From the NCBI GenBank assembly GCA_964247055.1, contig OZ176057.1:2976001-3040000 (forward strand): DNA of 64,000 nt. Direction: 5' to 3'. The DNA is from Paragordius varius (taxonomy: Eukaryota; Animalia; Nematomorpha). The notes under the pieces were generated by a model, which ran no database searches, had not been told where the DNA came from, and saw only the letters and a list, made by a program, of their open reading frames with translations. Position 1 is the stretch's first letter, and each line of letters opens with the position of its first letter. Below are positions 1 through 64,000 of the stretch, piece after piece. A program made the position numbers and the translations under genes.

Positions 1-50
1 AATTTATTTTACGATAAAACATAATATATGCACATATTTATATATATATA

Positions 51-256
51 CCATTTACAATTCGAATTCACCCTAAAAATAAATTATTGTGTTTTTGGGA
101 TAATTATTAATATAAACATTTTTACCATATAGTTTATTATTTTTTAGCATTATTTTAATTTTAAACAGAATTTAATATTTTAAAAATATTCTAAAATAAA
201 GGTAATTTTTAATCTTAAAAAACACATAATTTAGGGTGAATTTAAACTGTTAATGG
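51..256. mobile_element. TA-flanked MITE with CCATTTACA...TGTAAATGG-type termini, inside a SUZ12 intron; related copies at about 33191-33486, 37348-37580, 48040-48261, 50335-50567 and 63179-63480
   Basis: Inverted termini (CCATTTACAATTCGAATTCACCCT ... AGGGTGAATTTAAACTGTTAATGG) are flanked by TA. The same termini and an AT-rich core recur in five further places. Confidence 0.7.
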
Positions 257-272
257 TATATACATATAATAG

Positions 273-1804
273 AACATATTACCGAAGCTCCACGTATCAA
301 CCCATGTTGGACCAAGATTTTGAATACGATAGCGAATGTGAAGCTTTTCCCACATGGTTAATTGAACATAGATGTCGAGTAAATCATTTAAAATATAATT
401 AATCGTTTTTCATATTTAATTAATTTTAAGCATGGAAACAGATATGTATGTTTAATTTAACCTGGCTATGAATTAGATCAATATTTAGGCACTAAGCCTT
501 TGAAATGGTTCGAATTCGAAACAGTTTCAGAATCAAAGAATTAAAATATTTTTGAACCGTTTAAAAACCAAAATCCTTTAACACGGTTCTTAACTAATAT
601 TTTTATTTTTTCAAAAATTTTAATGCAATATGACTGAAAATTTTAAATTTTGCAATGGGTTACAACATGTATGTAAAAATGTAAATATTTTTTTAAAAAG
701 AAAAGTAGCGCACATAATTTTTGTTTTTATATGCTAATCTTTTGTCAGCTATAAAAAATAAGTTTTATGTAAGTTTTAAAATTAACTAAATAAAAACCAT
801 TTAGCCAAAAAAATAATGAGAATTAAACAGAAATCATTGAAACTAAAAAATGGAATTGTAGAATCTATAAACTATATTTTTAAACTTAAAACAGCTGATT
901 GATGAATTTACGGACGTGGATGAGGATGAAAAAGCATTTATGAAACTTTGGAATCGATTTATGATGAGTCCCCGAGGCGTAATGTAAGTATAAGCTCAGT
1001 TTCATTTTATATTTAATTTAAATTCATTTTTTGGCTATCTTATAAATTTGTTTTTTGCGTCAAATCCATATGCTAATAGTTATTAAATATATTTTTACCA
1101 TATTATATATTTGTATAAATACAATAAAATTTATATCCCCTTATATATTGAATAGTAAATGTTGATCTTCTAAACCAGCCGTGTCCAACATGAAACCCTT
1201 CGAGACTTTATGTGCGGATTGCAAAAATTTAAAAATTCGTAATTCGCAAAAAGCTGCTTTTCAATCTTTGCAAAATTAATATTTCTCAAACGATATTTCT
1301 AACTAAGCCTATCCTAAAGGCAAGAACGATAAATGCTAATTATTGCATTTTGCAGTCTTATGTTGAAATTTAATAAAGGCTAATGCTTCATATTAGAGTG
1401 GGCCCGCCGTTTTTGAGTTAAAAATTAGGCCCGCGAATTATTTGCGTTGGACACCCTTGTTCTAAGCCCTTTTTTGAAGTTGGTATTTAGGAAGGTTGCA
1501 TATAGCTAAATGCCCTCGGTTTAGATTGAATAATTAAATAAAATTTAATTAAACCACTCTTTCTTTGTATTTTACTATTATACATTGTAGATATCTTGGG
1601 AATTGTCACATTTATACAGCCTGTCAAACCTTTATAAATTTATACACCAGAGATGTGTGTGCGTTAAATTTGTCCAAAAATTTAATCTTTCACCTAACGC
1701 AAATGTATCATTTTGAATTGATTGATTCCAAACAACATTTAGAATTATGGCTACTTTTTTGCCAAAAACAAGCTAAATCCGGCATTTATGAGAATGAGAT
1801 ATAA
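273..1804 (+). CDS. SUZ12: Polycomb protein SUZ12, last three coding exons (VEFS-box domain); gene starts upstream of the window
   Basis: Exons 273-378, 895-983 and 1591-1804 have AG/GT boundaries in compatible phases. They translate to RTYYRSSTYQPMLDQDFEYDSECEAFPTWLIEHRCR/LIDEFTDVDEDEKAFMKLWNRFMMSPRGVI/YLGNCHIYTACQTFINLY...NLIFHLTQMYHFELI...*, collinear with the SUZ12 VEFS box (DSEDE..PEWL, IEEFSDVNEGEK..MKLWN, NFMLHL..M.DF.LI). Confidence 0.92.
1176..1459. mobile_element. hAT (Buster-type) MITE
   Basis: TIRs CAGCCGTGTCCAAC / GTTGGACACCCTTG, an 8-bp near-perfect TSD TTCTAAAC/TTCTAAGC with central TA, and subterminal GGCCCGC motifs. Related ends lie near 21257, 25315, 33885, 38890, 39248 and 47570. 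Confidence 0.75.
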
Positions 1805-3409
1805 TAATATAAATATCTCATATTTGCATTTGTTACTTATTATGTGATTTAACAGTATATATATATACTATATCTTCCTAACCATATAACACTAAGATAC
1901 TCAAAATTTTCATTTCATTTTATATTGTTTATTACAATATTCACGGAGATATATGCATGTTTGGAATTTTTAGTGACGCATTTATTGAACTACTCATCCC
2001 AACAAAAAATTAATAACCTTTTTCCATATAGTGATTAATTGATTTTTATGTTATATTTTGATGATTTTGATTGATTAAAAATGGGATTTTGTAAATAAAT
2101 ATACCCTAATTTTATATATTTAATATTGATTAAAATATATCATGTGTAAATTATTTTATCAATATTACCTAATTGAATGGTATAAAAAGGCTTGAAATTT
2201 ATTTAACAAAAGATACCCACTAAAATTTAAATTATTTTATAATTAGTTTTTGTAAATAGAAATAAAACAATCTTACCCATACATAATTAAATGATTATTC
2301 AATAATTTGGTGATAAAAATGCAAACATACGGTTCAACAGTTGGATACAACACATTCATTTCAGTCCTTCGATTCCATACAATAATTCAAAAAATATAAT
2401 GAAAATGGCGACAATTTAGTTTTTGATTTTTTAAAACCAAAATTTATATTTTGGCTTATTTACAAATTTCTAGTAAACAAGCAAATTTAAGTTGGAACCG
2501 TTCCTCTCAGTAGTTTATTCAAAATATTAATGTTATCCGAATTCGAATCAAAATAAAAGTTAAACATATGTAAAAAATATTTTTCATACAGAAAAAAATA
2601 TTTTTTGTCCTTGATTTTCTATGTAACATATATGAATCAATTTTAAATAAATTATAAAGTTTGACCGATTATCTATTTAAAATATGGTAGAAAAAGGAAT
2701 AATTTGTGCTTTTTGTCTAAAACGTAAAAAAAAATAGATAGTCACCACAAAATACTTGTATCAGTTTTTTTCAATTGTCGATAAGATTTAATGGTATAAA
2801 TTGATTTACCATTTCAACCTAGAACACAAACATAAAAATACAAGTGCATAACTTTATAATTTTAATAGGTTTTAAAAAAAATAAGTGACACATAAAAAAA
2901 CGTATTTTAGATTTTTAAAACCCTTAAAATTTTATTTTTGTAATATTTTATAAAATTTGGAGAGAACACCTTATACAATTATTTTTTATATATTAATAAT
3001 CTGAAAATAATAGACATTAGTTAATATACAGCTCTCAAATTTTTAAATTAGGATACCTTACTACCATTTATTTAATGTTTATATTGATTCAAGGTTAATT
3101 ATATTTTTATTGTTTTACTTATGCTAGCATAGTTTCAAATAATGTTTTATTGTACAAGAAATTTGAGACGCTACTTTTGTAGATCAACAGCCCAAATTTT
3201 TAGGTGTTTAAGTATTAAATTACCATAATTTTAAGGAAGCAGGGACACTTTCCTTCATAATAAAGTTTATAAAAAATATAATTCAAGGACACCTAACGAA
3301 ATTGATATTTTAAAATTTTGTAAAAAAACTTGACTATAAAAGGACAATATTTCATAAAATTTTGTATATTATTTTTCAAATCCCACCAAGCTATTCAATA
3401 AACTTTACA

Positions 3410-5347
3410 ATGAAAATTCGAAGCAACTCTTTACAATATTATGGATTGATTGGATTATTATTTTGCCTACTACAGTGCCCAATATTTGCTGGTAACATAT
3501 CGATTGTCCTTTTAAATTTAATATTTTACCATTTTTATGATTATAGAAAGAATCAAAATTTAGACTTTGAACCTTAATAACAGTAGAATATAATAAAACA
3601 AATAAAAAACATTGTCTGATATGCATGTTGACATGCTTGAAAAAATATACCTTTACTTTGAAAATTGAATACTCTTTGGAAAAAAAAGGTTTGTCTAAAA
3701 ATTTAAGGGTGCATCAAAATCAGGGTTTCAATTTTCAAAATGTGTGCTTTGAATCAAAATTATTATGCAGTAAGAAACACAGTAATGGTCGGTTTTTGTT
3801 TAAAAAATGACGATCGTTCATTCGACCCAAAAGTTTCTTTAAATAAATTACCAAAACTGATTCCACCAAACATTATTATATATTTTAGATATTGTTGGTT
3901 TGTCTGAATCAAATATAGCTGAAGTCCCGAAATCAGTTATTGACGCTCCCCCAATAATTTCAAAAACATCTAACTCAGAACCCCAATTACCGCAAAAAAT
4001 AGGTATAAATGTATACATATATATATGATGAAAATAATGCCTTATTGAAAACAGTAAAAAAATATGTATTAATATAAACTTTATCATTTTTTAGCAATAC
4101 TGATAAAATGACCTTAAAAATGGGATTGCGATTGCCGGACTGCAGAACAAACCAACCATATATTTAACAATATAAAATTTTTTTAAACATATGTTATATG
4201 TTCAAAAGTATTTAATTTGTTTTATTCTTTATATCATTTATGTCCAAAACAAATGGTTCTGAGGGCGGCATTTTTGACTTAAAAAATGAGTACCGCAGAA
4301 AACTATAAATGCGACTAAATTTTCACTAGATATCAACAAAACTGTAAAAAAATTTATCACAATATATGCCAAAATTTATTCAAGAAATATGTATACTTAT
4401 TTGAAAACTACCATTTTTTTTAATTATAAAATTAAAAAATTTAAAGGTAAAAATGCGGCCTGTGGGTGTACTCGACACCCTGCTTCAATTTTATAGAACA
4501 TTGACTTACTTTTTAGCCTCTTTACTTAAACTTTATACGTATTTAATAACTGTAGAAGCCAATACATCCAATGAACATGCTTTGCCTGAAGTTAAAAACT
4601 CTTTGGTAAAAATTATATTATATTCCAATTCTAAATTTTACATAAAAAATATATTTTATAGAAATATAAACAATCAAAATACCCTTTCTATATTTATTTT
4701 AATAAAACTAATTTAATATGATGTTATGAATTTATGATTTGCAACACAAAAAGCAAACATAAAAGAGGATCTAAATCTAATATATTAATTAATAACAATT
4801 TACAATATGACACGTTGTATAATTTACTAAATTTGCATTTACATAAATTGTAATTGTAACTACATTATAAATGGCAGTAAACATTGGAATTAAAGGACAA
4901 AACGTAAAAAAATAAAATATTACTTTTTTATGAACCTTAATTTTTCCGCATAAACTATTTAATTTTATAAGTGTAAAACACATGGTTATTAATATTTATA
5001 TCTATTTTATACTTTGTAATTAATAGCGAGAAAGTAGATTTAAAAAAAACAATAATGAATACATTATATTGTAATGTTTTGTGAGGACAATTTCAATTTT
5101 ACTGTAATTTACTTAGGCTGCTCCAAACCCAATCAGACGACCTTCTACCAGCCATAAAAAGCCTCGCGCCCGAAAGCCCAATCTTAGACGGCCCCCAATA
5201 AAAAAACCGCCAAATAAAAAGCCTCCAAATAAAAGGAAGCCGCCAAAGAATCGTAAACCGCTGATCTCCAAAAAACCTATAAAACCAATCAAAAAGCCTG
5301 TAAAAAAACCATCGATACCAGCTAAAAAACCATTTTTCTTTTTTTAA
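3410..5347 (+). CDS. Orphan secreted precursor, 158 aa: signal peptide, Ser/Pro/Glu-containing pro-region, Lys/Arg/Pro-rich C-terminal domain
   Basis: Exons 3410-3491, 3889-4002, 4556-4605 and 5117-5347. All introns are GT-AG, phases 1/1/0 join into one open frame of 477 nt, and AATAAA overlaps the stop. Exon 1 encodes MKIRSNSLQYYGLIGLLFCLLQCPIFA (hydrophobic core typical of a signal peptide). Exon 4 encodes AAPNPIRRPSTSHKKPRARKPNLRRPPIKKPPNKKPPNKRKPPKNRKPLISKKPIKPIKKPVKKPSIPAKKPFFFF*. Confidence 0.75.
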
Positions 5348-6084
5348 TAAATGCTTCATGTAATTTGAACGTTTTAGTTTGTATAATAATTAAACATTCA
5401 TTATTATGAATCATATTTTTTAAAATGTTCACATTTTATACTTTATGAATTAATCATATTTTTATGGGAAGTTTGTATATTGTCAATCTACCAAATCAAC
5501 ATTTGTAATTATGTTTGTGATTACCCAGCCAATATATTTTAAGAATTGAATAAATATGGATAATAACTATATTTTATTGTGTATGAAAAATTTGAACTTA
5601 AAGTTCATTCTTTAGATCATGAAATTCTTAAATGTCAAAAAATTTAAACAATAAAGACACACATTAGCTATTAGGGTCTTTTTAGTGAGAGAAAAAATAA
5701 TAAATATTATTGTTTTTTCTTGTTTACTATAAGTTGCAAGAAAAATGTGTGCTCATACATTTGTAATCACTTTTGTAACCAATTTTTACTGCTGATAAAC
5801 TTAAACTTTAAAGAAAATTTTTTATATTCCAGGAAGTATACCAGATTTTGCGGACAAAAAATACATTAATAATATGGGTTGCAATGTTCATTTTTTGCTG
5901 AACATTTTTATCACCTCAGAAGAATTAAAAAATTCTATTCATCCAGGTTAAGTTTAATAAATATAGTGTTTTCTTACAAAGATGGACCAAATTAATTTTA
6001 AGTAGACACACTTTTAAATTAAAAATCTGAAGGGATAGAAATCAGCAATATCGAATTACATAGAAATAGTTTTTAATAATATAT

Positions 6085-6510
6085 TAAAGCGTTTATAAAC
6101 CGTTTTCGTCATAACTCAAAATAGTATGAAGTACGCGTGAACAAAAAATATTTAATTTAGCATATATTTAAATTTTTTCTCGCCCAATCCCGGCATTTTT
6201 ACGTTTATAAGAGGACTAAGAAGAGCGAAATTTGGGACTTTCGGGACCCACATCTTAAAATTAAATTTTGCGAATAAATTGTTTTGATTTTTATATGTAG
6301 TCTATGAGATACTTTAGTTATTTTTGAAATAAAGCTCCGAGCTTTCATCAAAACAATAGTGTTAAAAAATGTGCGAAAACTTTGCCATTTTTTGATATAA
6401 AGCCACTTACCACAAAACTTTCTTAAATCGCAAGAGCCAAAACCAAAAGAGCCATTATAATCCAATTATATATATTTTATCAAATTATTTTTCTGTGGAA
6501 TCTCATGAGT
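6085..6510. repeat. Dispersed repeat family of about 400-450 bp, possibly Kolobok-derived (TTAA followed by RG at one end); copies at about 25660-25960, 28840-29340, 31920-32520, 36480-36740, 50590-51050, 51200-51700, 57000-57480 and 62560-62990
   Basis: Recurrent ordered motifs TATACCGTTTCC, GAAGTACGCG, CCCGGCATTTTT, GGGACTTTCGGACCCCACATC, TTTGCCATTTT, CCAAAACCAAAAGCACC occur in both orientations. The superfamily assignment rests only on the TTAA-AGG/GG start. Confidence 0.55.
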
Positions 6511-7228
6511 TATCCTGGTTTCGTTTGAAAAAATTGAGAACTAACAAAGTACCGGTTTGATTAAACTTTGTTGTCAAAATGCTACAAAAGCAGCACACCC
6601 GCTTGGTATAAAAATCCTAAAATTAGGCTTTTATTCCAATTAGCTTCTGAATGTCAGGTCTCTCTTCAATCCCAACAAGCATTAAAAATTGTTAAATGTT
6701 GAGTGTACCTTCCCACAAACATGCACACTCTGTTAGCCGTTAAAATTAACCAAAAAAATTAAAATATCCATTTTTATATATAATTGTGGAAAAAATAAAT
6801 AATGATGCGTTTTCAAATCAACCAATAAATATACTCCAAATTAATCGGAAAAAAATATACAATTTAAACTTTAAGATCCTTGAACATTTCAACCCCTTCG
6901 ACCTTTTTCTTATGTTTTTAACTAATATTGTAAATATTTTAATATTAATAAGATAACACGTAATTGAAAAATATTTAGGTTTTCTGACTTATTAATTACA
7001 ATTTTTCTTTAAAAACATTAATAAGTAAATAATCTTGCTAAAATATAAAATTATTGAAACAAAAAAGGGCAAAACAAAATAAATTGAGAGCACTAGGATT
7101 TTCTTTAAATTTAATTTTAGATTTTGGATTTAATTTAAAAAACATTTATTCTTCGTGTACATATGCTTAAACATTTAAAAAGGATACAAGTGGAATTTCA
7201 AAGCCAGTTATTTTTATTATAATTTTAG

Positions 7229-7866
7229 AACGAAAATGCAAGAATGATCCAAATAAATTTTGCATCAGTTATCGTAAAGAAAAATAACTTACGGAATATC
7301 TTTATTAATATTCTAAAGAAAAAAAGGCATTTGGAGCTTTAAAAAAATCAACGCTGGTTTTTAGCCATATATTTTTAATTATTATGATCACATAAGTCTG
7401 AGGAATATACAATATTAGCCCAGGAACTCGTAAAAAGTTACCAACGGGTAGGTGGATTATTTCATAAAATATAGGCTGTAAAGTGACCATAAAGCTCCAC
7501 ATAATAGATAAACATATTGAACAATTTCTAGTTAATTCCATCACCGATGAAATCGGTGAGAGAATGCACCAGGACATAAAAAATCTGAAATCCAAAATAT
7601 ACTGCATCCAATGATATTTGAAAATTAATAATATCCACTAGGTATAATTAACATCGTTTTTGTAAGATCTAACCGAAGAAAAAACCTAATCCAAGAAATA
7701 ATAAAAACCAACAAAATAAATATAGCTTATCTAAAGGCCGATGGTTTAAACCACAAATGTCTCTTTTAATAATTTTTTTATAAATATATAAGTGTTTAAT
7801 ATTAGCTTTAAAAAACCCTAAATTTTAACGTTATAGCTCAAAAAAGTCCAAATTTGTCGACTAGTG
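7229..7866 (+). pseudogene. Internally deleted Chapaev3-like (CMC superfamily) DNA transposase relic
   Basis: N-terminal motif RKCKNDPNKFC (7231-7263) lies next to C-terminal motifs ELVKSYQRVG and GCKVTIKLHIIDKHIEQF...ITDEIGERMHQDIK (about 7400-7590). These match the family pattern LGCNMSxKxHFLHSH...SDEHGERFHQDI. The region ends in ...AAATTTGTCGACTAGTG; a similar terminus ...TTTGTTGTCTAGTG-TAA lies at 10314. Family assignment is from recalled motifs. Confidence 0.6.
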
Positions 7867-8716
7867 TGATAAAACATATAAATCAATAAATTATGGTCGA
7901 TTCCAAACTTAAATAATTTGACGACCAACTTGAAATGTTCAAGGACCAAAGTGTTCAGACACTCTTGAAGTGCAATGGTAAATTATTTTTAAAGCTTCTA
8001 AAATTCCAAAACACAAAGCCAACCAAAAAACGATGTAAAAAACCATCCTCGAGAGCAGATTTTGCCTATTTTGGGGCAATAATATAGAACATTTTACATA
8101 AAACACTTTAAATAACTTCAGCAGTTTTTATATTTATATAGGTATATTTAAACGATATCTAAAAAAGAAAAAATGGAATGACTCTTTATAATATTACAAA
8201 ATCTTAAAAAATATCTAATTTTGGCCAAATTAAAAGATATGCATTTAACCTTTTGGGCTCTTTATCAAAATCTTCAAAAAATATAATTGTATTAAAATAT
8301 CCTTTTTAGACAATTAGCGGAATATTGTATTTTCTTAAATGGCTGCATAAATTAATTATGATTATGAATAAAATTAATTTAAATTTTTTTGGATAATATG
8401 TAAATTTTCCATAGAATTACTTCAAAAATCTGTTGTTTGAAACTAATTGGGTGCCCACTTAATTTTAGACTGTAGATATACCAAATTATAAAACTTATTT
8501 TATCTAATTTAGATAAATCATATTTTATCAAAAACAATACTATAATACCACTACACAACAAATTACTTTTTTTTAAATGCCATTCTTGTAAATAAGATTT
8601 CATTCAAGTATATAAATAGTATATCTGGAAAAAATGGGTCTAACAGCAAAGTTTTTTAATACGGTTTATCGATAATTTTTAAGCCCGATTTAACATTGAA
8701 ATCGGTTTTAGCTATA

Positions 8717-9429
8717 TATACCATTTACACTTCAAGAGTGTCCTTGAACAATTCAAGTTGGTCCTTGAACAATTCAAGTTGGTCCTTGAACAATTCAAGT
8801 TGGTCCTTGAACAGTTCAAGTTGGTCCTTGAACAGTTCAAGTTGGTCCTTGAACAATTCAAGTTGGTCCTTGAACAGTTCAAGTTGGTCCTTGAACAGTT
8901 CAAGTTGGTCCTTAAAATTTATAAATTTTGATTTAACCATAATTTTTGCATTTATTTTTTTATTTAATTATTTATTAACCTAATTTTCTTTATTTATTAT
9001 ATATTTATTCATTTAATAAATTTTTTTATTAAAAAACCACTTTTTTTGTTTAAAACTTTTTTTCAATTAAACAAAATTATTGACTTTTAAATGTTTTTAA
9101 TGAAAAATTTTAATAAATATCCCAGAAAACTTATATATTTTTTCATTTCGTGTTAAAATCTTATAAATATCTAAATTTATTTTAAGAAATTAATAAAGAT
9201 ATACGGTTTTTCAAAGATTAAAAGTTGATATCGATTTATAATTTATGTTAAATAATAGAAAATTGGTTAAAAACAATAAGATAGACGAATTATTTTCGAT
9301 TTGATTGATAAAAGTTAAAAACAAAACAAAAAAGTTAAAGGACCAACTTGAATTGTTCAAGGACCAACTTGAATTGTTCAAGGACCAACTTGAATTGTTC
9401 AAGGACACTCTTGAAGTGTAAATGGTATA
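8717..9429. mobile_element. Foldback element with long inverted arms built of 21-bp tandem repeats
   Basis: Left arm TATACCATTTACACTTCAAGAGT followed by 8 units of GTCCTTGAACA(A/G)TTCAAGTTG (8740-8907). The right arm is its reverse complement with 3 units (about 9340-9429). A further right-arm fragment lies at about 7920-7980. Confidence 0.8.
8740..8913. repeat. 21-bp minisatellite, 8 contiguous units
   Basis: Directly visible unit GTCCTTGAACA(A/G)TTCAAGTTG with no spacers. It produces the spurious repetitive ORFs (FKDQLEL)n and (SLNNSSW)n. Confidence 0.95.
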
Positions 9430-12400
9430 GCCATGTATTTAATATCATTCGAAAGAGCGCGAAAAACTGTATCTTTCGAATGGTAGTTGGTCATTTAATC
9501 AATTTAATGTAAAAGTTATTTGAGTTTATATGGTCAAAATTTTTAATTAACCTACCCTTAAATAAATCAAAAATTTTCACAGACAAACTAATTTAAAAAT
9601 CATATAAATTATTTTACTATAGTTATTAGGGTTACATTAGTAATAAATTAAAAAAATCTTTAAAAAGCTTTTGGTTTGCATTTTCAAAAAAATTATTATT
9701 ATCAATATTTTACCTAGCGGATACTAAAATGCATAGTTAAAACTCTAAATTTATAACATTATATATTGAAAATACGTTAAAATTTGTATTTAGTCTTTGA
9801 AATTTTGAAATTATAGGCCTCCTAAAGAAAACAAATTAATATTGATGAGATAGTAATTTTTTAAAAACTTAAAAATAGCTGTTTTGAATGACATAAAAGC
9901 AATAAATAAGTTTTTTAATCAAAAAAATTTCTTGTGTTATCTTTTTTGGACCATTGCCATCTAGACAAGGTGTGAGATATTTTCACCCATTAGTTTTAAA
10001 AATTATATTATTAAAAACGCTCTCGCTTAGTGGGTTTGTCGCTTCCTATGTCGAATATTAACTATCGATTTAAAACATATTAGTATGCATTTTATAGATT
10101 ACTCTTTCGAATAATATATTACAAATGGGCATTTATTGTATATTTTCGAAAAAAAACATATCTTAGTAAAAATTTGGAGGGCGCATAATCAAAAAAATTA
10201 AATAATTCAAAATTAGCTGGAATTATAATTTTTACTTGGGATTTACTGTTAACATTATAGTAAATATCAGAAAATGCAAAAAACTCGAGTGGCAGAAAAA
10301 TTTGTTGTCTAGTGTAATTGTAGTATTTTTTAAATCAAGGCTCTAACATAAACATCCGAATATTATATTAAAAAATAATAAATTAACACTTAGTAAAGGC
10401 AGATAAATTTGTATTACTGCTTAATATGGATGCTGCATCAGCTGTATTCATTTTATGGTCAAAACCCCAACCTAGGCCAGTTTTCAAAAAAGTACTTTAT
10501 AAATAAAAGTTAAAAAAATGGCTAATGTATATTTATTATTGATTGATAATTATTTTTAATGATATTACATAAAATTTTGATAGATGTATTGAAAATTATA
10601 TATTTATATTTTATACTTATTCAATAATTTCTAATATGTATTTCAATTCATTTATGAATAGTAAAATATGTGGGTGTGATTGATATAGATTAATGAAGAT
10701 ATATATATATATATATATATATATAGATATATATATATGCATGATAAATGAAAGTCATAATAAAAAATATAAGTAGCATGGTGAGACATAAACACAAAAT
10801 GATCGATTAAAAAATTTATTTGGCTAATTTTGATTTTATAATAAATTTTCAGAAACTTATATATTTCATAAAACACGGTGTGGACACATACCACCATGTG
10901 TATGTTATATGTAATATTTCAGGGTGAAACTATTGTTTTTACACCTGATACTAGAAAAGATATGAATGCTATTACAAAATAATTAAAAACATATATAAAG
11001 AAACATTGTATAAAAAATATACAAAAAAATTAGGCTAAAAAATAAAAATAGATATTATTAGAAAAGTGTGGATATAGATTATGAATGCAGTGTGTATGCT
11101 TTAACTGGTCAGTGGTGTATGGTAATAATCAAATAGTTTTATACATACAAAACAAATTCACAATAAATGCTATATTTTATCACTATGTCACTAATATTTG
11201 CTTCTATGATTGATTAAACAAATTACATATATATGTATATATAAATTATATATAAAATTCGTCCATAAAATACAAAATTCACGCAGATCATTACCTTCAT
11301 GGTATCAACCGCATTAAGTAGGGTTAATATTTTGTGTATAAACCAAATAAGTAAATCGCCATGCCGTTTTTACTAAGGGTAATGATATGCACAAATTTTG
11401 TATTACACTCATGTATCCTTTATTATATCAAAAAGATTTTTTCGTTAGGGTATAAATATTTGGTAAAGAAAGGAGTAACAAGAACTCTATGGTAATTATT
11501 ATATTTTTTTGATATATATGGTTAATAATAGAGCTGTTTTTATTTCACTCTTTAACAAATATTTCTACCCTAACGAGTGAAAATAAATTTTTGATAGAAA
11601 AGAGGATACATGATTGTATATCACTATAATGATCGTCTGCCCCAAAAACCAAATACGGTAAATATATTTTTAGTTTTAAAATAAAAAGCTAAAGAGGTAT
11701 ATTAGAAAAGGAGGGTAGGCTAGAGGGACAAAACGCTAAGCATTAATCATAAATTACATATAAATTTTTTAACATTCGCAACTATTTTTATAATGATATA
11801 AATTTGGATATACATATATGGTTTCAAAAATGTCTTCAAAAATATTGAAATTTTTTAAAAATAAAATATAGTTTTATACATTTAATTATATATGTAAAGA
11901 TGTTTGCAAATTTAAAAATAATCTCTATTGTATGATAATTTTAATGATTTTCTAATTATATTGTAATATTTAATTCTAATATTATATTTTATCTAATATA
12001 TCTGAATAATATAAATTTACTAATTAAACAAAACATAGCATAATAAATTGAGGGAAGGATATTGGTATTCACAAGGAATTGACTACAATTTGCTAGGTTT
12101 ATATAATTATATAGTATAATATTTGATGATTTTTGAAGTAAATGAATCAATGAATGACAAAATATCGAATATACCGCATTCCGAACATATTGTAAAACAA
12201 ATTTTTTTCGTTTGCGCATTGTGTCTGATAAACCAATCTCTAATATATATATATATAGATATATAAAAAATATGAACCAATTTTTATAATCAATATTTTG
12301 GTAATGACTGTGGCGTAAAGTTTATTTTGGTGAGTTTATTCTGTAAAAAATAAAGCTGTATTGGTAAAAATTAGTAGTTAGAGGGAAACCACCAAAGCTT

Positions 12401-12909
12401 GTTTTTTCATCATTAAATAATTATTTGAGACTATTAGCACTTAATCTAAATTTGGGTAACTGATTACCTTAGGCCAGCTAAAAATTTATCTTTCGAAAGC
12501 AAAGAGGGAGTCCTTAAAATTTACCTAAATCTCAATAAACATATAATTGGGCTAAAATTTCAAACGAAAATCATGTTGTGTAAAAAAGTCCCAATATTTA
12601 ATCAATTCGTCTTTTCAGATTTAATTTAATAATATCGGGTTTAAGCTAAAATTTGAGTATTTTATAAATTTATTTAAAAACATAGTATAAGTACATTTTT
12701 TATAATCCCTTTACTATATTTTGCACAAATTTTTGTGTTAAATATTTAAAATAACTTCAATCTATTTGGTTGACTTTATACAGCCCGGGTGTCGTCAACT
12801 ACTTTAATATAAATTAAGACACATGTCCACATAATGCGTATTGAATTTTTAGAAAAATTTAATAAATTAAAAACTAAATCAATACTCTCGGCACCTTAAT
12901 AATATTACC

Positions 12910-15900
12910 TTAAGCCGAAGATTTGTAACTATTCTTGGAAAATCTGATTGTATTGTTATTGTAGTATTGATCCTCAAACTTTTTTTGGCAACTCTCTGGT
13001 TGACCGGATGATATACCCGATGAAAATATCCCATTACTATCAATTTTCAACGAGTCAAGCTTTTGTTGTGATTGTGCATTAAACTGTGTAACCAAATTAT
13101 ATGGATTGTTCCAGTCTGGTGGATTTAATGGCACATTCCCAGACGCCAACTGATGGTAAAATGAATCGGTTGTAGTCTTGACAAACATATGATTTCTGGG
13201 TTTTTCACTTTCTTTGCTGCTGTCTTGACGATTAGTGTTACTATTTTCCGGCATTTCATAATTTCCTTGATTACTTTTACATTCTTCGGAAGAGAGCGCC
13301 GAGGGCGGCGATGGCGTAGAAGTCGGAACTTCCGGTATAATTCCATGTAATTTTTGAAACAATTTTAGTTGAGCCATTTGATAACTCAAGGTTGATTCAT
13401 CATTAGCCATATTTACATTATTGCCGGTAGCAGCATTATCATTGTGATTGTTAGCATGATGGTCAGACGACAAGAAGGCAGATCTGACTATACTATCACT
13501 ATTGTAACGTTTATCACGTCCTGCAACATTCTCATTCTTATTCGGACGAGAGGGCGAATTGGACCAAAACCCTTGAGAAGCCAATGATGTGTTTTCATTC
13601 AAATGATTATTTACCATATATTGGTAAATATTATTATTTCCGTTATAATTGAAGTATTCATGATAAAAGGCCTGATGACCCACGCTTTCTCCCGAAACCG
13701 TTTGATTGTCCGACTTATAATTCATAATGTTATTTCCCTCTGATTCGTCTTCCAAGAATTTTAAGACATCGTTTGGTGGTTGTGATTCCAAAATAGATGA
13801 TTCGGTACCAAAACTACTACTTTTCCCATGTTGATCACCCTTATTAATATTATGGGCAATGGTAACATTTAAAGTTTCATTTGGTTGATTAACAGCAATG
13901 TCCGAAAGTGGGGAGTTTGAAGAAACAGCTGAATTTAAATGAACATTGGGTTTTTCTTCCATACTAATTGTAGAGTTTGTAACTGTGGATGATCGAGCCG
14001 CCAAAAACTGATTGAGTTTTGCGATTAAAAGATCTTGATAATGTTTTTCATCATGGCTTTTTTCACAATATTCGTTAGAATTATTATTCATACCATTTAA
14101 TAATGTCTCAATGTCGGTGGTAACACCGAAATGACTAGATATAGAGCCATTATTGTTTGCAGACAGAACCGCAGAATTTTCATTTAAAGTTAGTGAATTT
14201 AATTTTTCTGCGTCATTTGCGCAACTAGAAGTACCGTTTATATTAGACATCAATGAGAATCGACGAGCTAAAAGCTCCTTGAGCCTTTGTTGAATTTGAT
14301 TGGAGGCTTGACAGTCGGCGTTCATTTGATTGTAGTTTCCGCTGGCAGTTAGAGAAAGAGAACGCATTTGTTTCATATTATTTATTGACGCCCCGTATCC
14401 GTCTTGCAAAGATGTTTGCTGATGCAATGGGTAATTGCTTCCGTACGTATTGTTAGTATTGAAATGATTACCGGCATTTAATGATTGACGCAAATATTCC
14501 TGTCCAACACTACTTCCATTGGTCCCATAATTGAGTTTTGTTAACAAACCCATAAGAGCATGTAGAGTTTCTCCAGTAGGCTTATGGTTTGGGGTTTGTT
14601 TATTGCCTAAGCAGCCAACTAAAAGTGATAAAAGTGATGAAATTTGCTGATTGGGATTATTGGTTTGCCCACAATATTGTTGAATCATGTCAAGCAAATT
14701 TTGATACGAAATCCCTCTAGGACCTGAGAGATATATGTAAAAAACGGTTATTACCATACAATAAAATTTTAGTCGCATAAAAATAAAGGAATTATGGTTA
14801 TATTGAAAAAAAATTCGATAATATTTAAAATATTAAAATAATCAAACCTCCTTGATTAAAGCCATTTGGATGTAGATTAATGCTTCCAGCGCCAACCATG
14901 CCACCATTTAGATTGGCCGGGGCCGGTATATGTATCACGCCCTGACTCGCCGTAGTACTGGCCAAAATTCCACCCGACATACTCGTCCGCACAGCAATAT
15001 GATTTTCAATTTGAATTCTTGCACTGTGCACATTAGCCGGGTTTCCTGTAATCTCAAACACTGGCTCCCTATCCCGACTTGGGGTTACTATGTAAGTGTG
15101 TGTATTCTGTTGAATGCGTTTTATGGTTGCGCCTTTGGGGCCTACAACTAAGCCAACCACTTTATACGGTACCCTAACACGTATAGTTATTTGCGTATTA
15201 AAATCGTTATTATTACCATTACAGTTATTAATTCCGTTTCCATTTGGAGCCATTAATGAACACGCTTGATCACCTAGTAGAGCACCGTTGGAAACTACTC
15301 CATTGCTATTAGCTGTTGATGCAAAATTGACATCAACGGGAAAACCATTACCAATAACTTGAGAATTTGGTAAAAGGTTATTACTTGTAGTACTTGTATG
15401 ACCGGCGTTACTCGTTTCCATAACGGCAGAATCACTTAATTCAGTGGCACTATTATGCACCAAGAGATGACTAGATAGTGTTTGGGAAACTGAGCCCTGT
15501 GGTTGGACTTGCTGTAAACAGAGCATGGAGGAATTTGGATTATGCGTATTTATGCTAGCATTATTATTATTTTTATTATTCAACATAAATAAATTGTTGG
15601 TTGTACGGTCAATTTCGTCAGGAACGCCCAGAATACTACCATCATTGTTAGCATTAGGGTTTGGGGTAAAAAAAGTGCCCGCAGAAACCGAATCAAGTAA
15701 AAATGGCGGTGCTGAATTTTTACGGCTCGCGCGTATAGCACTAAAATGTTCAGCTGCCAATATGATTTCACGTTTAGCTATAGTGACATCTTCTTTCCGA
15801 CCAGTAACGACAAAGACCGGCTCCTCGCCTCGAACCGGCGTTTTGATGTACGTATTAGTTTTTGCCCTTAAAGCCTTAATTTTGCAACCTAGAAATGTAG

Positions 15901-18900
15901 AAAATATATTATTTTAAATCAAATAGTTTGTGCTAAAAAAATAGTTATTGGTATTTGAAGTCTAATGGGTTAGGTCAAATATTTGCCATAAAATTTAAAA
16001 ATTTAATTTTCGGATGATTTGAATGTTTTTGCATATATATAATAATTTAAAAAAATTGCATACCTTATTGTAATACGACTAAATTTGAATGTCCCACAGT
16101 TTACAAGAAAAATCTTTTAAAATAACATATAATTGGATTATTTTAAGAAATATTTGAATGTAAAAAAATAAATTCATAATTTCATATTGTGTAGCCAAGT
16201 TAAAAATAATTTGGATACCACTTGTTTTATACATGACTCACGAAACAAAAACACAGAGCTAAAATGACCTTTAACCGAAAACTTTAAATTATATAATAAT
16301 ATTTTGAATATGAAATTATAGGATGTTTCTTATTTTGTAATCATTTTTTGATTAATTTTAGTATAACCAAAAGTTCAAAATGTTTAACAAAATAGGAGTA
16401 TCAGAACCATAAATGCAGACAAAAATTGTAGAAAATTATCTTCATGGGTTCAAAGAGAAAAAAAGTACAAAGGATATATAGGTATGTATAAACTAAATAA
16501 AAAGTTTATATTTTACAGGATAATATTTTTTTAGCTAATAAAAATATTATTGGTTAATGGCATGTATATCGGTGAATAACAAAAATACGTACAAAACAAT
16601 CACAGTACTAATGCATTAATGTTAAAACCATTTAACCAATATTATGGTTATCCTTAAAATTGTTTTCCACAATACGAAACATCTTTTCGTAACCACGAAA
16701 CCTGATAGCTTTGATCTTTTTTGGTTTTTGTTATTTGCTGTAGGGAGAGCATAAATAGCAAATCAAACATTTTATAAATGCCTGGAGTGTGAACTCATGT
16801 TCTTACAATGTTTCGTTCTAATATATACTTATCCAATACAATTATTAAGAAATAAATTAACATATTTACATAATTACTTTTGTATAGTAATATAAAATTT
16901 GTTTACAAACTAACATTTAAATTTTATTTATGGTTCGGATACGAGTGAAAACAAAATGAGTTCAAATGTCACTGTACTTTTTTTTACCCAAAAGAATGTT
17001 GTTATTTTTAGCATGTCCTTATCAACTTGGAACTTTATTGATTACAGTATGCGCATTTAAATTAGCCAATAGGAAACACAGTAGTATATGGGTAAAAACA
17101 AGATAATTTTATAATTAAACAATTTTTTATTTTCTTACAACATTAATTTGTTAATTTTATGGACAAAATTCGTTTTATAACACACGCTGACTAGGATAAA
17201 TGTGCATAGTTTGAATGGCATATTTAATTTATAACTTTTACAAAAGCTTTAAAACCAGGCCAGCAATCTAAAAATGTTCAAGTTTAATGAACTCACAATA
17301 TGGTTGTTTTTAAACCTTTTTTGTTAACATTATTTTTGGACTGAAAAAAACAACCAATAACAAAATATACATGGATTCTATGGATATTTACTAAATAAAT
17401 TAAAACAAATAAAAAATCAATAATATTTTTTTGGATACTTTACTTTTTTAGCATTTCCTAAATATCATGTATAAAAAATATTAATTTATATGTAGACTTA
17501 GATGATTGTAAATTTTTTATACAATCTTGAAAAATCGAATCAAATTACAATTAAAGCTTTTAATTATTCACAGTAGAGTATAATTAAATAAAAATTTTTC
17601 CTATGTTTTAATGCCATATTGTACTGTATAAAGATTAAAATTATAAATTTATTTAAGGTGATAAAAAATATTTTGCTATAGTCATTCATCTTTGATTTGT
17701 AAAAAAATTATTGCCTTATATTATTACAACGTCATTTTCAAAATTCTGCGGGGCTTTTAGGATGTATCCATTTTCTTTTAATAAATGTGTCGTTTTGGGT
17801 AGATGGAGATAATATCTAAAATATGAACATCTGTCGAGACTGTTTTATAAAACACTGTAAGCTTACATAGTAACGTACAATAAATGGAGTGTAATCGAAA
17901 TTTAAGTTGGGAGGTCACAAATGTATCATAACAAAATGACACCAATAAACACATAAAAAACGAAAAGGACATTCCCCGTTTTGTTTTAGTCAGAGATGTG
18001 TGCTTATGCCAAATATTTCGTAGCTTCGTAAAGTTTAGTAACCCTAAAATCGCCACGCACTAAATATCGATTTACAAGCGTTGGTTATACACCATATACA
18101 TTATAGTAAAACTGTCCCAAATTTTATGACACGACCAATGAATAGCACGTTTAGAAATCTGTTCCTTTTGTACATATGATTGTCTGCCAATAATTACATA
18201 AAAAATTTAGATTACACAAAAAGAAAGATGTTTATAAATGTACATCATAATGTTAGCCTATACGAGCTTGGGGTAAACGTACTTGCATTTCTCCATTTAT
18301 TAAACATCGGAAATGAGAGAAAACAATGTAACTTACCGTACATATGGATAGGGGCATTATGCATTGTAAAATATGAGTAATAACAAGGAAATTCTAAAAA
18401 TAACTTTTAACAATGAACAGTAATGAGCAAATGCTATCCAGAGTAGCAAATAAAATTTACTTTTGATGTGTTGGGTACGGAAGGGTAAAAATATTTATTA
18501 AAATAATAAATTGATTAATAAAATCTTAACCGTATTGTTTGTAAAAAAATTTACAAAATATAAGCATGTATATAATGGATATTTAAAAAAACTGATTATT
18601 TTCTGCAAAAACATTTTAATTCAAACAGGATGTTGTTATCAAATTTATTACAAAGCAGTTTATCAAAACGAATGATCATAAATAAAATTAATTATTCATT
18701 ATTTATCCAATATTTATTTGAATAAATTATAAAATAATTAAATAATTCATAAAGTTAAACAAGAAACTGACACATTTAAGTTATTCTTAGAATTTAACAC
18801 ACCTCTTTAAATTTATAGTTTTATTTGTGTCTATGCGTAAATAATGACCTAATGAAATAAAAATGTCACCTGAATAGATTAAAGACTCTAAAACTAAATT

Positions 18901-19970
18901 GTAATTTTTGATAATTTACAGTTAATATTAAATTTAGCTTAAAATTGATTTTTCCCATATCCTGGGCTTGCAACAATGTATTTTAAAAAACTAAAAAACG
19001 ACAAACCTTGCCGACCAACAATTTCAGCCACATGTTCTGAGCTTGGAACTGGGACACATTCCGTCATATTGGTTCCACCTTTCTTTTTAGCAAAACATGA
19101 AAGATTATTGTTTGTACCACCGACGCTATTTAAATCAGGGTGTTGTAAATCGTCTGCCATACCGTCGTTCGCAATCATCCCTATCGTCTGCTCATCCAAA
19201 CCGTTAGCTATCAATAAATCTTGGGACAAGTAAAAGTTATTGTTATTAGCATATTCATTAAGCGCGAATCTAAGATCCGAAGATAAATTAGTATTGTTTA
19301 TATCTTCAACACCATTCATATTACTATTAGCATCGTTATTAGCAGAGGTTAACAATCCAACACTACTTAGGAGTGTGGCGTATAATTCTTGGTTTGTCAT
19401 ATTTGAAGTAATATTATGATTATTTGTCAGTTGGGATTGACAATGATTATTGTTAAAGGAGGCATTCCTTGCAACATTTAAGCTATCCAAGTAATAATTT
19501 TTTAATAAGGTGTCACTTGTTGAATTCACCCCATTATGAAAACCAATGACATTATTGGTAACATAATCATTGTTATTATTAGCATCGGTATTTATATCAT
19601 CATTACTATTTCGTTTATCACAATTTTTACAATTATCATGCGTTACTTTTATTTCTTGATTACTATTACAATGGGATGAGCTCGAAATGGATTGAAATAA
19701 TTGCGTTAACATTGAAGATAAAGCTTCGTTTTTACTTTGAAGTTCAGTGGCATTCTTTTCAGCATCTCTTTTTAAATTATTTGTACTGATGTGATCCAAT
19801 TTCCCATTTGTAAGATAATCCGAAGTTAATGAAACTTTTAGCGAAATTTTAGGAAAACAATTTCCATTTTTATTAATAGTTGAGTCACCATTACTAGATA
19901 ATTTAGCGTTATAATTGCTATTATTCGTATTGTTGTCAGTTATATTAGATAAAGAAAAATTTTCAACCAT
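12910..19970 (-). CDS. MEX3: MEX3-family RNA-binding protein with two KH domains and long Asn/Ser-rich regions, about 1272 aa
   Basis: Exons 19970-19007, 15888-14848 and 14723-12910, both introns GT-AG phase 1, total 3819 nt. Signature sequences: [55 protein letters not shown]...[12 protein letters not shown] and [48 protein letters not shown]. An in-frame TAA just upstream of ATG 19970 supports the start. Confidence 0.93.
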
Positions 19971-22900
19971 TTTGGATTATAAATTTGGTTTTCAAATGCA
20001 GGAAAAAAGATTTATTGATATGCAAATTTAGACATATTGTTATATCATTTATTAATGTGATTATTCAAATTAATAACAACCAGCCCTGTAAGCTGGTAGG
20101 GCCTCTCATCCAATCAATTATTATGCAAATCGAAAAGATAAAATTAACAAACAACAGTCTATATGGTATATCTGTCCGAAATCCCAACATATGAGATGAG
20201 GATAAAATAAAATATAAAAATTAGTTAAAATATATAAATTTTTATAATTAACGTAATTTATACATGTAGCTTTTGACCGGAAATGGGATGTATGTAGACG
20301 TTTTTGTTGTTAGTAAAAAATATAATTCGTTTTTTTTTTGTTATTAAAAAGGGTAAGGCCCCTTATAGAAAAAATAAAAAAAACGCCAAATATCAATAAA
20401 AACTATAATCAATTGTTTTTAATATTAGTTTCTAAATGCAATATATTGAGCAATCATACAAAATATTTTTAAAATGTAATATAAAAAATAAGACCGGAGG
20501 TACATTTTACAAGATAAAAATAAAATAATTTTAAGAATGAAGATGTACATGCATTCCGAAAATTTTTCTATTTTTACAATTATAGTGTAGGTGTATTCAT
20601 ACTACACTTTGTTATTGTTGTTAACAAATGTTAATAAAAAAACATCATTGTTTTTAACTTAAAATGTGCTAATATTGTGTGATATGAGTTTCAACGTTCA
20701 AACGAATTACTTATTTAGATTATGTTAGAGATGGGTTAAACAAATTTTTTTATTAAAATAATATAAATATCCATACATAAATTTTTAGCACCAGTTAAGT
20801 TAATAAATGTTATTTTTTAAAAAAAACTACTCGAGGAAAAAAAAATAAAATGTCACCACTGTATAAAAAATTATACAATAATTTTAAAAAAATCCTTAAA
20901 ACAAATATTCTTTGTTTTTTATGTAGTAATTTAAATAGTAATTTGTAAGTAAGTCTTGAAAATGGTTTTTATACAAATTTAAGGGTCGATTCCCTAAGTT
21001 TATTTACCTCATAGGTGTATTAACAATATATAATGTATGATATTTCTTAAAAATTGATAAACTTAGAAACGGGAAAATCTTGATAAAAATAACATATATA
21101 ATTTAAAAACAGTATATAGAGGATCGTCTCTTAATTACCTCGTTTTCGGATTACATAGAACAATATACTATTCTTTTTTAATTATTAATAATAATCAATT
21201 TTTTAACATCTTATATTGTAAAAAGTTTAGAAAAAATAATTTTTCATGTTTTAGATCAGTGACACTCAAACTGCGGCCCTAAAAGAGTTTTTTATGACCC
21301 ACGATTTTAAAATTTTTGATATACTATATGGAGCGACAGACAGCATCGAAAATTTTATTAGCATCGTAACTCTTAAACTAAGAAAATTATCTTTTTAGGC
21401 CTTATAATTTTTGGTGGTACAATTGGTTTAGATTGTTGATACATTATAAAGGTTGTTTAGTGTACATTCAAGTTTAACCATTCATGACCTTTTGGGGTAG
21501 TTTTTACCCCAGGGCCAAATTTAAAATATTAGCTCTTTATGATACTCAAAAATAAATTGTTAAAAAATGTAAAATTGTAAAAATCTCAAACTTTTTCGCT
21601 TTTTTAATCATAAATAAAACATGCAAATAAGTTTTAAAAGATTTGTAAAGCTTTCAAATTGTATACTATTTTTGATATTTATTGACTTTTATAACAGATG
21701 TTCGTTTCAATCGTGTTTATGAACTGAACTTGGGACTCTAGAATTTAAAATTCTGTAAAAATGCTATTTTTTATTCAATACAGAAATGGAGGATTTAATT
21801 ACATTGTAACCAAAGCGATTTTCAAAAGAGTATTTTACTTACTATTTAAGATATAGGTTTGAAAATTACCAAGAAATCGCGTACAAAAAAATTAAGCATG
21901 AAGTGTTAATATTTAAAATTTGGAACTTTTTTAACGGAAAAGTGCATGGTTCTTTGCATGAGCTAATTAATGTTAATTGATGTGGTTTTTATTTAAAAGA
22001 CAGTCTTTAACACTATTATCACGGTTAAAAAACTTTGATACAATAAACTAATATTTTCAATTAAAATTCTTTTTGATATCCATACAGAATTATATAATTT
22101 TTCATATCAAAACAGTTTCCTTAGAGTGTTTTTATTTAAAAATAATCAGTATGTATTATGTAGAGATGTATATGTGGAAAAAAACACACTTGTACATTGT
22201 TATACTTTTTTGCATGTTTTATAAAATAAATATTTTCGTTTGTCTAGACAGATCTTTAATCATATTATTGTAAAATATATTCAATCGAAATCATCTTTAT
22301 CTGGGAGTTATTTTTAAATAAAAAATATACAATGGTAAAACGTATAAATGAAAGCAGTCAGAAACACGTGTTACATATCTCTGATAATGTAACATAAATA
22401 GAAATAAAATTATTGATTATATATTGGGTAATACCAATCATAGAAAAAATATTTGGCTCATTTTATCCGCATAAGACTCATTTTTATGATAAACTAAAGC
22501 TTTTAAATTTTAATTCAATTATATTAAGATACATTTATATAATTACTATACTTTTTTAGTTAATTCAGGACTAATAAATATGCATTTTGAAAAGGTTTAA
22601 TCAGAATTAAGTTATCTTTAAAAATGAAAATATGCATGATAGCACTTTCATGTTAATTAATACCTACAAAATTAGTTTACGCTTATTAAAACTTAAAAAA
22701 TATGTTTACCGTCTTAACATGAATACATGAATAATCTTAATTTGTTAGAATTCCGAATATTTGTATGATGTGAATTAAATTATTCAATTCTTGGAATTTT
22801 ATTACACGTATTACATTTTCAGGTATTTTCTCCATTTAATAATAGCTTGTCTGCATACATAGTAGCGATATAATATTACCTGTTACAAGGATCATTATTT

Positions 22901-25900
22901 ATGATAAAACAAATAATGTTTTAAAAAACGCATAATTTTAATGAATTTTAATTTTATTCCATATATTCACACTTAATAAATATAAATAACCAATAATATC
23001 GCTATTATATACATATGTAATCATTAATTTTTATACAAAAAATTCCCTTTCATCTATCCATATTTATTTTATTGTGGTCAATGTTTATTTAGTGTTGTTT
23101 AAGATTAATTCACAAAATTTTATACATAAAAATTATTTATAAAATTAGGGGGAACACTTTGTTACATAAATATACTCTAAGTTGCTTTTTATTTTTTCGA
23201 TAACGTAAAAATAGTAAAAAGTACATTGTACCTTATTTATTTTTATATATATATACATGAGCGCATCATAATAAACAACGAATATAATTGAATAAACATT
23301 TTTTCTAAGTTTTAACATTATTATTATGTATATAATTATGGACAAACTATTTTTTATACCATACACCATTGTATTTGTTTGATAAAACAACAAAAATGGT
23401 TTTTTATACGTATTTTTTTTCTTTGATTAGTATGTTTAAAGATATATGTTTACACATATAATAATATTTACAGTAGCATATGGCATAAAACTATATTAGT
23501 TCATAATAGAAAAAAAATGTTTTTTTTTAAAAAAAGCAAGGGGATATTATGATATGTATATATGCAACTAGGCTTGTTTTATTAAAAACCATTTTTTTAT
23601 TCTTTTATGGACTAATATTGTTTTATACCATACGCTACTGTATTTTATCATTCATAACAATGATCGGAATCGATTTGTCAACTACATTATAAAATTTTTG
23701 GATAAGATTATATATACAGTCATTATGTTGGCCAATTCAAATTATTTTTGATCGATTGGAAAAACAGTACCGTATGGTATGGGTAAAAATGCAAGAATAG
23801 ATTTTATTTAATTATGGGCTTTGTTTTTCAGTATGAGTAACTATATATTGCTAGAAAATTATTACTTATTGGGATTGCATATATTATAAAAAACAGTCGA
23901 TTACAAAAAATAAGAAAAATAAAACATTTGAATGAACGTTAAATCGAAATTCGCAGACTTGCATGCATTAACGTCACGAAAGGAAATTATTTTTCCATCG
24001 AATTGGGACGGGTAATTGATTTGTTAAATTCAAAGCGGAAAAATCGTGTTTTTCACCTTGTCACGTTGCTTCATCTAATAAAGCTAAATCGCTTCGGCAA
24101 GAAAATTGTGCTCTGTGTCTGGTGGGAGGGTTTATTTATAAGGCCCCGTGAAAATGCTAAAAGGCTTTTAACAAATACTGAATTAAAACGATGCATTAAT
24201 CGGAAAACAACCGAGCCAGAAAACATGGCATATGATTTGTTAAATGACGATGCGTTTTCTCACACAAAAAAGCAGTGAAAACCTTAAAATCGCTTAGAGA
24301 GGAAATGATTTCCGCGTGCTAGTTGACTAATACAACTTCATCAATTCTGCCAAAAGTGATTTAAATTATTTTTTTAAATATATGAGTGTAGGGTATCCGT
24401 ATGCGTGTTAGAAGCTAGTCGAATAGCGACTCTTATCTCATAAATAAGCGCTCTCCATTCCAGACGATCTTGATACTTTCTGATTATTTGGGAAAGGGTA
24501 AGGTTTGTAACTGATTAAAGGATATTTAGCCACCGCTTTATGTGGGGGCCTTTTTGCGCCTATCATCCGTATAGGCCCATTATATAAAAAATATTTTTAT
24601 TATCATATTCTTAAAACACCCTCAACATAAATTAACCGATATACCGTTGGCTGAAAAACTTGTAATAAAATCAGTAAAGGCTTAAAATTATGAGCAAATT
24701 AAAAATATTAGTATATTTTTTTCATATGTAGGTGCATTTGGCCTTAGAGCGTGGTTGGGCCGTTAAATAACTAGAAATTATTGATATAATAAACATTTGG
24801 TTTCGATTTTCTATTGCTAAAAGATGTTGGCAGTCGAAAAAGGAAACCAGCTCTAAACTATAACTTAAGCCATATCTAAAAATCCATAGAAAGAGTACAC
24901 TAAAAATTTACACACCTACTTTCCTTAATTTAACTTTGGTTTAATACATGTTTTACCCATTTTTGTTTTTGAATAAGTTTTTTAAACCTCAGACTTTTGC
25001 TAAAGGCCCGAATAACTTATCATTATTTTGAGACTATTTTTAACTTAAAAAATCCGAATTAAAATATATGGAAATTAATAAATATTTTATTACAAAAAAC
25101 ATGATTGTAAAAAGAATATAACAAGGTAATATAACTGCTATTTTCAGTCATTTTCGACAGTTGACAGCCAAAAGACGTATTTAAAATTAAAATTTTATGA
25201 AATATCAAATTAAGATTTTGTAAATAGCATATTTAGGCAAATAATGTTTCCTATTTATTTAGTTAAATTTTTTGTGGTCACATGCGAACCACTAGGTGCT
25301 TGTTGGACACGGCTGATCTGTTATATATTTACATTTCAAGTAATCTATGAAGCTCATTATAAACTGGTCCCAAAATTTGTATTCAAACAATATAAAATTT
25401 TTTGCTTTTTGGATATATTTAGTGTATGATATGTTTTGTTAATATTTTTTAAATGAAGCATTTAGGTTTGCGAAAAAAATTTATTAAATAGAGGTAATAA
25501 CTCGTATTTCACTCTCATAAAGTAATGTTTTTATAATATTTAAGAGTTTTTATACAGTTTCCAGTATGCTTCAATATGTTAACACCCGCTTAACCAAAAT
25601 TTGCTATGGATTAAATTGTAAGCAAAATAACTAATTCAAAAATTATGTAAAAATTTAGTGTATATTTAAAATTTATTTATCTCGCAATATCGGCATTTTT
25701 GCTTTTAGTTTTAAACCTGCCTATTCAAGAGGGGTCCAAAAGTTTAAGACTTCCGGACACATCTAACATACAAAGTTAAGTTTCATAGAAATATTGTTTT
25801 GCTTACATATAGTTTATGATATTTTTTAGAATTAAGCATTATGTTTCATCAAAAAAAATTGTTTACCAAAATGTGCGTGAGTTTTGCCATTTTTTGATTA

Positions 25901-27835
25901 GGAGCAATTACCACAATAATAATAACTTTACAGTAAAGCCAAAATCTAAAAGCACATGAGAATACTGATATATTTATCTATTAAAATATATATACAGCGG
26001 GATATACCCCAAATTTCGGATGTAGTGTATATATTTCATTCGGATATTTTTGGTGTGGGAATGTATATTTATATATATTTTATTAAGATAAAATATATTA
26101 TGTAATAATAGAACACATAACGTCGTTATTTTATATTGAAACTTTTGATATAAAGCAAAATGCCTGATATACATATTTTCAGAATAAACCAATTTCAATT
26201 ATTGTACGAGTAAGTATACATTGCTAGATTTTCATATTATTGTCAGATTGCCCATTCAGCAAAGGGCAATATTTTATTTTCTTAAATTTTATTTTATTAG
26301 TCAACAAAAATGCTCTCCACTGTATATGCTATCAGGCAATAATTATTAAAAAACTAGCATATAGTAACACATCCTGTAATTAGATTTGGGATTTAAAAAA
26401 AGGAAAATTTATTAAAAACACTAAGTTTAACACTTCTGCTCTTTTAAAAACTAATTAAAATATTTATTAAATGTAAAAATAGATTTTATACTGAATTTTA
26501 GAATATTAATATTTCTGCTGTCGTGACCTGGACGAGTAAAATGTTTTAAATATCGAAAGTTAAGTAGTGTGCAAAATTGCGTTTTGTGACTGATGTCTAT
26601 TAAAATTTCAAATTTTCATTTGATAGATGAAATACTTTTCATATTATTGTAATAATAATTTTAGAATTTTAAACGCTTAACTTGAAAAAACTTAAACAAT
26701 AACACATTATAGTTTTTTTTATTGTCTTTTACCATTTGATATATAATTTGGCCCATTGGCATAAAATGTTTACATTATCATTTTCAGTATTTTGGTTATG
26801 TATTATGCTGGCTTCTAAATATCTGATCATTTTACTATAAAATGTAAAAGTTTTAATTTGACCCTATCAAATAATTACTTTTTAGGGAATTTACATTTAA
26901 ATCCTGGACTACAAAACTTGTTGAAAAGCGAGTGTTAACACAAAAATATTTTTAAATTAAAATTTTCTATATCTTCACAATTTTTGACTCTGTCATGGAG
27001 TTAATCATTTAATAAATTGCCGATGAGTGTGGAAAAATTAAATCTAAGAAAACTTCATTATATCATCATAATTATCTTTTTTGTCGCAAAAAATTTGTGA
27101 AACATATATAAATCTTAATTTTAAATTAATTTTTTATGAAAAGATGGTGCTAAAAAAAGTTATCCATTCAAAACCATGAAGTAATTTGTTAACCATCGAA
27201 TTTTGGTATATTTGGTCTTAGATTAATACAAATTAGTTCTTTGGAATTCTGATTATTGGATGAATTAATTTTTTACATTGGTTTATTTAAAACGTTTAAA
27301 GGTCACACTCAGGTCGATCTAAATATTATAAACATGGTTAAATTCAAATAAAATCTTATTTCGATGCAAAACTAAAGCCAACAAATATTGGTGGTTGTTT
27401 ATAATGGATAAATTTCATATTGATAAAATTAACAAAAAAGTTGTGAAATAATTAAATTGGCAAATTTATATGGTTTAATAAACTTAAAAATAAAAGATAT
27501 TGATAATTTCCATCAGGGCTCGTAATAACAGGTTTGTTTTTTGTAACAACTTAATTTTTAATTTCGTAAAAAAACCAGAGTTGACATCTAAACACAAAAT
27601 CCATGAGGTTTCAATTAAACCTTAAGTTATTTATGCATATATATTTTAATTTTAAATGCCATTAGCACTTCGGGGCCCGGTATTTGTAGGAATCATTTAA
27701 AATGTAAGGAATTTAGTATAATTTTTGAAATATGAAAAGCATAAATTTAATCCCGTTCTCTTTACTATTTTTGTAAATAAAGGTGAAATAGTAAAATAAT
27801 CAATGTGCCATTTTTTAAATTTTGCAAAAAAATTT

Positions 27836-41544: not shown

Positions 41545-43435
41545 TCTTCGATTCAAATTAGGGTATCCAAATACCCCAGACACTATTTAAATTTTAAAAA
41601 ACTAGTGAACGGTTCCAATTTAAATTTATGCTCCTATCCAAATAAAAATTATATTAATAAAAATTAGTTTTGGAGAAGAATTTCCGTATCAAAATATTTG
41701 ATCAACATTTTTACAATATATCGTGTTTATTTGATTCTAAACCTAAAGCGAAGTTTACCTTCTTATAAAATCACATTCAACAATGATATAAACAGAAAAA
41801 GTGGTGTATTTTGATTGATTTTACATTTATTTTACCCACATAAGTCATGTTGGCTATATTTTTACCTTTGGGTTTTGCCTCTGAATAACTAATATGAGGT
41901 ATTTTGGAACAAATTTTTTATTATATTTCGGTTCAAAAATGTTATATAAGTGCAAACTTTTGCAATGTTTCAATTTATTCCATATTTTTAAAATATTTGA
42001 TTTTAAACAGGTCTGGGTTATCCAACTACCATAACTCGAATCAAAGGATTGAATTAAACGTGTTGTATTTAAGTTTTAACTCTTAACACTTCGATTAAAA
42101 TTGGGTACCAGAAAATATTTATGAATAAATTACATAAAGAAATGGTTACATTTTAATATGCTTTTATCTTAAAAATATATATAAATAATCCAAAATAATT
42201 AGAAAAAATTGGTTTTGATAAAAGTTTAGCATCCTGTTTGACGCGCTTTTTGTATCACAATTTAGTAAAATATTGTTTATTTATTTTTAAGGCTAAAATT
42301 AAAATTGTCTTCTTATTAAAACGAGATTTTTTAATATAAACAGAAAAAGTGGTATATTTTGTATTATTTTTATTAGCTTATGCACACATGTGTTGGTGAA
42401 TTTTACCTCTGAGATGTCTCTGAATAAATAACATTAAGTATTTTTGAACGGTTTTTTTTATATTTGTTTTTTATCACCCATAAGTGAAATCTTTGCTATA
42501 GTTTCAAATTCCATATTTTTTAAAATAAATATTAAACTTTGAATCGAAGGACTAAAATAAATGTGTTGTATTCAAGTATTAAATTCATATTGTAGTACCA
42601 GGTTATCCAAGTTTAAAATGACATGCAATTTCTTTAATTTATGCTCTCTATCAAAGATCCAAATTAAGTTTAAATTTTACATTCAAAGTTGTTTTGCATT
42701 TTACAAAAAGGCTAAACAAAGCACATTATTAAAATGGCTTAATAATATCCTTATTGAGATACTCGAATTTTAAATCGCTTTGGAAAAAAGATATTCCATA
42801 AAAGGTCAAGAAGTGTTAACCAATATTACATATATTAGCACATGACTATTTGAGAAAATTTATTTTAATACTTGGATGCAACACATTCATTTTAGTCCTT
42901 TGATTTAAATTGGGGTATTTAAATAACCCATACCTGTTTAAAATTAAATTCTTTAAAAATATGGAAGGAGAAATCGTGGCAAAATTTTGCACTTATATAA
43001 CGTTATTAAGCCGAAATATATAAAAAAATTTATTTTAAAATACTAATAATACTTATTTTAAAAAACCGAAAGGTGAAAATTTAGTCAACGTCACATGTGT
43101 GCAATGGTAAAATTGAAAAATAATACAAAATAAACAGCTTTTACTTTTTCTATCAATGTTAGATGTAATTTAAATAAAAAATTAGCTTTACTTTTACTCT
43201 TAAAGTAATAAAGTCGATATTTTGCGAAAATTTTTATAATTAAAATGGCGTCCAAGAGTTTGACACGGAATTTTTTTTTCAAAACAAAATTTTATTAAGA
43301 TATTTTGGCATATTTATATAATATTTATAAGGATAGAAGCATAAATTTATATTACCGTTTCCTTCAGTAGTTTTTTAAAAATCCTAACTCAAATTTAGTC
43401 TGGGGTATTTGGATACCCCAATTTAAATCAAAGTG
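41545..43435. mobile_element. Three closely spaced piggyBac-type TTAA MITEs upstream of TOM1 (about 41545-42075, 42087-42578 and 42869-43435); further copies at 57685-58044 and a fragment at about 2340-2535
   Basis: Same CACTT termini, internal CTTCGATTCAAATTGGGGTA inverted repeat and shared core as 40290-40871; most ends abut TTAA. Confidence 0.72.
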
Positions 43436-43559
43436 TTAATGATAAAGGAATCAGCATGGTGGTGGCGTTGCTTGCAAATAAAAAATCGCTTTTGTGGTAA
43501 TATTTTCCATTCCATTCCGATTAAAATAAAAATTATTTAATCATTTATATATACGCCGA

Positions 43560-44370
43560 GAGTGACTATTTTAAGGCCTGATTTCCATACCCCGTGTAAA
43601 AATTGAGTTTTTTAAGAATAGCGATCTTTGGCCCATTCAGCTTCATATTTTTTATAAGATTTTACAAATGCGCTGAGGGTGAATAAGCCCTTTTTTAAAT
43701 AAGCCTGGAGCCCACAGTTATGAAAAATGGGGTTTGTTTGGTATGGCACACGATACGGAATAGTGTATGGGCACAGTCAGTTCGATAGTGTAGGTATTTT
43801 ATTGTTGTAAAATTGCGTAGCCCCCTACTTTTGAAAAAATGGGGGTTTTGAAAAAATCGTTGGCTTTTGCACACGATACCAAAAAACGTGTGAGCACAGT
43901 TAGTTTCAATAAACCATTTTTTAGAATAGCGCCAAAGGTAACTCAGCCCTTTTACTTAACCCCTCAATTTAGCCCCTATTGCTTTAAAATATGGGCTTTA
44001 AGATAATATTGTCGTTGAAGCAATTTTTTGGAAAGCGTGTGTAATGAAAATTCAATAGTGTACTTTTTACATTGTTTTGCAATTGCACCGAAGTGACTAA
44101 GCAAATTAATATTTTCTCTTCAGTTCAGCCCCTTCCGTAAAAAATCCGAAAAATGTCAAGTGTAATCAGTTTTAATAATAATTTTAAATTGTTTTGCAAT
44201 TTCGCGGACAGTTCTAAGCCCTTTGACTGAATCAGCCCCTGAGTCCCACCCCGCCCACAAAATAGTTTTTTTAATTTTGGCGGCTTTGAAACACAATCGG
44301 TAACACATATGGACACAGTCAGTTTGAATGTAGTTTATTATTGTCGTGCAATTGCTCCAATAATAATTAA
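43560..44370. repeat. Degenerate tandem array
   Basis: Recurring GCACACGATAC, GCACAGTCAGTT, ATTGTTTTGCAATT and (T)AAGCCC/CAGCCCC motifs at irregular spacing; GC is above background. Confidence 0.5.
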
Positions 44371-45529
44371 GCCCTTATTTTTTAATTAATTTTATTAAAA
44401 TCACAAACATCTCCTATTATCAAGTTTTGTTAAAAAACTTGATTGGGTAATAAAAAATCGAATGATCTAGTAAAAGAATATTTTGCAAGTGTAGCGTCAG
44501 GACCATTTTATGTGTATAATTTTGGTTCAAGTAATTGAAACATATATTAATCTACGATTTCCAAGTCAAAAAAAAACATTTCCCAGTCGATCATAAGGTT
44601 ATCCCATTGTGGCATTTTCCAAGTCAATAAAAACATTTAACCATAAAAACGGTTTAATGATTAATATCAAAGCAGGATATAAAAATAACTTTCAATCATT
44701 TAAGCATAATAAAAAGATTTTGACCAATTATTTGTGCATTATTCTTATTTATAACACCAATTTTGGGCAATCACCAAATAACTTACTTATGAAATTATTT
44801 TTTCCTTTGGGTATTATTTATTAGCACACTTCTTTTTTCGTTCCCCCTTAATGTCATATTTGTTTTAATTATTTTTTTAACATTATTGATCAATCAATTC
44901 ATATGAAATGAAAAATTTAAATTTTATATTCTTTAAAAAAAATGTGGGGCGATAGAAAATGGACAATTCATGCCAAAAATAAATAATATTCAATTATAAT
45001 GGAATTTAGCTCAGAAACACCCAATTTTTTTCTAGACTCAATTCGTATAAAAATTTTTGAGGTTAAATTCGACGAATTATATAACAGATAAGAAAATGAT
45101 AATTAAGTAAGTCATTTAAGGATTGCCCAATATTAATGAAAATAAAAATGCATAAATAAATGGTAAAAAATAATCTCTTTAGTATGTTTAATAATTATAA
45201 GTATCTTCTTTAATTTTTATCATCAAAAACGGTTTTTATTGATTGTGGAAATGTGTTTATTGACTGATGTTTTTATCTAAAGGGGAAATGTTGCAATTGG
45301 CAGGGAAATCGCTTCGATTGTTTGGGAAAGCGTTTCGTTTGATTGAGAAAATGTTTCGATTACGGAAATGTTTTTTATACTGGGAAACTTTATATTTAAA
45401 AACAATGCACATCTAAAACTATCCTAAATTCATCAATGTGAACCACAAAAATAACATTCGCAAGAATTACAGGTTTTTAAAAAACTAATTCCACAAAAAT
45501 AATTTTTTGAATCCATTTTTCGCCCAAGG

Positions 45530-47340
45530 TATGAGACCTTAAAAATTCAAAGATGATTTCAGATATTTGCTGTTATAAGGCAAAAAATTTTACCCATACG
45601 TTTCTTTTATATTGGCTGGTGGATAAGGAGATTCCCGCTAAAAACTGCCTCATCATATCGAAATAGCTGGTCTTTGGGGCTAAATTTCAGAAAACCTATC
45701 TGGCCATATGAGTTTAATAGCTGTAAAATGTTTCCCGTAACAAGGCAAAAATGTAGGTCGTGCGATTTTTCCCTTAATTAGGCCCTTCCCCACTGAATGC
45801 GCCACCATAATTTTTTTTATTTTTGAGGCAATTTTTCCAAAAACTAATGTACCTATGGAATCAATCATGATCCAGGTTTTCTCCGTGAAAAGGCACAAAT
45901 TTTCTCTTTTTTTGTATCAGCCTGGTAGGGAGCTACCCGCCTAAAACTGCGCCACCGTATTGTTGGGTTGTAAAGGAGTTAATTTTCAGAAAATTATCAG
46001 GCCATATAGGTTTAATAAGGGCCTGAAATATTACCCGTAAAAAGACTAAAATTTAAGTCGAACGGTTTAAATTAGCCGTTATTAAGGCCATTGCCCTAAA
46101 AATAAGCTATCATTGAACTATTATTTAGTTTTGAAGCCATTTTTTCAAAAACTATTTAGAACATATGGAATGAATGATGATTCCAGGTATTCCCCTATAA
46201 TAGCAAAAATTTTTATCGAACGTCTTTTTCCCGCCTACAACATGCCACCATATCGATACAACGTGACTTTGGAGCCAAATTTTAGAAAACTTATTAGACC
46301 ATTTAAGTTAAATAAGGGCTTAGAATATTACCCGTAAAAAGGCAAAAATTTAAGTAATACGGTTTTATTAATTACCCCTTAATTAGCTTGCCCTGAAAAA
46401 TGCGCAACCATACAAGGACTTTTTGGTTCTGAGGCAATTATTCGAAAATCCCACAAAAGCATATGGAATTAAGGCAAAAATTTTAATTGAGTGAATTTTT
46501 GTTTCGCCCCTGGTTAGGGGGCTACCCGCGTAAAACAGCATCACCATATCGACAATTAACGCCTTTAAAGCCAAATTTCGAAAACCTATACTATGTGAGT
46601 TCATTAAGGCCCTAAATTATTTATTACCCCTTAAAAAATAAATATTTTAGAACTATAGGGGGTTATTTCAATGAGTCGCTAAGTAAAGTTTTACGGCCTG
46701 AAAAATGCGCCGCCATAGAACCATTTTTGGATTTGAAGCAATATTCAAAAACTTATAGTAGTAACATATGAAATCTATGATAATTTCAGATTCCCCATAT
46801 AAAGGCAAAAATTTTGCCCAATGGCTTTTTATATACATGCCCCTATTTAAGAAGCTACCCGCAAAAAACTGCGCCACTATATAGAAATTGTGTTTTTTTG
46901 GAGCTAAATTACAGAAAATTTGTGAAGCGATAAGCTTGAAATATTAACTGTAACTATGTGATAATTAAGGCGAGGCGTTTTTTTATTAGCCGTTAATTTT
47001 GGGCCTTTATGCCAAAAGATACGCCATCATATAACGATTATTTAGTTTTGAGGTATTTTTTCGAATAACCTATTAGACGATAGTATTAAAGATAATTCCA
47101 AATATTTGCATTATAAAGGCAAAGAATTTAAATCAGCGTTTTTTCTATATAGGTCTATGGGTAGGGGTTTACGGGTTTAAAACTGAGAGGCCATACAAAA
47201 ATGGTGTGGTTTTGGAGCTAATTTTTAAAAAACTGAAGAAGCAATACGAGTTCAATAAAGGCTTTAAATAATACCCATAAAAAGGTAAAAATTTAGTATA
47301 GCGATTTTTTCCGTTAGCCGTCAATTTATGGCCATAACAC
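45530..47340. repeat. Old degenerate tandem array of about six units of roughly 300 bp
   Basis: Landmark GCTACCCGC..AAAACTGCGCCACC at about 45634, 45936, 46230, 46524, 46856 and 47170, with TTACCCGTAAAAAGGCAAAAATTT and AAAAATGCGCC(A/G)CCATA at corresponding offsets. Confidence 0.7.
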
Positions 47341-49930
47341 CAGTAAATAATATATTAGTATGAATGCCAAGTTTTGAAAATTCTAAGCACGGGTCTTGCC
47401 TATGAGATCAACTATTAAATAAATTTTTGAAATAATCCACATATAGAGATCACAATTTTGTTGATCGCTTTTTCTCTCAATAGTACTTAAATTTTGTAAA
47501 ATATTCCTTGGAAATTTCTCTCGGGCTGCATTATTTTGGAGAACCGTATGCCGCGTGTTGCACACCCTTGAATTAACCATGCTTCAAATACCTAAAATGC
47601 GCTTCAGATAAAATGTTTAAAATGGGTTTTGGCATAAATCTTTTTGTAAATATCTTTTTTATGTTATAATATAAGCACATGCATAAAATCATTGGTACTT
47701 GGAATTTAATTTATTTTCAAAAATCAAACCTATTTCAGTCGTCATCGATTCCAATATGAATCGTAAGACATGTGAATATAATCTATATCATTGGTACAAA
47801 CCAAATAAATTGTTTATTTTGTCTCAAGGAAGGGCCATTCATTGTATGCCGACCAATATTGCATAGCTGTTTAAAAAATGTGAAGATATTTATAATCTAA
47901 ATCATCACATCGAAATTATTTGCAGGGTATATATAAATCGGAGCTAAAATATCTAATATGCCATTTAGTTAAAAAAATTGTCATGATAATAACATCTTTT
48001 AAGTTCAATATAAATCGTAACCAACAATTTTCTCCATAAACAATTAAAATTCACCCTAGATAATCCTAAATAAATTATATGCTTTTAAAGATTAAAAATC
48101 ATCTTTGTTATTTTATATTTTTAAAAATGAAATATCGTGCAAAATTAATATACTGAAAAAATAATAAACTATGCCATAAGAATATATTTCTTATTAGTGA
48201 TGAGTTATATTGGCCTGAAAACACATAATTTATTTTTAGGGTGAATTTGAATTGTAAATGGTATATAATGATATGTCAATCTAAATAACTCTATCCATTT
48301 GATTTCAACACATATTTTATATGGAGTGAAAAAAGATATGATAACGGCACATTTTATATTTTTATATTTATTTGGCACATTTAGCTAAACTCTGATCACA
48401 CTTAAATTTAATATAGACATTGTGCCTTTTTATTATAGTATATTAGCGCTTATTTTCTGAAAACATTTAAATTTAACACAAAGTATCTAATTTGGATTTC
48501 TTAGTTTTCTTAGTTAAAATAACGTTAAGCCTCACTTAAAAATATTTCTTATAATTTTTGTTGCTCTAATATTCACATAAAAAATTTTTATTCTCCGAAC
48601 GATTACACATTTTAGTTTTATACACTAGCTGCCGTGCCATGCATACCTATAAATTAGAACATACTATTTTAAGCGAAAAACGGAAGAGGCAATTATTGGG
48701 CAGTTATAAGATTATGAGTTTCAATTTTTTACAATTCTGTGCCTTTTCTTTTTAAATTTAACATAAAAAATAGGCAGCCATGTAATATTTGTAAGGTGAC
48801 AATTTAACATTGGGATGGGGTGTGGGGTACTAACTGAGCACTAATTTATAAACAGTAAACGATTATTTTATATTAGCCTAACTTAAGCAAAATTTGTTTC
48901 AAAACCTTTTATTTTCTATGGTAGCATATTTAACAGAGGTAAGCAAGTAGTGGATAATTCTAAAAGAGCGCTTTAAACTATTACGCTGGGAATAGCATAT
49001 ATGATTATTATATGACTCAAACCAATGGCAAATATAGCCGTGAATTATTTTTCAAATTCAGATTTATTTTGATTATAAATATCTGAAAATGTGTCAAACA
49101 GCTAAGAATAGCAACCAAAAATTAGTTTATACGTTTTATATTGTGCCGTTGTTACATAGGATAGTTAGAGCGTTACCACTCAAAAAAGTATTGTCGTGAA
49201 ATTTCATCTCCTATACTGGAAAAAATTAATTTCATTAATATACAGTTTTTATCTTGAGCGAAAAATGGCTCGCCATGTTAATCTTTATATGGTGGCGCAT
49301 ATTATGTTGGGCGAAGCTCTATTCAGTGGTTAATTTAAAAAGCGCCTTTTTATCAGCATACTTAAACCTATTATTAATTTCATAGTTTGGGCAAATTTAT
49401 TTAAAAAATAAAATTAAAGATTTGGTATATGCAAAAAAGTGCCATTATACGGGAAGAGCGGCTAAATACAGAGGCTATTCATAAGTCAGCTATATTTGCA
49501 TTGACAATTTCTGGAACAATGTATTCAACCATTTCCAATTATATGCCGAGATAATATATAGGATTTAGCCGATAAGATTATTTTACCTGTAAATACTAGT
49601 CTAGAACAAATATTTTTACATTTTATACATGTCCTACATATAAAACTTCTCATTATATTCCTAGATGTCAACCTGAATCCCGACGCAAATAGACGGCTGT
49701 CAGACCACCATTGACTGGTGTAAGGTAAGTCTATTGTGGACAAAGGCGACGTGGGTCTTCTACACACTTTTCTTGACACCTTGATAATATTTTTGTGCTT
49801 CATGATCGCAAACAGAACTAAATATCTTTGCAAATACATAAAATATGGATACGAAATATAATTTATTAATATGTTATATATTTGTAAAGTAATAACAATA
49901 TATTAATTTATTTTAGCATAAATAATTAAA

Positions 49931-50197
49931 TCAATGTTCATTATACAATTGTTTAAGAGTTCTATATTTTTTCAGCATATACAGAGCTTTCAATTCATTC
50001 GTTACGTATTCACCTCGGTCTAATAATTGTTTGATTTGGTGTTTATCCGTGATATTTTGATTTTTTAAAAAAGCCGATTTTAGTTTTTTACGAAAAAAAG
50101 AAGCGCCTTTTGGATAATCCTTACCCATATAATAAAGATTCTTGTACAGTTGTATTACGTCCTTTCTATACGGATTTATAAATTTGTTGGCCGACAT
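49931..50197 (-). CDS. ETFRF1: Electron transfer flavoprotein regulatory factor 1 (LYR motif protein 5), 88 aa, single coding exon
   Basis: RKDVIQLYKNLYYMGKDYPKGASFFRKKLKSAFLKNQ...DRGEYVTNELKALYMLKKYRTLKQLY matches the LYRM5 pattern LYKNLLYLGRDYPKG...F.KN...GEFV.KELEALY.LRKYRAMKQRY. Confidence 0.93.
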   Translation of the reverse strand: MSANKFINPYRKDVIQLYKNLYYMGKDYPKGASFFRKKLKSAFLKNQNITDKHQIKQLLDRGEYVTNELKALYMLKKYRTLKQLYNEH

Positions 50198-52788
50198 TGC
50201 ACATTATTTGAAATCCCCAGAAAATAGACTACGTGATTAACTTAAATCATATTGATGTCACATTGAAAAATGTACGCTTTGTAATCCAGGTGTATTCATT
50301 ATACAGTCACAAAAAAATATCATGATGAAATATATATATTATTTATATTTCAAATTCACTAAACAATACCAAACCCATATAAAATACATGTTTTAATAAA
50401 AATTACCTATATTTTTATATTCAAAAAATAAAATTTTAAATTAAAATAATGCTGGAAAAACAATAATGGATGCCATAAAGATATATTTCCTATTATGAGT
50501 TATATGAGTTGCAAAACACAATTTTTTTAAGAGTATTGAATTGTTCAAGGGTAAATTCGAACTGTAATATTTCGTTAAATCAAGAATCTCAGGGTGCTTT
50601 TGGATTTGGGGCTTACAAGTCTTTTAAAAAAGTACACTTTTCTGGTAAGTGCCTAATCAGAAAATGGCAAAATTTGAGCACACTTAAAAATTTATTTTGG
50701 CAGTCAAAGGCTTCACTCCAAATAATCATAAACCGATCAAAACAATATTTTAAAAAAAAATTTTTTTTGAAATGGGCTCCTAAAGTCCCAGTTTTTCTCA
50801 CTTTTCTAAAATGGGCTAATTTTTTTTAAAAAAAGCAAAAATGCAGAGCTTGCGCAATAATAATTTTAGATATATGCTAATGATATCAACTAAAAATAAA
50901 ATCATACTTTTTAAAAAATTTAATTTTTGCAAAATGTTGAAGCGTACTTTACACTAATTTGAGGCATTATGGAAACCGTATAAATATCCTTTAAGAATTT
51001 ATTAAAACCTTTTTCTATATTATTCGATAATTCTGAACATTTGTATCACCTTAGAATTTTAATTGATTTAATTTTTTTGTAAATTTTTGAAAAAAAACAC
51101 AAATTTGATAAAACATAATTAGGAATGTTTTAATAAAAATTGAGTGCTCATAGAAATGTTTATCATCAAATTATATGAAAAAAGTGATTTTACAATGTCT
51201 TTAACCTTTTTATACCGTTACCACAATACCTCAAAATAGTATAAAGGCTTTAAATTTGTGAAAAAATTAACCATTTTTTTATAATAAAATTTAGCATATA
51301 TTAAATTATTTTATCGCGCTAGCTCTTCATTTTTAAAATAAGAAAAACAGCCTATTTTAGAAGGGCATATAAAATTTGGACTTTTGAAGCCCACGTTAAG
51401 AAATTTATTTTTTTAAAAATATTTTTTAGCTTTTTATAGGTAGTTTATAAAATTAATTGATATATTTCGAAATGAATCATTTAGCATTCACCAAAAAAAT
51501 TTAATTAAAAAGATGTGGGCAAAATTTGCCATTTTCTGATGTGGACCACTTGCCACAAAAGTGTAAATAACTTTCTTTAAACACATGTAAGCTTCAAAAC
51601 CAAAAGCACCATGAGATTCTTGATTTTCTATCAGAATATATTTATTTTATCAATATATTTTTCAATTCCCGATTTTGTACGCTGTGTTATCAAAACAATG
51701 CTATTAGTTTAATAGCAATCTTAATATTTTTTTTTAAAAAAATAATAAAATTACATAAACTTTTGGCTACAAATACGAACACTGGGTAAATCAGGATAAA
51801 AATTTCTAATGATATATTAATAAAATACATTTACCACAAATTTATAGTTTGGGCTCTATCAGTCATTTATTACTTTGTGATCTTTTCAATTTGTGGATGA
51901 TTACATATTGTTGTTTTATGGATTTAGATCAAGTAAATATTTTAGATGTTATCTCAGTTAAAATTCAATTATTAAATATTGCTATCCTGTATTAGATTTG
52001 AAGCTTATATATTTTACAGTTTTGTCATTTCTACAGTCTAAAATTTAAGCAGCTCACATTATTTAACTAATCAAATGATTATTATCTTTCATATCTACTG
52101 TTAAAATCAACCTGAATTACTTAGTTAATTATTAACATTTTTAAAACATAATAAAATATGCTATGCCATTTCTATTAGCAATATAGAAAAATATGGCGGC
52201 GAATTGAGTGGAGGATTAAAATTTACGTTTTTTCAAATTTTTTGTATTATCCACCTAAACACGAAAGAAAAAATAAATCTTTTATGATATTCATTAAAAT
52301 CGCTATGTAAACTACTTCAAAATATTAAAAAATGTTAACTAAAAAAATAGCAGTGAAAAAGTTTGGGGGGATATTTTAACAATTTAACATTTTTTTAAAA
52401 AATTTGACTTATGAGCCTAAAAGGTTAAAGAAAGCATTTTTTAAACTCGGCCTAATACTTTGAATATTTTTTAAAATTTCAAATATTAAAGCGCTCTGGA
52501 ATTTAAATAATAAAACTACCCAAAAAAGTCACGAACTATTGATAGAATTCTTCTAATAGTCTATCAAAATATAATTGCTTCTACTTAAAAGTTTTAATTA
52601 TATTTAATTCGTTATAATTATTTTAAATATATAAACTGGTGTAAAAATATTTACAGATGTTGGCCTGGAAACCTTAAACTAAATGGCATAATTTTATTAA
52701 CCAGATATCGTAATTGGGAGATTATATATGCTAGATAACAACATCTGAAAAAGTTTGAAAAATGCACACTTTGAAAAACTTAACTGGT

Positions 52789-53083
52789 TAATATTTGGGG
52801 ATGGCAAGGTATTTATTGTATATCACAAAATATTGTATATCACAAAAACAACTGCGCGTTATATCATGATCTCTATATATATCTACGATAATTAGGTTTA
52901 ATGTATTCACATATATCAAGGTAAGATGTTTGCTTATATACAATTATCTCAAAGTATAATAATAATCACAAGTGGTGGGAAGGTTATAACAATATAATAA
53001 TAGTATACAGATAAGTTAATAGGTTAATGTACTGCAAGGTATGATAATAATATTCACAAGTCTATTCAAATTAGCCTCTAACA
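52789..53083 (-). repeat. 3' LTR, 295 bp
   Basis: Matches 56503-56803 except for one substitution (53043 vs 56763) and a 6-bp (TA)n length difference. Confidence 0.95.
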
Positions 53084-53104
53084 TCACTTCCCCCCCCCTT
53101 TAAC
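53084..53104 (-). promoter_or_regulatory. Polypurine tract
   Basis: Minus strand AAAGGGGGGGGGAAGTGA directly precedes the 3' LTR. Confidence 0.85.
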
Positions 53105-56100
53105 AAAAGCGGGCAGGTTTCTGCCGACTTCTTGTCGGGTACCGCCGTTCTTGTGTTTTAGCGGGGGAGTAGATAGTCTCAGGTTTCTGGGTATTATCAT
53201 TATTTGGACTTTCGGCTGTCGGAGTAATTGGTTCGATTTCGTCCCTTGAATTGATCGTATTTGGTTGCGTTTCAGCGATTGTTCCATCATCCGTGGCAGT
53301 GGTTACCTCCTCCTCATTTGTGTTGCTGGAAAAGGTCGGCTGTGGTTGTGGTTGTTGTACTATTTGGTCAGCGTGTTTCCGCACAACTTTGTCTCGGTCC
53401 TTGTCCCATACCTTGTATGAAAATAACCCTGTGCGGTCCGTAATCTCTCCGGCGCGCCATCCTGGACTTAATTCATTTTTAATCATTACCTGGTCATTAA
53501 TGGCAAACTGCCGTCGGGGGGCCGGTGCATCTAACAATCTCTCCCTACTATTTAACCAGGTTAAGGGCGTATGGGGGGTACGCTTAAACATTAACTGGGC
53601 CGGGGTTTCTTTCGTTGTTGAGTGTATAGTTCTATACGCCCATAAGCTAGTGTTAAACGCTTCGTGGGTGGATAACCCATTGTTTTTTATTCTTTTGTAT
53701 TTATTTTTTATTGTACCTACTAACCTTTCTACCATCCCATTACTCTTAGGGTGGTAGGGGGTAACCTTAATATGTTTCACCCCTAACGTACTTAATGTTG
53801 ACGTAAAGTACTCGTTACTGAAATATGAAGCGTTATCGCTCACAATCTCTCTTGCAAAGCCAAACCTTGCAAACGTTTCTTCTAATTTGTGGATTATATT
53901 CGCTGCGGTTACCTTTTTCAACATAAATCCTTCTGCCCATTTCGAGGCACTATCAATTATCAACAACCAATACAAACGGTCTACCGGTCCGGCTATATCA
54001 ATATGCAAACGCTCCCACACAGCAACATTATGATCCCACTGATACGTGGAATTCTGAGTGTCATTCGGCCTACTACGTTGGCACGATTCGCATTGACTAC
54101 TGGCTTTTACCAGGTCATTTTCTAATTCTGGCCAATAACACGTAAATCTGGCCATCGCTTTCATGGTCTCTACGTTGTTATGCCCGCTGTGTAGGTATCT
54201 CACCACCTCTTTTTGGAGGGGCTTCGGAATTACAATCCGATCATTTAAACTTAATAAGCCATATTGATATGCCAACTCGTCTTTACGGTTTACAAACTTT
54301 TTTAATTCTGGAGAACTCCAGTCATGGTTGTTTAACGCTTTAATTACTTTTTGTAATACTGCATCTAATGCAGTTTCTTTTCGAATTTCATCTCGGCTTA
54401 ACCGCACGTTATGACAATTCAAAAATCTCAAATATCTGGTAACCGCATAATCTTCATCATAGGCAACGATCTCGTCAATCGGCCATCTCGATAAATAATC
54501 AGCTCTATTTTGAGCCCCTTTTTGATGACTTATTTCAAAGTCGTATTCATTTATCATATTAATCCACCTTAGTATTTTAGCATTATGAATCTCTTTTAAA
54601 TTTCGATCTCTATTTATTAACTTTACTAAGGGTAAATGGTCAGTTAATATTGTAAATTTTCTACCATATATGGAACTATGAAACTTTCTTAACGCAAATA
54701 ATATTGCTTTTAATTCCTTCTCTATCGTGGAATAATTCCTTTCAGCGTTGCGACATTTTTGTGAGGCATACGCTATCGGCAACCTTTCACTATTAATTTC
54801 ATGACTTAGAATACATCCGAATCCTAAATCTGACGCATCAGTTTCTATTATCAATTTCCTATTCGAATTATATGGTGTTAAAAACACTTTTTCGCTTAAC
54901 AAATTCTTAGCTGCTAACCAGCTTTTCTCATGTTTCTCAGTCCAATACCATCTCGTATTTTTACTAGTTAATTCATGTAAGGGACCGACTATTATTTGTA
55001 ATTTTGGTATAAAGCGTTCATAAAATGTCAAAAAACCTAAAAAGCTACGTAACGACTTTTTATCTACCGGCCTTTTTAGTTCCTTGATTGCTTTAATTTT
55101 GCTTTCACAGGGACCTATACCCTTTTTCGATATTTCAAACCCTAAATAGTTTACTGATTCTGCCCCTATCATTATTTTATCTTGTCTTAATTTAAATCCG
55201 GCCTTATCGAGACGACTTAATACGTTATTTAAATTGTTAATGTGCTCATTTTCCGTCCTACCAGTCACTAGGACGTCATCTAAATATACGCAAGTTCCCG
55301 GACTTTCAGCCAGCACTTTTTCCATCACTCTTTGGAAGATGATAGGTGCCGTGGCCAGTCCAAACGGCATGCGTTTGTATCTAAAAAAACCCTTATGTGT
55401 TGAGATAGTTAACAATTCTTGACACTCCTCTGCCACTGGCATCTGGAGGTAAGCATCTTTTAAATCAATTTTCGTGAATGTGATACCTTCACCTATTTTC
55501 GACACCAACTCATCAAACGTGGGAATTATGTGGGAGTCTTCTTGCAACCACTTATTAATCGTTACTCGAAAATCACTACATATTCTTAATTCGCCATTCG
55601 GTTTAAGTACATTAACCGTAGGCGTGGCCCATGTCACAGGTGTGGTGTTAGGATCAACCGGTTCTAAAATGCCTAACTTTTCTAGCCTCGTCAGCTCTTT
55701 CTCCACCTTTTCTCTTAATGGAAAAGGCACCCTGCGACATGGCCATACTTTCGGGATCGCATTCGCTGCAATGCGAATTTTTACAGGGTCCTTATAACAC
55801 CCTAACTTATTTTCGAATAAATTTTTAAAATTTTCACAAATCTCATTCAATTTAAGATAATTAACTCTAACCTGTGGCATCTCAATCTGGAATTTCGCCA
55901 TCCAGTCCAGTCCACAGATTAGCGGGGCCATTTCCATCGTTTTGCATAGGACACATATGTCCCCGACCATTTGTTTACCATTTACTTGGACTTTGACACT
56001 TGCTGTCCCCATCATTGGCACTGTGGTATTGTTGTACGATTTTACTGGGGGTGTCGGATGCAGCTTGGGTTTACCGATTTGCTCCCATGTGGCAAAGTTT

Positions 56101-56138
56101 ATTACACTGATGTCCGAACCGGTATCATATATAAAATC
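53100..56138 (-). CDS. Gypsy Pol polyprotein (protease, RT, RNase H, integrase)
   Basis: Open frame from just after the TAA at 56139-56141. Protease FIYDTGSDIS; RT KIDLKDAYLQ, RMPFGL, YLDDVLV; RNase H ETDASD, YSTIEKE, TDHLPL; integrase HSGH..C..C, HIDIAGP, SDNA, SNGMVER. Confidence 0.9.
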   Translation of the reverse strand, partial: DFIYDTGSDISVINFATWEQIGKPKLHPTPPVKSYNNTTVPMMGTASVKVQVNGKQMVGDICVLCKTMEMAPLICGLDWMAKFQIEMPQVRVNYLKLNEICENFKNLFENKLGCYKDPVKIRIAANAIPKVWPCRRVPFPLREKVEKELTRLEKLGILEPVDPNTTPVTWATPTVNVLKPNGELRICSDFRVTINKWLQEDSHIIPTFDELVSKIGEGITFTKIDLKDAYLQMPVAEECQELLTISTHKGFFRYKRMPFGLATAPIIFQRVMEKVLAESPGTCVYLDDVLVTGRTENEHINNLNNVLSRLDKAGFKLRQDKIMIGAESVNYLGFEISKKGIGPCESKIKAIKELKRPVDKKSLRSFLGFLTFYERFIPKLQIIVGPLHELTSKNTRWYWTEKHEKSWLAAKNLLSEKVFLTPYNSNRKLIIETDASDLGFGCILSHEINSERLPIAYASQKCRNAERNYSTIEKELKAILFALRKFHSSIYGRKFTILTDHLPLVKLINRDRNLKEIHNAKILRWINMINEYDFEISHQKGAQNRADYLSRWPIDEIVAYDEDYAVTRYLRFLNCHNVRLSRDEIRKETALDAVLQKVIKALNNHDWSSPELKKFVNRKDELAYQYGLLSLNDRIVIPKPLQKEVVRYLHSGHNNVETMKAMARFTCYWPELENDLVKASSQCESCQRSRPNDTQNSTYQWDHNVAVWERLHIDIAGPVDRLYWLLIIDSASKWAEGFMLKKVTAANIIHKLEETFARFGFAREIVSDNASYFSNEYFTSTLSTLGVKHIKVTPYHPKSNGMVERLVGTIKNKYKRIKNNGLSTHEAFNTSLWAYRTIHSTTKETPAQLMFKRTPHTPLTWLNSRERLLDAPAPRRQFAINDQVMIKNELSPGWRAGEITDRTGLFSYKVWDKDRDKVVRKHADQIVQQPQPQPTFSSNTNEEEVTTATDDGTIAETQPNTINSRDEIEPITPTAESPNNDNTQKPETIYSPAKTQERRYPTRSRQKPARFC

Positions 56139-56486
56139 TTATTTTAACCCGTTTATTACTAGTGTTATCAGTAAGGGAGTTAGCGCCTTATGACCCACGT
56201 TAACTTCCTTCGACAATTGCCTATTGAAGTGCGGTCTTTGTTTTTTGGCTACACACATTCTCGCAAAATGATTTAGCTTTCCGCATTTGTTGCAGGATCG
56301 TCTCCAGGCTGGACACTTGTTGGGTGGGTGTGTGAAACCGCAATGTTTGCATGTAATAGATGATTTTATTATTGTTTGTCGATTGGATTTATTATGTTGT
56401 AACCGATTGATATTATTGCTGTTACTGTATCGATTGCTATTATTACTGTATTTTTGAGCTGTGATAGTCATTGGTTCGTCTGTCAT
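56139..56486 (-). CDS. Truncated Gag (115 aa): Asn-rich linker and two zinc knuckles, no capsid domain, ending at an in-frame TAA
   Basis: MTDEPMTITAQKYSNNS...CKHCGFTHPPNKCPAWRRSCNKCGKLNHFARMC...ITLVINGLK*. The first ATG lies just after the PBS. Confidence 0.75.
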   Translation of the reverse strand: MTDEPMTITAQKYSNNSNRYSNSNNINRLQHNKSNRQTIIKSSITCKHCGFTHPPNKCPAWRRSCNKCGKLNHFARMCVAKKQRPHFNRQLSKEVNVGHKALTPLLITLVINGLK

Positions 56487-56488
56487 AT

Positions 56489-56501
56489 CTCTTGGCCACC
56501 A
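56489..56501 (-). promoter_or_regulatory. Primer binding site TGGTGGCCAAGAG, possibly for a tRNA-Ile-type 3' end
   Basis: Starts with TGG 1 nt after the 5' LTR. TGGTGGCC is complementary to a ...GGCCA-CCA tRNA end; tRNA identity is inferred. Confidence 0.7.
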
Positions 56502-56502
56502 A

Positions 56503-56803
56503 TAATATTTGGGGATGGCAAGGTATTTATTGTATATCACAAAATATTGTATATCACAAAAACAACTGCGCGTTATATCATGATCTCTATATATATATAT
56601 ATCTACGATAATTAGGTTTAATGTATTCACATATATCAAGGTAAGATGTTTGCTTATATACAATTATCTCAAAGTATAATAATAATCACAAGTGGTGGGA
56701 AGGTTATAACAATATAATAATAGTATACAGATAAGTTAATAGGTTAATGTACTGCAAGGTATAATAATAATATTCACAAGTCTATTCAAATTAGCCTCTA
56801 ACA
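56503..56803 (-). repeat. 5' LTR, 301 bp
   Basis: Minus strand reads TGTTAGAGGC...CCCCAAATATTA and is followed after 1 nt by the PBS. Confidence 0.95.
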
Positions 56804-57684
56804 CTGGTAAAAATTTATTCAATCGTATTATTTTATCATATTTTGAAGCATCAAAACTGCATAAAGGTTTCAGATCTATCACCAATCTTGTTTATATTTA
56901 GTGTCAAAATGTATTAGTCTTTAAAAAAGCAGTGCACAAAATCTGGGCGTATAAAAAATATCCTTATAAAATAATATTCTGATAAAAGTATGTTAGGATA
57001 ATGGGCCTTTTACTATAGGGCCTTACAAAAATTAATACCATTTTTTGTGGTTGCTAAGATAGCGAAATTTCGGTTCAATTAATAATATTTTTGAAAGCTA
57101 AATGTTTCATTCAAAAATTAACAAATATACTAAACAATATATACAAAAACCAGAACAATAATTCAATTTTGATTTTGTAATGTTTTCCAAAATTCTTTAA
57201 TTTTTGAACCCGTTCAAAACACAAAAATATCCCGATTATATATACTCATAAAAAATGTACCAGGATTCTCATATTGCTTTAGTTGAGAGCTACGAGTGCT
57301 TTAAGTAACTTATCACCACTTTTGTTGTGACTGCTACATATCAGAAAATCATATCAACGCACATTTATTATAAATGGATGAAAGCTAGATGCTTCTTTCC
57401 AAAACAATGTAAAATGGGGTGTATAAAATTGATTTAATTCTGATAAGAAAATGTATCAAATTTATCATAGTGCTATTTTTGGCCCTTACAAGTAATTTAA
57501 CACTTCGACTCGGATAGTATTATACCCCAAGGCCATTATAAATATCTTAAAAATCTAGCATTGGGCTAAATTTAAAACATTTTTTTAGCCTTTTAAGCGG
57601 CTCATGATGCAAAAAATATTTTTAAAAATGTGAAATTGTAAAAATTCGTTATTTTTCGCCGCCATAATTTTCTTTAATTGTTAA

Positions 57685-58044
57685 CACTTCGATTCAAATT
57701 GGGTGTAAATTCTCACTCTATATTTTAGTTGACATTAAAAAAACCACCGATAAAAACATCCCAATTTAAATTATGCTTTTATCATAAATAGAAACAGAAA
57801 AAGTGGATTATTTTGTAGTTTTAGATTTATATAAGTGCACAGATGTGATGTTGACTAAATTTTCTTTTTCAATGTTATTGAACAAATCTTTTAGGTTAAT
57901 TAATGTCATATTAATGCAAACCTTTATCATGGTTTCAATTCATTCCATATTTTTTGAAGTATTTAATTTTTAACAGGCGGGTATTCTACGACCCCAGTTT
58001 GAATCGAAGGACTGAAATGAATGTGTTGTATGTGTATCTAAGTG
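57685..58044. mobile_element. piggyBac-type TTAA MITE, next to a related terminus at 57501
   Basis: TTAA-CACTTCGATTCAAATTGGG ... GAATCGAAGGACTGAAATGAATGTGTTGTA...AAGTG-TTAA. Confidence 0.65.
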
Positions 58045-59342
58045 TTAATACAACAAAGTATTTGTATATGGTAAAAAATATAAAAAATAGCTTTAAAAAG
58101 GTTTCAAATCGCAATTTATTAGTAAATTTTTAAATCAGCTGTTTTTATCGCTTTTGGAGTCATTCGGGAGTTTAAGAGTTAAAAAACTGTTAAAAATATA
58201 AGTTTTTTGAACAATGGAATCTCATTCAGGCCAGAATGCAACACGATGACAGTGATGGCAATGGAGTTTGCGCACTGGCTGAGGATAACGTGGCGACTTG
58301 GGAAATTGATATACTGCTCTGGAGATAGCATTGCTCTCTGATCCTGATCTTTTGGGGAGGGATGACAATAACTACACTATACAATTTTCTGCAAGGGTAT
58401 CCTACTGGGCTCTACAGCACCCTCACTGTGGAGCGCTTGGGGGTGTCGCGTCAGGTAGACAGAATTGGATTCGCAGCGATTGTATAGCTGTAGGAGTCTG
58501 GATGTAGCTTTAGCAGATAGACATTTGATTATCTTTACTATTAACTTACCTTTGTTTATAAACTTTAATAATTGACACTTGCTAATTTACTAATTTACTT
58601 TTTACTAAATGACCTTAAGCTATAATGTTGAGCTCGTTTGCATTGACCTTGCGGGACGGTTTATAGTGGCAGTTGCCCACCGGGTCAGCCGTAATAATAA
58701 TAATGTGCTACCATAATTTATGGAAGGGATATATCCTATGATACGGTTAGCCTTTACTAATAATAGTTTACGTTTCCTACATGACAGCTCGATAAGATAC
58801 CAAACGTACTCATTATAGCCAACTTTATTTTAATGTTAATGATAATATTTGCCTGTCCCCCCATTGGTGCTGTGACATTCGTTAGCGATGAGAACCTGTG
58901 ATTAAATTTATCACTTCAAGATGGACGTCTTATACCTATATGATATTTTAAAAGATTCTATTTTACTACAGTTATTGTCGCCTAAATTTATAAAAAGTAT
59001 ATTCATAATAATGCCATAAATCAACGCTCGCCTACCTCATTACTCAGATAATTGGCAACTCATCGTGACGTTTCAAGGATTTTATTAAAGCAATTTGCAA
59101 CGCTTGAATATAGATAAATGTAGCATGGATGTGGAATGCGCATTTGCCAAACCTATAATTCAAAATTGAATGCCTGTAATTTTGCAACTCAGCGTGAATT
59201 AACGCGAAATAGGGATCTGCTGATAAGATTATATGTTGATGCGGGAAGAAATGATTAAAGTTTTATTAACCGGCTGTTATCAGATTCAGATATATTTCAT
59301 TTATTGTACAATTTAATTTTATTACCTCGTTTATATATCCAT

Positions 59343-62064
59343 ATGTCTACCCCGCATCTTTTAAAATTTGGCTCTTGGAACGTCCCTGGAATTCAGAAGA
59401 AATTGGCGGAGGTGAGGACGATTTGCGCAAATAACTCCCTCCAGCTTCTTTGTCTTCAGGAAACTCGTTGCGCCTTCAATGGTCGCCAAAAATTTGGCCA
59501 ACGCTTCACCCTGTTCAGCAGCAAAGCAGATGGTATGTCTGGAGGTGTTGGGCTCTTGGTAAGGCGCAATATTATGAGGCGGGTTATTAACTTTGTGCCG
59601 CATTCTCATAGATTGGCCGAACTTCTCATAAAAATCAGCACTAAATGTTATACGCTTATTAGCGCCTACGGCCCTCATGATATCTCAGAATATCATGAAT
59701 TTTTGAATGATCTAGGAACCATTCTGGATTCCAGATTTTTGGTGATATGAACTGCAGGGTGGGAAGAAACATATCTTCGTAGGCTATTGGAAGACACACT
59801 CTTACTACTTCCACCAAGGCAGGTAGACTTCTCGCAACCTTTTGTGATAATCGTCGTCTATTGATTGGCAACACCTTTTTCCCAGATAGCCAACATGGTC
59901 CGTACACAAGAATTGCAAGGAATGTGTGCCCTTCCCAAATTGATTTTGTCATTATACGAGAGAAAGATCTGTCAATGGTGAAGAAAGTTGGCTGCGCAAT
60001 ATACAGTGACCTGATCAGGGATCACCTTTGATCTGCGCTGAGTTACAGGTGACCTGGGCCCCTCCCCCCTTCATAGGTCGAAAATCGAAATGGGCCACTG
60101 TGCTAGGTGAGCTCTCTTCCAGAACCAGGCGAAGACATGCTGTCTACGAGGACTGGCTATCTGCTGGGACTAAACGATTTCTCCATGCAATACGAAATAA
60201 ATGTTACACGAGTCGTCGCAGAGCGTGGATTAGAGCCAATGCAGATCGCTTGAAACGCAAGGACAGGCAGGCGTTTGTTTCCCGATTCTCTAAACTGGCG
60301 GCTAATGAAAAACACTCAAGGGAGCACTATTCACTAATTCGTTTCCTGCTTCGACGGCCCAGACCCTGTACTAGTCTGCATTCTCATGGCAGGCTGATAA
60401 TGGATAGCCAGAAGAATGTGATCTCTTTGCACCGACATTACACTTATCTGTTGGGGAATAATAAAATGATTTAGGATGATGTTGTCAATGATCATCCATT
60501 GTCCTTGAAATTGGATGAAGGAACATTTCGCCTAAGTATTGAATTTTTACGAAATTATAAGTGCCCAGGGCCAGACCGCAGCGCGGCAGATGCCTGGAAG
60601 AAGGAAATAGATTGATGCACTGACAACATCTTACCTATCATTAATAGTTGGCTAGAACGTGGCACACTGATGGAGGAATGGGTGGAATGCGAGATAATTA
60701 ATATCGCAAAACAAGATAATCCATGCACTAAATACAATGTACAAGGTTTTGGCCAACATTGCCCTGTCTAGACTGCAGTCCTTTGAGGATGCCATCACGC
60801 AATCTGTGGTTTTAGGCGGGTAAGGGGAACGATGGATTTATTCTGTTCTTTGGTAATTTTCATCGAGAAAAGCAGGCGACATAAGCACCCGTTCTACTTG
60901 GGATTTGTGGATATAGCCAAGGCATTCGATAAACTGGCTAGAAAGCATGTCATGCGCTTGCTGAAGAAGGTTGATATGGAGAAAAACTTCAAGAACTTTA
61001 TACTTCACTTGATAATCCGTACGCGTAGTCGGGTGGCAGTTGAAACGACCCGTTCGGAATACATCTATTCAGAACGAGGCCTGAAGCAAGGATGCCCTCT
61101 GTCCCCAAAACTCTTTAACTTAGCTATGGACTCAATAGTACGGAAGTTATACGCGAGCTTTCCCAACGTCTTTTTCCAGGTGATCTGCTATGGAGACGAC
61201 CTTTGCATCTAAACAGATACGGAGCAGAACCTGGGGCAGGCCCTAGATCAGATGGAATCTGAATTGACGCCTATTGGCCTAAATATTAATTATGAAAAGT
61301 CAAGCGAGGATGTTCAAAACTGTTGGAGGGGATGGAGGTTGTGGAGTCCTTTCGATACCTGGGAGTTATGGTGGACAAAAACGGATGCGCTTTTAACTCA
61401 CCTCTACTCAGATTGCATTCCGCAAAGCTTATCTTCGACGGATTACATTGTTTGGCGCTCGAAAGAGGTTGGTCAAAGGCTGAAGTTGAAAATATTTAAA
61501 AGTCTAGAATTTTATATGGTTTGTCGGTGTGGCCAAATTCTGTGAAACATACCCGCAAGGCTCAGGTATTTGTAAATAAATCGCTAAGAGTCATCACAGG
61601 CGACATCTACTCCAGGAAAACACGGTGCCAACTAGCCACAGGAAAACACGGTGCCAACTAGCCACTTTTCATTGTCAAGTCTGAATGTAGAAGCCCACCA
61701 GCTACGCCATAACGAAATGAGTCCGCTTATGGCGGCATTGGAATGAAAACTGAATGGCCGCCCAATTTATTGGAAGTATAAAAAAACATGGCTTGGACGC
61801 ATGTGTGTTTTCTTGCAGCGTGTGGGCCTTGCGGAGTCAGACTTTGTAACACTAGTGCTGAACGGAGGTTGGAAGGATAAATGTACCCAGATTAAGAGAG
61901 AGTTGTTAAAGGAAGAGGAGAGGATACACTACGCCAAACGGCAACGTCGACGCGAGCGCCGGCTTCAGAAACTATCTGCGAAAAGGGCGGATCCGGTGGA
62001 GGACAGTCTGTGGTTGTCTGTGACCTTAAATACTTTATTGGGGAGTAAATTACATATAATTTAA
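59343..62064 (+). mobile_element. Degraded non-LTR retrotransposon (APE endonuclease plus RT, RTE-like layout) with several frameshifts and stops
   Basis: APE motifs GSWNV, LCLQETR, GGVGLLV, LISAYGP, GNTFFP and QIDFVI. RT motifs FVDIAKAFDKL, GLKQGCPLSPKLFNLAMD and YGDDL. The fragments lie in different frames. GC-rich flanks at about 58200-58540 and 62120-62260 may belong to the element. Confidence 0.88.
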
Positions 62065-63742
62065 TATTACTATCATTATCGTTCTTAATTTATCTGTGGT
62101 ACTACATGTTTACTCTATATACCGTTAGAAACACCCAGCAATGAAGTGGCGCCCCTCTGCCCTGAAGCGCGTAAAAGCGCAGGAAGGCACTAAGGGTCGT
62201 CCTGTGCAGACAGTGGCGGTTGGAACCATGCCTGCCACACCCTTTTCTGGATACCTGGATATAAGTTTTTATTATATAATACAGGATAAAAGGGTTCAAT
62301 AATTATGTAAAACTAATTAGTAGTTTGTTTACTATTTTAAGGGAAAAAAATACCTAAAAATAGTGTACAAAATATCAAAATGATAAAGTGTTAGAAAGTT
62401 ATTTCCACTTTTATGATATTTACTCCATATCCGAAAAGAGCAAATTTTTAAAATCCTTTTTAAATTTTTTTGATGAAAGTTAAAGGCTTCTTTCTAAAAT
62501 ATCATTAAAATATATCAAAAGCTAGATATAAAAGGCAGAAAAATATTTTTACAAAGTTTTATAAATGTGAGCTCCGAAAGTCCCACTTTTTTGCCCTTCT
62601 AAAATTAATAATTTAAGGCGTTATACACCATTTCCATCATGCCTCAAAATATAATGAAGTACGCTTCAACAAATTGTGTCATAAATTAAATTTTTAACAA
62701 ATATCATTTTTTCAATAAAACATTCTGTCAAGATTTAGCATATATTTAAGGATTTTATTACGCAATCTCGGTATTTAAACTCTATTTTTATAGAAATATC
62801 TTATTTTTCAAGAGTGAATTTGGGACTTTCAAACCCACATCTAATTAGGATTTTATAAAAATATTTTTTTGCTTTCTATATGTGATATATTTTGGAATTA
62901 GGCATTTAGCTTCTGCTAAAAAAATTTTATTGAACGAAATGTGCGCAAAATTTGCCATTTTCTGATATGGACAAATAACCACAAAGTCTAAACTTAAGGG
63001 ATGTTTATCCCGATACTAACCATAAACTTCAATTGTTAGATGTAGCCGCTGAAAATAAATGTTTGCCCCCCTCCTAAATAGGTACACTTAAAACAAACAC
63101 AAAACTGTCGAGATTAGGGGATAAAAATTTTAATACACAGTACACACATAAAATATCCTGATAATATATTCATATATACCATTTACAATTCAAATTCACT
63201 CTTAAACAATTTTATCCCCCTTGAAACCAATTAAAATTCACCCTCAAATAAATTATATGTTTTTAAGATTGAAAATTACCTATATTTTTATATATTTGTA
63301 AAGATTTAAATTTAGTTTTAATTTAAAATGATACTGAAAAACGAATAAACTATGCCATAAAGCTATATTTCATATTAATAATGAGTTATATTAGTTCGCA
63401 TACTCATAATTTTTTTAGGATGAATTTGAATCGTTAAAGTGTGAATTTGAATTGTTCGAGGGTTTTGAATTGTAAATAATAGTTTTAGGGTAAATAAATA
63501 TGTGTCAGAATTCTTATGGCGCTTTTGTGGGCCCAATACAGATTTAGGATTTCATAGTAATGCTTTATATCGAAATTGTAAATTGGCGATAAAGCGAGTT
63601 TATTAGGCATATAGGACTTGAAACTAATGGAGCCCCGTTTATCATGGAAAATAAATTTTAATGTCTACGCGACTGTTTTTTTAGAGAGATTAATAAATTA
63701 AAAGAAAGTGCTGTGGGCAAAGTGTTGTTTAATTGTCTAAGT

Positions 63743-64000
63743 CAGTGGTACTCACTAAAAAAATTTGACGGGCCAAATAAAAACTTGTTTTGCACCATTT
63801 AAATTTGGTTTTGCCTCATGACAAGCCAATCTTAATACGTCGTCCATATCATCATCTGTTAATCGATTTCTGTATGAATTCTTGGCACACTTCATTTTTG
63901 AATATGCCGACCACGCGTATAAGTTGAAGGAAAAACAGTTAGGATAACTTGAGCACATTTTTTTATATTTTCGTATTTATTTGGCACATCTTGCCAAATC
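63743..64000 (-). mobile_element. Second copy of the hAT element (3' end), running out of the window
   Basis: Same terminus CAGTGGTACTCACTAAAAAAATTTGACGGGCCAAATAA preceded by GTCTAAGT (central TA). It encodes the same C-terminus, KCAKNSYRNRLTDDDMDDVLRLACHEAKPNL. Confidence 0.88.

Follow-up and report, generated by a model that had tools for sequence, protein, structure and literature searches.

Lys/Pro-rich proteins are used for adhesion and coating, as in the decapeptide repeats of mussel foot protein 1 and the polycations of coacervate cements. Lys/Pro-rich tails are also found in linker-histone- and protamine-like proteins, which are nuclear and have no signal peptide. Engineered cationic peptides with oligo-Trp or oligo-Phe end tags, reportedly described by Schmidtchen et al. 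in 2009 (J Biol Chem 284:17584, reference 74 of PMC11476776), are said to bind membranes better and to kill in a salt-resistant manner. Among proline-rich antimicrobial peptides (PrAMPs), those of the ribosome-targeting oncocin/Bac7 type are built on a Pro-Arg repeat core around a Y-L/R-L motif, in which Lys cannot make the N-terminal contacts made by Arg (PMC4797290), and those of the apidaecin type keep a PRPPHPRL end and derive from polyproteins with RREAEPEAEP-like processing spacers (PMC11549390). Here we describe a locus that probably encodes an orphan secreted polycation binding polyanionic surfaces, and compare it with these systems.

The locus lies in a window of 64,000 nucleotides (G000:C8:2976001-3040000), which is the whole stretch of DNA that was analysed, in an animal genome of 110.6 Mb and roughly 25% GC. 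The gene model on the + strand has four exons, bounded by GT-AG and phase-compatible, and encodes 158 codons (27+1+37+1+16+76). It is made up of the following features.

3335-3342, + strand, candidate TATA box TATAAAAG, 75 nt before the ATG at 3410 with no intervening ATG
3410-3491, + strand, exon 1, with its ATG in the context ACAATGA, encoding MKIRSNSLQYYGLIGLLFCLLQCPIFA plus 1 nt (27 codons, phase 1)
3889-4002, + strand, exon 2, 114 nt, phase 1-1
4556-4605, + strand, exon 3, 50 nt, phase 1 to 0
5117-5347, + strand, exon 4, 76 codons plus TAA
5346-5351, + strand, AATAAA, candidate polyadenylation signal overlapping the stop codon

A first-pass annotation of this DNA had proposed the same 158-residue layout of four exons, and its coordinates, junctions and translations were reproduced to the base. 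Introns 1, 2 and 3 measure 397, 553 and 511 nt, each running from GT to AG, and the codons split across exon junctions read D and E. The donor of exon 1 is GTAACA, and that of exon 2, which is well defined, is GTATAA. All four exons, read in the proposed frame, have a GC3 lower than either GC1 or GC2. Exons 2 and 4 fall on GC islands, exon 2 overlapping the island at 3891-4000 with a GC content by codon position of.46/.41/.22. Two GC islets were observed within intron 2, one at 4091-4170, which has no Rfam match and is not repeated, and the other at 4431-4520, which is the start of an ORF (4453..4716) in frame with exon 3. No ncRNA or tRNA was found within the locus.

The signals that flank the model differ in their background frequency. 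The TATAAAAG octamer is rare, with 2 occurrences in 80 kb of control sequence, whereas TATAAA as a mere hexamer is frequent (2.9 per kb). The AATAAA at the stop codon is the sole one in 5330-5450, and against a background of 3.6 per kb the support that it lends is modest. At exon 4 the ORF list contains antisense frames alone (5099..5359 and 5113..5292, both on the − strand), as the first-pass annotation had remarked in calling them a shadow of the gene; the reason is that the sense frame of exon 4 has no start codon.

Exon 4 encodes 20 Lys, 8 Arg and 20 Pro and neither Asp nor Glu, giving a net charge of +28 and a Pro at every fourth residue. The motif KKP occurs seven times, the dipeptide KP 11 times and RP twice; PRP and Tyr are absent, and the C-terminus reads KKPFFFF. 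These counts agree with the make-up previously noted for this exon (28 Lys/Arg, 20 Pro, free of acidic residues, with KKP motifs and an FFFF end). In the + frame Arg is encoded by both AGR and CGN codons, so that its basic residues persist whichever codon family is used. Exon 4 also contains two internal tandem repeats with periods of 15 and 9 nt, which are multiples of 3. Searches and folding were run on the individual exons; for exon 4, supplied as a single sequence, AlphaFold2 predicted a chain devoid of secondary structure (pTM 0.14).

The false positives to be expected in A-rich DNA are 'cationic' translations full of Lys and ATG-ORFs of hydrophobic character. Exon 4 was compared with open and with non-coding sequence. 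Among 253 open stretches of at least 50 codons in the window, it ranks at the top both for Pro (0.26, where the 95th percentile stands at 0.10) and for K+R (0.37, where it stands at 0.21). Its GC content is 0.41, compared with 0.19-0.25 in the introns, and this level was reached in 3 of 3890 presumed non-coding windows of 228 nt (0.08%). All 10 stop triplets in exon 4 fall in the other two frames (p about 0.02), the CC dinucleotides are distributed over the three phases as 20/5/4, and the period-3 power lies in the top 1% both against shuffles and against non-coding windows. An artefact of AT-rich composition does not account for exon 4.

Protein and DNA searches of the genome with exons 1, 2 and 4, each taken separately, revealed no second copy, and a DNA search with the whole locus revealed none of exon 3. 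It had been named beforehand that exon 4 might prove to be a fragment of a dispersed repeat; it is single-copy and not a repeat fragment. A repeat element does, however, lie immediately beside it.

4875-5104, no strand assigned, TA-flanked MITE of about 230 bp in intron 3, with the terminal inverted repeat CAGTAAA...TTTACTG

The family to which this element belongs has the terminal inverted repeat CAGTAAAAATTGAAATTATACGGACAAAACG and at least 50 copies genome-wide, with 68-91% identity. The element ends 12 nt before exon 4, and its matches stop at window position 5111 or earlier. With the MITE this close to the exon 4 acceptor, a branch point could be located only within the element, which counts against the model, although the T-rich end of the element is similar to the surroundings of real acceptors.

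Several other elements were observed in the window. The neighbour of the locus is a MEX3 homologue with two KH domains (12913-15913, − strand), which has long Asn/Ser-rich low-complexity parts and in which two long open stretches, each in its own frame, meet at 14828-14832, as though a frameshift or a tiny intron came between them; taken as a synteny anchor, it brought up no close relative. A 24-bp minisatellite occupies 8696-8983 and, as a shorter inverted copy about 300 bp away, 9211-9420; it is open in several frames, for example as SLNNSSW repeats. A Gypsy-type pol ORF with RT, RNase H and integrase (53100-56021, − strand) and a DUF4371-like, transposase-related ORF (30066-31202, − strand) were also found.

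HMMER, run with exon 4 as query on a set of 1.84 billion representative proteins, gave 0 matches, the query itself being absent too. The blank means that the product is unannotated and without detectable kin; it does not mean that the gene is unexpressed. It is in line with the lineage-specific nature suggested for the gene at first pass. The ESM Atlas yielded nothing usable for exon 4, the PDB only a chance match (E=1.7), and Pfam no family for exons 2 or 4. In JGI metagenome contigs, 600 pattern matches were obtained and 0 were confirmed. Protein and DNA searches for paralogues in the gene's own genome returned the locus itself only, and a search of that genome for the KKPxKKP codon pattern gave 9 matches, compared with 13 for the reversed control, with no KKP-repeat family. 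Among the KKPxKKP matches is an intact single-exon orphan ORF of 404 codons (L068:1161-2375, − strand, G000:C9 about 3332860-3334074), whose start is signal-like and whose middle is rich in Pro, Tyr and Asn, and which also has a block rich in Lys and Pro (KKPIPKPVKKPKK..KKPPKKP); this ORF has no Pfam match and gave no BLASTP alignment to exon 4. The cuticle families Chitin_bind_4 (PF00379, arthropod) and Col_cuticle_N (PF01484, nematode) had no match in the whole genome, a result that speaks weakly against an arthropod or a nematode.

Exon 1 had been described at first pass as a signal-peptide-like segment, and it passed a crude signal test in keeping with that description. The peptide has Lys at position 2, Arg at position 4 and an uncharged core, GLIGLLFCLL, with a mean Kyte-Doolittle hydropathy of 2.8, and it closes in phase 1 directly after I-F-A, with the small residue A at −1. 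By this crude rule only, it has the features of a classical signal peptide, namely a basic n-region, an uncharged core and small residues at −3/−1. The same test was passed by 6 of 191 chance ATG-ORFs (about 3%).

These features have to be weighed against the possibility that the locus is not a gene, but an A+C-rich low-complexity island, such as a decayed codon-sized minisatellite, that is open by chance and whose signal-like ORF and links are chance picks. We consider this unlikely, although it deserves serious attention. Open stretches of at least 70 codons are common in the window, numbering 90, and an open frame by itself is thus no evidence. Chance alone is expected to supply about 0.15 signal-like ATG-ORFs per 2 kb per strand, and the absence of a homologue from the protein set, the Atlas and the metagenome contigs searched would fit a chance island as well. 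Splice signals discriminate little. In the HSP70 and myosin genes of this genome, seven real introns were sampled, which are 28-490 nt in length and show a weak consensus, with GTA, GTT or GTC donors and mostly TAG or CAG acceptors, and the donors and acceptors of the model resemble them. Because the consensus is weak, linking exons are easily found by chance, and 41 phase-compatible candidates (open AG..GT segments of phase 1-1) lie between exons 1 and 3. An HSP70 gene has a 28-nt GT-AG intron (GTTAAAAT...TTTTAG) at G000:C4:12482552-12482579 (L044/L049).

Codon usage was scored with a table trained on 2071 codons from HSP70 and myosin exons of the same genome. Exon 2 scored +5.3 bits, a value reached by 7% of control pseudo-exons (p about 0.07), and exon 3 scored +7.1 bits, reached by 1.8% of controls (p about 0.02). 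Exons 1 and 4 scored −6.8 and −10.8 bits, both within the control distributions and hence not above chance. Housekeeping codon usage backs exons 2 and 3 only, not exons 1 or 4. A chance island is, on the other hand, hard to reconcile with exon 4 being the single extreme for both Pro and K+R at a GC level so seldom found in non-coding windows, with the confinement of its stops to the other frames, and with its phase-locked CC dinucleotides and period-3 signal. In addition, TATAAAAG, the ATG, the GC islands, the stop codon and the AATAAA align on one strand.

The model is weakest at exons 2 and 3, which cannot be pinned down by a splice consensus as weak as that of this genome. Their translations agree with the Ser/Pro/Glu-containing spacer read earlier: together with the split codons they form a mildly acidic stretch of about 55 residues, containing Ser, Pro, Glu and Asn, with 8 D/E and 4 K/R and no Cys. 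Alternative acceptors for exon 2 are present at 3919, 3925 and 3937, and for exon 3 another donor, in the same phase, is available at 4591. The boundaries of exon 3 are provisional. Exon 3 sits within the ORF 4453..4716, and its frame is open upstream to an ATG at 4453, which allows a different beginning.

4453-4605, + strand, alternative first exon, whose ATG at 4453 shares the frame of exon 3; it would lead to a model of two exons and 127 codons with no convincing signal peptide

With this start, or with different internal exons, exon 4 would still be coding on the + strand but would belong to another transcript; starting at 4453, the product would be an intracellular basic protein of a nucleic-acid-binding or sperm-chromatin type. 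Lys/Pro-rich tails are indeed typical of linker-histone-like proteins, the ORF begins in a GC islet, and the alternative splice sites of exons 2 and 3 leave room for other internal structures. We nevertheless regard such a transcript as improbable. The exon starting at 4453 does not pass the crude signal test (its best hydrophobic window reaches 1.63) and has a codon score of −2.0, the sole TATA-like string in that region precedes the ATG by about 25 nt, and exon 1 together with TATAAAAG and the exon 2 island would be left unexplained. The reading we favour, by a little over even chances, is a secreted product linking exon 1 with exon 4, whereas we rate it somewhat less likely than not that the four-exon model is correct in every boundary.

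The strand of exon 4 requires separate consideration. The antisense frame that shares wobble positions with exon 4 is open, and for this reason neither periodicity nor GC3 can separate the two frames or fix the strand. The island at 5116-5343 could then be a − strand exon for a Gly/Phe/Leu-rich peptide, read in a frame that is open over 75 codons and has a better housekeeping codon score (+4.9) than the sense frame. This frame has no ATG, however, and the sequence before its possible acceptor is A-rich, unlike the real acceptors sampled; neither a start nor promoter or poly(A) signals were seen to accompany it. Moreover, the Arg codons of the + frame become a mix of Leu and Arg, and Pro wobble changes become Phe/Leu changes. 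Coding on the − strand is therefore very unlikely. The call for the + strand rests on the series of TATA box, ATG, splice sites, stop codon and AATAAA, on the A-rich context of the − strand acceptor, and on the encoding of Arg through both AGR and CGN codons. We hold with fair confidence that exon 4 is coding on the + strand.

From these features of the sequence we infer transcription, splicing, secretion and every functional step of the following scheme. A lineage-restricted, single-copy gene on the + strand would give a transcript that starts about 45 nt before the ATG at 3410 and ends just past the stop codon, and splicing would join roughly the four exons given above. The product would enter the secretory pathway by way of a cleavable signal peptide of 27 residues. 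The mature protein, predicted at about 131 residues and without a fold, would consist of the mildly acidic head of about 55 residues followed by an extended 76-residue polycation with a Phe4 end. Its Lys/Arg-Pro chain may bind polyanionic surfaces by charge, such as microbial envelopes, acidic matrix or mucin-like proteins, or nucleic acids, and the Phe4 tail may add a hydrophobic or cation-pi anchor. Whether such a protein would act as a defence peptide or as a component of a coating or glue is a guess from sequence; the same physics would serve both, and we rate the two about equally. A bolder suggestion, which we advance as a long shot, is that a natural end-tagged polycation of this kind, a secreted polyproline-like Lys/Pro chain with an oligo-Phe anchor and no kinship to known PrAMPs, represents a new class of host-defence molecule or a cell-entering parasite effector.

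As it stands, the locus is a plausible orphan gene model, whose value is that of an annotation lead and a cheap candidate for peptide synthesis. If expressed, it would bring a secreted polycation without relatives to an animal lineage of which little is known. The overall interpretation given at first pass holds in so far as a spliced + strand gene with a signal-like exon and a single-copy, basic, Pro-rich exon is plausible, but the proposed prepropeptide and the relationship to PrAMPs are not supported. For the former, no recognisable convertase or dipeptidyl processing site is present: the junction between spacer and polycation reads ..KNSL/AAPNPIRRP.., where RR is followed by Pro, and 13 of the 28 Lys/Arg residues precede Pro.

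Kinship to Bac7/PR-39, apidaecin and penaeidins, to which the first-pass annotation had likened the layout, is not supported, in view of the excess of Lys over Arg, the absence of a PRP/YL core, of PRPPHPRL, of a polyprotein arrangement and of a cathelin or Cys-rich domain, and the lack of any Pfam match. The likeness to PrAMPs is of a general kind: a secretory precursor and a cationic chain with Pro at every third or fourth residue, without Cys and without an amphipathic helix. That the locus encodes a true ribosome-targeting PrAMP precursor, cleaved to a short peptide that is taken up by bacteria and blocks the exit tunnel, can be set aside as extremely improbable, since its high Pro content and net positive charge behind a signal peptide are offset by a Lys-dominated composition (K 20 and R 8, KP 11 and RP 2, no PRP) where Arg contacts need Arg (PMC4797290), by the absence of PRPPHPRL and polyprotein spacers (PMC11549390), and by the lack of a site that would release a short peptide. 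The individual groups differ from the present locus in distinct ways. Oncocin/Bac7-type PrAMPs have an Arg-Pro repeat core, whereas exon 4 has the reverse preference for Lys and no Tyr. Apidaecin-type (Type II) PrAMPs have PRPPHPRL and repeated peptides set apart by spacers, whereas a single cationic block ending in KKPFFFF is found here. The cathelicidin-derived Bac7 and PR-39 carry a cathelin-like pro-domain, in place of which the present model has a Cys-free spacer of 55 residues, and neither exon 2 nor exon 4 matched a Pfam family. In penaeidins a Cys-rich domain follows the Pro-rich N-domain, whereas the model has no Cys beyond the signal peptide. Furthermore, PrAMPs span about 18-60 residues, compared with 76 here, with an oligo-Phe end and no processing motif. 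Judged from sequence, the product would at most work like cationic Pro-rich peptides in general and would not be a member of the ribosome-targeting PrAMPs.

With adhesive and coating proteins the predicted product shares secretion, disorder, a Lys/Pro-rich and repetitive composition, and aromatic residues suited to cation-pi contacts. It differs from them in that its cationic part has no Tyr/DOPA, Gly, Cys or long regular repeat array, and in being a single small protein with no genomic family. Linker-histone- and protamine-like tails resemble it in their KKP-type motifs, their extreme basic charge and their extended, unfolded chain; in contrast to these, a signal-like exon heads the best model here, and no globular H1 domain or Pfam match accompanies it. 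Functionally, the closest parallel is offered by cationic peptides engineered to carry a hydrophobic end tag, in which an unstructured polycation is likewise combined with a short terminal aromatic run. The engineered peptides are designed and 10-20 residues long, whereas the polycation of this locus would be a natural Pro-rich chain of 76 residues behind an N-terminal acidic head, and the likeness is at the level of sequence only. If expressed, the protein would be a natural counterpart of the aromatic end tags that have been engineered onto cationic peptides.
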